Made by a program: the position numbers and the translations under genes. From assembly GCA_963782055.1 (NCBI GenBank), contig CAWAIF010000003.1, positions 5,280,001-5,344,000 of the forward strand: a DNA stretch of 64,000 nucleotides, read 5' to 3'. This DNA is from an uncultured delta proteobacterium (GTDB lineage Bacteria > Myxococcota_A > Polyangia > Polyangiales > Polyangiaceae). This document shows, in pieces, positions 1 through 64,000 of the stretch. Position 1 is the first letter of the stretch, and the number at the start of each line of letters is the position of its first letter. The notes under the pieces were generated by a model, which made no database searches, was not told the origin of the DNA, and worked only from the letters and a program-made list of their open reading frames with translations.

Positions 1-486
1 GTGCCCGGCGTCGCCGACGTGCTCGTCACCCACACGCAGGGCGCGAGCGCGGGCATCGACTACGAGGTGGAGATGACCCTCGCGGACGGCAAGGACACCG
101 CCGAGCGGGCCGCCTCGGTGCGCCAGGATGTCGTGCGCGCACTGGCCGAGATGCCCGACCTCCGCGTGATCACCGCCACCGACGACGCCCCGCCGGCCGT
201 GGTGCGGGTCCTCGGACCGGACCTCGACGGCCTCGCCAGGACCGCGGCCAGCCTCGAGGCGGTGCTCTCGCGCCAGCCCGGCGTCCGCGGCGTGCTCGTC
301 CTCGACGGGCGCGAGGCGCCGGAGCTGAGCGCCACCGTGGACCGCGCCGCGGCCGCGCGCCTCGGCGTGCTGCCGGCCGACGCGGACACGCTCGTGCGGA
401 TCGCGATGCATGGCCGCGACGTCGGCGACGTGGTCTCCGGCGCGCGACGGCGCCCGGTGCGCGTGCGGACAATCGCGCCGCGGTGA
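1..486 (+). CDS. 3' part of an RND/AcrB-like efflux permease-related protein (5' end outside window)
   Basis: VVRVLGPDLDGLARTA and ELSATVDRAAAARLGV resemble the AcrB/CusA porter and docking subdomains. The ORF stops before any C-terminal TM helices. Confidence 0.5.
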   Translation: MPGVADVLVTHTQGASAGIDYEVEMTLADGKDTAERAASVRQDVVRALAEMPDLRVITATDDAPPAVVRVLGPDLDGLARTAASLEAVLSRQPGVRGVLVLDGREAPELSATVDRAAAARLGVLPADADTLVRIAMHGRDVGDVVSGARRRPVRVRTIAPR

Positions 487-560
487 TGCGCGCGCTGCGG
501 GCGGTGGCGGTCCCGGTCGGCCAGAGGGTGGCGTGGGCGGACGGTTCCTGAGTACCCTCA

Positions 561-1187
561 ATGGCGATGACCGACATCCGCCTCGTCGAGCCCAGGGACA
601 CCGGCGTCGTCGCCGGCGTGCTGGGCCGCGCCTTCGTCGACAACCCGGGCTACCTCGCGTTGCTGGGACACCTCGGCGCCGGGCGGCTGCGCGGCGTCGA
701 GCGCGTGAAGCGCGGCTTCACCGAGGCCGCCGCCCGCCACCAGGAGGCGCACGCCGCGTGGCAGGACGGCAAGATCGTCGGCGCCTCCCTCGTCTCGGGG
801 CCCGGCCACTACCCGCCGGGCGTGCGCGCCAAGGTCTGGCAGGCGACGGGCTGCGTCGCGTGCGGGCCGCGCGCCGTGCGCAACTTTCTCTTCATGGATG
901 CCGCCATGGCGAAGTCGCACGCGCGCATCGCCGGGCGCGGCCCGCACTACTACCTCTTCGTCCTGGGCGTCGCGCCGGAGCGGCAGGGGCGCGGCATCGG
1001 CAAGTCGATGCTCCACCACCTCTCCGCGCGGGCCGACGCGCGAGGCCTCCCCTGCTACCTGGAGACCGACAAGCCCTCCAGCGTGCGGCTCTACGAGAGC
1101 GTCGGCTACGAGGTCGTGGAGGAGAACACGATGGCGCGCTTCGGCGGCCTCAAGATGTGGATGATGCTCCGGCCCCCGAAGGGCTAG
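561..1187 (+). CDS. GNAT family N-acetyltransferase
   Basis: Acetyl-CoA motif LGVAPERQGRGIG, plus CYLET and LYESVGYEVV. Confidence 0.9.
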   Translation: MAMTDIRLVEPRDTGVVAGVLGRAFVDNPGYLALLGHLGAGRLRGVERVKRGFTEAAARHQEAHAAWQDGKIVGASLVSGPGHYPPGVRAKVWQATGCVACGPRAVRNFLFMDAAMAKSHARIAGRGPHYYLFVLGVAPERQGRGIGKSMLHHLSARADARGLPCYLETDKPSSVRLYESVGYEVVEENTMARFGGLKMWMMLRPPKG

Positions 1188-1194
1188 CGCACGG

Positions 1195-2184
1195 TCACCG
1201 CCCGCCGGTCTTGGTGGACCACAGCGCCTTCCCGCTGTCGTAGACGACCACGTTCCCGTCGCTCTGCACGTTCAGGTGCGCGCCGGAGTGGCCGCTGGTG
1301 CCGGACGCCCACACCGCGTTGCCGGTCTTGGAGTACACGACCGCGTTGCCGTCCTTCTGCATCCACATGACGTACCCGCGGCCGTAGGTGTTGCTCGCCC
1401 AGATGGCGCCGTGGCCCTTCTGGTAGAGCACCAGGTTGCCGTCGGTCTGCATGTCGAGGTGGAAGCGCCCATCGCACGAGGCCATGCCCTTGCCCGCGGC
1501 GAGGCCGTGGCCGCCGGTGATGGAGTCGCAGCTCGCGGTCGGCGCGGGCGGCACCGGCTCCGGCTTCGGCTGGGCGTTGGTGATGCCCTTGAAGCGGATC
1601 GCCGTGAAGCTCATCCCGTTGTAGTAGACGTGGATCGAGCTCCCCGAGATGGATACGTCGGAGGTGATCTCGTGCGCGTACGGCGTGGCCGAGCTGCAGC
1701 CGGGCTCCTCGATGAACACCGCGCGCTTGTTCTTGACCGTCCACTTCTTGAACAGCATCACGTGGTCGCTGTTGTTCACCGCGTCGCCTGCCTGCAGCGA
1801 GGACGCCTGGATCGCGTGCGTGATGTCCGTCTGGTACGGCGCGAAGCCGTAGGTCGTGCGGCCGGGCGCGGGCAGCTTCCACGCCCAGGACACCAGGCCG
1901 GAGCAGTCGGACCGGTACGGGTCCCACGCCTTGTTGTTCTGCCGCGAGCAGTACATCGAGCAGGCGCTGTCGTAGTCGCGCTGGTGGTTGGGCGCCTGGC
2001 AGTAGTGCAGCTTCGCCCCGACCCACTGCTCGGCGCGCGAGACCGCCGCCGCGCGCGCGAGCTCTCCGTCGGCGTCGGTCGCGGTGTCCTCGGTGGCCAC
2101 CGTGCACCCGGCGCCCGCGACGGAGCAGAGGGCCCCACCCAGCACCACGCCCAGGATCGTCTTGCGGAGAGCGACTGTGATCAT
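1195..2184 (-). CDS. Secreted NlpC/P60-like cysteine hydrolase fused to a bulb-type (mannose-binding) lectin domain
   Basis: Signal/lipobox-like N-terminus (AGAGC). YRSDCSGLVSWAW and HVMLF catalytic motifs. Three QxDGNxVxY lectin repeats at the C-terminus. ATG 2184 follows a G-rich RBS. Confidence 0.8.
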   Translation of the reverse strand: MITVALRKTILGVVLGGALCSVAGAGCTVATEDTATDADGELARAAAVSRAEQWVGAKLHYCQAPNHQRDYDSACSMYCSRQNNKAWDPYRSDCSGLVSWAWKLPAPGRTTYGFAPYQTDITHAIQASSLQAGDAVNNSDHVMLFKKWTVKNKRAVFIEEPGCSSATPYAHEITSDVSISGSSIHVYYNGMSFTAIRFKGITNAQPKPEPVPPAPTASCDSITGGHGLAAGKGMASCDGRFHLDMQTDGNLVLYQKGHGAIWASNTYGRGYVMWMQKDGNAVVYSKTGNAVWASGTSGHSGAHLNVQSDGNVVVYDSGKALWSTKTGGR

Positions 2185-2375
2185 GTCCCCCCCCCTACGC
2201 AAGCGATGTGCCGCGAGGTAGGATACGCCGTATCGGGCTGAAATCCGCCACTTCGTGGGGACGCGGGCGACGCGGAGGTGGATCCGCGACGGACCAACTC
2301 GGATCCGCGAAGGGCCATCGCGACGCAGCGCGATCGACCTTCGGTCGCCGTGCGCTTCGTAGTAAGCCACCACTC

Positions 2376-3368
2376 GTGATCCTCGCCGGCGACATCGGAG
2401 GCACGCACGCGCGACTGGCCCTGTTCAGCCCGGACGGCACGCGCTGCGTCGAAGAGACGAGCTACTCCAGCCGCCGGCGGCCCGGCCTGGAGCCCATCGT
2501 GAAGGAGTTCCTCGCCGGCAAGCGCGCGCGCATCCACGCCGCGTGCTTCGGCGTGGCGGGTCCGGTGATCGACGGCCGCTGCATCACCACCAACCTGCCG
2601 TGGGTGGTCGACTCGCGCCGCCTCGCGCGCGTGCTCGACCTGCCGCGCGTCGGGCTGCTCAACGATCTGGTCGCGCTCGCGCTCGGCGCGGTTCGCGCCC
2701 CCGCGTCGAAGCTGCGCCCCCTGCGCGGCAAGGCGCGCCCCCGACGCCGCGGCGCGAACGTCGCGGTGATCGCCGCGGGCACCGGCCTCGGCGAGGCCGC
2801 GCTGGTCTGGGACGGCGAGCGCCACGTCCCGCTCGCGACCGAGGGCAGCCACGTCGACTTCGCCCCGCGCGATGCCCTGGAGACCGAGCTGCTGGACTAC
2901 GCACGGCGGCGCATCGGCGGCCGCGTCAGCTACGAGCGCTTCGCCTCCGGCCCGGGCCTCGGCCTGCTCTACGATTTCCTGCGCGAGGCCCGCGGCGCGC
3001 GCGAGCGGAAGCGCATGGCGGACGCCATCGACGCCGCCAAGGATCGCAACGCCGAGATCGCCCGCCTCGGCACCAGCGGCGAGAGCGCGGTCGCCTCGCG
3101 CGCGCTGGACCTCTTCGCGAGCATCTACGGCGCGGAGGCCGGCAACCTCGCGCTGAAGACGCTGAGCGTCGGCGGCGTGTTCGTGGCCGGCAACGTCGCC
3201 AACCAGCTCTTCGAGAGGCTCGCCGCTGGCGGCTTCATGGCCGCCTTCCTGGACAAGGGCCGCATGCGCAAGCTGCTCGCCGGCGTACCGGTGGCCGTCG
3301 TGCGCGGCACCGAGCTCGGGCTGCAGGGCAGCGCGGCGTGGGCCGCGCGCTCACGCCGCGTCAGGTAG
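2376..3368 (+). CDS. glk: Glucokinase
   Basis: ILAGDIGGTHARLA, FGVAGPV, LLND, AAGTGLG, TEGSHVDF, SYER motifs. GTG start 2376. Confidence 0.93.
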   Translation: MILAGDIGGTHARLALFSPDGTRCVEETSYSSRRRPGLEPIVKEFLAGKRARIHAACFGVAGPVIDGRCITTNLPWVVDSRRLARVLDLPRVGLLNDLVALALGAVRAPASKLRPLRGKARPRRRGANVAVIAAGTGLGEAALVWDGERHVPLATEGSHVDFAPRDALETELLDYARRRIGGRVSYERFASGPGLGLLYDFLREARGARERKRMADAIDAAKDRNAEIARLGTSGESAVASRALDLFASIYGAEAGNLALKTLSVGGVFVAGNVANQLFERLAAGGFMAAFLDKGRMRKLLAGVPVAVVRGTELGLQGSAAWAARSRRVR

Positions 3369-3861
3369 ATTTCTTGAACAGCCCGAGGAACCGCGCGATG
3401 AGCCCGGGGGAGAAGTTCACCTCGCCCATCTTGGCGAGCTCCTCCTGGGCCTTGGCCTTCTCCGCGTCGCCCACGGCCTGCATGCGGGTGCCGATGGCCA
3501 TGATGGTCTCCACCTCGCCCTTGTCGAGCCAGATGCCGCCGCACTTGCCGCAGCGGTCGATCTCCACCTTGTCGCTCCCCTCGCTGATGTCCTGAAGGAG
3601 CATCTTCGCGCCGCAGCGCGCGCACTGGATGGTGCTCTCGCGCACCGGCCCGGCGGTCTCGTCGCGGTCCCAGTTGGACGGGTCGGCCTTGATACCGAAC
3701 GCGCCGAACATCTCGCCGGCGTCGAAGAACTGCCCGCCGCACTTGCCGCACACGTCGAGGACGGCGTCACCCTCGTGGTGCTCCTTCATGACCGTGCCGT
3801 CGCGCGGACAGTCCAGGACCTTGTTGTGCAGGTGCATGTTGCCGATCGCGCTGCGTGCCAT
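3361..3861 (-). CDS. Protein with two zf-TFIIB-like zinc ribbons
   Basis: CPRD...DVCGKCGGQFFDAGE and CARC...DRCGKCGGIWLDKGE. Confidence 0.8.
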   Translation of the reverse strand: MARSAIGNMHLHNKVLDCPRDGTVMKEHHEGDAVLDVCGKCGGQFFDAGEMFGAFGIKADPSNWDRDETAGPVRESTIQCARCGAKMLLQDISEGSDKVEIDRCGKCGGIWLDKGEVETIMAIGTRMQAVGDAEKAKAQEELAKMGEVNFSPGLIARFLGLFKKST

Positions 3862-3979
3862 GCGATGCCTCCGGGTGAGTGGAGCTCCAGAGCATCGCGG
3901 CGCGAACGGATGAGGTCAACAGGCAGCCTCGGCATCGCGCCGGCCCTGCGACTTTCTCCAGTGGAGGGGGATGGGACGG

Positions 3980-4093
3980 CTAGTGCGCGTGGCGTTCGCG
4001 GGCGATGGTGCGAAGCTCCATCCAGCCGCTGATGACGATCACGGCGACGAAGAACATTCCGAATCCGATGGCGGCGAGTGGTGCAGAAATCAT
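3980..4093 (-). CDS. 37-aa single-TM small protein (absent from the ORF track)
   Basis: GGAGA RBS, then MISAPLAAIGFGMFFVAVIVISGWMELRTIARERHAH*. Hydrophobic helix with a basic tail; sigma54 motif upstream. Confidence 0.6.
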   Translation of the reverse strand: MISAPLAAIGFGMFFVAVIVISGWMELRTIARERHAH

Positions 4094-4120
4094 GGATGGG
4101 TCTCCTCGGGAGATCCCATG

Positions 4121-4136
4121 TGCAAGGCGAGTGCCG
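4121..4136 (-). promoter_or_regulatory. Sigma54 (-24/-12) promoter for the small TM protein
   Basis: Minus strand CGGCACTCGCCTTGCA fits GG-N10-GC / YGGCAC-N5-TTGC. Confidence 0.65.
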
Positions 4137-4299
4137 CCGGCGTCGCCCGCGATTTCGGGGAAATCACGGCAAACCCGCGGGGCTCGAGATGCACATCCTG
4201 CACGGGCGGCGAAAGACCTTCGGCTCGTGCGCGGCCGCGCGCACGCCGTTCATCGCAGTATTCTGCGGGTCCGGCTCACGTCCTCTCGCCCCCGTCTTC

Positions 4300-4986
4300 T
4301 CACGTCCCCTGCGCGAAGTGGTGGGGCAGCGGGCAGGAGTGGCGGCCGGTCTTCTCGTCGTACTGCTGGTGGTAGCCCTCCGCCTTCCAGAAGACGCCGA
4401 TGGGGGCGATGGCGGTGGTGATGGGGCGGTCGTAGTGCTTCTGCTCGGCCGCCATCGACGTGCGTGCCTCGGCCGCCTGCCCGGCGGAGAACGTCCAGAT
4501 GGCGCTGCGGTACTGGTCGCCCACGTCCGGTCCTTGCCGGTCGAGCGTCGTCGGATCGTGGGTGTCCCAGAAGGTGGACAGGAGCTTGGCGTAGGTGACC
4601 TTCTTCGGGTCGAACTCGACGAGGACCGTCTCGGCGTGGCCGGTCGTGTGGGTGCAGACGTCCTCGTAGCTCGGGTCGCGGGTGTGGCCGCCGGTGTAGC
4701 CGACGGCGGTGGCGACCACGCCGGGCACGTGACGGAAGGTGTCCTCCGAGCCCCAGAAGCAGCCCTCCGAGAAGGCGGCGAGCTCGTCGCCGGGCGCGGG
4801 CGTGAGCGGCGTGCCGCGCCCGACGTGGCCGGGCTCGGTGCCGACATGCGCCAGCGCCGCCGGCGCGGAGGGCGCGGGCGGCGGGGGCGAGGCGGACGGC
4901 GCGACCGTATCGGCGACGGCGGTCGAGCCCTGGTGGCAGCCGAACAGCAGGAGGGCGAGGGCGGGGAGCAGGGTGGCGCGGAGCAT
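4300..4986 (-). CDS. msrA: Peptide-methionine (S)-S-oxide reductase with lipoprotein signal
   Basis: GCFWG, VGYTGG, TGHAE, HDPT, QGPDVGDQYRS, AEGYHQQY. N-terminal LLLFGC lipobox. Confidence 0.95.
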   Translation of the reverse strand: MLRATLLPALALLLFGCHQGSTAVADTVAPSASPPPPAPSAPAALAHVGTEPGHVGRGTPLTPAPGDELAAFSEGCFWGSEDTFRHVPGVVATAVGYTGGHTRDPSYEDVCTHTTGHAETVLVEFDPKKVTYAKLLSTFWDTHDPTTLDRQGPDVGDQYRSAIWTFSAGQAAEARTSMAAEQKHYDRPITTAIAPIGVFWKAEGYHQQYDEKTGRHSCPLPHHFAQGT

Positions 4987-5027
4987 CTCGAGGGAGGGTA
5001 CGCCGCGCCCCCTGTCCTGGTTTCGCG

Positions 5028-6344
5028 CTACTTGGCGGTCGGGTCCATCACCCGGCCGACGAAGAGCACGGTGTTCGTGGGGATGTCGCGGATGGCGAAG
5101 AGGAAGGGACGGTTGACGTCCACCGTGACCTCCTTCGCCGGCGCCGCCGTGCCCAGCCCGATGACCGCGGTCGCCGCGGCGGCCTCGGTGCCCTTCTCGT
5201 CCACGCTGACGAAGGCCTGGTGCAGCACGTCGCCGAGCCAGAAGTTGCCCTGGTCGGAGGAGAGCATCGAGGTGAAGTCCGCCTTGCCGGCGTCGAAGGC
5301 ATCCACCATCCCCAGGGCGATGAGCTGCTTGCGCAGGCTGATGGTCGGGCCGTGCACCTGGAACTTGGGCAGGCTCAGGTTGACGCCCGCGGTCTGCAGC
5401 CCGCCGAACACCGACATCAGGAAGTCGCCGGAGAGCTCGCCCTCCACCTTCTGCATCTGACCGTCCTTCGGCAGGATCACCACCATCGAGGTCTCGTTGC
5501 CCGCGTAGGGGATCTCGACGGCCTGGTAGTCGGTGCCCTCGGCGTAGTTGCCCTCGAGGTACTCGCCCATCTCGTCGGCCTGCACCGTGGTGCCGTCACC
5601 GCGGGTGAAGGTCGCCGGGTGCGTGCTCTGGGCGTCGAAGGGCGTCGACCAGCCGGCGCTGAAGTAGATGGCGTTCACCAGCACGAAGCGCGTGTCTGCG
5701 GTGATGGTGCCGGAGGGGAGCAGCTCGGGGATCTTCTGGCTGGTGGCGTCGTTCACCCAGCCGTTGATGGCCTGGCGCGACTTGTCCGGCGTCGCCTGGA
5801 AGTCGGTCACGCGCACGCCCGCGCCGTAGTCGACCGCGAGGGTGTCGAGGAAGGGGTTCTGGAAGGTGATGGAGCGATCGCCCCACAGGGAGTCCGCCAC
5901 GTCGAGGTGGAAGGCCTTGTCGCCGTCGCCGGCCTGGCCGTGCGCGCGGCTCGCCAGGGCGAGGTCGACGGCGTCGAAGGCGGCGTGCAGCCGGTCGGCC
6001 GGCAGCGTGAAGTGCATCGCCTGGGCGATCTGGTCGGCGGTCTTGCCGTGCGCGCCCGCGTACGTCATCGCCAGCGCGAGCGACACGCTGTAGGGCGAGT
6101 AGAAGACGTTGCTCGTCTCGTCCTGGACCACGCCCTTGTAGAGGTCGGTGGCGAAGCTGGCGTCGTCGGTGGCGAGCTGCGCCGCGTCCTGCGACGTCAC
6201 CTGCGGGGCGGTGTCGCGTGGCATGTCCGACTGCACGAGGTCGAAGTCCTGCGAGCCGGTGGCGCTCCCACCGCACGCGACGGCGAGCAGGGAGGCGAGG
6301 GCGGCGACGGGGAGGGCGGGAAGAACGAGTGAGCGCATCATCAT
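5028..6344 (-). CDS. Serpin-family lipoprotein
   Basis: NVFYSPYSVS, INGWVNDAT, VLVNAIYF, hinge VDEKGTEAAAAT, VNRPFLFAIRD. LAVAC lipobox. Confidence 0.93.
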   Translation of the reverse strand: MMMRSLVLPALPVAALASLLAVACGGSATGSQDFDLVQSDMPRDTAPQVTSQDAAQLATDDASFATDLYKGVVQDETSNVFYSPYSVSLALAMTYAGAHGKTADQIAQAMHFTLPADRLHAAFDAVDLALASRAHGQAGDGDKAFHLDVADSLWGDRSITFQNPFLDTLAVDYGAGVRVTDFQATPDKSRQAINGWVNDATSQKIPELLPSGTITADTRFVLVNAIYFSAGWSTPFDAQSTHPATFTRGDGTTVQADEMGEYLEGNYAEGTDYQAVEIPYAGNETSMVVILPKDGQMQKVEGELSGDFLMSVFGGLQTAGVNLSLPKFQVHGPTISLRKQLIALGMVDAFDAGKADFTSMLSSDQGNFWLGDVLHQAFVSVDEKGTEAAAATAVIGLGTAAPAKEVTVDVNRPFLFAIRDIPTNTVLFVGRVMDPTAK

Positions 6345-6384
6345 CTCCGGACGGAAGGGGTTCTCGTGGTGTGCCAGGACCCTT

Positions 6385-6400
6385 TGCACACACAGTGCCA
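6385..6400 (-). promoter_or_regulatory. Probable sigma54 promoter of the serpin gene
   Basis: Minus strand TGGCACTGTGTGTGCA (GG-N10-GC), about 40 bp upstream of the ATG. Confidence 0.55.
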
Positions 6401-6632
6401 CCCGCCGCAGGCCCATGTTTCAGCCAGAACTTGCGGCGATACCCCGCGGACCACGCCACCTACGCCCCATGTGGCACACATTGGGCCATTCAGTGACGAA
6501 GGAAACGTCCTTCGGCCTGGATTGAAGACCTTCAACCTCACTGCGAAGGCATGAAACAGCCTGGATCGTCGCAACTCGGCCGTGCCACCGGCGGCCGTTG
6601 TTGGTAGGGTCCTCGCGCTTTCGGAGGCCCTC

Positions 6633-7313
6633 ATGAGCGCGAACGACCAGGACAAGTGGCACATCCGGCTCCCCAGCGGGGAGAGCCGCACCGGAACGCT
6701 GGAGCAGCTGGACCAGGCTTTCCAGAGCGGAGCGATCGACGAGAGCACCGAGGTGCGCGCGGACGGCGACGTGGCCTGGACGCGGCTCGGCGTGCTGCTC
6801 GGGCTGGAGCCTGCGAGCACGGCAACGGCCGGCGCGCCTCCAGCGAGCGCCCCGCCGGTGAGCGCCCCGCCGCCGTCGGCGCCGGTGAGCGCGCCGCCGC
6901 CCCCGGTGGTCGCCGACCTGGACGATCTGGACCTGGCGCCGCCCGCCTTCAAGTCCTCCAGGGGCAAGGTGCTCGCGGCGATCGTCGCCGCCGGCGCGGT
7001 CGGCGCGATCGCCATCTCGGTGGCGGTGCTCGGGGCGACGCGCGCGGCAGCTCCTGCGGCCAACGTGGCCGCCGCCGCGGGCGCCGCGCTTCCACCGAAC
7101 GCCAACGCCGCCATCCACGACACCCTCCCGGCGACCGACGACGGGCGGCCCCGCCTCACCGAGGCGCAGAAGAAGGCGCTGCTCGAGGCGGACAAGGAGC
7201 GCGAGCAGAAGGCGGCCGAGCGCCACGCCGCCGCCGCGCCCCATCACTTCAAGTCGAAGAACCCCTTCCACAAGGGCGGCAGCGCGTACAATCCCCTCAA
7301 CGGCAAGCTCTGA
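6633..7313 (+). CDS. Hypothetical bitopic membrane protein (GYF_2-like N-terminus, Pro-rich linker)
   Basis: KWHIRL...QAFQSGAIDESTEV...WTRLG resembles GYF_2. One TM segment. C-terminal YNPLNGKL. Confidence 0.6.
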   Translation: MSANDQDKWHIRLPSGESRTGTLEQLDQAFQSGAIDESTEVRADGDVAWTRLGVLLGLEPASTATAGAPPASAPPVSAPPPSAPVSAPPPPVVADLDDLDLAPPAFKSSRGKVLAAIVAAGAVGAIAISVAVLGATRAAAPAANVAAAAGAALPPNANAAIHDTLPATDDGRPRLTEAQKKALLEADKEREQKAAERHAAAAPHHFKSKNPFHKGGSAYNPLNGKL

Positions 7314-7380
7314 GGGGAGGAGGAACTTCCACGACCGTGATGCGTACCAAGGAGAGGACGCTGTCGTCCCTCCAAGCCGC

Positions 7381-9687
7381 ATGCGCCGCGCCCTGCTCGT
7401 CCTCCTCTGCGCGGGCACCGTCTGCTGTCTCGAGCCGCAACCCGGGCCGGCGGCGGTGACCCCTCCCCCACCGCCCGCCACGGTCGCGGCGGCTGCGCCG
7501 GCCGCGCCCAAGCCGCCCGGCGCCAGCTACCCGCTGCCGCCCAGGCAAGGAGCGCCGTGGGTCGCGCCGGCGACGTCGGTTCCCGCGCCGGTGGTCGCGG
7601 CGACGAAGGCCCTCTTCGGCGAAGGGATGGCCGACCCGCGCGGGTGCGCCTACCGCGAGATCGAGATCGCCGTGGGGGACGTGTGGAGCGGCGGCGGCAA
7701 GCCGATCGCCACGCACGGCTGGGTGCTGCCGGGGGAGGCGTTCGCCGTGGCGTGGAACGGGCTGGTCTACCGCGTCGCCTCGGCCGGCGCGCCCGCCGAC
7801 GTCGGCGTGGACGTGAAGGCCGCGCTGGACGCCGACGCGGAGGCGCGCGCGAAGGAGCAGCGCGACAACCCCGGCTCCGAGTTTCACCGCTTCCCTTCCA
7901 TCGGCGAGGCCGGGAGCGTCTCGGCGACCTCGATGAACATGCTCAAGGTGCCGATGCTGCTGCGCCTCGGAGAAGGTGCCCTGGCCGCCCGCTTCTTGAA
8001 GGCGTACGGCGACGAGCAGCTGGAGAAGCATCCCTACGTCAGCCTCGCGACGCGGTGGGTCTGGGCGCGCTACGACCGCGCGGTGACGGCGCACATGCGC
8101 GGCGACGACGGGCTGGCGCTGGAGAGCCTCCGACCGCTGCCGCGGATCGCGCGCGCCGTCGAGGAGGAGCTCGCGGCGCTGCACGAGGCCCCCGCGCGCC
8201 AGCGCGCAGCCGGCCCCTACCCGCACCTCTCCTTCCTCGCTCACGTGGACGTGCTGCTCGCCGACCAGGAGCGCCGCGCGCGCGCGCCGGAGGCGAAGGT
8301 GGACCTCGCGGCGGTCCAGAAGCTGCCTGAGCCGCAGCGCATCGCCGCGCTGGTCGCGGCGCTCGATCAGGTGAGCGCGCGGCAGTGGGGCCAGCCGGGC
8401 GGCGTGAGCCTGGCGGAGGACCCGATCGTCCGCGCGCTCGTCGCGGAGGGCGAGCCCGCGGTGGAGCCGCTGCTCGCCGTCCTGGAGAAGGACACGCGGC
8501 TCACCCGCTCGGTGCACTTCTGGCGAGACTTCGCGATGCAGCGCTCGGTGCTCGGCGTGCACGAGGCGGCGTACACCGCGCTCGCCACCATCCTGCAGAC
8601 CTCCGCCTTCGAGCCTGCGGCGACGGGCGACGACCTGAGCGCGCGCGGCATGGAAGGCCGCCGGGAGGTCGCCCGCAAGCTGCGCGCCCTCTACGAGAAG
8701 TGGAAGGGCGTGCCGGTGGAGCAGCGGTGGTACCGCACGCTCGCCGACGACTCGGCGAAGCCGGAGGCCTGGCTGGACGCGGCGGAGCGGATCACGCAGC
8801 CGACCAACGTGACGGTGTACCCCTCGAGCATGGTCTTCACGACCAGCGTCACCACGGCCCCCTCGCCGGGCAAGGCTCCGGCGCTGCGCGGCGAGACCCT
8901 CCGCAAGGAGACCGCCCCGAGCGTCTCGTCGCTCATGGCCCGGCGCGCGGCCTCCATGAAGGACGTGGGCCGCTCCTGCGCGATGGCGCTCGACCTCGCC
9001 CGCTGGGACGCACACGCCGCGCTGCCCACCCTCGCGCGGGAGACGCGGCGGGCGGTGGCCGCCTCCAGGGGTCCGGGCAAGATCGACTTCGGCGCGTGCA
9101 TCGCCGCGCTCTCCGACGCGCGCGCCGACGCGAAGGACGCCTCCGCCCTCGCCGACTACGCGCGGTGGGTGGTGACCACCACGCCGAGGGGCGATCTCGG
9201 CGGCGTGACGCGCTTCTTCGAGCCGATGTGGCTCCACCCGAGCGATCCCGCCATCGTGCGCGCCGCCGGTGTCGTCTTCGGCCCGCACTCCGCCTGGCTG
9301 CCGATCGTCCCGACGCACGCGGTGACGCAGGGCGACGCGTACGAGAAGGTCGACCTCCTGGAGTCGCGCCTGCTGGAGGTGCCCGCCTTCCGCCGCTACG
9401 TGCTGGGCGAGCTGGGCAACAGGACGCAGGCGGGGACGGTGCGCATGAAGTCGGGCGGGGGCATCTCGGTGGACATGATCGCGGGGTGGTCGACGGGCAC
9501 GAGCGCCGAGAAGGGCGACCCGCTCACTCCGCCGGAGGGCACCGAGTATCCGGTCCGCGTGTGCGACTACGTCGCGTGGATCCTCTCGTCCCGCCAGGGC
9601 GCGCCGCGCTTCCAGCTCTACTGGCCGAAGGACGCGCGCGACGCCGCGCTCGGGGCGACCGCCGGCTACCTGCGGGCCATCAAGTGA
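7381..9687 (+). CDS. Hypothetical secreted/lipoprotein, 768 aa
   Basis: Long ORF with host-like GC3 codon bias, signal peptide and Pro/Ala linker. No family recognised. Confidence 0.75.
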   Translation: MRRALLVLLCAGTVCCLEPQPGPAAVTPPPPPATVAAAAPAAPKPPGASYPLPPRQGAPWVAPATSVPAPVVAATKALFGEGMADPRGCAYREIEIAVGDVWSGGGKPIATHGWVLPGEAFAVAWNGLVYRVASAGAPADVGVDVKAALDADAEARAKEQRDNPGSEFHRFPSIGEAGSVSATSMNMLKVPMLLRLGEGALAARFLKAYGDEQLEKHPYVSLATRWVWARYDRAVTAHMRGDDGLALESLRPLPRIARAVEEELAALHEAPARQRAAGPYPHLSFLAHVDVLLADQERRARAPEAKVDLAAVQKLPEPQRIAALVAALDQVSARQWGQPGGVSLAEDPIVRALVAEGEPAVEPLLAVLEKDTRLTRSVHFWRDFAMQRSVLGVHEAAYTALATILQTSAFEPAATGDDLSARGMEGRREVARKLRALYEKWKGVPVEQRWYRTLADDSAKPEAWLDAAERITQPTNVTVYPSSMVFTTSVTTAPSPGKAPALRGETLRKETAPSVSSLMARRAASMKDVGRSCAMALDLARWDAHAALPTLARETRRAVAASRGPGKIDFGACIAALSDARADAKDASALADYARWVVTTTPRGDLGGVTRFFEPMWLHPSDPAIVRAAGVVFGPHSAWLPIVPTHAVTQGDAYEKVDLLESRLLEVPAFRRYVLGELGNRTQAGTVRMKSGGGISVDMIAGWSTGTSAEKGDPLTPPEGTEYPVRVCDYVAWILSSRQGAPRFQLYWPKDARDAALGATAGYLRAIK

Positions 9688-9724
9688 CGCGTCACGCCGG
9701 CCGGACGCGCAGCGCGCGCCCGCG

Positions 9725-10789
9725 TCACGGGAAGCTGGTGAAGAACTCGGAGAGGTCGGTGGCGTTCTTCGCGTCGCGAAGCAAGGGGACGCCGAAGATC
9801 TCCTCCACCGTCCGGAGCATGGAGCTGTGGGTGAACTTGGTGCTGCTCTTGTAGTTGGCCTTCGCCTTGGGCGAGAGCACCACCAGCGGGATGGGGCCGT
9901 CGCTCGCGTTGCCGACGAGGGGCTCGTCGCCCTCGTCCCAGAGGATGAAGAGCACGCCGTTGTTCTTGTACGCGTCGGACGCGAGGATCTTCGGCACCTC
10001 CGCCTTGAGCCACGCGTCCCCCGCGCCGATCTCGTCGAAGTTCTGCGTGCCGCACGAGAGGTTGAGGCCGTGCATGTCGTCGCAGAGGTTGGGCGAGATG
10101 AAGTTGTAGCGGGCGACGGTGTGGTTCGCGAGGTCGGTCGCGAGCTTGGTGTAGGGCACGACGTGCGCGATGCAGTCGGCCGACTTGGGGTCGTTGGTGC
10201 CGGTGACGTCGTCGAAGAAGAGCTGGGGCGTGTGCTTGGCCGCGTAGGTGCCGCTGCTGGTGATGGGACAGTCGGTGCCGGAGATGTCCTCGGCGTACGC
10301 CTTCCACGAGATGCCCGCGGTGGTGAGCTGGGTGACGAGGTGGTCGGTGGTCGACTGGTGGTTCTTCGCCGGATCGTCGTCGGTGGTGATGCCCAGGTTG
10401 TCGCCGGCCTCGAGCCAGATGTAGTTCGGCTCGCTGGGGTGATTGCCCGCCGGCGTGAAGTAGCTCTCGGCGTGACCGCCCATCGGGACGAGCGTGCCGT
10501 CGATGTAGCCCGCCGACTTGCTCTTGGAGATCGTCGACCAGCTGTGGTTCTCCAGCAGGATGATGAAGACGGTCTGCAGCTTGTCCCCCGGCGACGCGTC
10601 GGCCCCGGCCTCCTGCTGGGGCGCGCCGTCGGTCCCGCCGGAGTCGGTCCCGCCGCCGTCGGCCGTCACCGCGCTGTCACCCTTGCTGCCGGCGTCGCTG
10701 TCGTTGACGTAGCCTCCGCCATCGCCGCAGGCAGTCAGAAGCAAGGCGAGCACCGAAAAAGGGACGAGACCGTTGCGCATTCGGCGCAT
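9725..10789 (-). CDS. Phosphoesterase (acid phosphatase/PLC-like) lipoprotein
   Basis: IILLENHS, HPSEPNY, KHTP, PNLCDDMH, FILWDE, HSSMLRTVE. LLTAC lipobox. The long upstream extension in the ORF track is off-frame antiporter sequence. Confidence 0.85.
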   Translation of the reverse strand: MRRMRNGLVPFSVLALLLTACGDGGGYVNDSDAGSKGDSAVTADGGGTDSGGTDGAPQQEAGADASPGDKLQTVFIILLENHSWSTISKSKSAGYIDGTLVPMGGHAESYFTPAGNHPSEPNYIWLEAGDNLGITTDDDPAKNHQSTTDHLVTQLTTAGISWKAYAEDISGTDCPITSSGTYAAKHTPQLFFDDVTGTNDPKSADCIAHVVPYTKLATDLANHTVARYNFISPNLCDDMHGLNLSCGTQNFDEIGAGDAWLKAEVPKILASDAYKNNGVLFILWDEGDEPLVGNASDGPIPLVVLSPKAKANYKSSTKFTHSSMLRTVEEIFGVPLLRDAKNATDLSEFFTSFP

Positions 10790-10851
10790 ATTCCCACCGT
10801 CCCGCCACAGATCAAGCCCATTGTCCGCGCTGCCCCCCACCAGCCGGGAGG

Positions 10852-12459
10852 TCAGTCTGCCGCTTCGGGCTTGTCGTCGCCCGGGGGCTTCGGCACGGTC
10901 CGGCCCTCCTCGTAGGCGTCCAGCAGCTCGGATCGCGCGTCGACGTCTCGCAGCAGCTTCTCCACCGCGTGGGCGCCCAGCCGCCCCAGGCGCTGCTCCT
11001 CCAGCAGAGCGTCCTTCTCCACCAGCAAGAGGGACCGGCGCAGCGCGCGCGTCTCCTCCCCGGCGAGCTCGGCCGAGTCCACGTGCAGCGCCTGGAGTTT
11101 CTCCTCCACCTCCCGCGCCGTCGCCTCGTAGTCGGCGCGCACCGTCGTCGCGGCGTCCGGCCGGACGGTGCCCTTCTGGACCATGTCCGCCAGGGCGCTC
11201 AGCGCGGCGGTGATCGTGCGCCGCTGCCCGCGGAGCCACTCGTAGGCCTCGTGGTCGGCGCCCTCGCCGACAATCCCCAGGCGGCGCAGCAGGGTGGACA
11301 TGGTGAGCCCCTGCAGGAGCAGCGAAAGGATGACGACGCCGAAGGTCATCCGGATGAGGGTCTCGCGGTAGGGGAAGGACTGCGGCGTCGCGAGCGCGAG
11401 GACCATGGAGAGCGCGCCGCGCAGCCCGCCCCACGTCATGACTGCACCCCAGCGCCACGGCATGCGCTCCTTCGACCGGGAGAGCATGGCGGTGACCGCG
11501 CCGACGACGGTGGCCCGCGCGAGGGTCACCGCGAGGTACGCGATGACGATGATCTTCCAGGAGGCGAGCAGCGCGTCCAGGCGCTCCTCGAAGCCGATGA
11601 GGAGGAAGACCACCGAGTTGAGCGCGAAGGCTATGTATTCCCAGAAGGACTCCACCGCGACGCGTGACGCCGGTGTCATCGCCTTCGTGCGCGCGTAGTT
11701 GCCCAGCACCAGGCCGGCGACGACCGTCGCGATGACGCCGGAGAAGTGGAACTGCTCGGCGGCGACGAAGGAGCCGTAGGCGGCGATGGTGGTGAGGGTG
11801 ATCTCGATCATCGCGTCGTCGACGCGGAAGATCACCGCGGACGCGGCGAAGGCGATGAGCGCGCCGATCAAGGCGCCCATGCCGACGATGCGCACGAAGT
11901 CGAGCGCGGCGCCCGCCGCGGAGACCTGCTTGCCGTTGGCCCAGGCCATGACCATCGTGAAGAAGACGACGGCGGTGCCGTCGTTGAGGAGGCTCTCCGC
12001 CTCCACCAGCACGCCGAGTCGCTTCGGCGCGCCGAAGCTCTTGAACATCGCCACGACGGCGATGGGGTCGGTCGCCGCGATGAGCGCCCCGAAGACCAGC
12101 GCGTGGATGAAGCCGAAGCCGGGCTGCAGGCCGAAGGCGTTGACCGTCGGCGCGACGGCGAGGCCGGTGAGCACCATGGCCACCGCCACGCCCGGGACCG
12201 CCAGCGTGATGATCGCGAGCTTGTTGGTCCGGACCTTCACCACCTCCAGGTGGAACGCCGCCTCGAAGAGCAGGCCGGGAAGGAAGACCGCGTACAGCAT
12301 CTCCTTGGTGAGGTGCGGCGGCTCGAAGACGTGCACCGACGCCAGCACGACGCCGCTCACGACGAGGGCGACCGTGTACGGCGTCTTGGTCCACCTCGCG
12401 ACCATCGCGACCGCGGTCGCGATGCCGAAGAGGATGATGAAGACCGTCTCGAAGGTCAT
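10852..12459 (-). CDS. Na+/H+ antiporter, CPA1 family
   Basis: FLPGLLFEAA, IAATDPIAV, EAESLLNDG, WGGLRGALS; many TM helices. Confidence 0.93.
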   Translation of the reverse strand: MTFETVFIILFGIATAVAMVARWTKTPYTVALVVSGVVLASVHVFEPPHLTKEMLYAVFLPGLLFEAAFHLEVVKVRTNKLAIITLAVPGVAVAMVLTGLAVAPTVNAFGLQPGFGFIHALVFGALIAATDPIAVVAMFKSFGAPKRLGVLVEAESLLNDGTAVVFFTMVMAWANGKQVSAAGAALDFVRIVGMGALIGALIAFAASAVIFRVDDAMIEITLTTIAAYGSFVAAEQFHFSGVIATVVAGLVLGNYARTKAMTPASRVAVESFWEYIAFALNSVVFLLIGFEERLDALLASWKIIVIAYLAVTLARATVVGAVTAMLSRSKERMPWRWGAVMTWGGLRGALSMVLALATPQSFPYRETLIRMTFGVVILSLLLQGLTMSTLLRRLGIVGEGADHEAYEWLRGQRRTITAALSALADMVQKGTVRPDAATTVRADYEATAREVEEKLQALHVDSAELAGEETRALRRSLLLVEKDALLEEQRLGRLGAHAVEKLLRDVDARSELLDAYEEGRTVPKPPGDDKPEAAD

Positions 12460-12527
12460 CGGCGCTCCAACCTAACACGCGCGCGCCGTGAGTTTGGCGA
12501 CTCCCGGCGAGGCCCCCGCCGCTGCGA

Positions 12528-13394
12528 TCAGTGCACCGCCGCCACGCCCGGCACCACCGGAGGCGAGCCGACGCCATCGCGCATCCGGTGGAGCACGGCG
12601 GGGGGCAGGATGGAGGCGGCGTGGAACGCCTCGAGCACCCGCTCCGTCACGTCGGTCTCGAACTCCTTCTCGTACTTCACGTCCAGCACGTACGCCTTCG
12701 CCCGCAGGCGGACGGCGAAGTAATCCTTCTCGATGACCTGGTTGACGAGCACCACCCACGTCTTCTTCAGGTAGACGTAGCGGTTGCTCGTCAGGCACTC
12801 CTCCACCAGACGCTTGGCCAGCGCCACGTCCTGGTCGGCGCCGATGAAGAAGTCCATCTGGATCATCATGTCCAGCGCGCCCCAGTTTCCGGAGGAGACG
12901 ACGTCGGTCAAGAACTTGTTGTTCGGGATGGTCACGACGTTGTCGTCGAGCGTCACCAGCCGCACCGACCGCAGGCCGATCGCCGAGATCTCCCCGTAAA
13001 TGCCGCCGAAGGTCACGCGATCGCCCACCTGGAAGGGCCGATCGACGATGATGATCATCCCCGCGAGCACCGAGGCGGCCAGGTCCTTGAGCGCGAAGCC
13101 GATGGTGACCGCGGCGGTCCCGGTGAGGGCGAGCACCACCTCGTGCGAGAGCGTGATGGTGAGGCTCACCGCCAGGAAGATGCCCAGCAGGTAGAGCACG
13201 AAGCGGCTGAGGGTCGCGACCTGGTTGAGGAGCAGGCGCTTGTCGGTGAAGCGGTTGCCGAGCCGCCCCAGGGTGCCGGTGAGCACGCGCACCGCGAACC
13301 ACGTGATAAAGATGACGACGACCGCGGAGAGCAGGCCGGTCACGCGGACCATGCTGAGGACGTCGACGTCCGGCGAATTGCCGACTGGGTTCAT
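12528..13394 (-). CDS. Small-conductance mechanosensitive channel (MscS family)
   Basis: IGFALKDLAAS, RPFQVGDRV, IGLRS, IPNNKF. Confidence 0.92.
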   Translation of the reverse strand: MNPVGNSPDVDVLSMVRVTGLLSAVVVIFITWFAVRVLTGTLGRLGNRFTDKRLLLNQVATLSRFVLYLLGIFLAVSLTITLSHEVVLALTGTAAVTIGFALKDLAASVLAGMIIIVDRPFQVGDRVTFGGIYGEISAIGLRSVRLVTLDDNVVTIPNNKFLTDVVSSGNWGALDMMIQMDFFIGADQDVALAKRLVEECLTSNRYVYLKKTWVVLVNQVIEKDYFAVRLRAKAYVLDVKYEKEFETDVTERVLEAFHAASILPPAVLHRMRDGVGSPPVVPGVAAVH

Positions 13395-13431
13395 GCGGGT
13401 CTCCTTTTGAGGACGTGACTCATGTACGTCC

Positions 13432-16400
13432 TCACGTCTCGACGAGGTGCTTGCGGCGCAGGTAGCGGATGACACCCGGCCACCACCCCACGCTCAGACG
13501 GTAGCGGCCCTGCTCGACAACGAGCACGCCCTGCTCGCGCAGGTACGCGAGGGCGTCTGCGCAGACCTGGGAGGGATAGCGCAGGGCGACGGTCGCCTCC
13601 TCCACCGACAGGTTCTCGTGCCACGCGACGGCGGCCAGCACGAAGCGGCGCTCGTCGGAGAGCTCGTCGAGCGGCCCGAAGTTGGGGCGGTGGAAGAGGC
13701 GCACGCGGACGCGCTTGCCGTCGTCGGGCACCAGAGAGCGCAGCCAGCAGTGCAGCGCCACGCGCGGGGACCCCTCGGCGTAGTCCCAGATGAGCCGCGT
13801 GTACTCCTGGGCGGTGCTCACGAGCTGCGCGGAGGCGTCGACGCCCTCCATCCTGTCGACGACCAAATCCTCGTACACCGCCTCCCAGCCGCTCGCGTGC
13901 ATGCGGCTGCCGAGCAGGTCTTCAATCTCCTTCTCCGACCACGGCGGGATGTCGACCACCGTACGCCACGCGTCCACCCCGCGACGCGCCCACGTGAGGT
14001 ACTCGTGTGCGTAGTGCGCCATCGACCCGAGCCAGAGCACGCGGTCGCCCGCCTCCTCCATCAGCTCGGTCAGGGCGAGCCACGGCTCCAGCGTCCCGAC
14101 GCCGCGCAGGATGAGGTTCTGGGCGTCGTCGATCAGGACGACGCGCCGCCCCGACTCGCGCAGCGCGTGGCCAATCGCGGCCGGACTCGCCTTCGCGTCC
14201 TTGGTCAGCCCGGCCGCCGCGAGCCTCGCGGCGAGATCCTCCGCGGTGCGCATGCGCGCCCGGAGCTCGATGCGCGTGATGGACAGGCTCTCGCCCTCCA
14301 CGTCCGCCTTCACGCGGCGCAACGCCTCGTTCATCCACGAGGTCTTGCCGAAGCCGGTCCGGCCCACCGTCAGCACCGAGCTGATCGAGCCGCCCTCCTT
14401 CCAGATGCGCAGCGCGCGGGACAGCACCTCCGGCCCATCGAACCGCTCGGCGCGGAAGGGCTCGTCGGTGGTCGGCTCGTCCTCGAAGTACGCGCGGAAC
14501 TCGGCGGGGAGCGCGGCGACATCGGGCGCCGCGCCGCCCTCCGCGGCCGTCTTCTCCAGGCGGCGCCGGAAGAGATACGCCAGCGCCTTGCGCGAGTGCT
14601 CGAAGCCGAGGACGAAGCGGCGCCCGGTGCGCACCGTCCACGCGGCGAAGACGAAGACCACCGCGACCACGGTGATGAAGAAGCCGTACCACCGGCCGCG
14701 CGTGGCGCGGACAATCGGCGCCAGCCCGCCCTTGGGCGAGCGCAGGAGGTACGCCTCGGCGATGTCGTTGCGCCACCACCGCACCAGGAGCGCGACAATC
14801 GGGATCGCCACCAGCCAGGCGAGGCGAATGACGACGTGGTACAGGTTGCCGCGCCCCAGCGCCGCCTGCGAGAGCACCAGCACGATCGCCACGACGAGCA
14901 GGAAGCGGCCGGCGAGTCGCAGGGAGCGCAGGACCTTGCGGCTCGTCTCGGGGACCGCGCCCATGGGCGTCGTGCTCATCCAGTCGATCGCCTCGTGCGT
15001 CACCACGATGGCGAGCCGGTACAGGGCGTAGGCGAGCAGGACCTCGTAGGTCGTCCCGGCGATGGAGTCGTCCGCGGCGAAGTCGAGCAGCCGGGGCGCG
15101 AGCAGGATGCCCACGACGAGCACCGTCTCCGGCGCGATCGAGGCGAGGACGGAGAGCACCCGGCGGTACGCGCGGATCCAGAGCGGCCGCCGGAACAGCC
15201 GGAGGGCGGCGAGCCGCTCGAGCCACTTCCGGGCGCGGCGGCGCACGAAGATCGTCCCGATGAGCAAGGCCAGCAGGCCCAGCACGCGCACTGTGAGCGT
15301 GGCCACGGTGCGCGCGTCCCGCAGGGCGGTGAGCGACTCCGCCAGCGGCCGGCGCGTGACGCGGATCCACCGCCACATGAGCTGCAGGTGGCGCAGCTCC
15401 CGCTTGAAGGCGGTGACGCCCTCCGGGCCGAAGCCGAGCACGGCGTCGCGCTTGTCCGGGGTGAGCTGGTCGATGAGCGCGAGGCGGGCGCCGCTCAGGT
15501 CACGCTCGCGGGCGACCGCCTCGTCCAGCGCGTCGGCGTCCAGCGACTTGCGCTGCGCGTCCAGCGCCGCCGCGTCCTTCTGCAGCGTCGTCTGGAGGCC
15601 CTTCAGCTTCGCGCGCTCGTCCGCGAAGGACTCGTCCGGCGCGCTCATCAGCGTGGGGTCCGGAGTGAAGCTGGGCGCCGCCTTCTCCGCGGTGTAGGAG
15701 TCGAGCACGGCCTCGAAGGCGACGCGGTCGAAGTCGAGCTCCTTGACCAGGCGGTCGTAGAGGGCGTCGGCGTCCGCGCCGCTCGGCTTCGCCTTCACCG
15801 ACTGCACCAGCTCGTAGTCTTGCGCGTCGCGCCGCTGCAGGGCCTTGGCCTGGTCGGCCGCACGGTCGGCGAGCTGGCGGCGCAGGACCGACTGCTTGGC
15901 GCGGATGCCCTCGGCGCGGGCGCGCTCGTTGGCGTAGGCGCGCAGCCGCGCGTCCTTCGCGCGCTTCGCCTCCTCCAGCGCGCTCTGCTGGGCGGCCTCC
16001 GCGTTCTTCTGATCTTGCTCCGCCTCCTCGCGCGCGGCCTGGCGCTTCGCGTCCTCGGCGGCGGCGGCGCCGCGGTCGTGCTCCTTCTTGACCAGCGCCT
16101 CCCTGTCGGCGCGCGGCTCTTGCAGGAACGCCAGACGCTCCTGGGCGAGCTGCAGGTTCAGCCAGCGGCGCTGCTCCTGCGGCGCGAGCCCCTCGATCGA
16201 CGCGTCGGCGCCCGCGTCCAGGTCGACCAGGTGGCCCAGCGCACCCGCGTTGGCCCGCATGGAACCGGATCGCCATCTTGAGCTCGGAGCGCCGGTTGTT
16301 GACGGCGACCTCGTCGACGACGTTGATGTCGAAGGCGTCGCTGGTGCTCGCCCCCGCGGGGAGCGTGCCGGCGCGCATGGCGCGCACGTCGGCGAGCTCA

Positions 16401-16639
16401 TGCTCCAGCTCGGCGATGGCGGCGCCGAGATCGGGCTTCGGCGGAGCGGGAGCCGCGTCCGCCGCCACGTCCGCCGCCGCGTCGGCCGCCCCCGCGTCGG
16501 CTGACGGCGGCGGGGCGGCGCGCGCTCGGCCCCGCCACGCGACCAGCACGACGAGCAGCGTCGCGAGCGCGAAGCCCCATCGCCATGGCAGGGCCGCGGC
16601 GCGCGCGCCTGAGGCGGAGGTGGGCCGCGCTTCCCGCAT
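13432..16639 (-). pseudogene. Large membrane-anchored coiled-coil/P-loop ATPase, frameshifted near 16265
   Basis: The signal-bearing N-terminus (...RRSELKMAI) is in the 15500..16639 frame. The remainder (GSMRANAGALG..., TM bundle, GRTGFGKTS Walker A, VLIDDAQ Walker B) is in the 13432 frame. Removing one base in ATCCGGTTCC joins them. Confidence 0.75.
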
Positions 16640-16851
16640 GCCCGGAACGGTACACCGACCGCGCCATTCGACGAAACGCTCGTGATCTCGGGGCCGTCGT
16701 GGACGCGGGACGACACGGCCCGGGCGGCCGGGCCACGCGGGCGGCGCTCACGGCACCGACGCCGCGCGGCGGGCGTGCAGCGGCCGGGCCACCGTTCGCG
16801 GTTGACCACCGGGTGGAACGGCGCGATGACATCCGTCGGAAAGGACCGGAC

Positions 16852-17379
16852 ATGAGCAAGACGATCGCGATCATCCTCGGCACGATCTTCGTGGCAGCCC
16901 TCTCGGCATGCGGAAACGACCCGCCGCCGCCTGCCCAGGCGCCCGTCGCGACGAACGGCGACACCGCGAAGCCGGCGGCCAAGCCGCGCAAGTCGGATCA
17001 GGACGTCTCCCTCTCCAAGAACATCAAGGACGTCTGCAAGATCGACGACTCGGATCGGGCGCCCAAGTTCGACTTCGACTCGTCCGACCTCTCCTCCGAC
17101 GACCGCGAGGTCCTCAAGCAGGTGGCGGTCTGCATGACCACCGGCCCGCTCAAGGGCAAGTCGGTGGAGCTGGTAGGCCGCGCCGACAACCGCGGCGAGC
17201 AGGAGTACAACATGACGCTCGGCGAGTCGCGCGCGACCAAGGCGATCAAGTTCCTGGTCTCGCTCGGCGTGGAGCAGGGCCGCATGAAGGAGACCTCGCG
17301 CGGCGCCCTCGACGCGACCGGCAACGACGAGGAGGGCTGGGCGAAGGACCGCCGCGTCGACGTGCGGATCATGCCCTGA
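16852..17379 (+). CDS. OmpA/Pal-family peptidoglycan-associated lipoprotein
   Basis: LSAC lipobox; FDFDSSDL, VGRADNRGEQEYNMTLGESRA, DRRVD. Confidence 0.92.
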   Translation: MSKTIAIILGTIFVAALSACGNDPPPPAQAPVATNGDTAKPAAKPRKSDQDVSLSKNIKDVCKIDDSDRAPKFDFDSSDLSSDDREVLKQVAVCMTTGPLKGKSVELVGRADNRGEQEYNMTLGESRATKAIKFLVSLGVEQGRMKETSRGALDATGNDEEGWAKDRRVDVRIMP

Positions 17380-17429
17380 GAGGCCCCTCCGCCGCGCGTC
17401 GGGCTCGTTGACCAGTAGGCACGTTTGCT

Positions 17430-20400
17430 TCAACCCGCGGCGTCGAGCCCGTCTTGTTGCACCGCAACATCGCCGCCGGAGGGCCCACGGGGCAGCCCCC
17501 TGCCCTGCCACACCGCGAAGATCGCCGGGTAGACGAGCAGCTCCAGCGCGAAGGAGGTGACCAGGCCGCCCACCATCGGCGCGGCGATGCGCTTCATGAC
17601 GTCGGCGCCCGCGCCGGTGCTCCAGAGCACCGGCGTGAGGCCGATGATCATCGTCGCCACGGTCATCAGCTTGGGCCGAAGCCGCTTGGCCGCCCCCTCG
17701 ACGATGGACTCGCGCAGATCGCCGAGGGTCTTCAGCCGGCCGTCGCCCGTCCACCGCCGGTGCGCGAGCTTCAGGTACAGCAGCATGACCACGCCGGTCT
17801 CGGCGTCCAGCCCGGCGAGGGCGATGACGCCGACCCACACGGCGACGCTCAGGTTGTAGTGCAGGAGGTAGAGCAGCCACACCGCGCCCACCAGCGAGAA
17901 GGGCACCGCCAGCAGCACGATGAACGTCTCGGTCACCGATCGCGTGTTGAGCAAGAGCAGCACGAAGACGATGCCCAGCGTCAGCGGCACCACCCACTTC
18001 AGCCGCGCCTTCGCGCGCTCGAAGTACTTGAACTGCCCGACCCAGGCGAGGCGCGTGCCCGGCGGGAGCTTCACGTCGCGATCGACCACCTGCCGGGCGT
18101 CGTGCACGTAGTCGGCGATGGGCCGGCCGGTGTCGACGAAGACGAAGCCCACCAGCTTGCCGTCCTCGCTGCGGATCATCGGCGGGCCGAGCACGCCGCG
18201 GATGGTCGCCACCTGGGAGATGGGCACCTGCGCGCCGGTCGGCGTCGCGACCAGCGTGCGGCCGAGGAGGTCCGGCGCGTCGCGGAACTCGCGCGCGTAG
18301 CGCACGTCGATGGCGTAGCGCTCGCGCCCCTCCACCGTCTCCGAGACGTCCTTGCCGCCAATGGCGGAGGCCACCATCGCGTCCACGTCGGCGACGGTGA
18401 GTCCGAGCCGCGCCGCCTCCTCGCGCTTGACGTCGAAGTCCAGGTAGAAGCCACCGGTGGAGCGCTCGGCGAAGGCGCTGCGGGTGCCCGGGACCTTGCT
18501 CACCGCCTTCTCGATCTGGATGCCGGTGCGCTCGATGGTCGCCAGGTCGTCGCCGAAGACCTCGATGCCCAGCGGGCTGCGCACGCCGGTGGCCAGCATC
18601 TCGGTGCGCGTCTGGATGGGCATCCACCACACGTTGGGCATGCCCGGGAACTGGAGCTTCTCGTCCATCTGCTTGATGAGGCCGTCCCAGGTGACGCCCG
18701 CCGGCCACTCGGAGCGGGGGCGCAGCACCACGATGACCTCCGCCATGCCCAGCGGCGCGGGGTCGGTGGCGGTGCGCGCCCGGCCCATCTTGCCGAAGAC
18801 GCTCTTCACCTCCGGGAACTTCTCCAGCTCGGCGTCCATCCGCTGGAGCAGGCGCGCTGACTCGGCCTCCGACATCCCGGGCGGCGCGGTGGGCATGTAC
18901 AGGATGACGCCCTCGTTGAGCGGCGGCATGAACTCGCTCCCCAGGCGCAAGAACGCCGGCACGGTGAACGCGATGACGGCCACCGCCGCGGCGATGACGG
19001 CGTAGCGGCGATCCACGACGAAGCGCACGACCGGCGCGTAGATCGCGGTGAGCCAGCGCTGCACCGGGTGGTGCTCCTCCCCGCGCATCTTGCCGCGGAC
19101 GACCAGCGCGGCGAGCGCCGGGGTGAGCGTGACGGCGAGCACCGCCGAGAAGCCGATGGAGTAGGTCTTGGTGAAGGCGAGGGGTTTGAAGAGGCGGCCC
19201 TCCGTCGCCTCCAGGGTGAAGACGGGGAGGAAGGAGGCGGTGATGACGAGCAGGGAGAAGAAGACGGAGGGCCCCACCTCCTGCATGGCGTGGATGATCA
19301 CGTCCAGGCGCGCGCCCGGCTCGCCCGCCGTCTCCCAGTCGGCGAGCTTCTTGTGGATGTTCTCGATGATGATGATGGAGGCGTCCACCATCGCGCCTAT
19401 CGCCACGACGATGCCGCCGAGCGACATGATGTTGGCGGTGAGCCCCTGGTAGTACATCGGGATGAACGCGAGCAGCACGCCGACGGGCAGCGCGACGATG
19501 GGCACCAGGGCGCTGCGCGCGTGCAGGAGGAAGAGGAAGATGACGATGCTGACGACGATCATCTCCTCGATCAGGGTGTGCTCCAGCGTGCGCGTGGAGG
19601 CCTCGATGAGCCCGGAGCGGTCGTAGGTGACGACGATCTTCACGCCGTCGGGGAGGCCCCGCTGCACCTCGGCCAGGCGCTGCTTGACGCCGTCGATCAC
19701 GGTGACGGCGTTCTCGCCGTAGCGCATGACGACGATGCCGCCGGCCACCTCACCCTGCCCGTCCAGCTCGGCGACGCCGCGCCGCTGCGCCGGCCCGAGG
19801 CTCACCACCGCGACGTCCTTCACGCGGATGGGTACGCCCCCCGGCCCGACCTTGATCGGCGAGCCGCCGATGTCGTCGGGCGTCTTGACGTACCCGCGCC
19901 CGCGGATGAAGTGCTCGTGCCCGGCGATCTCGATGACGCGCCCGCCCACCTCCTCGTTGGAGGCGCGCACCGCGCGGGTGACCTCCTGCATCGTGACGCC
20001 GCGGGCGAGCAGCTTGTTGGGGTCGACGTCCACCTGGTACTGCTTCACGTACCCGCCGACGCTCGCGACCTCGGCCACGCCGGGCACGGCTTCCAGGGCG
20101 TAGCGCACGTTGTAGTCCTGCAGGGCGCGGAGCTCCTGCAGGTCGTGCTTGCCGCTCTTGTCGACGAGCGCGTACTCGAACACCCAGCCGACGCCCGTCG
20201 CGTCGGGGCCGAGCGTGGGGGAGACGCCCTGCGGGAGCTTGGCCTGGATGGCGCTCAGGTACTCCATCACGCGGCTGCGGGCCCAGTAGATGTCGGTGCC
20301 GTCCTCGAAGATGACGTTGACGAAGGACATCCCGAACATGGACTGCCCGCGCACGTACTTGACGTGCGGCGCCGAGATCAGGGCGCTGGAGATGGGGTAG

Positions 20401-20642
20401 GTGATCTGGTCCTCCACGAGGTCCGGGCTCTGGCCCGTCCACTCGGTGAAGACGATGACCTGCACGTCGGACAGGTCCGGGATGGCGTCGAGCGGGGCCC
20501 GGCGCAGGGAGAGCCACCCCCACGCGGCGAAGGCGGCGACCACGACCAGGGTGACCAGCGGGCGCCGCGCGCACGCGGCGATGACGCGGTCGATGATCCA
20601 CGTGACGCCGGCGCCTCGCGGGGCGTCGCCCGGGGCGGTCAT
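17430..20642 (-). CDS. cusA: CusA/CzcA heavy-metal efflux RND transporter
   Basis: DAIPDLSDVQVIV, LGPDATGVGWV, EFMPPLNEG, PIQTRTEMLATG, RLRPKLMT. Met-rich, Cu/Ag type. Confidence 0.93.
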   Translation of the reverse strand: MTAPGDAPRGAGVTWIIDRVIAACARRPLVTLVVVAAFAAWGWLSLRRAPLDAIPDLSDVQVIVFTEWTGQSPDLVEDQITYPISSALISAPHVKYVRGQSMFGMSFVNVIFEDGTDIYWARSRVMEYLSAIQAKLPQGVSPTLGPDATGVGWVFEYALVDKSGKHDLQELRALQDYNVRYALEAVPGVAEVASVGGYVKQYQVDVDPNKLLARGVTMQEVTRAVRASNEEVGGRVIEIAGHEHFIRGRGYVKTPDDIGGSPIKVGPGGVPIRVKDVAVVSLGPAQRRGVAELDGQGEVAGGIVVMRYGENAVTVIDGVKQRLAEVQRGLPDGVKIVVTYDRSGLIEASTRTLEHTLIEEMIVVSIVIFLFLLHARSALVPIVALPVGVLLAFIPMYYQGLTANIMSLGGIVVAIGAMVDASIIIIENIHKKLADWETAGEPGARLDVIIHAMQEVGPSVFFSLLVITASFLPVFTLEATEGRLFKPLAFTKTYSIGFSAVLAVTLTPALAALVVRGKMRGEEHHPVQRWLTAIYAPVVRFVVDRRYAVIAAAVAVIAFTVPAFLRLGSEFMPPLNEGVILYMPTAPPGMSEAESARLLQRMDAELEKFPEVKSVFGKMGRARTATDPAPLGMAEVIVVLRPRSEWPAGVTWDGLIKQMDEKLQFPGMPNVWWMPIQTRTEMLATGVRSPLGIEVFGDDLATIERTGIQIEKAVSKVPGTRSAFAERSTGGFYLDFDVKREEAARLGLTVADVDAMVASAIGGKDVSETVEGRERYAIDVRYAREFRDAPDLLGRTLVATPTGAQVPISQVATIRGVLGPPMIRSEDGKLVGFVFVDTGRPIADYVHDARQVVDRDVKLPPGTRLAWVGQFKYFERAKARLKWVVPLTLGIVFVLLLLNTRSVTETFIVLLAVPFSLVGAVWLLYLLHYNLSVAVWVGVIALAGLDAETGVVMLLYLKLAHRRWTGDGRLKTLGDLRESIVEGAAKRLRPKLMTVATMIIGLTPVLWSTGAGADVMKRIAAPMVGGLVTSFALELLVYPAIFAVWQGRGLPRGPSGGDVAVQQDGLDAAG

Positions 20643-22669
20643 CGGTCGCGCTCCGTCCCGCTCTCCCAGAAGGGCGCGGAGGTGTTGATGCGCGCGTCGG
20701 CGGCGATGAGGAAGACGCCGGAGACGGCGATGGCGGCGCCGGGACGTAGGCCATCCAGCACCTCGTAGCGGCCGCCGGCCCGGGCGCCGACCGTCACCTC
20801 CGTCGGTCGAAAGCGGCCGTCACCCAGGTCCAGGAAGACCAGGCGCCGCGGGCCGGTGTAGACGACCGCGGAGACCGGCACCTGCAGCCGCGGGCCGAGA
20901 TCGGTCTGGAGCATGACCGTCGCGTACATGCCGGGGCGCAGGTCCATGTCGGCGTTCTTCAGCACGACGCGCACGCGCCCGGTCCGCGTCGTGGTGTCGA
21001 GGTACGGGTAGACGTAGGCCACGCGCGCGTCCCAGGTGCGGCCGGGCACGTAGTCGAGCGTCACGGTGGCCTTCTCGCCCACCGTGACGTGGGGCAGGTC
21101 CTGCTCGTAGACCTCCGCCTCCACCCACACCTTGTCCAGGGAGGCGATGCGGTACAGCCGCTGCCCGGGCGTGACCGAGGCCCCCTCCACCACGTTCTTC
21201 TCGATCACGTAACCGCTCGCCGGCGCGTAGAAGGTCACGTGCTCCTGGGGCTCCGTCTTGCCGGCGAGCGCGGCGAGCTGGCCGTCGCTCATGCCGAGCA
21301 GGCGCAGCCGCTCGCGCGCCGCGCCGGCGAGGTAGGGCACGCGGGCCGCGCCGCCGTCCACCGGGCCGCTCTGCCCGTGGAGGGAGAGCAGGTAGTCCTG
21401 CTCGGCGGCGTAGAGCTCCGGGCTGTAAAGAGAGAAGAGCGGCTGCCCGCGCCGGACGCGCTGGCCGGTCTCGGTGACGTACAGGTGGTCGATCCACCCG
21501 CGCACCTTGAGGTTGACGTCGGTGAGGCCGGACTCGTCGTAGCCGAGCTTGCCGACGGCGCGAATGGAGTCGGTCATGGGGGCGACCTCCGCGCGGCCGG
21601 TGCGCACGCCGATGAGCTGGCGCCGCGTCTGGTCGACCGTCACGTCATAGTCGGAGGGTGCCATCTGCGACGTCGCCTGCGCGACCTCGCTCCAGGCGTT
21701 CTCGTCGCCGCAGGTGAGCATCTTGGTGCCCATGTACGGGTTGTCGGCGGTCTCCTTGCGCTGCATCCAGCGCGGGTGGCCGTCGGCCATCGGGCACTGG
21801 AAGACGCGCCAGCCAGCCTGCAGGCCCGGCGCGCGCGCGATGACGGCGAGGAGGTCGCGGCTCGCCGCGCCGAACGCCGTGCGCGCGTCCTCGAGCGAGG
21901 AGGTCCGCGCGAGGGCGTCGCTGGAGGTCACGGCGCGCGCGATCATCTCCCGCGCCTCGGAGGGCCCCTTGGGGAGGGTCTCCAGCGCCGCGCGGAGCGC
22001 CTCCGAGAGCGTGCGGGCATCGGCGACGACCCCGTCGGTGCGGTCCGACGCGAGCGTCTCGCGGATGCGGGCGTAGGCGTCCATCCCGCCGCGCAGCGAG
22101 TCCACCCCGGCCGGCGGCAGCGCGAGCGTCTGCGGGGCCCCGGCGTCCATCGGCATGGTCATCGCCATCGCGCCGCCGGTCGTGGCGGTGAGCCCCGACG
22201 AGCCGACGGTCATGCTGAAGTCCTGCGAGGAGCTCCCGGCCTTCGAGTCCACCGTGGTCTTCAGCGTCCACGTCCCGCCCATCGGCAGGTCGAACGTCGC
22301 GCGGTAGCGGCCGGCGCCCTCGTGCGAGACCGTGGCGGGGCCCTTCATCTCCGCCATCGCCCCCATCGCGGGCATGTCGTAGAGGACGTCCACCTTCGCG
22401 TCGTCGACGGGCTTGCCCTCCGCGTCGCTCACCGTGACGAGCAGCGTCTGCCCCTGCGCGCGCGGCGGGTCGGGGTCGAGCGCGGCCGAGAGGCCCAGCC
22501 CGCCCGCCTTCACGACGACAGCCTTGCCCTCGGCGCCTCCCACTCGGCCGCCGGTGAACCACGCGACGAGGGCGTGGCGAAAGACCAGCCCCGCGACCAG
22601 GGCCGCCGCCAGGAGCGCGAGGCCCACCAGCCACGATCGATGCTTGCCGAACCTCGTGAGGAAGCTCAT
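20639..22669 (-). CDS. cusB: CusB-like RND periplasmic adaptor with extra YtkA/FixH-like and DUF3347-like domains
   Basis: YDMPAMGAM domain, FQCPMA...NPYMGTKMLTCG domain, then membrane-fusion core YSPELYAAEQDYL, LRPGMYA. Stop overlaps the cusA start. Confidence 0.85.
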   Translation of the reverse strand: MSFLTRFGKHRSWLVGLALLAAALVAGLVFRHALVAWFTGGRVGGAEGKAVVVKAGGLGLSAALDPDPPRAQGQTLLVTVSDAEGKPVDDAKVDVLYDMPAMGAMAEMKGPATVSHEGAGRYRATFDLPMGGTWTLKTTVDSKAGSSSQDFSMTVGSSGLTATTGGAMAMTMPMDAGAPQTLALPPAGVDSLRGGMDAYARIRETLASDRTDGVVADARTLSEALRAALETLPKGPSEAREMIARAVTSSDALARTSSLEDARTAFGAASRDLLAVIARAPGLQAGWRVFQCPMADGHPRWMQRKETADNPYMGTKMLTCGDENAWSEVAQATSQMAPSDYDVTVDQTRRQLIGVRTGRAEVAPMTDSIRAVGKLGYDESGLTDVNLKVRGWIDHLYVTETGQRVRRGQPLFSLYSPELYAAEQDYLLSLHGQSGPVDGGAARVPYLAGAARERLRLLGMSDGQLAALAGKTEPQEHVTFYAPASGYVIEKNVVEGASVTPGQRLYRIASLDKVWVEAEVYEQDLPHVTVGEKATVTLDYVPGRTWDARVAYVYPYLDTTTRTGRVRVVLKNADMDLRPGMYATVMLQTDLGPRLQVPVSAVVYTGPRRLVFLDLGDGRFRPTEVTVGARAGGRYEVLDGLRPGAAIAVSGVFLIAADARINTSAPFWESGTERDR

Positions 22670-24015
22670 CGCCCGGCTCCTTCCTCGCCGCCGGGGACGT
22701 GCCCCAGCGTGCGGTCCAGCTCGGCGGCGCGCCGGTCCAGGTCGGCGCGCGCCATCTCCAGCTCCAGCTCCGCCTGCCGGAGCCCCTTCTCGGCGTCCAT
22801 CACCGCCACGAAGCCGTTCTGCGAGGCGACGAAGCCGGCGCGCGCGGCGGACACCTCGTCGCGCGCCACGGGGACGAGGCGCTTCTCGTAGAGGTCGACC
22901 ACCTCGCGCGCCTCGCGCAGGCGGCGCAGCGCCACCGCGACGTCGGTGCGCGCGCGGTCGGTGAGGCTGACGATCTGGTCCTCGTAGCGCCGCCGCGAGG
23001 CGTCCGCCTCCTCCACCGCCGCGCCTCGTCGCCCGAGCTGCAGGGGCACGTTCAGCCCGACCCCCACCGTCCAGCGGTGCTCCGAGAGCACGACCATGGT
23101 GTTGTAGGCGGTCGTCACCTCCAGGTCCGGCCAGTACTCTTCCCGGGCGACGTCCGCGCGCGCCTGCGCCGCCCGCGCGTGCGCCCTCGCCGCGGCGAGG
23201 TCGGGCCGGTCGCGCAGCGCCGTGCCCGCGAGCTCCGCCACGCTCCGCCCCGCGACGCGCGGCGGGGGCAGAGCCTGCGGCGGCGGGGGGAGCGGCGCGG
23301 TGGGGTCGCGGTGCAGCAGCTCGTCCATCTGCGCCACCGTCACGTCGCGGCTGCTCGAGAGCGTGAGCGCCTCCCGCTGCAGCCGCACCTGCTCCACCTC
23401 CGCCTGCAAGGCGTCCTGTGCGGAGCCACGCCCCGCCTGGTACGCGGCGAGGGCGCTGGTCTTCAGGTCGCCGAGCAGCGCCTGGTGATGCGCGTTCACC
23501 TGCAGCGACCGCGTGACGACGTAGTAGTCGTCGAAGAGGAGGGAGGTCATCAGCGCGAGCTGGAGCCGCACGGCCTGGTAGTCCTCCTTCGCCGCCTCTG
23601 CCTCTGCCTCCGCCGCTGCCTTCTGCATGCCGATCTTGCCCGGGAAGGGGAAGCGCTGGCTGATGCCCACCTGCAACCCCACGCGCACGTCCGAGCCGAC
23701 GGAGAGCGGCGCCAGGGCGAAGCTCACGCGAGGGTCGTCGTAGCGCCCTGCCTGCGGGTAGCGCGCGAGCGCGGCGCGCCACGCCTGCCGCGCCCCGGCG
23801 ACGCTCGGGTTGCGGTCGAGCACGGCGCGCACCAGGGCGTCGCGCGTGAGCACCGGCCCGGGGAGGGCGCCCTCACCCGCACCGGCGTCGGCGGCGCGGC
23901 GCTCGTCGCGCTGGAGGTCGGTCTGCATGGCCTCGTAGGACATGCGGCCGGTGGTGGCGCACCCGGCGGCCGCGAGCGACAGCACGGCGCAGCCGATGAA
24001 GAACGTTCTGAACAT
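22666..24015 (-). CDS. TolC-family outer-membrane efflux lipoprotein
   Basis: AAGC lipobox, RNPSV, SQRFPFPGK, RPDL. Coupled to cusB. Confidence 0.88.
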   Translation of the reverse strand: MFRTFFIGCAVLSLAAAGCATTGRMSYEAMQTDLQRDERRAADAGAGEGALPGPVLTRDALVRAVLDRNPSVAGARQAWRAALARYPQAGRYDDPRVSFALAPLSVGSDVRVGLQVGISQRFPFPGKIGMQKAAAEAEAEAAKEDYQAVRLQLALMTSLLFDDYYVVTRSLQVNAHHQALLGDLKTSALAAYQAGRGSAQDALQAEVEQVRLQREALTLSSSRDVTVAQMDELLHRDPTAPLPPPPQALPPPRVAGRSVAELAGTALRDRPDLAAARAHARAAQARADVAREEYWPDLEVTTAYNTMVVLSEHRWTVGVGLNVPLQLGRRGAAVEEADASRRRYEDQIVSLTDRARTDVAVALRRLREAREVVDLYEKRLVPVARDEVSAARAGFVASQNGFVAVMDAEKGLRQAELELEMARADLDRRAAELDRTLGHVPGGEEGAGR

Positions 24016-24143
24016 GCGGTCTCCTCCGTCGGTCCGCCCGAAGGGCGGGATGGACGGCGCACACGCGGCGGACGGCCCGGAGGCCGCCCGTCACGCGAGG
24101 CGGGGTGCACGCGCGCGCCTGCGAGGCGCGGGCACCCGGGAGA

Positions 24144-24578
24144 TCAGATCAGGAAGACGCCGAGCGCGGCACGCGGTGGACAGGAGGAGCGCGGCGGCCC
24201 GACGGCGAAGCGCGACGACACTCGGTCCGGCGCGACGCACGACGCGGAGAGGACACCCGGCGTGGGGAGCGTCGCGACATGTGGCGCGGCCGGCAGACCG
24301 GCGGCGACGACCGACTGCCCGGCAGGCAGCTTCGCCACGTCGAGGGCCCCGCAGCAGGGCGGGTCGGGGGCGCGCGCGTCGGGCTGGCGAGAGGCGTGCT
24401 GCTCGCCACAGCAGGGGGCGGCGAGCAGCTCCCCCATCGCCGCGCAGTAGAAATACCGGTGGCCGGCCTGCAGCAACCCCGCGAGAAGCATCAGGGCGGC
24501 GAGCGCCGGCACGAGTCGCCTCACCGCGCGGACGGCCGCGGGGCGCCACGAGACTCGAAGCCGGCCGACCCTCATCAC
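24144..24578 (-). CDS. Cys-rich hypothetical protein upstream of the cus operon
   Basis: YFYC, PCC and PCC motifs, C-terminal GPP...LGVFLI. Start uncertain. Confidence 0.55.
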   Translation of the reverse strand: MMRVGRLRVSWRPAAVRAVRRLVPALAALMLLAGLLQAGHRYFYCAAMGELLAAPCCGEQHASRQPDARAPDPPCCGALDVAKLPAGQSVVAAGLPAAPHVATLPTPGVLSASCVAPDRVSSRFAVGPPRSSCPPRAALGVFLI

Positions 24579-24679
24579 TCCAATGTAGAGGCGCGCCAGG
24601 GCGCCGGCAAGCTGGGGCGCAAAAGGCGCAGCGCGTGCGGCTGCTGCGGGCGTTGAAAAGAGAGTAGGCTCACTGTCCG

Positions 24680-25894
24680 ATGAGCGACAAGCCCAGCGAC
24701 CCTCGTCACGACACGCTCGCCATTTCTGCGGTCACGCCGCCCAAAGCGGGCGCCACCTCGGTGCTCGTCGTCGACGACGACGCGCAGCTCCGCCGCGCGC
24801 TCACGCGCCTGCTCACCGCCGCCGGCCACGACGTCGTGGGGGCGGAGGACGGCACCACCGCCGTCGAGCTCATCATGGCGCGGCGCTTCGACGTCATCCT
24901 CAGCGACATCCAGATGCCCAACATGTCCGGCGTGGACCTGCTGAGCATCGTGCGCGCCTACGACCTGGACGTGCCGGTCATCCTGATGACAGGCGCGCCC
25001 ACGCTGGAGACCGCGATGGAGGCCGTCTCCCTCGGCGCGCTGCAGTATCTGACGAAGCCCATCCCCAACGACACGCTCGTGAAGGCGATCGAGCGGGCCG
25101 CGCAGCTGCATCGCATGGCACGGATGAAGCGCGACGCGCAGAAGCTGCTCGGCGGCGAGGGGGTGGAGGCGGGCGACCGCGCCGGCCTCCAGGCGGGCTT
25201 CGATCGCGCGCTGGACAGCCTCTGGATGGCCTTCCAGCCCATCGTCGACACGACGACGAAGAAGGTGTTTGCCTACGAGGCGCTGATGCGCAGCAAGGAG
25301 CCTTCCCTCCCCCACCCCGGCGCGGTGCTGGACGCGGCCGAGCGCCTGGACAGGCTTCCGGATCTCGGCCGGCGGGTCCGTGCGCTCAGCGCGGCAGCCT
25401 TCGAGGGCGCGCCGGACGACGCGCTGCTCTTCGTCAACCTGCACACGCGCGACCTGCTCGACCCTTCCCTCTTCGAGGCGTCCAGCCCGCTCACCAAGCT
25501 GGCCGAGCGCGTCGTGCTGGAGATCACCGAGCGCGCCGCCATCGACGACGTGAAGGACATCCAGGGTCGCGTGAGCGTGCTGCGCTTCCACGGCTTCCGC
25601 ATCGCCATCGACGACCTGGGCGCCGGCTACGCCGGGCTCTCCAGCTTCGTCGCGCTGGAGCCGGACTTCGTGAAGCTGGACATGTCCCTGGTGCGCAACG
25701 TGCACGAGTCACCCATCCGGCAACGCCTCGTCGGGTCGATGGCGTCGCTGTGCCGGGACATGGGGATGAGCGTCATCGCCGAGGGCGTGGAGGTTCCGGC
25801 GGAGTACGAGTGCATCAAGGGCTTCGGCTGCAAGCTGCACCAGGGCTACCTGTTCGCCAAGCCGGGCCCCCCGTTCCCCGAACCGGTGTTCTGA
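24680..25894 (+). CDS. Response regulator receiver + EAL phosphodiesterase
   Basis: VLVVDDD, SDIQMP, YLTKP; FQPIVD, YEALMR, EITE, AIDDLGAGY, VKLD, AEGVE, QGYLF. Confidence 0.93.
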   Translation: MSDKPSDPRHDTLAISAVTPPKAGATSVLVVDDDAQLRRALTRLLTAAGHDVVGAEDGTTAVELIMARRFDVILSDIQMPNMSGVDLLSIVRAYDLDVPVILMTGAPTLETAMEAVSLGALQYLTKPIPNDTLVKAIERAAQLHRMARMKRDAQKLLGGEGVEAGDRAGLQAGFDRALDSLWMAFQPIVDTTTKKVFAYEALMRSKEPSLPHPGAVLDAAERLDRLPDLGRRVRALSAAAFEGAPDDALLFVNLHTRDLLDPSLFEASSPLTKLAERVVLEITERAAIDDVKDIQGRVSVLRFHGFRIAIDDLGAGYAGLSSFVALEPDFVKLDMSLVRNVHESPIRQRLVGSMASLCRDMGMSVIAEGVEVPAEYECIKGFGCKLHQGYLFAKPGPPFPEPVF

Positions 25895-25901
25895 AGCGAG
25901 A

Positions 25902-26164
25902 TCGCCGCGCACGGTGTGCCCTCCGCGCTGGCCGATGCACGAGTGCGGGAGGACGAAGGGCATGCGCAACAGAAGCCACGCCCTGCCGGTCGCCATGCCT
26001 GTCGGAGCGGGAGAAGGGATTCGAATCCGAGTGCACGAGTGCATCGGCCGCCGCCCACCGTGTGCCCTCCGCGCTGGCCGATGCACGAGTGCGGGAGGAC
26101 GAAGGGCATGCGCAACAGAAGCCACGCCCTGCCGGTCGCCATGCCTGTCGGAGCGGGAGAAGGG
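25902..26164 (-). repeat. Left part of a 146-bp tandem repeat array; each unit carries the tRNA-Gly 3' end
   Basis: GTGTGCCCTCC at 25914 and 26060. GGAGCGGGAGAAGGG at 26004 and 26150. 26004-26025 is the reverse complement of the tRNA end TTCGAATCCCTTCTCCCGCTCC. Confidence 0.95.
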
Positions 26165-26536
26165 CCCCGAAACCGGCGGAACCAACAGGGCGGCGATCAC
26201 GTACGACGGCGCGTTTTCCGCGGGTTTCGGGGCTGGTCCTGCGACGGCAGGCGACGGCACATGACTGGGGGGGACGTGGAGTGCGGCAACCAGCAGGAAA
26301 CGAAGACGTGCAGGGGTGCACCCGAACGGCCCCGACGAGTCTCCCCTGCCGGCGGAGCTACCGCGGGCGGGTGCGCTCCGCGCCGCAGTTCGGGCACCGG
26401 AGCGGTCCGTCCCGATGCGGGCTGTCGGTGGAAACCTCAACCTGCCCAACCGCATCCTAGTACTAGAATGTCGGCTTGCTCTTTCGCACGAGGAGCGTGG
26501 CGCCCGAGGCGGTCAACAACTCCACGTCGTCGGGAT

Positions 26537-28971
26537 TGATGGTTCCGGAAAATCTGAGGGCACCCATTCCGGAAAATCTGAGGGCTCCCGGAAGAGAGGC
26601 ACCTCATGATGGAATCCCCGGTGATGGCTCACAGGCGGGTGCATGCGGAGGAGATGCTGCCTCTGCTCAAGCGCCACGAAATCCAGGTCTTGCTTCACGC
26701 GGGGCACACCCGCAAGGACGTTGCCGAGCGCACGGGTACGTCGGTCGCGACTGTTGACCGCGTCAGGCGCGAGGAGGAGGTGGCGGTCGTCGATGACGCC
26801 GCGGCGCGTGTGGGTCGTGGCATCGGCCGGCCGTCGAAAGCCACGCCCTTCGCCGAGCGCGTTCGCACGTGGCTCGCCGAGGAGCCCGAGCTCCCGACCC
26901 AGGAGCTGCTGCGTCGCGCGACGCAGGCGGGGTACGCGGGACACAAGTCGGCCTTCTACGCCCTGGTCGCCGGCGTCCGCCCACCCCGCGCCGCCCCCGT
27001 CGTGCGCTTCGAGGGCCTGCCCGGCGAGTTCTCGCAGCACGACTTCGGCCACGTCGACGTCACGTTCGTGGGCGGCCGCAAGAAGCGGTTCCACTTCTTC
27101 GCCTCGCGCCTGAAGTACTCGCGCTTCGTCGCCGTCTCCCTCGTCGACAACGAGCGCGTCGAGACGGTTGTGCGCTGCCTGGCGCGCCACTTCGTCGCCT
27201 TCGGCGGGTTGCCCCTGATGGCCGTCTTCGACCGCCCCAGGACCATCGTGAAGAAGTCCGGCAAGGGGCGCGACGTCGAGGAGTTCAACGCCACCTTCGC
27301 GCAGGCCATCGTGGACATCGGCGTCGGCGTGGAGATGTGCGCGCCGCGCAGCGGCAACCAGAAGGGCTCGGTCGAGCGGCTCGTCGGCTGGGTGAAGAGC
27401 TCCTTCTTCAAGCACCGCAAGTTCCAGGACGAAGCCGATCTCGAGGCGCAGCTCGCCGCGTGGCAGGTCGAGATCAACACCAGGACGCCTTCGCGCGCCA
27501 CCGGCGAGATTCCGGAAACACGGCGCCAGGAGGAGCTCGCGCGCCTGCGCCCCGTCAAGGTCTTTCCGGAAAAGCTCGCCCTGCGCGTCCCCGTCTTCGT
27601 GGGCCCCACCGCCGAGGTGATGTTCGAGGGCGTGCCGTACTCGATGCCGCCGCAGGCGACGCATGTCGCCGGCACCCTCTTCCTCTACGAGGAGCGCCTG
27701 CACATCGTCGCCGGCCGCTTCGAGGCGTGGCACCGCCGAAGGCGCAAGGGCGAGCCACCCGCGCCGCTGCCAGAGCATCGCGCCGCCAAGATCGCCGCCG
27801 TCCACGGCAAGCGCGCCAAGCTCTACGAGAAGCGCCAGCAGCTGCTCAACCTCGGCTCCGATGCCCTCGCGCTGCTCACCGAGATCACCCACCGCGAGCC
27901 GAAGCTCGCCAGCCGTCGCGTCGAGGACCTCTACGCGCTGCTCGAGCAGTACGGTGACGACGTCTTGCGCGACGCGATGGGGCGCGCGGTCCGCTCCGGC
28001 ACCTTGTCCGTCGCCGGCGTCAAGCACGCTCTGCAGGCGTTGAGCGCCCGGAGGCGCGGAGGCGCACGCCTCCGTGCCGCAGTGGCGCAACCGCGCGGGC
28101 GACAGCCTCACCAGCTCGGCTTGCCCTTGGGCCGCGCGGGCTCGAAGGGAGGTGCCTCGTGAGCTCCGACCTCGACCCGCTGCTCAAGCGCCTGCACCTC
28201 GCCAACGCGCGCCGCACCTGGCGCGACCTCGTCCAGCGCGCCGAGAAGGAAGACTGGTCGTACGACGCGCTGCTCCTCACGCTCTTCTCGGAGGAGGTCG
28301 CGCATCGCCGCGGCACGCGGCTCGCTCGCGCCGTCCGCGCCGCCGGCTTTCCCTTCCTGCGCACCATCGAGGAGTTCGACTTCACCTACCAGTCGAGCCT
28401 GCGCCTCACGACCATCGGCTCGCTGCTCACCCCGGACTTCGTCACCGAAGGTCATTCGGTCATCCTCGAGGGCAAGCCTGGCCGCGGCAAGACGCACCTC
28501 GCCGTCGCCATCGCGTACCGCGCGATGCAGAACGGCTTCGATGCGCTCTTCACGACCGCGGCGGAGCTCATCGACGACCTGTCCGCCGCCAGTCGTGACG
28601 GCACCATGCGCGACACGCTCGGGCGCTACGTCAAGCCTCACGTCCTGGTGGTCGACGAGGTCGGTTACCTTGGCTACGGCGACGATGCCGCCAACGTGCT
28701 CTACCACGTCGTCAACGACCGACACATCCGCCGCCGCGCCATGGTCTTCACCACCAACAAGCACCCGAAGCGCTGGGGGGCCGTCCTGCACGACGATGAC
28801 CTCGCCGAGGCCATCGTCGATCGAATCCTCGAGCACGGTCGGCTGCTACGTCTCGACGGGCCATCGCTCAGGACGAAGCACCTTCCCGAGGACGAACTCC
28901 GGCTCGATGACCGAGACACAGGGGCTGTCAGATTTTCTGGAAAACAGTCCTCAGAATTTCCGGAACGCACA
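26537..28971 (+). mobile_element. IS21-family insertion sequence, complete
   Basis: Ends TGATGGTTCCGGAA / TTCCGGAACGCACA. Reiterated TTCCGGAAAATCTGAGG sub-terminal repeats. 5-bp TSD GGGAT (26532-26536, 28972-28976). Confidence 0.95.
26606..28162 (+). CDS. istA: IS21 transposase
   Basis: RFEGLPGEFSQHDFG, VFDRPRTIV, QKGSVERLVG (DDE). True start may be about 26654. Confidence 0.93.
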   Translation: MMESPVMAHRRVHAEEMLPLLKRHEIQVLLHAGHTRKDVAERTGTSVATVDRVRREEEVAVVDDAAARVGRGIGRPSKATPFAERVRTWLAEEPELPTQELLRRATQAGYAGHKSAFYALVAGVRPPRAAPVVRFEGLPGEFSQHDFGHVDVTFVGGRKKRFHFFASRLKYSRFVAVSLVDNERVETVVRCLARHFVAFGGLPLMAVFDRPRTIVKKSGKGRDVEEFNATFAQAIVDIGVGVEMCAPRSGNQKGSVERLVGWVKSSFFKHRKFQDEADLEAQLAAWQVEINTRTPSRATGEIPETRRQEELARLRPVKVFPEKLALRVPVFVGPTAEVMFEGVPYSMPPQATHVAGTLFLYEERLHIVAGRFEAWHRRRRKGEPPAPLPEHRAAKIAAVHGKRAKLYEKRQQLLNLGSDALALLTEITHREPKLASRRVEDLYALLEQYGDDVLRDAMGRAVRSGTLSVAGVKHALQALSARRRGGARLRAAVAQPRGRQPHQLGLPLGRAGSKGGAS

Positions 28972-28992
28972 GGGATGCAGGCGCCCGAGTGA
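28159..28992 (+). CDS. istB: IS21 helper ATPase
   Basis: GKPGRGKTHLA, LVVDEVGY, FTTNK, AIVDRIL. The ORF reads through the right IS end. Confidence 0.93.
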   Translation: MSSDLDPLLKRLHLANARRTWRDLVQRAEKEDWSYDALLLTLFSEEVAHRRGTRLARAVRAAGFPFLRTIEEFDFTYQSSLRLTTIGSLLTPDFVTEGHSVILEGKPGRGKTHLAVAIAYRAMQNGFDALFTTAAELIDDLSAASRDGTMRDTLGRYVKPHVLVVDEVGYLGYGDDAANVLYHVVNDRHIRRRAMVFTTNKHPKRWGAVLHDDDLAEAIVDRILEHGRLLRLDGPSLRTKHLPEDELRLDDRDTGAVRFSGKQSSEFPERTGMQAPE

Positions 28993-29699
28993 TACCTCCT
29001 CGTTGCTCACCTGCACGCGAACGTCCGTGACCGATTGCTCTCGAACGACAAGGCAGACGCGGATGCCGCTCGCGACTACGAGATCGAGTAGCTGCTGCGG
29101 GACCGGACAGGTCAGGCGGAAACGCCGTCGCGGTCCCCAACCGGGGCGGTCGGTGTCGAGGATCTCCACGTTGACGGTCGGCGGCTCGTAAGAGTGGATG
29201 AGCGCTTCGTGGCGAGCAATCCCGAGCTTCGGAAGACGTTTCGCCAGGCGCTCCTCGACCTTGCGGAGCATGTCGACATAGTCGCCGTCGTTCGTCTGCT
29301 CGACCTCGACGGCGGCTAGGACAATGCGCTCGACGTGCTCCCACTTCGGGCACCAATCGCCGATGGGTTGGTTCATCTGGTCCGTGAAGTCCACGAGCAG
29401 CTTGTCGCGCCCGTCGCCGAAGCTGCCGGTGCGCACGCGGTGAAACTGGAGCCACATGCCCGAGGGCTACCGGACTGGGCGAGCGGGTGTCAATCCGCCC
29501 CCTCCACTGTCGCCACCTCCAGAACCCGACCACCCGGCGGCCACCAGGGCGATGAACCAAGCGCGGTAGACCATGGCGGCAAGCGACATGGCGCCGCGCG
29601 CTAGCTTCGGCGTTGCGCGGTCACGGTGGTGGTCCGGCACCGGGCTGGAAGGCACGCAGCAGGATGTGCGCCGCGAGTGCCGCGAGTTCGGTTTGCGGT

Positions 29700-30768
29700 G
29701 GTACGCGTGCTCCTGTCCCAAGTGTCGCCGCTACCTCGTGACCGCGCCCACCCCGGACCAGGTCGTGGATCGTGGGCTGCTCGGCGACGAGCTTCTCGTG
29801 CAGGCGCTGGTGGATCACTACCAGGACGCGGTGCCGTGGGAGCGGATGGAGCGCAACGCGCGACAACAGGACGTGCCGCTCGCCGCCAACACGGTGGCGT
29901 CCTCCGTCGGGAAGGTGATCGACCTGTTCGACCCCGTCGTGCGCCACATCCGCGAGGCGTGCCTGTCGTCGAGCTTCACCGCGCTCGACGCGACGCGCAT
30001 GCCCGTGCTCGACCCGACGCATCCGCTCGGCATCAAGAGCGGCGCGCTCTGGCTCATCGAGGGGGATCATCGCCATGCGTGCTTCCTCTACGCGCCGAGC
30101 GGCCACGCCGAGCACCTGAAGAAGTTCTTCGAGCGCCGCACGCTCCGCAGCGTGATGTGCGACGGGTCGCCCACCAACAACTGCGTCGAGCACGCCGGCG
30201 GCCATCGTGGCGGCTGCAACGCCCACGGCTCCGTCGCGGCGACGCGCGCGCCGTGCCCGGGCTGGAACTCTACGCCAAGATCTTCCACGTCGACGCCCAG
30301 TCCAAGCGCGCAGGCGAGAGCATCGACCGGCGCTTCGAGCGGCGCCTCGAGGACAGCGCGCCCATCGTGGCCGAGCTTCGCGCCTGGCTTTCCCTGCGCC
30401 TCGTCGACGTCGAGCCCAGGAGCGTGCTCGGCCAGGCGCTCCGCTACCTCGATCGCCAGTGGTCGCGCCTCACGGCCTTCCTTCGCGATCCGCGCATGGA
30501 GCTCACCAACAACGAGGTCGAGGCCGGACTTCGGACCTGGGTCCTCGATCGCAAGACGTGGCTCTTCGTCGGCCACGAGCAGAGCGCACGCCGCGCCGCC
30601 GACGCCCTCACCCTCCTCACCACGTGCCAGAAGATGGCGATCGACCCGCGCGCCTACTTGCGCGACACCCTCGCGAGGATCCTCGCCGGTGACAAGAGCC
30701 TGGCGGCGCTGCTGCCGGAGACCTACGCGGCCTCGCGCGCCGAGCGGGCGCCACCCCGCGCCGCGTAG
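29700..30768 (+). pseudogene. IS66-family transposase (TnpC) remnant, 5'-truncated and frameshifted near 30230
   Basis: CPKC, ALDATRMPVL, MCDG, GCNAH in one frame; TNNEVEAGLR...RKTWLFVG, YLRDTL, LLP in another. Confidence 0.8.
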
Positions 30769-30829
30769 CCCTCGCGGTCATGCGCTCCGGGGGCTGACGC
30801 GCCGCCGGGGCCGTGCTTTCGTGCACGTC

Positions 30830-31288
30830 ATGTTGCCGCTCGAAGGCTCGTTGCTGGAGAAGTTGCGCAAGATCGAGGCGCTCCACGCGGGCACGCGCGT
30901 GGATGGCGAGCGCGAGGCCGCGCGGCGCGCCGCCGAGCGCATTCGTGCCCGGCTCGCCGAGCTTCGCGGCCGCGAGCAGGACACCCTGCTCAACTACACC
31001 CTGCCCGATCCCTGGACACGCAGGCTCTTCGTCGCGCTGTGTCGCCGCTACGGTCTCGTCCCCTTTCGCGAGAGCGGCCGCCGGTACACCACCGTCCAGG
31101 TGCGCGCACCCAAGGCCTTCCACGACCACACGCTCTGGCCGCAGTTCCTCGCGCTCTCCGAGGAGCTGACCGCGCACCTCGACGAGCTCACCACCCGCGT
31201 CATCCGCGAGGCGATCAACGACGACGTGAGCGAACCGCAAGACGGCGCTCCGCCCAAGGCGCTGCCCGAACCGACTCGCGGCGCCTGA
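30830..31288 (+). CDS. Hypothetical protein
   Basis: ATG 30830, MLPLEGSLLEKLRKIEALHAGT...; protein-like composition and GC3 bias. Confidence 0.65.
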   Translation: MLPLEGSLLEKLRKIEALHAGTRVDGEREAARRAAERIRARLAELRGREQDTLLNYTLPDPWTRRLFVALCRRYGLVPFRESGRRYTTVQVRAPKAFHDHTLWPQFLALSEELTAHLDELTTRVIREAINDDVSEPQDGAPPKALPEPTRGA

Positions 31289-32149
31289 CGCCGTCATGGT
31301 CCCCAGCGACGGGGGGGGTGGACAGCACGCGCAGGGCGCCAGATCAACCCGCTCGGTGGACGTCGATCGCCGATGGGTTACGGTGAAGTCACCCCCGCCC
31401 ACGCCTCCGCCCAGGCCCCCGAGAGGGTCGCGGCGACGCCGGCGGCGCGCGTGCGAGACCCACTCGAGTTCGTAGAGCGCCGTCTGCTCGCCGAAGATCG
31501 CGAAGGTGTCGCGGTAGAGCGTGGTCGAGCACGAGCTCGTCGACGACTCGTCCGCAACGAGCACAGCGCGGACCTTGGTGCCCTGCCAGAGCGCCAGCGC
31601 TTCGAGCAACGTCGTCGCATCGCTTCTCGAAGCCCTGCACGCAGCGAGCGCATCGGGGGGTTACTTTCTGGACCAGCCGCCGAAGATCATCGATGCTCGC
31701 GTCGTCGGTGACGCGCGCTCCCTATGCCGTGCGAGCCGACCTGAGGGACCGGAGGTGGTGCTCCGGGCCCTCTCCTTAACGGATGTCCCTATGCGCTCGG
31801 CGATCATCGCCCCCGATCGCCGCCCGACGCCCCTTTTCGGCGACGTGGACCGGGGCCCGGTGATCGTGGTGGAAGCGGATCACCTCACGGCCGGTGCTGA
31901 CACAGTCAGGTCGCGCCGAACTCTGGCGCGCGGCCAGCGCCTGCGGTCCGTCGTGCAAAGCGTGAAGCGAGCCGACCAAACCGAAGGAGTGGGCAATGCG
32001 GGCCGTACGGGACAAGTTGTCATACTCCCTAGGGAGTATTGCCAGGCGCCTACACATCTGCTGCCATCTAGGCACGGGGCGGTCATCGGACGGGCGCAGG
32101 GTCTCGACGTCGACAACGCGGCGCAACCTTCCCAATGCGGGGGCAAATC

Positions 32150-35100
32150 ATGGAAGCTCGAACGGCGTGGCGGGAGTGGATCAAGCGGACGAACGTGCGA
32201 CGGTGGGTGCTCTTCGGCACGCTCGTGTTCCTCGGCGGGTGCGTCGCCACCTTTCAGGCGTGCAGCTCGAACGACGAGGCTGCGGTGACCTCGTCACAGG
32301 GCCAGCCGCTCACCGACGACGGCGGCGCGACGGTTCTGGGTGCGAATCCGAGCCGCACGGGCGAGTACTACGACGAGAGTAACACGCTGACCGTCGCGCA
32401 CGTCGGCAGCGGCAGCTTCAAGCGGTACAAGTCATACATCGTGGACGGTCCCGTGTACGCCCAACCGCTGGTCATCCCCGGCGTGAACACCGCGCAGTAC
32501 GGGCTACGAAACATCCTGCTCGTCGCGACGACGAGGAACAACCTGTATGCGTTCGATGCGGACCGGCCCGACGCACCAGTGCTGTGGTCCGTCGGCCCCG
32601 CGCAATTCGGAACGCCGCCCCAGATTGGCGTGGTGAAGCTGGCGGGCGACGCCGGCAACGGCCTCATCGACCCGAACACGCCTCTCGCCCCGGACGGGTG
32701 CGGGAACGTGGGGCAGCTCGGCATCCTCTCCACGCCGACCATCGTCGGAAACACGGCCTTCGTCGTCGCCGGGAAGATCGCGACCACCGGTCCGGAGACG
32801 TACGTCTACCAAGTCTGGGCCATCAATCTCACGACCGGCTACGTCGTCGGTGGCCCCACGGCCATCACGGCGAGTACGGGTGGCGTCAGCTTCACCGGCG
32901 AGGGCGGCACGCTGACCTACACCCACCAGCCGCACTCGTACTACATCCAGCGTCCGGGACTGACGACAGTGACCGTTGGGGGGAACACCTTCCTGCTCGT
33001 CGGTTTCTCCAGCAGCTGCGACGCTCCGAGTCCTTACTACGGGTGGCTCGTCTCGATGAACGTGACCAACCCCGCGAGCATGACCCAGGCCGGGGTGTAC
33101 TGTCCCACCTGCTCGGCGCAGACGAACGGTAACGTCCATGGGTATCCGGGAGGGACAATCTGGCAATCCGGAGCAGCGCCGGCGGTCGACGGCGCGAACG
33201 TCTTCGTCGAGACCGCGAACGGGAACTACGAGGCGGGCACCGCCCTGTCGGACTCACTGGTGCGGCTTACGGTCCAATCCGACGGCTCCCTTGCGGTCGC
33301 GGACTACTTCACTCCGTGGAACGAAACGACGCTCGCCCAGCACAACTACGATCTCGGCTCGGCCGGCCCAATGATCCTTCCGGGGAGCATGGTCCTCGCC
33401 GGGAGCAAGGCCGGCACACTCTACCTGACGAACGAGCTCGGGCTCGGCGGCTACCAGCAAGGACCGGACGGCGGCGACAACGTCCTCAGCGAGGTGCAGG
33501 GCTCCTGCCCGCAGAACAACAACGCGACGCCGTCGGCCAACTGCTTCGGGACCCAGGTTCCATTCGATGCGGACGACGGCGACTGGGCCCAGATGCACGG
33601 GTCGGGCGTGTACTGGTCGGAGAACCACTGGGTCTACTTCAACGGCCAGTGGGATACCTTGCGGCGCCTGCAGGTCGACCCTGTCGGCAAGACCATCCTC
33701 ACGACCCAGGGAGTCGGCGATCTCGCTTACCAGCCTTTCGTGAACGACGCGGGACAGACGATCTACCCGGGCGTCGGGATGGCGTCGTTGTCCGTGCCCG
33801 CGAGCAATCCCAGCGCGAACGGCATCCTCTGGGGAAACCGTCTCTATCGCAACATCCTGGGCCAGCAGGACTACGGCTTCAACCGGACCGACATGGCGAA
33901 CGCCGGCGCGCCGGACGCGGGAGACTATCGCACGCCCGAAGGTCTGACCGCCGGTGAGACCTGGTACGGCTACTTCGTCGCGGTGGACGCCACCAACATG
34001 ACAAAGCTCTACGAGGACAAGGATCAATTCATCGGCGCGAAGTTCACGGCGCCGGAGATCTACAACGGGCGGATCTACCTCGCCACGTTCTCCGACGAGG
34101 TCCGGACCTACGGGTGGGACTCGGACGGGGACGGCGTCCCGGACACGATGGACAACTGTCCGACGGTGCCGAACGCGGACCAGGCGGACAGCAACGAGGA
34201 CGCCGAGCGGCTCAAGAGCATGCCCCTGCTGGGCGACGCGTGCGATCCCAACGCCACCACCTCGCTCGCCCCGCTCCCGGTCAACGGGCAGCACAACGAC
34301 ATCGCGACCGACGACGTCCACGTTCCCTGCACGGACGAGTACATCGGCTGCGGCTCGTCGAGCACCACGTCGGACACGTGCCCGAGGCTCTTCAACACCA
34401 ACCTCACCTTCAGCGCGCACATCGGAAACGACGCAGGCACGGCGCCGGCAGCGTTCGGCACCACGGGCCCCGCGTTTTGCAAGTGCCCTTTCGCGAACCA
34501 GTACAAGTGCCTGCAACAGGCTGGCGGCGGCTGCGATGGCGCGGACGACAGTCTATTTCCGGCTCTGGATAGTGGCGTGCCGGCAACATGGAACGCCATC
34601 AGCAACCTTCCCACGCCCGACGCGTCCGCGCAGTGGTTCTCGCCGATCGGGCTAACCCACGAGGAGCCGTGGAACGCCGACCACGCGAGCACGACCCAGC
34701 AGGTGTGGGACTACCCGAACGACCTCGCGCGCTTCGGCGCCAACTCCGACGCGGGGGCCTGCGACGCGAGCCAGTGTGGTCTGCAAGGCGAGCTCTGGTC
34801 TCACGTGATGGGCTTCACGCCAAACGGGTCGACCGAGAACGCGTACAGCGACGCCAGCATCAACAACAGCTATGTGAACGCCACGGCTCAGTTCGTCCCC
34901 ATGCCGTACCGCTTCTTCCCGCTTCCGTGCCTGCAGCCGGCCTACTTCCCGTGGTGGATCTGGGTCGAGGGCTCGCAGATCTGGTCGCCGGATCCCACGT
35001 GGCTCTTCCCCCTCAGCTCCGGCGCAGGCATGCAGACGGCGTCGTTCGGGTTCGACGCGACCCCCGGCTTCACGTCCAGCGCGCTCTCGGTCCTCGAGCC

Positions 35101-36382
35101 GCTCACCGGCGGCGGTTCGACCAGCTTCCTCGTTCAGAGCGACGGCGCACGCACCCTCGGCACCTCCAAGGTGCTGGCGGCCGTCGCCACTCCGCTCGTC
35201 GGCACGTCCGGCGTGCAGATCGCCAGCGCGCTCCTGTCGAGCGCGGGCCAGGTGGACGCCCGGATCGCCATCAGCGGGGACAGCCACAACACCCTCTCGT
35301 ACGCGGTCGCCGAGGCGCTCGATCCGGAGGCCGGCAAGCTCTATGCGCTGACGCAGAACGGTCCGACGGAGACCCTGGTGACGGCGGACGTGGTCGGCGC
35401 GCTGGGCAACTACCCCTACGCGCAGAGCTCGGTCAGCATCACCGGGACGACCTTCTCGACGGCGCTCGCGCTCCAGTACTCCGACGCCAACGGCAAGCTG
35501 TACCTGCTCGATCGCGTCGCGTCCGGGGACGTCTACGAGCTCCGCCTGTCCGCGATCACCACGGGCGGCGTGATGACCGAGCTGTGGCACACCACCACCA
35601 TGCCGCTCAGCACGTTCCCAGCGGCCTTCCTCTCGGCCACGGCGCAGGGATCCGTCGTGGTGTCGATCCAGGCGGGCTCGACCACCGCGGAGGCCATGGT
35701 CGTCGACGGCAGCGGGACGCCGGCCGGCTCGTACGACGAGGCCGGAAGCATGCGCACGCGCGCGCTCATCGGGACGGGCGGCGGCGTGTGGTTCCCGCTG
35801 GAGGTCCCCGACACGGGCGGGCACGTGCTGCTGGCTCCGGTCTTCCAGCAGCGGCTGGTCACCGGCATCTGCGGCGCGGCGTGGTTCAAGAGCCACGCCG
35901 GCGCGAGCGGGGCGCTCGCGACCGCGGTCTCCGCGTGCAACCCCATCACCAACGGTGGCTTCGAGACGGGCACGCTCTTGGACTGGGCCGCGTCCGGCCA
36001 GTCGGAGAGCATCTCCTCGACGGCGCACTCCGGCTCCTTCAGCGCGATGCTCGGGAGCACGTCCCCCACCAACGGCGACAGCACAGTGCAGCAGACGTTC
36101 ACCGTGCCCTCGAGCGGCGGCACGCTCAACGTGTGGTACTCCAACGTCTGCCCCGACACCGTCTACTACGACTGGTTCACGGCCACCTTGCAGGATACGC
36201 TGGGTAGGACGCTCGCGACCATCGTGAGCAAGACGTGCGCGAGCTCGAGCGCGTGGACGCACGCGACGCTCAACCTCAGCTCGTGGGAGAACCAGTCCGT
36301 CGTCGTCGTGCTCACGAGCCACGACGACGGGTACTACTACGACCCCACCTACACCTTCGTCGACGACGTGAGCGTGAACTGA
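32150..36382 (+). CDS. Large secreted multidomain protein (PQQ-like beta-propeller, thrombospondin type-3 repeat, Cys-rich region, C-terminal NGGFETG beta-sandwich)
   Basis: N-terminal TM with FQAC. VDGPVYAQPL, NNLYAFDAD, GILSTP, DLGSAGP propeller motifs. DSDGDGVPDTMDNCPTVPNADQAD TSP3. ITNGGFETG...FVDDVSVN. Confidence 0.85.
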   Translation: MEARTAWREWIKRTNVRRWVLFGTLVFLGGCVATFQACSSNDEAAVTSSQGQPLTDDGGATVLGANPSRTGEYYDESNTLTVAHVGSGSFKRYKSYIVDGPVYAQPLVIPGVNTAQYGLRNILLVATTRNNLYAFDADRPDAPVLWSVGPAQFGTPPQIGVVKLAGDAGNGLIDPNTPLAPDGCGNVGQLGILSTPTIVGNTAFVVAGKIATTGPETYVYQVWAINLTTGYVVGGPTAITASTGGVSFTGEGGTLTYTHQPHSYYIQRPGLTTVTVGGNTFLLVGFSSSCDAPSPYYGWLVSMNVTNPASMTQAGVYCPTCSAQTNGNVHGYPGGTIWQSGAAPAVDGANVFVETANGNYEAGTALSDSLVRLTVQSDGSLAVADYFTPWNETTLAQHNYDLGSAGPMILPGSMVLAGSKAGTLYLTNELGLGGYQQGPDGGDNVLSEVQGSCPQNNNATPSANCFGTQVPFDADDGDWAQMHGSGVYWSENHWVYFNGQWDTLRRLQVDPVGKTILTTQGVGDLAYQPFVNDAGQTIYPGVGMASLSVPASNPSANGILWGNRLYRNILGQQDYGFNRTDMANAGAPDAGDYRTPEGLTAGETWYGYFVAVDATNMTKLYEDKDQFIGAKFTAPEIYNGRIYLATFSDEVRTYGWDSDGDGVPDTMDNCPTVPNADQADSNEDAERLKSMPLLGDACDPNATTSLAPLPVNGQHNDIATDDVHVPCTDEYIGCGSSSTTSDTCPRLFNTNLTFSAHIGNDAGTAPAAFGTTGPAFCKCPFANQYKCLQQAGGGCDGADDSLFPALDSGVPATWNAISNLPTPDASAQWFSPIGLTHEEPWNADHASTTQQVWDYPNDLARFGANSDAGACDASQCGLQGELWSHVMGFTPNGSTENAYSDASINNSYVNATAQFVPMPYRFFPLPCLQPAYFPWWIWVEGSQIWSPDPTWLFPLSSGAGMQTASFGFDATPGFTSSALSVLEPLTGGGSTSFLVQSDGARTLGTSKVLAAVATPLVGTSGVQIASALLSSAGQVDARIAISGDSHNTLSYAVAEALDPEAGKLYALTQNGPTETLVTADVVGALGNYPYAQSSVSITGTTFSTALALQYSDANGKLYLLDRVASGDVYELRLSAITTGGVMTELWHTTTMPLSTFPAAFLSATAQGSVVVSIQAGSTTAEAMVVDGSGTPAGSYDEAGSMRTRALIGTGGGVWFPLEVPDTGGHVLLAPVFQQRLVTGICGAAWFKSHAGASGALATAVSACNPITNGGFETGTLLDWAASGQSESISSTAHSGSFSAMLGSTSPTNGDSTVQQTFTVPSSGGTLNVWYSNVCPDTVYYDWFTATLQDTLGRTLATIVSKTCASSSAWTHATLNLSSWENQSVVVVLTSHDDGYYYDPTYTFVDDVSVN

Positions 36383-36427
36383 GGCCGCCGTGGACGTTCG
36401 GGCGCCTTCGTGGCACGGTGAGCAGAG

Positions 36428-37789
36428 ATGAGCGCGCGGGCGGTCGTGGTCGTCGGCGTGGTGGTCGCCGTGGTCGGAGCGGCGGCGGTGCTCGTCCAAT
36501 GCACGGGGGACGACGCAGCCGGTGGCGCGGACGCGGCCGGCGACGTGCGGTACGGCGTGTGGCCGCCGCGTGACGCCGGTGGCGACGGCGCTGCGGGCGA
36601 CGCCAACGCCGACGGGAGTGGAGCTTGCAGCGTGACGAGCGACTGGCCGGGGTTCCGGCGGCTGACGGAGTTCGACCCGTGCGCGCCGGCGGACGTGCTC
36701 GTGGATCCGGACGCCGGGTACACCATGAGCTGGACGGATTGCGGGGACGCGGGGATAGCGGGATGCGAACAGATCACGCGCGTCGTCCCGCAGCAATTCA
36801 TGTACGCGTACGCGACACACGACGGGTCTGGATCTGGCAAGGCTCTTTATCTCGTCCAGGGCTTCAACCAGTCTTCGACCGTGCGACAATTTGACATCGT
36901 CGACATCGCAACATCATCAAGATTGGGTGAATGGCGCATCGACGAAGATCCTGTCGATATCGAGGTGGTGCTCGCGAACGCACCCGACTACACCACCGCG
37001 TTCCTCGGATGGCACTCGGGCAACATGTATGCGGACTTCGCCCCTGCGCAGACACTCTTCAACGCCAACCCCATGACGCTCAAGCAGTACCCGGCGCCAG
37101 GCCAGGACATCAACTGGGCCGTCTCCCCCCAGGTCATGGCGTTTCAGCCATTCTCCGCACAGGACACCATCTGCAAGGTCGAGGCGGGCACCTGCGCGCC
37201 GCTCGACATCAAGAGCATGCCCGGCACGCCTTACTACGCCTTCGCGTGGCACGACGTGGTGTTCGCGGTGGACGAGCACGGCTCCGCGGGCTGGGCGCAG
37301 GAGTACGTGATCCACGCCGACGGATCCATCGCCTTGCTGCGCAGCAACCCGAACGCCCACATCTGGGGCATGACCACCGACGGCACGACGCTCGTCTGGG
37401 AGGAGACCTACGGCACGACCGATCTCAACGGCACGCAGACGAGGACGGAGATCTGGAAGGCGCCCTTCACCACCGACAAGGCGACGCTGGACGCGACCGC
37501 CACGAAGGTCACCACGCTCCCGACGGCAGGGCTGGGCGGCGTCGGAATCTCCGGGCTCGACTTCTTCAACGGTCTCTACGCCACATACTTGAAGGCGCCC
37601 GCCGACGTCATCTACGTCGTTGACGTCGCCACGGGCAAGACGCAGTCGGTACCAAAGGGTCCGGGCGGGACCTTGGTCGGGATCGTTGGCCTTCCCTACG
37701 TCGACAGGAACGAATTGTGGGAGATCACGATCGGACTGAAGTACGTCTACTACCTCACGCGCATCCCGTTCGCGCAGCCGTGGAAGTGA
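36428..37789 (+). CDS. Hypothetical exported beta-rich protein, copy 1
   Basis: N-terminal TM/lipobox-like LVQC, DAG-rich linker, beta-propeller-like repeats. Confidence 0.8.
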   Translation: MSARAVVVVGVVVAVVGAAAVLVQCTGDDAAGGADAAGDVRYGVWPPRDAGGDGAAGDANADGSGACSVTSDWPGFRRLTEFDPCAPADVLVDPDAGYTMSWTDCGDAGIAGCEQITRVVPQQFMYAYATHDGSGSGKALYLVQGFNQSSTVRQFDIVDIATSSRLGEWRIDEDPVDIEVVLANAPDYTTAFLGWHSGNMYADFAPAQTLFNANPMTLKQYPAPGQDINWAVSPQVMAFQPFSAQDTICKVEAGTCAPLDIKSMPGTPYYAFAWHDVVFAVDEHGSAGWAQEYVIHADGSIALLRSNPNAHIWGMTTDGTTLVWEETYGTTDLNGTQTRTEIWKAPFTTDKATLDATATKVTTLPTAGLGGVGISGLDFFNGLYATYLKAPADVIYVVDVATGKTQSVPKGPGGTLVGIVGLPYVDRNELWEITIGLKYVYYLTRIPFAQPWK

Positions 37790-37874
37790 CGCCGACGGGT
37801 TACAGTGCCGCTGACCCCGGCGCGCACGCAAGCCGCCAGCGCGTCGCTCTCGAGCGCGTGCCCTGTGGGGCCGT

Positions 37875-39017
37875 GTGGGTCAACTGGACGCGCAGCGGAG
37901 CGCGCTCGGCGGCGACAGCCACAACACCCTCGCCTACGCGGTCGCCGAGGCGCTCGATCCGGAGACCGGTAGACTCTACGCGCTCACGCAGAACGGTCCG
38001 ACGGAGACCCTGGTGACGGCCGACGTGGTCGGCGCGCTGGGCAACTACCCCTACGCGCAGAGCTCGGTCAGCATCACCGGGACGACCTTCTCGACGGCGC
38101 TCGCGCTCCAGTACTCCGACGCCAACGGCAAGCTGTACCTGCTCGATCGCGTCGCGTCCGGAGACGTCTACGAGCTCCGCCTGTCCGCGATCACCACGGG
38201 CGGCGTGATGACCGAGCTGTGGCACACCACCACCATGCCGCTCAGCACGTTCCCAGCGGCCTTCCTCTCGGCCACGACGCAGGGAGCCGTCGTCGTGTCG
38301 ATCCAGGCGGGCTCGACCACCGCGGAGGCCATGGTCGTCGACGGCAGCGGGACTCCGGCCGGCTCGTACGACGAGGCCGGGAGCATGCGCACGCGCGCGC
38401 TCATCGGGACGGGCGGCGGCGTGTGGTTCCCGCTCGAGACCCCCGACACGGGCGGGCACGTGCTGCTGGCTCCGGTCTTCCAGCAGCGGCTGGTCACCGG
38501 CATCTGCGGCGCGGCGTGGTTCAAGAGCCACGCCGGCGCGAGCGGGGCGCTCGCGACCGCGGTCTCCGCGTGCAACCCCATCACCAACGGTGGCTTCGAG
38601 ACGGGCACGCTCTTGGACTGGGCCGCATCCGGCCAGTCGGAGAGCATCTTGACGACGGCGCACTCCGGCTCCTTCAGCGCGATGCTCGGGAGCACGTCCC
38701 CCACCAACGGCGACAGCACAGTGCAGCAGACGTTCACCGTGCCCTCGAGCGGCGGCACGCTCAACGTGTGGTACTCGAACGTCTGCCCCGACACCGTCTA
38801 CTACGACTGGTTCACGGCCACCTTGCAGGATACGCTGGGTAGGACGCTCGCGACCATCGTGAGCAAGACGTGCGCCTCGTCGAGCGCGTGGACGCACGCG
38901 ACGCTCAACCTCAGCTCGTGGGAGAACCAGTCCGTCGTCGTCGTGCTCACGAGCCACGACGACGGGTACTACTACGACCCCACCTACACCTTCGTCGACG
39001 ACGTGAGCGTGAACTGA
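37875..39017 (+). pseudogene. Orphan C-terminal cassette of the large secreted protein
   Basis: Near-identical to the last ~380 aa of 32150..36382, with scattered substitutions (EAGKL/ETGRL, SISST/SILTT). No signal peptide; weak GTG start. Confidence 0.75.
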
Positions 39018-39062
39018 GGCCGCCGTGGACGTTGGGGCGCCTTCGTGGCACGGTGAGCAGAG

Positions 39063-40421
39063 ATGAGCGCGCGGGCGGTCGTGGTCGTCGGCGTGGTGGT
39101 CGCCGTGGTCGGAGCGGCGGCGGTGCTCGTCCAATGCACGGGGGACGACGCAGCCGGTGGCGCGGACGCGGCCGGCGACGTGCGGTACGGCGTGTGGCCG
39201 CCGCGTGACGCCGGTGGCGACGGCGCTGCGGGCGACGCCAACGCCGACGGGAGTGGAGCTTGCAGCGTGACGAGCGACTGGCCGGGGTTCCGGCGGCTGA
39301 CGGAGTTCGACCCGTGCGCGCCGGCGGACGTGCTCGTGGATCCGGACGCCGGGTACACCATGAGCTGGACGGATTGCGGGGACGCGGGGATAGCGGGATG
39401 CGAACAGATCACGCGCGTCGTCCCGCAGCAATTCATGTACGCGTACGCGACACACGACGGGTCTGGATCTGGCAAGGCTCTTTATCTCGTCCAGGGCTTC
39501 AACCAGTCTTCGACCGTGCGACAATTTGACATCGTCGACATCGCAACATCATCAAGATTGGGTGAATGGCGCATCGACGAAGATCCTGTCGATATCGAGG
39601 TGGTGCTCGCGAACGCACCCGACTACACCACCGCGTTCCTCGGATGGCACTCGGGCAACATGTATGCGGACTTCGCCCCTGCGCAGACACTCTTCAACGC
39701 CAACCCCATGACGCTCAAGCAGTACCCGGCGCCAGGCCAGGACATCAACTGGGCCGTCTCCCCCCAGGTCATGGCGTTTCAGCCATTCTCCGCACAGGAC
39801 ACCATCTGCCAGGTCGAGGCGGGCACCTGCGCGCCGCTCGACATCAAGAGCATGCCCGGCACGCCTTACTACGCCTTCGCGTGGCACGACGTGGTGTTCG
39901 CGGTGGACGAGCACGGCTCGGCGGGCTGGGCGCAGGAGTACGTGATCCACGCCGACGGATCCATCGCCTTGCTGCGCAGCAACCCGAACGCACACATCTG
40001 GGGCATGACCACGGACGGCACCACGCTCGTCTGGGAAGAGACCTACGGCACGACCGATCTCAACGGCACGCAGACGAGGACGGAGATCTGGAAGGCGCCC
40101 TTCACCACCGACAAGGCGACGCTGGACGCGACCGCCACGAAGGTCACCACGCTCCCGACCGCAGGGCTGGGCGGCGTCGAAATCTCCGAGCTCGACTTCT
40201 TCAACGGTCTCTACTCGACATTCTTTGGCGGCTACCCGTATCAGTACAAGATCTACACGGTCGACATTGCGACTGGACAGGTTCAAAGCTCACCGACGGG
40301 CCCCGGTGGCATCGTCCTCGGCCTTCCGTACGTTGACCGGAACGAGCTCTGGGAGGTCACGAGCACACTGAACTATCACGACTACCTCACGCGCATCCCG
40401 TTCGCGCAGCCGTGGAAGTGA
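39063..40421 (+). CDS. Hypothetical exported beta-rich protein, copy 2 (variant C-terminus)
   Basis: Matches copy 1 for about 370 aa apart from one K/Q change, diverges for about 70 aa, then the last 13 aa match again. Confidence 0.8.
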   Translation: MSARAVVVVGVVVAVVGAAAVLVQCTGDDAAGGADAAGDVRYGVWPPRDAGGDGAAGDANADGSGACSVTSDWPGFRRLTEFDPCAPADVLVDPDAGYTMSWTDCGDAGIAGCEQITRVVPQQFMYAYATHDGSGSGKALYLVQGFNQSSTVRQFDIVDIATSSRLGEWRIDEDPVDIEVVLANAPDYTTAFLGWHSGNMYADFAPAQTLFNANPMTLKQYPAPGQDINWAVSPQVMAFQPFSAQDTICQVEAGTCAPLDIKSMPGTPYYAFAWHDVVFAVDEHGSAGWAQEYVIHADGSIALLRSNPNAHIWGMTTDGTTLVWEETYGTTDLNGTQTRTEIWKAPFTTDKATLDATATKVTTLPTAGLGGVEISELDFFNGLYSTFFGGYPYQYKIYTVDIATGQVQSSPTGPGGIVLGLPYVDRNELWEVTSTLNYHDYLTRIPFAQPWK

Positions 40422-40719
40422 CGCCGACGGGTTACAGTGCCGCTGACCCCGGCGCGCACGCAAGCCGCCAGCGCGTCGCTCTCGAGCGCGTGCCCTGTGG
40501 GGCCGTGTGGGTCAACTGGACGCGCAGCGGAGCGCGCTCGGCGGCGACAGCCACAACACGCATTCCCATCGCCCATCGCGGCGGGTGCAAAGGCGCGTCC
40601 GCGACGGGGCAAGCGGGCGACGGGCCCGAAGCGGCCGTCGACGGACATCGCGGCGCTCGGCGAGCGCTTCCACCGGGCGGTGTGCGCGAAGCCCGGCGAG
40701 ACGATGAGTGTGCTTGCCG

Positions 40720-40962
40720 CCGTGTACGCCTCCTGGGCGTCCTTCGCCATCTGGCCGACGTTGTTGGTCGCCTCCGCCGTCTTCGACGTCTTGAGGTAGG
40801 TGTCGATGCCAGCGATGCCCATGACCGCGAGGAGACCGACAAGACCGACCGCTACGAGCACGATGATGATCACCACCGCCATCATGAATCCGCCCCCCTT
40901 CTTGCCTTCTTGGGGGCTTGACGTTGAGGGTACGACTGCTGGGGCGGCTGCGCGTAGCTCAT
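40720..40962 (-). pseudogene. Pilin-like membrane protein fragment, frameshifted and 3'-truncated
   Basis: TM helix then YLKTSKTAEATNNVGQMAKDA, resembling the myxobacterial pilin alpha1 helix. Leader MSYAQPPQQ... is out of frame near 40905. Confidence 0.5.
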
Positions 40963-41344
40963 GCCATCGATGATGGCAGGAAGGCGCCGAGCCCGGCAAG
41001 CGCAACCGAGACTGCTCGTCTTCGTCGCCCCGCAAATCCGAAGGGCGAACGCCGTCGACTCCAGGAGCTTCGCCACCGTGGCGTAGACGTGGTCGCGAAA
41101 ACGCCGGCCCGTTCCCTCTGCTTGTCGGCCAGCAGCGCAGCACAGATCGCTCGGAGCGAGTGACCGTCGCTTCGGAGCTGCCGGATTCGGGTGACGGCGC
41201 GCTCCTCATCGGGGTCGCCCATCAACATCGAGGGGTCGTCGTCGGCGCGGCGTCGACCGTAGCGAGGCTCCCTGCTGTAGATCCGGTTCCCCGAAGAAGC
41301 GGAGCGCCGGGTACGCATCGGCACGGTGATGATGCCGAGCAGGG

Positions 41345-41596
41345 TCACTTCTTCGACAGAAGCTTGATGCTGACGACCGTGCCCACGCCGATGACGACGG
41401 CCGCGAAGCCGTACGCGCGGCCGAGCGCGCGCGCCTTCCGCGACCACTCGTCGGCAACGACGTAGGTGCCTTGGGCGTCCGCGAGCGAACGCGGCTCCGT
41501 CACCGGAGGCAACGCCAAGCCGGTGATCGCGGGCGGCGCCATGGTCTCGCCCAGCGCGCGGACACCTCCGCCGACCGAGGGAAGGGAGAGCTTCAC
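41345..41596 (-). CDS. Small membrane protein
   Basis: C-terminal TM helix and KK tail. GTGA overlap with the upstream gene. Confidence 0.6.
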   Translation of the reverse strand: MKLSLPSVGGGVRALGETMAPPAITGLALPPVTEPRSLADAQGTYVVADEWSRKARALGRAYGFAAVVIGVGTVVSIKLLSKK

Positions 41597-41946
41597 GACT
41601 TCACCGCCTGCACGACCAGGGCGACGCCGCCGACGACCACCAGGCCGACGAGCGCGCCTTGGACCATGCCCATCATGAAGTCGTAGTTGCCGCGGCTGCG
41701 CTTGATGCCGGCGTGCACGTCGTAGGCGTTCGTCGCCTGCGCGACGAGCTCCTGGCGCTGCTGGTTGTCCTCCTCGAGCTGGTGCTGGTGCTCCCTAGCC
41801 CGTCGCTCGTCGGCGAGCTCCGCATCGCGTCCGCGCGCGTCCTTGGCGGCTGCGAGCAAGAGCTCGTCGGTGGAGGACGAACGCTCGCCCGGCCGCGACG
41901 CGGGCGGTCCATCGAAGGGGAGTCGAGTGAGATCGTGGTCGTTCAT
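41593..41946 (-). CDS. Small coiled-coil protein with C-terminal TM
   Basis: ATGA overlap with the upstream gene; GALVGLVVVGGVALVV. Confidence 0.65.
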   Translation of the reverse strand: MNDHDLTRLPFDGPPASRPGERSSSTDELLLAAAKDARGRDAELADERRAREHQHQLEEDNQQRQELVAQATNAYDVHAGIKRSRGNYDFMMGMVQGALVGLVVVGGVALVVQAVKS

Positions 41947-42317
41947 GATGCCTTCTCCGCCTTCTCTTCTGCCACCAATCTATCCCGGAAGCTCGGCCTG
42001 GTTGCGGTCTGCTCGTCTCCGTCGCTGCGCTCCGTGCTTGGCGTCAGGACGGCGATGAGTTCCCGGCGGAACGTCTCGATCGTGCGGTCCTGCTCGGCCT
42101 TGTACTCGGGCCTCGTGTCTCTCCACTCCAGCATCTTCGCGGTGAGCGCGGGCAGCACCGCAGCCCCGCGCAGCGCGCGCGCCGTGGCGTAGAAGGTTTT
42201 TGTGGAGCAAATTTCGCATGTACTATACAATTTTTGGCGCTTGTCGAGTCGGTAGACCATCCCGTCTGGGGCGAAGCAGTGCGGGCATGGTTGCGGCGCG
42301 AAGATCCTAGGTACCAT
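41943..42317 (-). CDS. Small zinc-finger protein
   Basis: CPHC...CEIC; start overlaps the stop of the ATPase gene. Confidence 0.65.
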   Translation of the reverse strand: MVPRIFAPQPCPHCFAPDGMVYRLDKRQKLYSTCEICSTKTFYATARALRGAAVLPALTAKMLEWRDTRPEYKAEQDRTIETFRRELIAVLTPSTERSDGDEQTATRPSFRDRLVAEEKAEKAS

Positions 42318-43143
42318 CGGGCTGCTCCTTCGCGGCATCGGGAACGATGCTGAGCGGTTGCGGCGTCCGTGTCGGCGCCGGCGTCGTGTCGGCCGCCTGC
42401 GGAGGCTGCGGAGGCTGCGGGAGCACGGGACGCCACGAGGTGATCGCCTCGTAGCGCGACTTGTTCACGCGCCACCGCAGATCCTCGACCTCGATCTCCA
42501 CATCGCACTCGTGGAGGAGCGCGGTCGGTCCTGCGGGTGCGCCCGTCGCGTTCACTTGGCTGGTCACGAACAACACGCGCAGGTGCGGGAGCACGCTCAG
42601 GATGTGCCGGAGCTCGCCCGAGGTCCACGCGCTCTGCTGCGCCGAATCGATGCAGGCGCCGACGCACTTCCAGTCGTGCAGCAGCCTGCACACATCGTCG
42701 ACCGACGCGCCGCGCCCGACGACGTAGAAGTCCTCGCGCTTCACGGCGGTGCGGACCAGCAGCTCGCGGACGGCTGGCCCCACGCCGCTCTCCGTTGCGA
42801 CGAGGGCGACGGCGCCGCCCTGCAGCGTGTCGAGAGAACGGCAGGCCATCGTGCTCTTCCCCATCCCGGGGCGACCCCACAACAGCACCATCGCCTTCTG
42901 CACGAGGCGCAGCATCGGGTACGCCGCGACGTGTAGCTCTTGCCACGACTGGCCGACGAGCTCCCTCGCTGACGCGGCCTCGACGACGGAATCGATCCGG
43001 GCCGTCGGCCGATGGCCACGTAGCACACAGAGCCCGGCCTCCTGACATCCGCCGCAAAACCGCACGTGCGACGGGTACCTCCTTGCGCAGCCGAGGCACA
43101 CCCAGGGCCAAGTACGCGGGTCGCCGGCGCCAGTCGCGCTCAT
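42307..43143 (-). CDS. RadA/Sms-like RecA-fold ATPase lacking the Lon-like C-terminal domain
   Basis: N-terminal CLGC...CGGC ribbon, GRPGMGKST, CIDSAQ, QVNATGAPAGPTALLHECD (cf. RadA HVTKxGxxAGPxxLEHxVD), NKSRY (cf. KNRFG). Confidence 0.75.
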   Translation of the reverse strand: MSATGAGDPRTWPWVCLGCARRYPSHVRFCGGCQEAGLCVLRGHRPTARIDSVVEAASARELVGQSWQELHVAAYPMLRLVQKAMVLLWGRPGMGKSTMACRSLDTLQGGAVALVATESGVGPAVRELLVRTAVKREDFYVVGRGASVDDVCRLLHDWKCVGACIDSAQQSAWTSGELRHILSVLPHLRVLFVTSQVNATGAPAGPTALLHECDVEIEVEDLRWRVNKSRYEAITSWRPVLPQPPQPPQAADTTPAPTRTPQPLSIVPDAAKEQPDGT

Positions 43144-43361
43144 CCTGCGCGCCCGGCGGATCTGGCCGGCACCTGCGGCCTGCCCCTCGGGGATGAATTC
43201 ATCGCATTCATCACGTTCATCTATTGGGGAAGCTACCCGAACGCCGCGGTCGTCGCCACTAAATTAACAGTATTATCATAGCGTTATGGTCACACGCGGA
43301 AAGTCATATACAGGCGCCTACGGGAGTGGTATGCTACGCGCTAGTTAGCGGGACGGGCTGA

Positions 43362-43784
43362 ATGACGAACGACGAATTCCAGTACGAGTACGCGCGGTTC
43401 CTCGCGGAGCCGCCGGCCCCGCCCATCTGCGAGGAGGACTGGGACCTCTACCTGCGGATCGCGGACGGGTGGCTGCCGCATCCCACGCTGCTGTTGGCCA
43501 TGCTCCGCGACGGGCGCCTCCGATCGCAGGGCTTCGAGAGCGCGTTCCGCGTCCAGAAGGCCCGGCGGTCAGCTCGTCGCCGACTCCGTCCTCGCCTCTG
43601 CTCTCTCGCGCGCGATCGCGCGGCGGCGAGGCGGCCCAGTGCGGTGCGGCGCGCGCGCCAGCCCGGGCGTGCGCGTGCTCGCCGCGTAAGCCGATGTCGG
43701 GTGCGGACTGCGCCTGACGACCCAGCGCCACCCGCATCACACCGAGGTGGGGCACCCGTCCGTCCTCGTGGGGGCCCGGCGTGA
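43362..43784 (+). CDS. Hypothetical protein, first gene of the replication module
   Basis: ATG after an AT-rich intergenic region with TGGTATGCT. GTGA-coupled to the next ORF. Confidence 0.5.
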   Translation: MTNDEFQYEYARFLAEPPAPPICEEDWDLYLRIADGWLPHPTLLLAMLRDGRLRSQGFESAFRVQKARRSARRRLRPRLCSLARDRAAARRPSAVRRARQPGRARARRVSRCRVRTAPDDPAPPASHRGGAPVRPRGGPA

Positions 43785-44098
43785 GGCCCGCGTACGAGGC
43801 TCTGTGCGGCGCGGTCGACGATGCGCTGTGTGCCTGCTCTGCGCGACCGCCGCTGCATGAGTCTCCGGCTGGCAGGCGCCGGGCTGCACTGTGGCTCCTC
43901 GCGCGCCGCCTCGACGCGCTGCGTGCCGCTCATCGGATGCTCGGCATCTACGCGCGCGCCGGAAACGTCGGGGCGGCACTGCGCGCTCTGCGTGTGCTCG
44001 GCCAGCGCCTCCGCCGTGCCCTCCGTGCTGCCGAGCGCGTCCGGGAGCTGCACGCTCCGGCCCGCCCCTGGACACATGCGGATCAGGAGGCGGCATGA
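43781..44098 (+). CDS. Hypothetical Arg-rich protein
   Basis: Coupled by 4-bp overlaps at both ends; GGAGG RBS for the primase lies at its end. Confidence 0.5.
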   Translation: MRPAYEALCGAVDDALCACSARPPLHESPAGRRRAALWLLARRLDALRAAHRMLGIYARAGNVGAALRALRVLGQRLRRALRAAERVRELHAPARPWTHADQEAA

Positions 44099-45249
44099 GC
44101 ACCGACCACCTCGCACGAGAGAGCCATGCCGAGTCCGACATCCGCAACGCGGAGCGTCTCGTCGAGCTGCGCGGCGATGACCTGCGCTACATCCCGGAGC
44201 AGAAGCGGTGGCTCGTATGGGACGGGCGGCGATGGCGGACCGGTGCCACGGAGCAGGCCTATGCCCTCGCGGTGGACACCGCGCGGGTCTTGCTGGCGTC
44301 AGCAAAGCAGGAGCTGGTGAGGCGGACGGAGGATCACGCGGTCGCGTCCGCGCACGGCAGCAACGACGCAAGGAAGAACATCAAGGAGGCGGAGCGCACG
44401 CTTCGCTGGGCGGCGAGGAGCCAGCTAGCGCCCCGCCTGCACGCGATGCTGGACGTAGCCAGGTCCCACGCCCACCTCATCGTCGCTCCGACCAATCTCG
44501 ACAGCGACCCGTTCCTGCTCAACGTTCTGAACGGCACGGTGGACCTGCGCACCGGCAGTCTGCTGCCCCATCGGCGGGAGGAGCTCCTCACCAAGCTCGC
44601 GCCGGTGCCGTACGATCCGGACGCCACGTGCCCCCGCTTCGACGCGTTCGTTCGACGCGTCCAGAACGGCGACGTCGAACGCATCGCCTTCCTGCGCCAG
44701 TTCCTCGGCTACTGCCTTTCGGGCGATGTTCGCGAGCACATCCTCACGTTCTGGTTCGGTCCCGGCGGCAATGGGAAGAGCGTGCTGGCGAAGCTGATCA
44801 TGCACGCGATGGGCGACTACGCCGTGAAGGCGGCGCCGGACCTGCTCTTCCGTGGCCGGACCGAGCGGCACCCGACCGAGCTCGCGGACCTCCACGGAGC
44901 GCGACTGGTCGTGTGCAACGAGACGCAACGTCTCAAGCAGTGGGATGAGGCGACGGTCAAGGACATCACCGGCGGCGACACGATCAAGGCGAGGCGCATG
45001 CGGGAGGACTGGTGGTCATACGATCCTACCTTCAAGCTGGCGGTCCTCGGCAATCACAAGCCCCACTTCATCGGGCCTCCGGACGGCGGGATCCAACGGC
45101 GCCTTCGACTCATCCCGTTCGACGTGACGATCCCGCAGGACGAGATCGACCGCGAGCTGGACAGGAAGCTCTGGGCCGAGGCAGGCGGCGTGCTCGCCTG
45201 GCTCGTGCGCGGCTGCCTCGAGTGGCAGCAGCACGGTCTCCGGGAACCG

Positions 45250-46694
45250 CATGCCCGATCTCTTAAGCACCGATCGCCCCAAGTTTGAGGGCGATTCGTT
45301 TCCTGGAGCGTGAAGGTTGTCGTTCGCGTGCCAGAGCGACGAGTGCCGCGCCCACGGTGGTCACGACGGCAGTCCACGCGGCGGTGCTCAGGGAGACGAG
45401 GGCGTCGACCAGGTCCCGCGCGTAGGCGCGCACGACGTGCAACGTCGCCAGGGGGCGCAGTTGCTCGAGAGGGACGTCGCGCGCGAGTGCAGCCTGGATC
45501 CTGACCGAGCGCACGAGCGCGTGGGCGAGCATCGCGCCGTAGGTGAGCGCCTTGATCGCGTGGGGATCGGCGGTGAAGGAGCGGCCGAGGTCGGCGGTCT
45601 GCTTCAGCTCGCGAAAGAGCAGCTCGATCAGCCAGCGGAGTCGGTAGGTCTGGATGATCTGCCGTGGCGAGAGCACGCTGCGCGGCACGGTGGTCAGGTA
45701 CCAGCGGATGACGGTCGACTTGTGCGCGAGTCCCACGAGCCGCAATGCGACGGTGTCCTTGCCCTTGCCCCACGTCACGTCGAGGTCGAAGATCGTCCCG
45801 CGCTTGCGCGACACGCTCTGCAGGTAGTAGCCAAGCGACCAGTTGTGGAGCGGGGTGTGGCCGTTCTCCGAGATGTGCGCGGTCACGCGTACCTTCGCCG
45901 TGGTCTTGAGGCGCATCAGCACGTGCGCGCCGGCAGCCTTCGCCTGCGTGAACAGAGCGCGCTCGAAAAAGCCGAGGTCGAAGAGGTAGAGCACCCCGCG
46001 CGTGAAGCTCGGGACCAGCTTCCGCCACAGCGGCGTCTCCGACGCGGTCTCCGCGTCGGAGACGCCGTGCTCGAGCAGGCCGGTCTTGATGCTGTAGCCC
46101 ATCACCCACTTGGTGCCGGCCTTGCCCTTGGTGCATCCCGGCAGCAGCTCGCGCCCGCGCGGTGGCACGCGCTGCCCCGTACCGTCGTAGACCCGCACGT
46201 CCTCGAAGCGGGCGAGCGGCCCGCTCAGCTCCAGGCCCGCCGCCTTCGTCACTGACGCCACGAGGTGCTCGAGCGCCGCGCGGAAGAACGCCGCCGCCGA
46301 CTCCTGCTTGAACCGCTTCTGGAACGGGCACGGGCGCATGAAGCCGAAGCGCCTCACGAAGATCGCCCGCAGCGACTCGAACGACAGCGTCTGGCCCGCG
46401 AGGAACCCCTCGACGACCGTGAGCACCAGGCGGAACGCGGTGGCGCGCCGCTGCCGCGGGTTGTAGCCGGTGCGGCCCCGAAGCTCGTCGATGACCGCCG
46501 GCGTGAAGGTCCGCTGCAGCTGCTCCTCCACCGCGCTCGCCTCTTCGCTCGGGTCTGGACGGCTGCTCGTGGCTCGGGTAGCTCTCGTCGTCATCGGGCG
46601 TCCTCTCCTTGTTGGTGTCGCAACCGAACAACGAGAAAGGCGCCCGATTTATTTCCATCATTCCGCCACGTTATGTCCAAAGGATCTGGCCATG
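45250..46694 (-). mobile_element. IS4-family insertion sequence, complete
   Basis: Imperfect IRs CATGCCCGATC / GATCTGGCCATG. 10-bp TSD CCGGGAACCG (45240-45249, 46695-46704). Confidence 0.93.
45263..46594 (-). CDS. IS4-family transposase
   Basis: VYDGT, LFDLGF, and YRLRWLIELLFRELKQ (YREK motif). Confidence 0.93.
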   Translation of the reverse strand: MTTRATRATSSRPDPSEEASAVEEQLQRTFTPAVIDELRGRTGYNPRQRRATAFRLVLTVVEGFLAGQTLSFESLRAIFVRRFGFMRPCPFQKRFKQESAAAFFRAALEHLVASVTKAAGLELSGPLARFEDVRVYDGTGQRVPPRGRELLPGCTKGKAGTKWVMGYSIKTGLLEHGVSDAETASETPLWRKLVPSFTRGVLYLFDLGFFERALFTQAKAAGAHVLMRLKTTAKVRVTAHISENGHTPLHNWSLGYYLQSVSRKRGTIFDLDVTWGKGKDTVALRLVGLAHKSTVIRWYLTTVPRSVLSPRQIIQTYRLRWLIELLFRELKQTADLGRSFTADPHAIKALTYGAMLAHALVRSVRIQAALARDVPLEQLRPLATLHVVRAYARDLVDALVSLSTAAWTAVVTTVGAALVALARERQPSRSRKRIALKLGAIGA

Positions 46695-47212
46695 CCGGGA
46701 ACCGTCGGCGGTGGCCGCGGCGACGCAAGCGTACTTCGCCGACGAGGACGTCATCGGGGCGTACCTCGCGGCGCGATGCGTCCTCGACGAGGGAGGCCGC
46801 GTCGGCCGGACAGTGCTGCGGGACGACTATGAGGAGTGGTGTGCGGATCGAGGCGAGGCTCCTCGAGACGCGCGCGCACTCAGCGAGGCCGTTCGGGACC
46901 GCGGCGTGCGTCCGGCAAAGGTCAAGGTGGACGGGGTGTCTCGCGAGGGCTGGCGCGGCCTGCGACTCCGGACACAAGCGGAGTCCGAGGTGCATGACGC
47001 GGTGGTGGCGAGCGGTGGTGGTGGTGGTGTTTCTACGGCATCGATCGATCCGCGACGCACGCACGATCCCGCCGATCCGGAAGTCGACCGCCACGACCAC
47101 CACACCACCACCCGCGACGAGCGCCCCGCGGCGTCTTGGCCACGACGCGAGGCGGGGCAGAGCTAGCGCAGACGATCCAGCAAGCAGAACAACGCGAAAC
47201 GAGGAACCCATC

Positions 47213-47524
47213 ATGACCAACGACAACGACGAGACCAACGAGACCCGGCCGGAGGCCATCGCGGCCAAGGCCACGCCTCCGCGCAAGCCCAAGGCGCACC
47301 ACGCCCCTCCCCGGCTTCCGCCCAGCCGCACACCGAGTCCGCTTCTCAGCGTCGAGGAGGCCGCCGTCGTCCTGCGCATGACGCCCGAGGGCCTTCGCGC
47401 GCGCCTGCGCCGCGCGGCGGAGAAGCGGGGCGACACGGTGATCGCCAGGCTGGGCGCGGCCGCCGTCGGGATGCGGATCGGGAGGCACTGGAGGATCCGC
47501 GTGACGGCGCAAGACGTGAAGTGA
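47213..47524 (+). CDS. Excisionase-like HTH protein
   Basis: LLSVEEAAVVLRMTPEGLRARL...RIGRHWRI; GAGGA RBS; directly upstream of the integrase. Confidence 0.7.
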   Translation: MTNDNDETNETRPEAIAAKATPPRKPKAHHAPPRLPPSRTPSPLLSVEEAAVVLRMTPEGLRARLRRAAEKRGDTVIARLGAAAVGMRIGRHWRIRVTAQDVK

Positions 47525-47587
47525 GGCGGCGGCAAGTCACGGCGTGCTACGCTTCGTAGCGTCACGTCGTACGTGTCGCCGCCCACG

Positions 47588-48721
47588 ATGGAGTTCATCA
47601 TCATGGGCAAGAGAAACGACGGCGGCGTCCGCACCGAGACTCGGCGCGGCGTCCACACCCTGGTCATTGACTTTACCTTTCGTGATTCGGACGGTCGCGC
47701 GCAGCGCTACCGGCGCGATGCGACCGTCCAGCAACGCGGCTCCGCGCTCGCGGAGGCCGCGCGGTTGCGACGGCTGGCCGTTGCGAACGGCACGCTCGAC
47801 ATCGCTCCGCAGGTGCAGACCTTTGCGGCGTTCGTCGCGACCGACTTCCGTCCGCTGGCCATGGCGAGGTACTCGCCGGCCACACGAGAGCGCTACGAGC
47901 GCGTTCTCACAGCGCCCGGCGGCCTGATCGAGCTTCTCGGCTCGGTGCGCATCGACGCCATCGGCGCTCGCGAGCTGAGGCTGGTCGAGGCAGAGCACCA
48001 TCGGCGTGGCACGAGCCCACGTCAGGCGCTCATCCTGGCGCACGGCATCATCCGGGTCGCCGTCGAGCACGGCAAGCTCACGCAGATGCCGGTGCTGCCC
48101 AAGCATCCGAAGGCACCGCGCAAGCTCCCTGCGTGCCCGAGTGTTGGCGATGTCCGTCGCCTTCTGGAGTCGGCGACCGGATGGCTTCGCGTTGCCGTCG
48201 CCGTCGCGGCACTTGGCGGGCTGCGCAACGGAGAGGCGCGGGCGCTGCGTGCCGGCGACGTCGACATCCAGACGGGCTTGCTCTGCGTGAGGCGGGCCTA
48301 CTCGCACCACGAGATCCGCAGCCCGAAGAGCAAGCTGGAGCGCGTGATCCCGATGGGCGACCTCCTCCGCGGCATCCTCGCGGAGGCGGTGCGCGGCAAG
48401 CGCCCGACGGACACGCTGGTGGTGACGGAGGACGGGCGCACGCCGAGCAGGCAAGCGCTGTACAAGTCCTTCACGTCGCTCTGCCGTCGCGCGGGCCTCG
48501 CGAGGACGTGGTCCTTCCACTCGCTGCGCCACGCCTTCGGCACGCACGCGCTCCGCGCCGGCGCCAACGTCGAGGCGGTGCGCGAGCTCCTCGGCCACCG
48601 CGACCTCGCGACCACGAGCGGTTACCTGCACGCTCTCGCTGCGGACAAACCGTCCGCTACCGAGGCGCTCAACAGGCAACTGGTCGGAAACGCCACCGAG
48701 CCGAATCACGTAACCGCTTAG
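47588..48721 (+). CDS. Tyrosine recombinase/integrase
   Basis: GLRNGE (R), PKSK (K), HSLRH, LLGH, GYLH (Y): full catalytic set. Confidence 0.95.
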   Translation: MEFIIMGKRNDGGVRTETRRGVHTLVIDFTFRDSDGRAQRYRRDATVQQRGSALAEAARLRRLAVANGTLDIAPQVQTFAAFVATDFRPLAMARYSPATRERYERVLTAPGGLIELLGSVRIDAIGARELRLVEAEHHRRGTSPRQALILAHGIIRVAVEHGKLTQMPVLPKHPKAPRKLPACPSVGDVRRLLESATGWLRVAVAVAALGGLRNGEARALRAGDVDIQTGLLCVRRAYSHHEIRSPKSKLERVIPMGDLLRGILAEAVRGKRPTDTLVVTEDGRTPSRQALYKSFTSLCRRAGLARTWSFHSLRHAFGTHALRAGANVEAVRELLGHRDLATTSGYLHALAADKPSATEALNRQLVGNATEPNHVTA

Positions 48722-48746
48722 AATTACGTTTCTTTCTTGGCTTCGA

Positions 48747-48913
48747 GAGCGGGAGAAGGGATTCGAATCCGAGTGCACGAGTGCATCGGCCGCCGCCCAC
48801 CGTGTGCCCTCCGCGCTGGCCGATGCACGAGTGCGGGAGGACGAAGGGCATGCGCAACAGAAGCCACGCCCTGCCGGTCGCCATGCCTGTCGGAGCGGGA
48901 GAAGGGATTCGAA
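48747..48913 (-). repeat. Right part of the 146-bp tRNA-end repeat array
   Basis: 48747-48892 matches 26005-26150. GAGCGGGAGAAGGG at 48747 and 48893. Confidence 0.95.
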
Positions 48914-48936
48914 CCCTCGACGTCCACCTTGGCAAG
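48892..48936 (-). tRNA. 3' half of tRNA-Gly(GCC): att remnant or decayed tRNA, not a functional gene
   Basis: Minus strand CTTGCCAAGGTGGACGTCGAGGGTTCGAATCCCTTCTCCCGCTCC contains the anticodon loop, T arm and acceptor 3' strand. No normal D arm upstream. Confidence 0.85.
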
Positions 48937-49151
48937 AGGGCTCCCCTGCGTTTTCCCGCGTGTCAGGCCGTTACAAGTATCGAGAAACACACACACGGGC
49001 GTGACTCAGGCGGTCCAGCCGTGACGCTCAAGTGGTGCTCCAGGTGGTGCTCCGGAAGCTGGAGCACCACCTGTGGCCCAACGTGTGGAACTGCCAGCCG
49101 AATTCGGAGTGAAGCGCGCGGCGATGCGACAAATCGTGGGGCATCACCGAA

Positions 49152-50075
49152 TCATCGCTTCCACGCGGGTCCCTTCGGCGCCCATTCCGCCGCGAGCTCG
49201 CGTCCATCTCGTGCGGCCTCGAGCGGAGGCCAGAGGAACGGCGCGATGAAGTCCACGACGTGCGCCAGTGGGAGGTTGGCCGGCGCCAGCCTCCCACGCG
49301 TCATGAACGCCTTCCACTGCGTCGCTTTGGTTGCGTCGGCCGAGAAGGCCGGCGTCAGGGCCGTCGGCATCGCGTCGGGGATGGCGGTCCCGCGACGCGC
49401 GAACGTGGCGCGCATCGCGCCGCTCAGCACGGTGCCCTCGAACGCGAACGTCTGCGCCAGGAACCAGACGTCGAAGAAGTCCTTCATCCGGCTGTTCGCG
49501 ATGCCCAGATTGACCATCGCCTCGAGCTTCTCGGCGATGACGGACTCGCGCGGGTAGGCGCACAGCCTGGGCGGTGGCGCACCGAGCAGCGTCGGGAACT
49601 CGACCTCGACGACGGCGGGCGTGACGGCGTCGCCAAAGCCGACGTCGACCTGGAGCTCGAGCCGCGCGCTGCCGATGCGAGCGGTCACGTTGACACGGAC
49701 CCCCTCATACTCGGCGTCCTCCTTGATGCGCGCCGCGTGGACGCTCTTCGGGTCGAACGTGACGCCGTCGTCGTCCACCGCGACCGCGCACAGGTCTCGA
49801 AAGATGCCCTCGAGGCGGGGTATGTCGGGGGCACCCGTGCCGAGCAGGTCGAGGTCCTTCGTCGGTCGATGCAGTGCCGGCGACCAGACGCGGAAGAGCA
49901 TCGCCCCCTTCAGCGTGAACGCCTTGCGGTACGTCGACCGCTCGAGCCGCGCGAGCAGACGCTCCAGGGCGTAGCGCGTGAGCACGTACGTGAAGTCCTC
50001 GCCGCTCGCCTTCGACACGTTGAGCAGGCGCGCCCGAACCGACGCGGCCATGTTCGTCGGCTTGCCGGTCTTCAC
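49152..50075 (-). CDS. abiEii: AbiEii-family nucleotidyltransferase toxin (type IV TA)
   Basis: FTLKGA, RPTKDLD, DVGFGD, AEKLEA, NSRMKDFFD. Confidence 0.9.
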   Translation of the reverse strand: MKTGKPTNMAASVRARLLNVSKASGEDFTYVLTRYALERLLARLERSTYRKAFTLKGAMLFRVWSPALHRPTKDLDLLGTGAPDIPRLEGIFRDLCAVAVDDDGVTFDPKSVHAARIKEDAEYEGVRVNVTARIGSARLELQVDVGFGDAVTPAVVEVEFPTLLGAPPPRLCAYPRESVIAEKLEAMVNLGIANSRMKDFFDVWFLAQTFAFEGTVLSGAMRATFARRGTAIPDAMPTALTPAFSADATKATQWKAFMTRGRLAPANLPLAHVVDFIAPFLWPPLEAARDGRELAAEWAPKGPAWKR

Positions 50076-50677
50076 GCGAGCGACTCGAGGTAGGGGCGCA
50101 TCACGTTCGTGACGCGCGAAGCCGCGGCGGCCTTCATGAGCGCGTCCACGGAGCGGCGCTTCGAGCGGAGGTAGTCCCGCAGCGCCTCGAGCGCGACGTC
50201 GAGGCCAATCTTGTTGCGGTACTTGAAGCAGTCGGCGACCGTCTTCTCCTTCGAGGTGACGCGGACCGTCACCCCCTCGAGCTCGTGCTCCTCGACGCCA
50301 AACCGGAGGGCGACGCCCGAGAAGCGCACGATACGGAGGGGAGGCCAGTCGGTCTTGGGCTTGCGCGCCTTCACGTCGATGGCCAGCCAGACCTCGTGCG
50401 GACTCTGCGTCGTCAGGCCATGGAAGCGCAGCGCCGACAGCAGGCACACGACGCCGTGCGGGACGCGCGTGGCGGCCTCGACGAGCGTGTGGTGCTCGGT
50501 CGCCTTCACCTTCGCCGGGACGTAGAGCCCGCGCCCAACCCGCTCGAGCTGGCCCTGCTCCACGAGGCGCCCGAGTGCCGTGCGCGAGACGCCGCCGGCT
50601 ACGTCGCGCGGACGCAGAGCGCCGTGGCCATGGAGGGCAGCGGCGGCGCCGTTTGCTCGTTTGCGCTTCGTCGGCAC
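50072..50677 (-). CDS. abiEi: AbiEi-family antitoxin/transcriptional regulator
   Basis: GRGLY, VCLLSALRFHGLTTQ, EKTVADCFKYRNKIG; GTGA overlap with the toxin. Confidence 0.9.
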   Translation of the reverse strand: MPTKRKRANGAAAALHGHGALRPRDVAGGVSRTALGRLVEQGQLERVGRGLYVPAKVKATEHHTLVEAATRVPHGVVCLLSALRFHGLTTQSPHEVWLAIDVKARKPKTDWPPLRIVRFSGVALRFGVEEHELEGVTVRVTSKEKTVADCFKYRNKIGLDVALEALRDYLRSKRRSVDALMKAAAASRVTNVMRPYLESLA

Positions 50678-50731
50678 AAATCGATATATACCAACGTTTT
50701 GTAACGCGCGCCTCTCCTTCCGCCTGGCCGC

Positions 50732-50950
50732 CTACCTCCGCCACCGCGCGACCCGCTTCGAGAACGTCGCGAGCTTCCTATTCACCGCGGACAGGTCGAA
50801 CTTCGCGGCGTCGAACCCGCGTGGTGCCCACTGCTTCATCTCCACGTGCTCGTCGTCCTTGGGGTTCGCGAGCACGTCGACCAGGTGCGCGTAGCCGGGC
50901 GGGCCGCCGCAGTCCTCGGGTGGGCACGCGCGCGCGCCGCCGGTGCATCG
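50732..50950 (-). pseudogene. C-terminal fragment of a pRiA4b ORF-3-like protein
   Basis: Hand translation gives CTGGARACPPEDCGGPPGY...FDAAKFDLSAVN; no 5' part. Confidence 0.75.
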
Positions 50951-51078
50951 GATGGTCGTTCGACATGGCGACGCCCGGGACGAGCGACATCACCGAAGTG
51001 CAGGTGGACGCCATCACCTGCGCGGTCGTATCGGTCGACAGGGAGACGCCGGCCCAGCAGCAGGCCGAGAAGAAGTAG
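50950..51078 (+). pseudogene. C-terminal fragment of a PepSY-like protein
   Basis: WSFDMATPGTSDITEVQVDAITCAVVSV; no start. Confidence 0.55.
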
Positions 51079-51136
51079 GGGTCACCAGTAGCGTCCGTTC
51101 TGGCCCCCCGGGCACCACCTGAGTACGTTCTCCCGT

Positions 51137-51502
51137 GTGATTCGCCTCCGCTTCGTCCAGGAGTACCGCGGCCGGCGCATCGTCACCAACGGCAAGCTCT
51201 ACGGCATCCAGGGCGAGCTCGTGACCGACTGCCGGTACTTGGACGTCGAGGGCGCGAGGGCCGCCATCAACTCCGAGGCGGGCGTCGCGGAACGCCGGAA
51301 GTACTTCGCGGCGCAGCGGCGGCACTTCGCGGCGCTCAGCGTGCAGGAGGGCGAGAAGTACGCCTTCGCCTGCGACTGCGGATGGCGCGGTCAGTACAAC
51401 CAGCCGGCGAAGGAGGGGCGCGATGTCGTCGTCGTGCGATGCCCGAAGTGCGCGAGCGACGACATCTACCTGGCCGTCCACGACGCTGCGGCCGAGCAGT
51501 GA
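51137..51502 (+). CDS. Hypothetical protein with C-terminal Zn ribbon
   Basis: CDCG...CPKC; GC3-biased codons. Confidence 0.6.
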   Translation: MIRLRFVQEYRGRRIVTNGKLYGIQGELVTDCRYLDVEGARAAINSEAGVAERRKYFAAQRRHFAALSVQEGEKYAFACDCGWRGQYNQPAKEGRDVVVVRCPKCASDDIYLAVHDAAAEQ

Positions 51503-51524
51503 GCGCTCGTGGTAGACAGCCGCC

Positions 51525-51878
51525 ATGCTCGTCGTCGACCCCTGGCACTGGCTCACCGAGGACGGTCACTTCCTCGTCGACAACCCACGCCTCTACCGCC
51601 AGATGCTGCGCATCGCGCGGTTCATCGAGTACGGCGGCGAGGTCCGGAAGAACGAGACGCGCGAGACCCTCATCGAGTGCAAGCGCCGGCCGAAGAGCAA
51701 GGCGTGCACCGGACTCATGTGGGTGGTGAAGACCGCCGACGACGGCATCCTCGCGCACTGCATGGTCTGCAAGACCCAGGAGGTGTTCATCCACAACTGG
51801 CAGGAGACCGAGTGGGCTGCCGGCATGATGGAGCCGGTGCCGGTAGCTCTGGGCCTGCGGGACAAGACGTTGAATTGA
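51525..51878 (+). CDS. Hypothetical Cys/Trp-rich protein
   Basis: ATG start, C...C...CMVC, HNWQETEWA; GC3-biased codons. Confidence 0.7.
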   Translation: MLVVDPWHWLTEDGHFLVDNPRLYRQMLRIARFIEYGGEVRKNETRETLIECKRRPKSKACTGLMWVVKTADDGILAHCMVCKTQEVFIHNWQETEWAAGMMEPVPVALGLRDKTLN

Positions 51879-52006
51879 CCCCACACCACCAGAACAATCT
51901 CGAGCACGTTGTAGTAATTCAACCGAGGCAGACTTGCCGCCGACCCTCTACACATGCCCGATTTGTTGGACCGCGCGCGCCGGCCGTGAATACAATCGCG
52001 CCCACC

Positions 52007-52450
52007 ATGCCCACCCTCCAGCAGCAGCTCCAAGCCCTCGCCAGCTCCTTCGCCCACGATGTTCTCGCCGCCATGCGCGGGGCGTCGCTCGAGGACCTGG
52101 TCGCCGAGTCCAGTCATGGGGGAACAGCAACGTCGCGGGCTCCTGGCGCGGCGAAGCGGTCGGCCAGGACGAAGGCCGCCGCCACGCAAGTTCCGGTTGC
52201 CACCACGAGGGCTCCGCGCACGGGCAAGGGTGGTCGCCTCTGGCGCCGGTCGCCCGAGGAGATTGAAGCCGTCGTCGGCAAGATTGCCGCCCTTCTGAAG
52301 ACGAAGAAGGATGGTCTTCGCGCGGAGCAGATTCAGGCCGCCCTGGGCCTGACGCGCAAGGAGCTGCCCAAGCCTCTCGCCGCCGGTCTGGCGGAGAAGA
52401 CGCTGAAGAAGAAGGGCAAGAAGCGGGCGACGATCTACTACGCGGCGTAG
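52007..52450 (+). CDS. Small basic DNA-binding protein (putative nucleoid-associated, wHTH C-terminus)
   Basis: N-terminal helix, Ala/Lys/Arg linker, RRSPEEI...GLRAEQI...KKGKKRATIY. Confidence 0.7.
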   Translation: MPTLQQQLQALASSFAHDVLAAMRGASLEDLVAESSHGGTATSRAPGAAKRSARTKAAATQVPVATTRAPRTGKGGRLWRRSPEEIEAVVGKIAALLKTKKDGLRAEQIQAALGLTRKELPKPLAAGLAEKTLKKKGKKRATIYYAA

Positions 52451-52707
52451 AGCGGGTTCGCCGTCAGTTCGCAGCCTGCCGACCGAAGTAGTCCTCCAGC
52501 GCCGTCTTCACCGCGGTGACGCCGTAGCCGAGACGCACCCGGATGACCGGGACGGGAGCGCTCTCCAGCATGCGCGTCTCCTTGTGGTTGACGAACATGT
52601 TCACCAGGATGCTGCTTTCCGAGGAGCTGCGGCCTTCAATGGCGGGGTAGTGCCCGGCCAAAAAAGTGCACCACGAGGCCTGCGCCCTCCGGTGCTAGGG
52701 TAGAAGC

Positions 52708-53442
52708 GTGGAGTCCGGAACGCATACCAGCATGGGCCCTGGCGGCGTCCTCGGAGCCGGCATCTACCCGGCTGGGGAGGCTGCGCGCCTGGCCCAGCTT
52801 GAGCCGCAGCGCCTACGCCGATGGGTTGCCGGCTACACGTTCCGCGCCCGCACGGGCGAGCGGCGGGCCTCCGGCCCCGTCTTCAAGGGCGACACGAGAC
52901 GTGACGGCCAACACCTCGTGTTGTCGTTCCTCGACCTCATCGAGGCATGCTTTGTGAAGGTGTTCCTCGACCATGGGGTCAGTCTGCACACCATCCGTCT
53001 CGTCGCCGAAGAGGCCGAGGTGATGTTCAAGACGACGCATCCCTTCTGTGTGAGGAAGTTCGAGACAGATGGGGAAACCATCCTGGCCCGGCTCCGTGAC
53101 GACCGCGTCGACGGAGAGCGCCTGCTCGATTTGAAGCGCAAGCACTTCGTCTTCCCCGTCGTGTTCAACCCCCTTTTGAAAACACTCGACTACGACGCCT
53201 CGGGCAACGCCATCCGCTGGTGGCCCCGCGGCAAGGGCACGCCCGTGGTCCTCGACCCGAACCGCGCGTTCGGCGCCGCCATCGTCGAGCGCTCCTGCGT
53301 CCCAACGCGTGCCTTGTTCGACGCACACCTTGCAGGTGAAACCCCCGAGAGTATCGCGAAGTGGTTTCGCGTCGAGCTCGACGAGGTACGGGCCGCCATC
53401 GCCTTCGAGAAGTTGCTCCGGCGCACTACGTCGCGCGCGTGA
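52708..53442 (+). CDS. HTH + DUF433 antitoxin (VapB45-like)
   Basis: GIYPAGEAARL, LSFLDLIE, FETDG, LDPNRAFGAAI, EVRAAIAFE. Confidence 0.82.
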   Translation: MESGTHTSMGPGGVLGAGIYPAGEAARLAQLEPQRLRRWVAGYTFRARTGERRASGPVFKGDTRRDGQHLVLSFLDLIEACFVKVFLDHGVSLHTIRLVAEEAEVMFKTTHPFCVRKFETDGETILARLRDDRVDGERLLDLKRKHFVFPVVFNPLLKTLDYDASGNAIRWWPRGKGTPVVLDPNRAFGAAIVERSCVPTRALFDAHLAGETPESIAKWFRVELDEVRAAIAFEKLLRRTTSRA

Positions 53443-53840
53443 GCCACTACTTCTTCGACAACAACATCGCGCCGGCCATCCCGGAGGCGCTCCGAGCTCT
53501 GAACCAAAGGGCCATCCACATCTGCGACTGCGCTGGACACGACATCGCACGCGATGCCATGGACATCGACTGGATGCCGAAGGTCGCGAAACTCGGGTGG
53601 GTCGCGGTCACGGTCGACAACAACATCCAGCGGCGCCGCGAGGAGAGGAACGTGCGCCAGGGCTGCGCGCTGCGCGTTGTCTACTTACCGGGCAAGTTTG
53701 GGCGGAATTTACGGTTCTTTCAACAAGCGGTCTTTATCATCCGCGCCTGGGAGAATATCATCGAGGCGACGAACGACGCGCGGTCGGGGCAGTGCTTCTC
53801 CGTGAGCGAGAAGAATCACAGGGTCAGCTTGATGAGGTGA
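53439..53840 (+). CDS. PIN-domain toxin (VapC45-like)
   Basis: YFFDNN, DIDW, VTVDNNI...EE; GTGA overlap with the antitoxin. Confidence 0.8.
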   Translation: MSHYFFDNNIAPAIPEALRALNQRAIHICDCAGHDIARDAMDIDWMPKVAKLGWVAVTVDNNIQRRREERNVRQGCALRVVYLPGKFGRNLRFFQQAVFIIRAWENIIEATNDARSGQCFSVSEKNHRVSLMR

Positions 53841-54668
53841 AGGACCCGATAGCCGTAGTCTCGGCTGTCGACGTTTACGGGTCCAGCGCTGCCGGGAAGT
53901 CACCGAACCCGTTCGCCGTCGCATTCCACGCGCGAATGTCGCTCCCAAACGTCGCGACGTAGGCCGCGACCATTTGTGCGAGTTCCTCTCCGGATTGGCG
54001 ACCGACGACGCAGATGTCTGTCTCCTCATGTCGTTCGCGGCGACAGCGAAGGCTGTCGCGCAGGAGCTCGCGCAGGTGGACGTCTGCGGGAGGCAGGCTG
54101 TACCCAATGAAGACCCAACGCGAGGCCCGAACGAACTCCTCGGCGGCCCGGCCCCAAACAAGTTGAAGGGCCGGGTCGTTGTAACTGCGCAGAAACGACG
54201 GGTACACCATCACGTACCCGAGTCGCTCCCGTGCGCACGCCCAGCACCGCGCCGCCTCTGCGACGTTCGCGTGTCTGTCCACGGTGGTGAAGACACTGTG
54301 GCATGCAAGACAACGGACCCAGTTAAGGGCCCCATGCAAGCGGAGAAGCAATATTGCTCGGTCGGGTCGTGGTTGTGCAAACTGAGGGGCCTCTGGGCAC
54401 CGGCCGTTGGAGAGAGTGATGCCATAGTCGAGGTCAACGTCTGCGACGCCGCCTCTCATATTCAAAAGGCACCGGTCAAGATTGATGTCGTAGTTCATCG
54501 TCACCAGTACATGCTGCCGTGCCGTACCGGCTCGAGCATCGGGCAGTAGCTTTTCCAACAACTCGGCGTATGGCGAGCGGGTCCGTGTGGGCTCTCACGA
54601 GCATGGGACCCCCGCTTCTCAGAAGCATTCCCCCCGGGGTCCTTGCGTGACTGCCCTATCTCCTTCTC

Positions 54669-55454
54669 CTAATTCGGGTCCTTCTGTCCAGCCCTACCGC
54701 CCTTCTTCAGCGAGGGCTTGAGGCGGCGGCGGTACGACTCGCCTTCGATGACGAGGTCGTAGGCGTTGCTGGTGAAGCGATCGATCGCGGCCTGGGCGCG
54801 GATGGGATCGGTGAACGTGGCGAGCCATTCGTCAGGTCCGCGGTTGGAGGTCACGATCATCGAGCCGCTCCGATGTCGTTCGGTCATGATCTCGTAGGCG
54901 TCGCGGCTCTCGGTCGCGTCCATCGCATCGAGACCGAAGTCGTCGACGATGAGGAGGTCGACGGCGATGAGGCGACGGAGCTCGGTCTCGTAGCTGTTGT
55001 CGAGGCGCGCGTGGCGCAGGGTCTTGAGCATGCGGTCTGCGCGCAGGACGAGAACGGAGTGGCCACGGCGACACGCCGCGTGGCCGAGCGCGTGCGCGAG
55101 GAACGTCTTTCCGACGCCGACGGGGCCGACGAGCGCGACGTGCGCGTGGGCCTCGACGAAGCGGAGCGAGATGAGCTCGTTGAGCAGCGCTTGGTCGTAG
55201 GTCACCTTCGAGCTCGGATCCCACTGCTCGATCTGCATCTGCGGATCGAGCTGGGCGCGAGCGGCGCGCATCGTGACCGACGCGCTGTCGCGACGCGACA
55301 CCTCGTCGGAGAGCAGGAGAAGGAGGAAGTCCTGGTGCGCCATCTTCTGCTGGCGCGCGAGCGTCAGCCTCTCGGGCAGCGTGTCGATGAGGCGCCCCAA
55401 TTTCAGGCGCTTCAGCGTGGTCGTGAGGTCGGGGCCGATCACATCGATGGTCAT
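54669..55454 (-). CDS. istB: IS21 helper ATPase
   Basis: GPVGVGKTFLA, LIVDDFGL, VTSNR, AAIDR. Confidence 0.93.
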   Translation of the reverse strand: MTIDVIGPDLTTTLKRLKLGRLIDTLPERLTLARQQKMAHQDFLLLLLSDEVSRRDSASVTMRAARAQLDPQMQIEQWDPSSKVTYDQALLNELISLRFVEAHAHVALVGPVGVGKTFLAHALGHAACRRGHSVLVLRADRMLKTLRHARLDNSYETELRRLIAVDLLIVDDFGLDAMDATESRDAYEIMTERHRSGSMIVTSNRGPDEWLATFTDPIRAQAAIDRFTSNAYDLVIEGESYRRRLKPSLKKGGRAGQKDPN

Positions 55455-57019
55455 GCGGTATCTCCTTCTTTCTTCGGTTGCACGGCGTAGGTTTCGGCCG
55501 GGCGCAGGTAGCGTCCGAGCGGGATCACATTGGTGGGCGTCGGCGCGCTCGCAGGCGTCGTACCGAGCTCGAGCATCCGCGCGAGGCGATGCACGCTGAC
55601 CATGTCGGCCGCGAGGGCACGCGCGCACGCGTCGTCGACGCGCGTAGCGCCGAAGCGACGCACGAGGCCGAGCAGCGCGCGGACGCCGCGCATCTTGGTC
55701 CAGGGGAGCGGCGCCTCGAGCAAGCGGCCGGCGAACAGGCAGATGGACTCGCCGTGCTTGCGCGCTTGCTCGTGGAGGAACGTCACGTCGCGCATCGCAT
55801 AGGGGCGACGGTCCTCGGGGAAGTCGCTCGGATCGGTCGAGCGCCCGCCACGCTGTTGCCGCGGGTGAGTCTTGACCAGGACGCCGGCGTCGTAGAAGCG
55901 CACGAGCTGCGAGTCGGCGCGGGAGCGCAGGCGCTTGCCGATCAGGCGCGTGGGCAACGAGTAGAGCGCACACTCCACCTGGGCGAAGTGGTCGCGCGCC
56001 ACTTTGGGATCGCCCCAGGAGGGCACGTCGAAGGGAGCCGTCGGGGCGGGCAGGAGCGCGGGCTTCTCGACGGCTTCGAAGTGCTCGCGTGGAAGACGGT
56101 ACGTCGTCGAATGCCTGCGCATCCCGTACTCGCGCTCGCACCAGCGGAGCGCGTGCACGCGGGTCATCTCGAGGTCGAGCATCCGCTCGCCGCCGAAGCA
56201 GTCGTCGCGGACATCTCGCACGCTCCGCTCGACGCGGCCCTTGTCCGTCGGCGTGCGCACCCGCGCGGGGTCGATGTGGAAGCCGCGTGCCTGGGCGTAC
56301 TCGAGGAACGCCGTGGTGATCGTCGGCTCGAGCGGGTCCGCCGTCTGCACGATCGCCTTGGTGTTGTCGGGCAGCAGGACGCGGAAGACGCCGCCGTAGA
56401 ACTCCCACGCGGCCTCGCACGCCTCGATCGCCGTCGCGGTGGACTCCGACCAGCAGGGGTAGACGAATCGGTAGCGCGAGACGTTGGGCGTGAAGATCCA
56501 CGCGCGGAAGCGGTGGCGACGGCCCGAGCCATCGGGCTCGAGCAACGTCATCCAGCCGGTGTCGACCTGGAGCTCCTCACCGGGCTGCCCGTCGACGACG
56601 GGCAGCGTCACGGTCTTGCGGCCGAAGCCGAGCTCGACGGCGGCAAAGCGATGCAGCGTCGAGTACGGAATGTCCACGCCGTCGCGGAGCAACAGGCGCC
56701 GCACCTTCGACAGCCGGACGCGACCGTCGAGCTTCTCCTCGATGAATGGGCGATGCTCCTGGCATCGCTTCCACGCCTCGCCGTGCAGCCGCGTGGGCGC
56801 GCCGCAGAGCGTCGCGAGGATCGCGTTGAGGACCTCGTCCGTCAGCGCGCTCTCGCCCTGTCCGGCGGCAAGCCCGCACTGCTCGGCGGCCCGCGCGTAG
56901 CGCCGCACGGTCTTCGGGTCGAGCCCTACGCGTGCCGCCACTCGCTTCTTCCCGACCCCGGCCAGCCACTGCCGGAGCACCTCCTTGACCTCGATCATCG
57001 TGACCTCGCGGAATGCCAT
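55451..57019 (-). CDS. istA: IS21 transposase
   Basis: PGEELQVD, LPDNTKAIV, PTDKGRVER. Confidence 0.93.
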   Translation of the reverse strand: MAFREVTMIEVKEVLRQWLAGVGKKRVAARVGLDPKTVRRYARAAEQCGLAAGQGESALTDEVLNAILATLCGAPTRLHGEAWKRCQEHRPFIEEKLDGRVRLSKVRRLLLRDGVDIPYSTLHRFAAVELGFGRKTVTLPVVDGQPGEELQVDTGWMTLLEPDGSGRRHRFRAWIFTPNVSRYRFVYPCWSESTATAIEACEAAWEFYGGVFRVLLPDNTKAIVQTADPLEPTITTAFLEYAQARGFHIDPARVRTPTDKGRVERSVRDVRDDCFGGERMLDLEMTRVHALRWCEREYGMRRHSTTYRLPREHFEAVEKPALLPAPTAPFDVPSWGDPKVARDHFAQVECALYSLPTRLIGKRLRSRADSQLVRFYDAGVLVKTHPRQQRGGRSTDPSDFPEDRRPYAMRDVTFLHEQARKHGESICLFAGRLLEAPLPWTKMRGVRALLGLVRRFGATRVDDACARALAADMVSVHRLARMLELGTTPASAPTPTNVIPLGRYLRPAETYAVQPKKEGDTA

Positions 57020-57679
57020 CGACGCCTCCCGGAACGGCCACCCGTGCCGGTCCTTCTGCGTCGTTACGAGCAATCACGCGAGGGGGGGGAATGCTTCTGA
57101 GAAACTCGCCTCCCGAGGGGGGGAAAGGTCCTGAGAAACTTTCAGCCCCGAGGGGGGAATCCTTCTGAGAAAAACGTCATGCCGGGGTCCCTAGGTCGTG
57201 AGAACTGACAGTCCGCTCGCGAGCGTGCGGTTTCCATTTCAACGAGTCGCCTCGACCGTAGCTCATTGTTGCTCGTCGCAAGGCCTCGCGAAGCCTGTCC
57301 AGTGCTACTTCGGCAGCGCGACGGCTCTCGGGCGACGTCCGCGTTTCGAAAAGTGCCAGCTCGTACGCCGAGAAGACCTCCTCCAGACTCAGACGAGGGT
57401 CGTCCATTGCCAGGCCTGGCTGCACGCGCGCGCAGAGCTGGCGAACGGTCTCCTGTAGTTCCGCGAGACCGCCGGGCTCGTCCGCAGGTCGACCCGCGGG
57501 CTGCATCCCCGCGAGCCGCTTGAGCATGTGAACCTGCGCGGGAATGGTGTAGGGCGGTGGTGCGGACGCGCCCGCACCAAAGACCCATACCGTTCGAGCA
57601 TGACCCAGCGCGAGCCGGTCAAAGGTCGCCATCGTCTCCCGCCCATCCTTTGCGTGGCCCGAAGGTGCCGACGCGGGTG

Positions 57680-58408
57680 TCACGCGCCGACCCACTCCGC
57701 AAGCGGGGCGAGGAAGCTCTGCCAAATGTGGTCCGACGTCCACACGTTCTCCGTTCGGCGTCGCTCCGAGCATTGGAACGTGGCGCCGACGTAGGCATCG
57801 ACCCACGTGAAGCCGTCGACGTCCTGAAGTGCAGACGCGAGCGCTGCGTCGCTTGCTACCGACCCGAACAGCTTGTGATATCGGGAGCGCTTGGGCTCGA
57901 GTTGAACGGCGAGCTGTCCACCGTTCCCAAGTGCCACGGACAAGACCTCGCGGTCGCCGCGGGGTGAGCCCGGCGAAAGAATCGGCCCGAGAACGAAGCA
58001 AAGCGTCACGTCGAGCCCAGTGGTGCGCCCGACATCGCGAATCCTCTCCGTGACGCGCCCCGAACGGAGGTCCCTCAAGAAGCGCGACCACATCCAGTCG
58101 CCGGTTACAACTACGCTCTGCCCGGCGTCGAGTGCGGCGGCAGCGTCCTTCGACAAGCCCTTCTCAACGTAGAGCGCAACGTCGAGCGTGTCCGGCTCGT
58201 CGCCGAACTCGAACGCGTACTTGCCGAGGTGGTAGGCCGGCCAGTCGCCACGCTCGTCCTGCGGAACGAGCCACCAGAGCGTCTCCCGCGGCTCGTATTG
58301 GTTCCACAGCCGCGCGGAGAGCTTGCCGAGGCGCTCACGAAGCGCCGGGACTCCCTGCAACTCCTTGCAGGCATCCTCCGGACAGGCGAACGACACCCAC
58401 GGTTCCAT
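57680..58408 (-). CDS. Hypothetical protein (Trp-rich), directly upstream of the SIR2 gene
   Basis: GAGGTGG RBS before ATG 58408. LWWLVP...DWPAYHLGKY, YVEKG. No family recognised. Confidence 0.7.
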   Translation of the reverse strand: MEPWVSFACPEDACKELQGVPALRERLGKLSARLWNQYEPRETLWWLVPQDERGDWPAYHLGKYAFEFGDEPDTLDVALYVEKGLSKDAAAALDAGQSVVVTGDWMWSRFLRDLRSGRVTERIRDVGRTTGLDVTLCFVLGPILSPGSPRGDREVLSVALGNGGQLAVQLEPKRSRYHKLFGSVASDAALASALQDVDGFTWVDAYVGATFQCSERRRTENVWTSDHIWQSFLAPLAEWVGA

Positions 58409-58544
58409 CGACCACCTCTTCGTTGACGGCCCTGACCATGCTGCTCTCACGTCCGGCCCGAGACAAGGGCAAGGAGCCAAGCAGCCCGCGTCCATGCACC
58501 GGTGGCATCGGTCGGACTTCCCCGGACAAGCGAAGGCGGGGCAA

Positions 58545-59666
58545 TCAGCTCGCCGCCGCCTTGATGCGGCCGACCTCGTGGACAAACCCCGCCACGTCCC
58601 GCGGGAACTCCGGCGAGCCCACCCTTCCGACCACCACCACCCGGCTCGGCTCCTCCCGGTCGGGCTCCCGCATCTTCACGCCGCCGCGGAAACGCTTCCA
58701 GAACAGGTCCGGACCGATGCCCTTCTGGCCGCCGCCGATGCGACCGCGGTGGACGAGGTAGATGTCTCCGGTGTGCGGGTCGCGGGCGAAGGCGCCGCCC
58801 ATCTTCCGGTCCACGCCCTCCAGCGGCGGGTTCACCTCCACCGTGATTTGCAGCGACCTGGCCGGGTCCGGCCGCGAGATGCCGAAGGCGTTCCAGTAGC
58901 GGTTGTCGAGCTTCTTGAAGAGCGCCCACATCTTGAGGGGCGGGGACCAGTGGATGGTGTAGATGCCGCTGCCCCCGTGGTAGCCCACCTTCTGCTGGCG
59001 CTTCCCGGCTGCGACGCCTGCGAGCTGGTCCTGGACGTCCTTCATCGCCTTGCGCACCGTCTTGCCGTCGACGATGAGCTCGAGCTCCGGCATGTCCGCG
59101 TCGGGTGCCGTCGACCGGATGAACGGCGCGCCCAGCTCCATGAGCTCGTCCCAGAGCTCCACGCCGTCGTAGAACGCCGTCGCGTAGTACTCGAGCTCCG
59201 AGGCGGACGGGACGTGGGCCCTCGCGCGCGCCTTCCTGAGGAGCGCTTCGACGGATGCGGCGAAGGGGTCGAGGGCGGCGCCCTGCCAGTGGACCATCCC
59301 GTCGAGCGGAGCCATCAGGCCGGCGGGGGCGAGCCGCCCCGCGCCCATCAGCACCCGCGCCTCGTTCCCACGCTGGAAGCGATAGACGTTTGCGCGGAAG
59401 GAGCCGTCGGCGGCGGGCACGAAGCGCAGGCAGTCGTGGTCCTGCAGCCACTCCAGCGCGGCGGGCTCCGACCGCAGGCCGTCGACCGCGACGAAGGCGG
59501 CCTCAATCTTCGTGGCGTTCCTCTCCAGGGCGGCCCAGAGCGACCACTTGCCGGCGCTCGAGGCCGCCGCCGGCGTGGCGAACGACATCCTCTCGCACCA
59601 GTCGCACGCCTCCTCGAACGCCGTGTGCACCGCGGCCGGGGTGGTGAGAACGCGCAGCTCGCTCAT
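58545..59666 (-). CDS. Two-domain protein with a degenerate PLD-like N-terminal domain
   Basis: SFRANVYRF...VLMGAGRLAPAGL aligns by eye with FHxKxYxF...GSANxTxxGL but lacks the catalytic residues. C-terminal YWNAFG...HRGRIGGG domain. Confidence 0.7.
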   Translation of the reverse strand: MSELRVLTTPAAVHTAFEEACDWCERMSFATPAAASSAGKWSLWAALERNATKIEAAFVAVDGLRSEPAALEWLQDHDCLRFVPAADGSFRANVYRFQRGNEARVLMGAGRLAPAGLMAPLDGMVHWQGAALDPFAASVEALLRKARARAHVPSASELEYYATAFYDGVELWDELMELGAPFIRSTAPDADMPELELIVDGKTVRKAMKDVQDQLAGVAAGKRQQKVGYHGGSGIYTIHWSPPLKMWALFKKLDNRYWNAFGISRPDPARSLQITVEVNPPLEGVDRKMGGAFARDPHTGDIYLVHRGRIGGGQKGIGPDLFWKRFRGGVKMREPDREEPSRVVVVGRVGSPEFPRDVAGFVHEVGRIKAAAS

Positions 59667-59668
59667 GG

Positions 59669-62029
59669 TTACAGGTCCATTCCCGTGCCCGGCTTCTTGT
59701 GGGCGTAGTAGCGGGTGAAGGTGTCGAAGAACATGTCCGCCCGCACGCGCCAGAAGTCCGGGCTGGCGTTGGGGCCCGGCTTGACGCCCCGCCGCTGGGC
59801 GTCCTCGAGCGCATCCAGCGACGGCGCGTAGGCGCGCTCCCGCTGCCGGAAGTCACGGTTGTGCCCGGCGCTCGGCATGTCGGCGTGGAGCATCTCGTGG
59901 AACATCAGAAACTCCACGACGAAGAGCGGGACGTCCGGCGAGTTCAGGACGCAGTTGAGGGTGATGCTCTTGTCGGAGTAGCGGCAGAATCCCCAGAGGC
60001 TGGTGGTCACCCGCGTGGACCACCGCATGTCGCCGATGAGCGGCGAGCCGTTCGGGAAGTGCTTCTTCACGCTGAGCACGCCGTCACGGAGCGCCGTCAG
60101 GGAGTAGCCCCGCTCACCCTCCGGCCACCCGCGCGGCGCATCGGTCGGCACCACCTTCACCACCTCCGGCGCGGCCGGCGGCTTGGGCGGGCTCAGGATG
60201 TTGTTCAGCTCCCGGCTGACGTCTTCGATGAACGCGTGCTGGTCGTCCCGGTAGACGCCCCGGCACGCCGGTTTGGCGTCCCAGATGTCCTGCATGAACT
60301 TCTGCTGCGCCAGCAGGGCGAGGTTCTGGTCGACCATGGCGCGCGCCACCGTGCGGGGGTCGAACGCCTTCTTCTCCTCGAAGGTGTAGCTGTGGATGGT
60401 GCAGCCCTTCCGCCGCGCGTCGAGCAGGCCCTTGATATCGGCCCAGCGGGGGAGCGGGTCGGGTACGTCGGCGAAGTACTTGCGGAGCAGGTCGCGCGCG
60501 ATGTCTTCGGTCACGTCCTCGGGGACGGACTCGGGCGTGGGGAAGGCGGCGAGGAGCGCGGCGAGCTGCTCGTGCTGGTTGTCGAAGACCATCACCGACC
60601 GGCGCTGCAGGTCGTCCTCGAAGGTCTCCTCCCACGTGTACCAGCTGTGCGGAAGGCACTGAAAGACGCCCTCCAGCTGGCCGCGGACGTTGCTCTGCAG
60701 CAGCCGGTACGCCTCGCGCACCAGCTCCACGGGGATGGGGATGCGCTGGGTGTCCGTCGGTGCCGCGGTCTCCTTCGAGACATCGAGCGGCTCGCTCAGC
60801 ACGTACTCGGCGTCGAGCACGTTGAACTGCTCCCAGGTGTCGAGGAAGGTGACCAGGTACGCCGTCTCGTTGCCGCTCGACTCCTTGCCGCGCAGCGCCC
60901 GGCCGACCATCTGCGCCAGCAGCCCCTCCGAGTGTGTCGGCCGGGCGATGAAGACGGTGCGCGTGTGCGGGGCGTCGAAGCCCTCGGTCAGCATCTCGAC
61001 ATTGACCAGCACGTCGGGCTTCTTCTTCTCCTGGTACCTGACGATGATGTCCTGCGCGTCGTCGCGGCTATAGTCGACGTAGTCCGCGTCCACGCCCTTC
61101 TTCTGGAACTCGCCGGCGAGGGTCTGCGCGTGCAGCGTGTCCGCGGCGAAGACGATGGTCGGCCCGTACGTCCCGCGCTTCTTCAGGTAGTGCTCGACGA
61201 TGAGCTGGTTGCGCGAGGCGTTCTTGGCGAGCCGGCCGAGCACGTTGGGGGCCAGCTCCCCGAAGCGCTCCAGGTGCTTGTAGTCCTCCGGCGTGAAGTC
61301 CTTCTCCAGATTCACGTTGGTCTTCACCGTCTCGAAGCTGGGGGCCGCGAGGATGCCGCGCTCGGTGAGCTCCCGGCGGGTGACCTGGTAGACGACAGTC
61401 TTGTCGAAGAGCGCGCTCAGGCGCTTCTCGTCCTCCTCGTCCGAGCGCACCGGCGTCGCGGTGAGGCCGAGCAGGGGCGCGCCGGCCTTCTTCAGCTTCT
61501 TGAGCAGGTCGTAGGAGCGGGGGGCTGGCGCGTGGTGCGCCTCGTCCAGCACGACGAAGAGGCCGCCGGGCGAGCCGTCCTGGAGCTCCGCGAGGAAGCC
61601 GGTGTTGAGCACCGCGCTCTGCATCGACGAGAAGACGACCTCGTGCTCCGGGCTCACCGCCGACCACTTGCCGAAGACGGAGGAGATGGCGATGAAGTTC
61701 AGCGACTCCTTGCGCGGGTGGGCGACGTTGGCGATGCGCCGGAAGGCGTTGAAGGCCTGGCGGAGGAGACTGCGCCGGTGGGCGAGCCAGAGCACCCGCC
61801 CGCCGTTGGCGATGTGGTTGCTGAGGAGCCAGTGCGCGGCGAGCAGGGTCTTGCCGCCGCCGGTGGGGACGACGACGAGGCCCGCCTGCTTCCTGTTGTT
61901 CAAGAAGTGGGCGCTGAGGCGGTCCTGCGCCGCGAGCTGGTGGTGATGCAGCGTCACGGGGCTCGGCTGCGCGCGCAGCTTCAGGCGGACGTCGTGCTCC
62001 CAGGTGGAGGAATCAGTGGTCGTGATCAT
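59669..62029 (-). CDS. SF2 (ResIII/DEAH-like) helicase fused to a C-terminal HExxH zinc-metalloprotease (YgjP/SprT-like) domain
   Basis: PTGGGKT, DEAHH, TATP, MLTEGFDAP, QMVGRALR; then WGFC...ITLN...FHEMLH...GHNRDF. Confidence 0.88.
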   Translation of the reverse strand: MITTTDSSTWEHDVRLKLRAQPSPVTLHHHQLAAQDRLSAHFLNNRKQAGLVVVPTGGGKTLLAAHWLLSNHIANGGRVLWLAHRRSLLRQAFNAFRRIANVAHPRKESLNFIAISSVFGKWSAVSPEHEVVFSSMQSAVLNTGFLAELQDGSPGGLFVVLDEAHHAPAPRSYDLLKKLKKAGAPLLGLTATPVRSDEEDEKRLSALFDKTVVYQVTRRELTERGILAAPSFETVKTNVNLEKDFTPEDYKHLERFGELAPNVLGRLAKNASRNQLIVEHYLKKRGTYGPTIVFAADTLHAQTLAGEFQKKGVDADYVDYSRDDAQDIIVRYQEKKKPDVLVNVEMLTEGFDAPHTRTVFIARPTHSEGLLAQMVGRALRGKESSGNETAYLVTFLDTWEQFNVLDAEYVLSEPLDVSKETAAPTDTQRIPIPVELVREAYRLLQSNVRGQLEGVFQCLPHSWYTWEETFEDDLQRRSVMVFDNQHEQLAALLAAFPTPESVPEDVTEDIARDLLRKYFADVPDPLPRWADIKGLLDARRKGCTIHSYTFEEKKAFDPRTVARAMVDQNLALLAQQKFMQDIWDAKPACRGVYRDDQHAFIEDVSRELNNILSPPKPPAAPEVVKVVPTDAPRGWPEGERGYSLTALRDGVLSVKKHFPNGSPLIGDMRWSTRVTTSLWGFCRYSDKSITLNCVLNSPDVPLFVVEFLMFHEMLHADMPSAGHNRDFRQRERAYAPSLDALEDAQRRGVKPGPNASPDFWRVRADMFFDTFTRYYAHKKPGTGMDL

Positions 62030-62167
62030 CGTCTTGCCTCCTGAGGACGATGCCAGCGCCGTGCCAACAAGTGACCCCCTGATTTCCCGCCAACAAGGGC
62101 TCGCTGCCGTAAGGAACCTACCGAGATCGGAAGCTTCCTTCTCCCCCAGTACATGTCGGCCAAACAG

Positions 62168-63865
62168 CTACCTGAGGCCCGACAGCGACACGCCTCGCAG
62201 CGCCGCGGCAAACTCGGAGCACGTGTCGAAACGCTCGTCAAAGTCCGGGCTCAGCGCTCGGAGGAGCGCATCGTTCTGCGGCTCGCTCAATCGCGCGAAC
62301 GTCCGCGGTCGGTAGGGCGCCGTGAAGACCCGGCCCTCGAGCATCGAGGAGAAGACGAGCGCCAGGGAATACTGGTCGGACTTCTTGTGAGCCTGGGCGC
62401 CCTCCCGCTGCTCGGGTGCGGCGTAGGCCGGGGTGTATCCGCGTGGGTGCGTCGCCAGGACGGTGTGCTTCCCGACCGTGTTCTTCCCAGCGGTGCCCTT
62501 CAGCGCGATCCCGAAGTCCGTCACCCGCACGTTCCAGGTGGCTCCCCGCGTCTCCACGAGAATGTTCCCCGGCTTCACGTCCTGGTGGATCACGCTGCAG
62601 CGGTGCGCGAAGTCGAGCCCGGCCGCCACCTGCGTGACCACGTCCACCGCACGCCCGATGCTCAGCTCCCCGATCTCCGTGAGCACGTCCTCGAGGGACC
62701 GGCCTCCATGCTGCAGGACGAGGTAGGTCCCGTGGATCGGGTCACGGCCGTAGTCCTTGTAGGCACAGATGTTCTGGTGGCTCAGATCGTACGCCACGCC
62801 AATCTCCTCCCGCAGTGACTCGTGGGCCTCGGGCAGCCCCAGCTTGACCACCACACGGTGCTCGGGCAGGTCTACGCGCGTCGCTTCGAAGACTCTCCCA
62901 AACCCTCCTGCGCCAAGCTCACGCCCGAGCTTGTACTTACCGCCGAGGAGCGGCGCCGGCGGGTTGGTTGGTGCGGGGGATGCGGGGGCCGCCGCCGGCG
63001 CACTCGGTGGCGCGGCAGGGGGCCGTTCCGGACGCCTCCCCCTCGGCCGTAGCTCCGGCACGAGCGTATCCACGCGCGTGTTGCCCTGAGCGTCGGCAAG
63101 GCGCTGCCACACTTCACTCGGGGGTAGCTCCACGACATCGGCGATCAGCCGCACCAGCGATGGCGAGCGTCTCGCCCCCGCCGAGGTAAGTGATCCCAGC
63201 ACGTCCCGAGGCACGTCCCCCAGCTCGTCCGGTGGCCACCTGGCATCGAATACGTTCCGCAACAGGGTTCGGCCATGCGCGACACGCAGTCGCTTGCCGG
63301 CCGAGGCGGGCGTGATGCCCAGCAGCTCCGCGAGCCAGCCGATGAACGCTCCGGATCCTCGAACGGACACGGCGCGTACAGCCGCGAGAAGCTCCACAGC
63401 GGAGAATCGCCTCCGGCCGTCACGGAACGCGGCGTCGTCGTGGACCACTGGCCTGTCGCGCTCTTCCCCCTCGTCCTCGTCGTCGTCCTCGTCGTCGTCC
63501 TCGTCGTCGTCCTCGTCGTCGTCGTACTCCACCAGCTCGGGGAACGTGTTTCCAACGAGCGCGTTGCCGTGGGTGTGGTTCAGGCGCTGCCGGACGGTCC
63601 GCATGCTGAGACCCGCTGCAACAGCTATCTCCCGGTCGAGCGCCGCCTCGCGCGCCAAGGCCACCGTGAGCGGCCCGAGGGTGTCCACGTCCGTCGGCCA
63701 ATCGTCCCACAGCGCGTTGCGCACCAGCATGTTGCCGCGTGCGCTACGAATCCGGCTACGGATAGCGCGCTGGGACAGACCGGTGACCGCCGCTAGGAGA
63801 GGGGCATAGTCTTCGTCCAGATCCTCCACCTCGGAGCAGCGCAGGTCGCCGATTCCGGTACCCAT
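62168..63865 (-). CDS. Hanks-type Ser/Thr kinase with four N-terminal helical repeats and an acidic linker
   Basis: GAGGFGRV, VVK, HQDVKPGN, DFG, YAAPE, SDQYS; no TM segment. Confidence 0.9.
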   Translation of the reverse strand: MGTGIGDLRCSEVEDLDEDYAPLLAAVTGLSQRAIRSRIRSARGNMLVRNALWDDWPTDVDTLGPLTVALAREAALDREIAVAAGLSMRTVRQRLNHTHGNALVGNTFPELVEYDDDEDDDEDDDEDDDEDEGEERDRPVVHDDAAFRDGRRRFSAVELLAAVRAVSVRGSGAFIGWLAELLGITPASAGKRLRVAHGRTLLRNVFDARWPPDELGDVPRDVLGSLTSAGARRSPSLVRLIADVVELPPSEVWQRLADAQGNTRVDTLVPELRPRGRRPERPPAAPPSAPAAAPASPAPTNPPAPLLGGKYKLGRELGAGGFGRVFEATRVDLPEHRVVVKLGLPEAHESLREEIGVAYDLSHQNICAYKDYGRDPIHGTYLVLQHGGRSLEDVLTEIGELSIGRAVDVVTQVAAGLDFAHRCSVIHQDVKPGNILVETRGATWNVRVTDFGIALKGTAGKNTVGKHTVLATHPRGYTPAYAAPEQREGAQAHKKSDQYSLALVFSSMLEGRVFTAPYRPRTFARLSEPQNDALLRALSPDFDERFDTCSEFAAALRGVSLSGLR

Positions 63866-64000
63866 GGCACCACAACATACAACAGACCGTGGCGGGAGTG
63901 GTGCACCCGGAGGCGGGAAACCGAGCGGCGAGCCGGACGCTACCGCCAGCCCGCACCCCGACGAAGCCGCTCCACCAGCTTCTTGAGCCGGATGGTCACC

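Follow-up and report, generated by a model that had tools for sequence, protein, structure and literature searches.

The defence genes at one end of the window (the whole stretch of DNA that was analysed, 64,000 nucleotides) are, on a modest balance of probability and judging from sequence, two undescribed, separable modules that often travel together in the distal part of an RtcR-type superoperon. Module A is best explained as a predicted HEPN RNase-like protein with a repeat-bearing Ser/Thr kinase, and module B as an SF2 helicase-peptidase with a dead-PLD protein. In eukaryotes, antiviral and stress responses depend heavily on HEPN RNases under kinase control and, to our knowledge, myxobacterial defence has been little studied. 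A soluble bacterial kinase-HEPN, fused and split in restriction islands, would let the origin of such logic in phage defence be tested directly. A restriction chassis with a dead nuclease and a peptidase-bearing motor would be a new output for helicase motors.

A preliminary description had proposed a single five-gene system, running from the kinase to a SIR2-like gene. Its five minus-strand ORFs were found at the coordinates and strand it gave, re-measurement returned the same intergenic gaps (138, 2, 136 and 47 bp), and its domain calls and defence-island setting hold. It overlooked a sixth gene, HEPN-like and also on the minus strand, at the window edge. The neighbours it named, an AbiE pair, a second TA pair and a tRNA remnant, are all present. 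The remnant marks one end of a ~58.5-kb island, the opposite end of which is an intact tRNA-Gly(GCC) at C3:5387335-5387407. The view that no described system has this combination also holds, as PADLOC and NCBIfam gave domain-level matches only, with all NCBIfam scores below their cut-offs. The features are as follows.

48893..48936, minus strand: tRNA-Gly(GCC) 3' part, 44-bp exact copy; att end of the island
49152..50677, minus strand: AbiEi/AbiEii pair (PADLOC 9e-82 and 8e-118)
52708..53840, plus strand: DUF433/HTH antitoxin-like gene and PIN_10 toxin-like gene, an adjoining TA pair by domain matches
53875..54585, minus strand: SIR2-like gene, 3' part (SIR2_2 E 2e-4; NYD, HG, two CxxC and GYS motifs intact)
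54586..57210, minus strand: IS21-family element (istA, istB), 2625 bp, inside the SIR2 gene (Pfam IstB 1e-54)
57211..57632, minus strand: SIR2-like gene, 5' part, with the GAGAS motif; stops at the IS target duplication
57680..58408, minus strand: 242-aa protein of a rare family, without link to the modules
58545..59666, minus strand: 373-aa protein, degenerate PLD-nuclease fold (residues 1-~165) and unannotated C-terminal domain (~190-373)
59669..62029, minus strand: 786-aa SF2 (ResIII/DEAD) helicase-like ATPase with a C-terminal YgjP/DUF45-like HExxH zinc peptidase, from domain matches and motifs
62051..62066, minus strand: putative sigma54-type -24/-12 site, 37 bp upstream of the helicase start
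62168..63865, minus strand: 565-aa Ser/Thr kinase (Pkinase 1e-30) with N-terminal repeats, acidic linker and kinase domain
63940..64000, minus strand: 3' end of a 163-aa HEPN-like gene that runs beyond the window (L001 3940-4431), from ESM Atlas and Pfam PF18735

The sixth gene probably encodes a HEPN-like protein. In the ESM Atlas it scores 0.96 to RiboL-PSP-HEPN clusters, with 193 of 256 features in common and all ten top matches in the same family; PF18735 matches one of seven HEPN family members (E 0.018). Its pairing with the kinase is most direct in five genomes (L272, L275, L284, L312 and L317), in which repeat, kinase and HEPN form one polypeptide. The HEPN gene directly follows the kinase gene in six more loci, and the kinase adjoins or is fused to HEPN in 14 of the 16 weaker HEPN loci that were fetched, the baseline for kinase adjacency being 8.8% of random positions in the window genome. 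In a quick tree search, run without L312, L317 and L335-L338, all 12 of the HEPN-linked kinases tested fell into a single clade (SH-aLRT 99). The Rx4H motif is kept in all five fusions and in both SAP-type pairs, and reads Rx4K in the window genome, a His-to-Lys change. Among split HEPN homologues four of seven have RNxxxH and three have RNxxxK, the window copy being one of the three. In the fused kinases Ser replaces the catalytic-loop Lys, and hence the mechanism may not be the same in the fusions as in the split forms. Searched against proteins, the HEPN region of the fusion recovered nothing but itself among 8000 scored candidates.

The catalytic motifs of the kinase are intact and invariant across the homologues compared. 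Of its description as soluble and repeat-bearing, kinase and repeats are confirmed; solubility was judged by inspection only (no membrane anchor). A repeat HMM places four HTH-like repeats of ~56 aa each at residues ~5-57, 62-112, 160-211 and 223-274; in L313 the array has seven. Generic HTH matches of the repeat are weak and below cut-off, and no PDB match was better than E 0.11. The repeat is a mobile module, fused elsewhere to HsdM (twice), CAP12-TIR (once), GmrSD_N (once) and DUF4145-like heads, and all of its nameable non-kinase fusion partners are defence domains, so that it could serve in the search for further ones. It was not found in 150 helicase representatives, and so a homotypic repeat-repeat tie to the helicase is unsupported. 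Four repeat-kinase loci, in three more distant genomes, have no HEPN match nearby, and two of these are in no evident defence context. When the kinase was used in a scan, 71 of 77 matches were generic kinases.

Comparable kinases are known from restriction-linked islands. PD-T4-6, MAD6 (MADS) and PglW (BREX-2) share the Hanks-type kinase domain, and Stk2 is a further Hanks-type defence kinase. PADLOC defence-kinase matches (6e-40 and 2e-36) are limited to the kinase domain, NCBIfam scores are far from those systems (MAD6, 103 bits against a cut-off of 460; PglW, 66 against 990), and none of PD-T4-6, MAD6 and PglW has a repeat or HEPN partner. The closer analogy may be Ire1/RNase L, human RNase L included, in which a kinase or pseudokinase precedes a KEN-type HEPN RNase. 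The five fusions resemble them in having sensor repeats, kinase and HEPN (Rx4H) in one chain, the sensor repeats of the fusions appearing soluble. The bacterial proteins differ in that the sensor is an HTH-like repeat or SAP domain rather than ankyrin or a lumenal domain, in that the HEPN resembles RiboL-PSP-HEPN rather than KEN, and in that kinase and HEPN of the window are separate genes, the HEPN lacking its His. KEN is listed as eukaryotic in the relevant part of PMC3710099.

In module B, the earlier assignment of a helicase with an HExxH site is borne out by Walker A, DEAH and motif VI, with HExxH at residues 711-715. The YgjP-like tail matches Pfam at E 7e-5 (23.3 bits against a cut-off of 26). 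HExxH and a downstream His are invariant in six of six proteins compared, and HExxH is kept in 93 of the best 150 family representatives. The tail is a predicted zinc peptidase, the chemistry of which might be other than proteolysis; E. coli YgjP is reportedly a nucleotide pyrophosphatase. In a metagenome scan with the helicase alignment, 79 of 80 loci matched the peptidase tail only, and a plasmid collection gave two partial helicase matches and none of full length.

The catalytically degenerate PLD protein also stands as described: the fold is supported without a Pfam match and HxK is lost. The fold aligns with the SauUSI PLD domain (7clg; Z 15.3, rmsd 2.8, 159 aligned), the closest found, and with NgoAVII-type 4rct (Z 10.4), and has a Foldseek match at 3.7e-5. 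With the register read from sequence pattern, Arg occupies the His position in 39 of 41 sequences and the Lys is kept in 0 of 41. The C-terminal domain, modelled at pLDDT 93.6, stands before nuclease domains in other proteins. It was compared with the SRA/PUA-like modified-base reader expected of a SauUSI-type enzyme and with solved folds in general: Foldseek gave no match for it at E<=0.001, the best VIA Z was 4.4, there was no common Pfam match among 27 members, no PDB sequence match and no Atlas match. These results establish neither a new fold nor the absence of a known one. The best PADLOC match of the SF2 ATPase is mREase_IV (2e-22, partial). Unlike SauUSI, PLD, SF2 ATPase and TRD are not in one chain, the window having two genes 2 bp apart. 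NgoAVII has two subunits, PLD with a recognition domain and an ATPase, in the part of PMC7913695 that deals with it. This two-gene layout of PLD plus C-domain and ATPase, as in NgoAVII and CglI, is present in 8 of the 12 other close helicase loci, and a repeat-bearing protein is next to the helicase in 7 of the 12. Module B differs from SauUSI, NgoAVII and CglI in its lost HxK, in the zinc-peptidase tail of its ATPase, and in having no cognate methyltransferase fixed to the pair.

The two modules are linked beyond the window. HEPN, kinase and helicase-peptidase genes are adjacent in five other genomes, three of which have the dead PLD as well, in two gene orders and with one genome labelled as a different phylum; these counts are not independent because most of the genomes are related myxobacterial MAGs. 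L004 and L005 exemplify the intact set of four genes. In the window genome and four of the five others the set lies downstream of a type I R-M operon. HEPN, kinase and helicase reading frames abut or overlap in L153, where there is no type I R-M. Neighbours of the modules include GmrSD, MmeI, type III R-M, OLD and type I R-M. A synteny check on the helicase-HExxH gene, as had been suggested, found its partners conserved and the SIR2 and 242-aa genes not.

Upstream of the modules, the order is a CARF-sigma54 (RtcR/PspF2-type) activator, the type I R-M operon and two insert genes (PADLOC RtcR_PspF2 7e-182, REase_I, MTase_I and Specificity_I). RtcR-led superoperons with type I R-M have been described; among them, the CoCoNuT superoperons share the CARF-sigma54 activator, type I R-M and additional defence genes in the same direction, a HEPN and a kinase among them (PMC11090510). 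In contrast to those, the genes from activator to SIR2 (18 proteins by PADLOC, 14 by NCBIfam) showed neither McrB/McrC nor a coiled-coil nuclease or TerY-P triad, and the distal cargo is different. Sites were called with what we take to be the sigma54 -24/-12 consensus. The 58.5-kb island has only two strict sites, the putative one before the helicase and another preceding hsdR, with no shared upstream activator palindrome evident between them. Related sites stand before four helicase orthologues; with a relaxed pattern, chosen post hoc after sites had been seen, 5 of 11 loci have a sigma54-like site ahead of the helicase, the background being 0.008 per 130 nt.

These features suggest how the modules may act. 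The HTH-like repeats would bind DNA or a DNA-bound complex, clustering the kinase; as happens in Ire1/RNase L, clustering and phosphorylation would then govern whether the HEPN dimerises and cleaves RNA, with growth arrest as the result. Cyclic-phosphate RNA ends could feed the CARF activator, raising transcription of hsdRMS and module B. Module B would be a rewired SauUSI/NgoAVII-like motor with the dead PLD as its scaffold and the C-domain of the PLD protein as a reader of foreign DNA; instead of cutting DNA, it would proteolyse a protein that is bound to DNA or has a regulatory role. Toxicity is likely to come from RNA cleavage or from phosphorylation rather than from loss of NAD+. With the HEPN His changed to Lys and the SIR2 gene broken in the window genome, the likely output left there is that of the kinase or of the peptidase. 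In its boldest form, which we put forward tentatively and which may well prove too ambitious, myxobacteria would possess a soluble DNA-sensing kinase-HEPN RNase, a counterpart of RNase L/Ire1 with the same domain order; the mobile and undescribed ~56-aa repeat would wire this RNase to a DNA-translocating protease, and RNA fragments would act back on the CARF-sigma54 activator, giving a complete sense-amplify-arrest immune circuit.

The preliminary description's own model was a kinase/protease switch acting through SIR2-mediated NAD+ depletion. A common strand, short gaps and SIR2 catalytic motifs that were intact before the IS insertion speak for it, but among 30 loci that carry helicase, PLD, kinase or repeat none has either SIR2 or the 242-aa gene, none of four SIR2 homologue loci has module genes, and the SIR2 gene is disrupted while the remaining genes of the cluster are intact. 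The five genes exist, then, but not as a single system: synteny across other genomes led us to reject the five-gene unit, the coupling to NAD+ depletion falls with it, and the model is largely refuted and now very improbable. A five-gene operon with an NAD+ readout would thus test the wrong unit. The fallback it offered, two adjacent smaller systems, comes closer, although the dividing line falls elsewhere, the kinase being paired with the HEPN gene just upstream.

A stricter version of that fallback has two fully independent small systems sharing only a hotspot behind type I R-M: a helicase-peptidase/dead-PLD pair, and a TA-like kinase-HEPN pair in which phosphorylation silences the RNase. 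Both modules do occur singly: L002, L007, L020 and L021 have the helicase but no kinase, and L154, L272, L275, L284, L312, L317, L280 and L283 have kinase and HEPN but no helicase. In addition, a separate sigma54-like site splits the modules in the window genome, and TakA/TglT are said to be kinase antitoxins of similar logic. Yet adjacency persists in two gene orders and, in L153, without type I R-M; moreover, repeat-bearing non-kinase proteins adjoin the helicase in L320 and L322, and one PLD homologue (P0173) carries two repeats. Full independence is possible, if on the unlikely side. It is improbable that the modules are restriction accessories rather than killers, the helicase-peptidase stripping or degrading DNA-shielding or DNA-blocking proteins (anti-restriction mimics, stalled HsdR, cross-links), the kinase regulating restriction and the HEPN of the window genome serving, much as the DUF4145 head does in HsdR, as an adaptor without catalytic function. 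This would fit a free-standing YgjP-like peptidase after hsdR in L314, the fusions of the repeat to HsdM and GmrSD, sigma54-like sites before both hsdR and helicase, and loss of the HEPN His in three of seven split copies; against that, Rx4H is retained in the fusions and SAP-type pairs, and several module loci have no neighbouring type I R-M.

Apart from the two modules, the SIR2 and 242-aa genes are best explained as unlinked cargo. The 242-aa family has ten proteins, itself included, among 2380 candidates, and the window protein has no Pfam or PDB match. The one other locus found adjoins an HsdS-like ORF and carries no module genes. A relationship of the 242-aa protein to the PLD partner's C-domain was ruled out (hhalign probability 0.3). 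The SIR2 gene is a broken passenger in the window genome. Without the IS and one target duplicate it is 1128 nt long and in frame, encoding a single-domain protein of ~375 aa with a zinc ribbon that aligns end to end with three intact homologues; L231 holds an intact homologue. It shares a SIR2_2-type core with intact motifs with the effectors of Thoeris (ThsA), SIR2-HerA, short pAgo SIR2 and DSR, and differs from them in its weak PADLOC matches (best 5e-5) and in being an IS-interrupted single-domain protein. No HerA, TIR or pAgo partner was seen among its neighbours in the window, homologue neighbourhoods being judged by ORF inspection only. The IS21 element has terminal inverted repeats and a 5-bp target duplication, and its ends are confirmed by a 2655-bp metagenome contig that spans exactly this region (54585-57214). 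An IS-free SIR2 allele was not found in four DNA runs. The element occurs once in the genome and is present as a free element in the same four runs.

The five consecutive minus-strand ORFs that the preliminary description had read as a candidate antiphage system (kinase, helicase/protease, dead PLD, unknown and SIR2) are all present in the window. Its intergenic gaps of 138, 2, 136 and 47 bp were recovered, as was the IS21 element within the cluster (54586-57210), with inverted repeats and a 5-bp target duplication. The neighbours named there, AbiE, a DUF433/PIN pair (its VapBC45-like toxin-antitoxin genes) and a tRNA remnant, are also real. The observation is confirmed as a whole and the interpretation in part; the borders and the effector differ from those proposed.

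Loci were gathered separately with the helicase, PLD protein, kinase, HEPN and repeat as queries, and 30 non-redundant loci were scored with one HMM set, duplicate DNA being counted once. We refer to the HEPN-like protein and repeat-bearing Ser/Thr kinase as module A, and to the SF2 helicase-peptidase and dead-PLD protein as module B. In counts that include related, non-independent genomes, most of the records being MAGs, the PLD gene adjoins the helicase in 8/12 other close helicase loci (one contig ends inside the helicase), and HEPN and kinase genes adjoin it in five of the 12 (L003, L004, L005, L152 and L153); another repeat-bearing protein does so in two further loci (L320 and L322). L003, L004 and L005 carry all four genes. 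HEPN comes first in the window, L003 and L152 (HEPN-kinase-helicase), and lies between the other two in L004, L005 and L153 (kinase-HEPN-helicase). In L003, L004, L005 and L152 the set follows type I R-M. Either half can also stand alone, the helicase in L002, L007, L020 and L021 and kinase-HEPN in eight loci; the two modules are thus separable, with a link between them that persists. The helicase is frameshifted into two parts in two homologous loci (L153:6357-6429 and L322), by assembly error or decay. In L004 the PLD gene is followed by two further genes (L004:13727-22346), for a protein of 1127 aa and a DEAD/MZB helicase of 1774 aa, which resemble Druantia type III, as in CoCoNuT superoperons. 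The host is probably a myxobacterium, since named close homologues come mostly from Polyangiaceae or Myxococcales and the genome carries ~170 kinase domains.

The 163-aa gene of module A, which has its last 20 codons inside the window and ends 74 bp before the kinase, encodes a protein that is HEPN-like by sequence (Atlas score 0.96 against RiboL-PSP-HEPN clusters, with weak Pfam support in 1/7 members). Its motif is RNxxxH in 4/7 homologues and RNxxxK in three, the window's copy among them. The kinase retains its catalytic motifs, and four ~56-aa repeats flank an acidic linker. Repeat, kinase and HEPN form a single ORF with intact Rx4H in five genomes of four genera, two being congeneric (L272, L275, L284, L312 and L317; three found via the HEPN profile, two via the repeat profile), and in two further loci (L280 and L283) a SAP-domain kinase is followed by HEPN. 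A quick tree of 66 kinase domains places the 12 kinases tested from the split, fused and SAP types in a single clade (SH-aLRT 99). In all fused and SAP-type kinases the catalytic-loop Lys is replaced by Ser, resembling the pseudokinase of RNase L. HEPN is adjacent or fused in 8/12 repeat-kinase loci not found via the HEPN query; none was seen near or fused in the remaining four, L335-L338, from three more distant genomes. Conversely, a kinase is adjacent or fused in 14 of the 16 weaker HEPN loci fetched (from 25 hits); for random positions in this genome the figure is 8.8%. Nine of these HEPN loci, however, have a kinase of a second clade. That clade (SH-aLRT 99) adjoins related HEPN genes in L270-L285, from genomes of our family f6, often with divergent transcription, and is possibly an independent kinase-HEPN pairing. 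Neighbours of kinase-HEPN loci include GmrSD, MmeI, type III R-M, OLD-TOPRIM and a Lon-type protein; other such loci lie amid TA-like or unannotated genes.

The repeat is a mobile module. Its profile matched 20/391 genomes of the order. Besides kinases, its fusion partners are type I HsdM, with two N-terminal copies (L314:6775-8790 and L316:6855-8921, different HsdM subfamilies by inspection), GmrSD_N (L323), DUF4145/HEPN-like heads (assigned by Pfam in L321 and by inspection in L319, L322 and L324), one dead-PLD homologue (P0173) and, in L313, a CAP12-type TIR domain that bears a 7-copy array. The L313 gene (7091-8974), encoding seven near-identical 60-aa repeats and a CAP12/Pycsar-type TIR, lies amid housekeeping genes, and no cyclase was seen in its vicinity. 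The repeat matches HTH domains below threshold only. Nucleic-acid binding is suggested because SAP, a DNA-binding domain, replaces or supplements the repeat, and by an Arg-rich helix; alternatively, the repeat may be a protein-recruiting adaptor.

The helicase of module B belongs to a family of 1,299 representatives (E<=1e-30), and its C-terminal HExxH is retained in 93 of the best 150. Of 14 scanned, one carries HNH and seven TPR repeats; the tail region is therefore exchangeable. The N-domain of its 373-aa partner has a PLD nuclease fold nearest to SauUSI (mean pLDDT 53.9 overall, N-domain mostly >60). The HxK catalytic motif, reported for SauUSI in the accessible text of PMC7913695, is absent from the partner: Arg occupies the His position in 39/41 homologues, and none has the Lys. 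The C-domain (~190-373) is modelled confidently (pLDDT 93.6), with no match found among solved folds. Elsewhere it precedes PD-(D/E)xK-like nucleases (by motif inspection) or HNH (two proteins with PF01844), the position that target-reading domains occupy when restriction nucleases are modular, as far as the accessible text of 10.1101/2025.03.31.646159 describes them. The C-domain is a candidate new DNA-reading domain without a solved relative. It is also widespread as the N-terminal domain of stand-alone PD-(D/E)xK-like or HNH proteins of bacteria and archaea (L116-L146).

The tRNA remnant, 44 bp identical to the 3' part of tRNA-Gly, bounds a ~58.5-kb island. Relevant features are:

window 26005-26025, tRNA-Gly 3'-end copy
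window 47573-48721, integrase
window 48747-48767, tRNA-Gly 3'-end copy
window 48893-48936, tRNA-Gly 3'-end copy
L001:4448-5158, collagen-like signal-bearing protein, insert between hsdS and the HEPN gene
L001:5190-6359, 389-aa protein of no assigned function, second insert

The three copies, near which ~60 bp of flanking sequence is likewise repeated, delimit two islands stacked at one tRNA: the 58.5-kb defence island and a ~23-kb inner element with the integrase, a D5-type primase, IS21, IS66 and a 1436-aa TSP3-repeat protein. Same-strand genes upstream of the kinase encode a CARF-sigma54 activator (PADLOC RtcR_PspF2, 7e-182), hsdR, hsdM, hsdS, the two unrelated inserts and the 163-aa protein. 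In other genomes the insert slot holds an AAA/DUF3696 pair, Schlafen-RecG or a 1233-aa protein; it is therefore a variable cargo slot.

Two strict sigma54-type sites occur in the island: one precedes hsdR, the other the helicase, at a distance of 37 bp. A relaxed pattern, picked after the strict sites were seen, lies no further than 130 nt from the helicase start in 5/11 loci, these five being exactly the ones that follow type I R-M, and hsdR is preceded by it in 3/3; the background rate is 0.008 per 130 nt. The accessible text of PMC11090510 puts forward RtcR-like activators as the drivers of such superoperons, responding to RNA ends with cyclic phosphates that HEPN RNases make; by analogy, an RtcR-type feedback loop at this locus is a plausible hypothesis.

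Alongside the anatomy, linkage, fusions, folds and motif states, which were read directly, we infer a mechanism that we mildly favour as a whole: the repeats would gather the kinase in clusters on DNA, HEPN would be under kinase control, RNA fragments would switch on both the restriction genes and module B, and module B would follow foreign DNA and cut a protein. Two independent systems would be a less likely reading. A role purely accessory to restriction appears improbable.

The switch of five genes ending in SIR2, as first proposed, is very improbable. The SIR2 frame is uninterrupted once IS21 (one copy in the 7.58-Mb genome) is removed, and its halves align full-length with three intact homologues and retain the GAGAS, NYD, HG, CxxC and GYS motifs; it is therefore a recently broken SIR2. 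However, SIR2 and the 242-aa gene (57680..58408, minus strand) are absent from all 30 scored loci, and no module genes were found at the SIR2 homologues' loci (four other genomes among 401 searched) or at the sole other locus of the 242-aa gene. The two obvious toxic outputs in this genome look weakened, HEPN by His-to-Lys substitution and SIR2 by breakage.

The claim that no described system has this combination held in PADLOC (2023) and NCBIfam (2026), neither of which gave a system-level match. In the literature outside subscription journals, judged for most papers by title and opening of the abstract, we found no description of a bacterial kinase-HEPN defence protein or of the helicase-peptidase/dead-PLD pair, proteins that supplementary tables on HEPN, CoCoNuT or DefensePredictor could list; a text search of PMC12839542 found no peptidase terms. 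The locus is a candidate undescribed defence arrangement assembled from known domain types. Between the AbiE and PIN pairs lie three small plus-strand ORFs (window 51137-52450), by inspection two zinc-ribbon-like proteins and a small basic histone-like DNA-binding protein.
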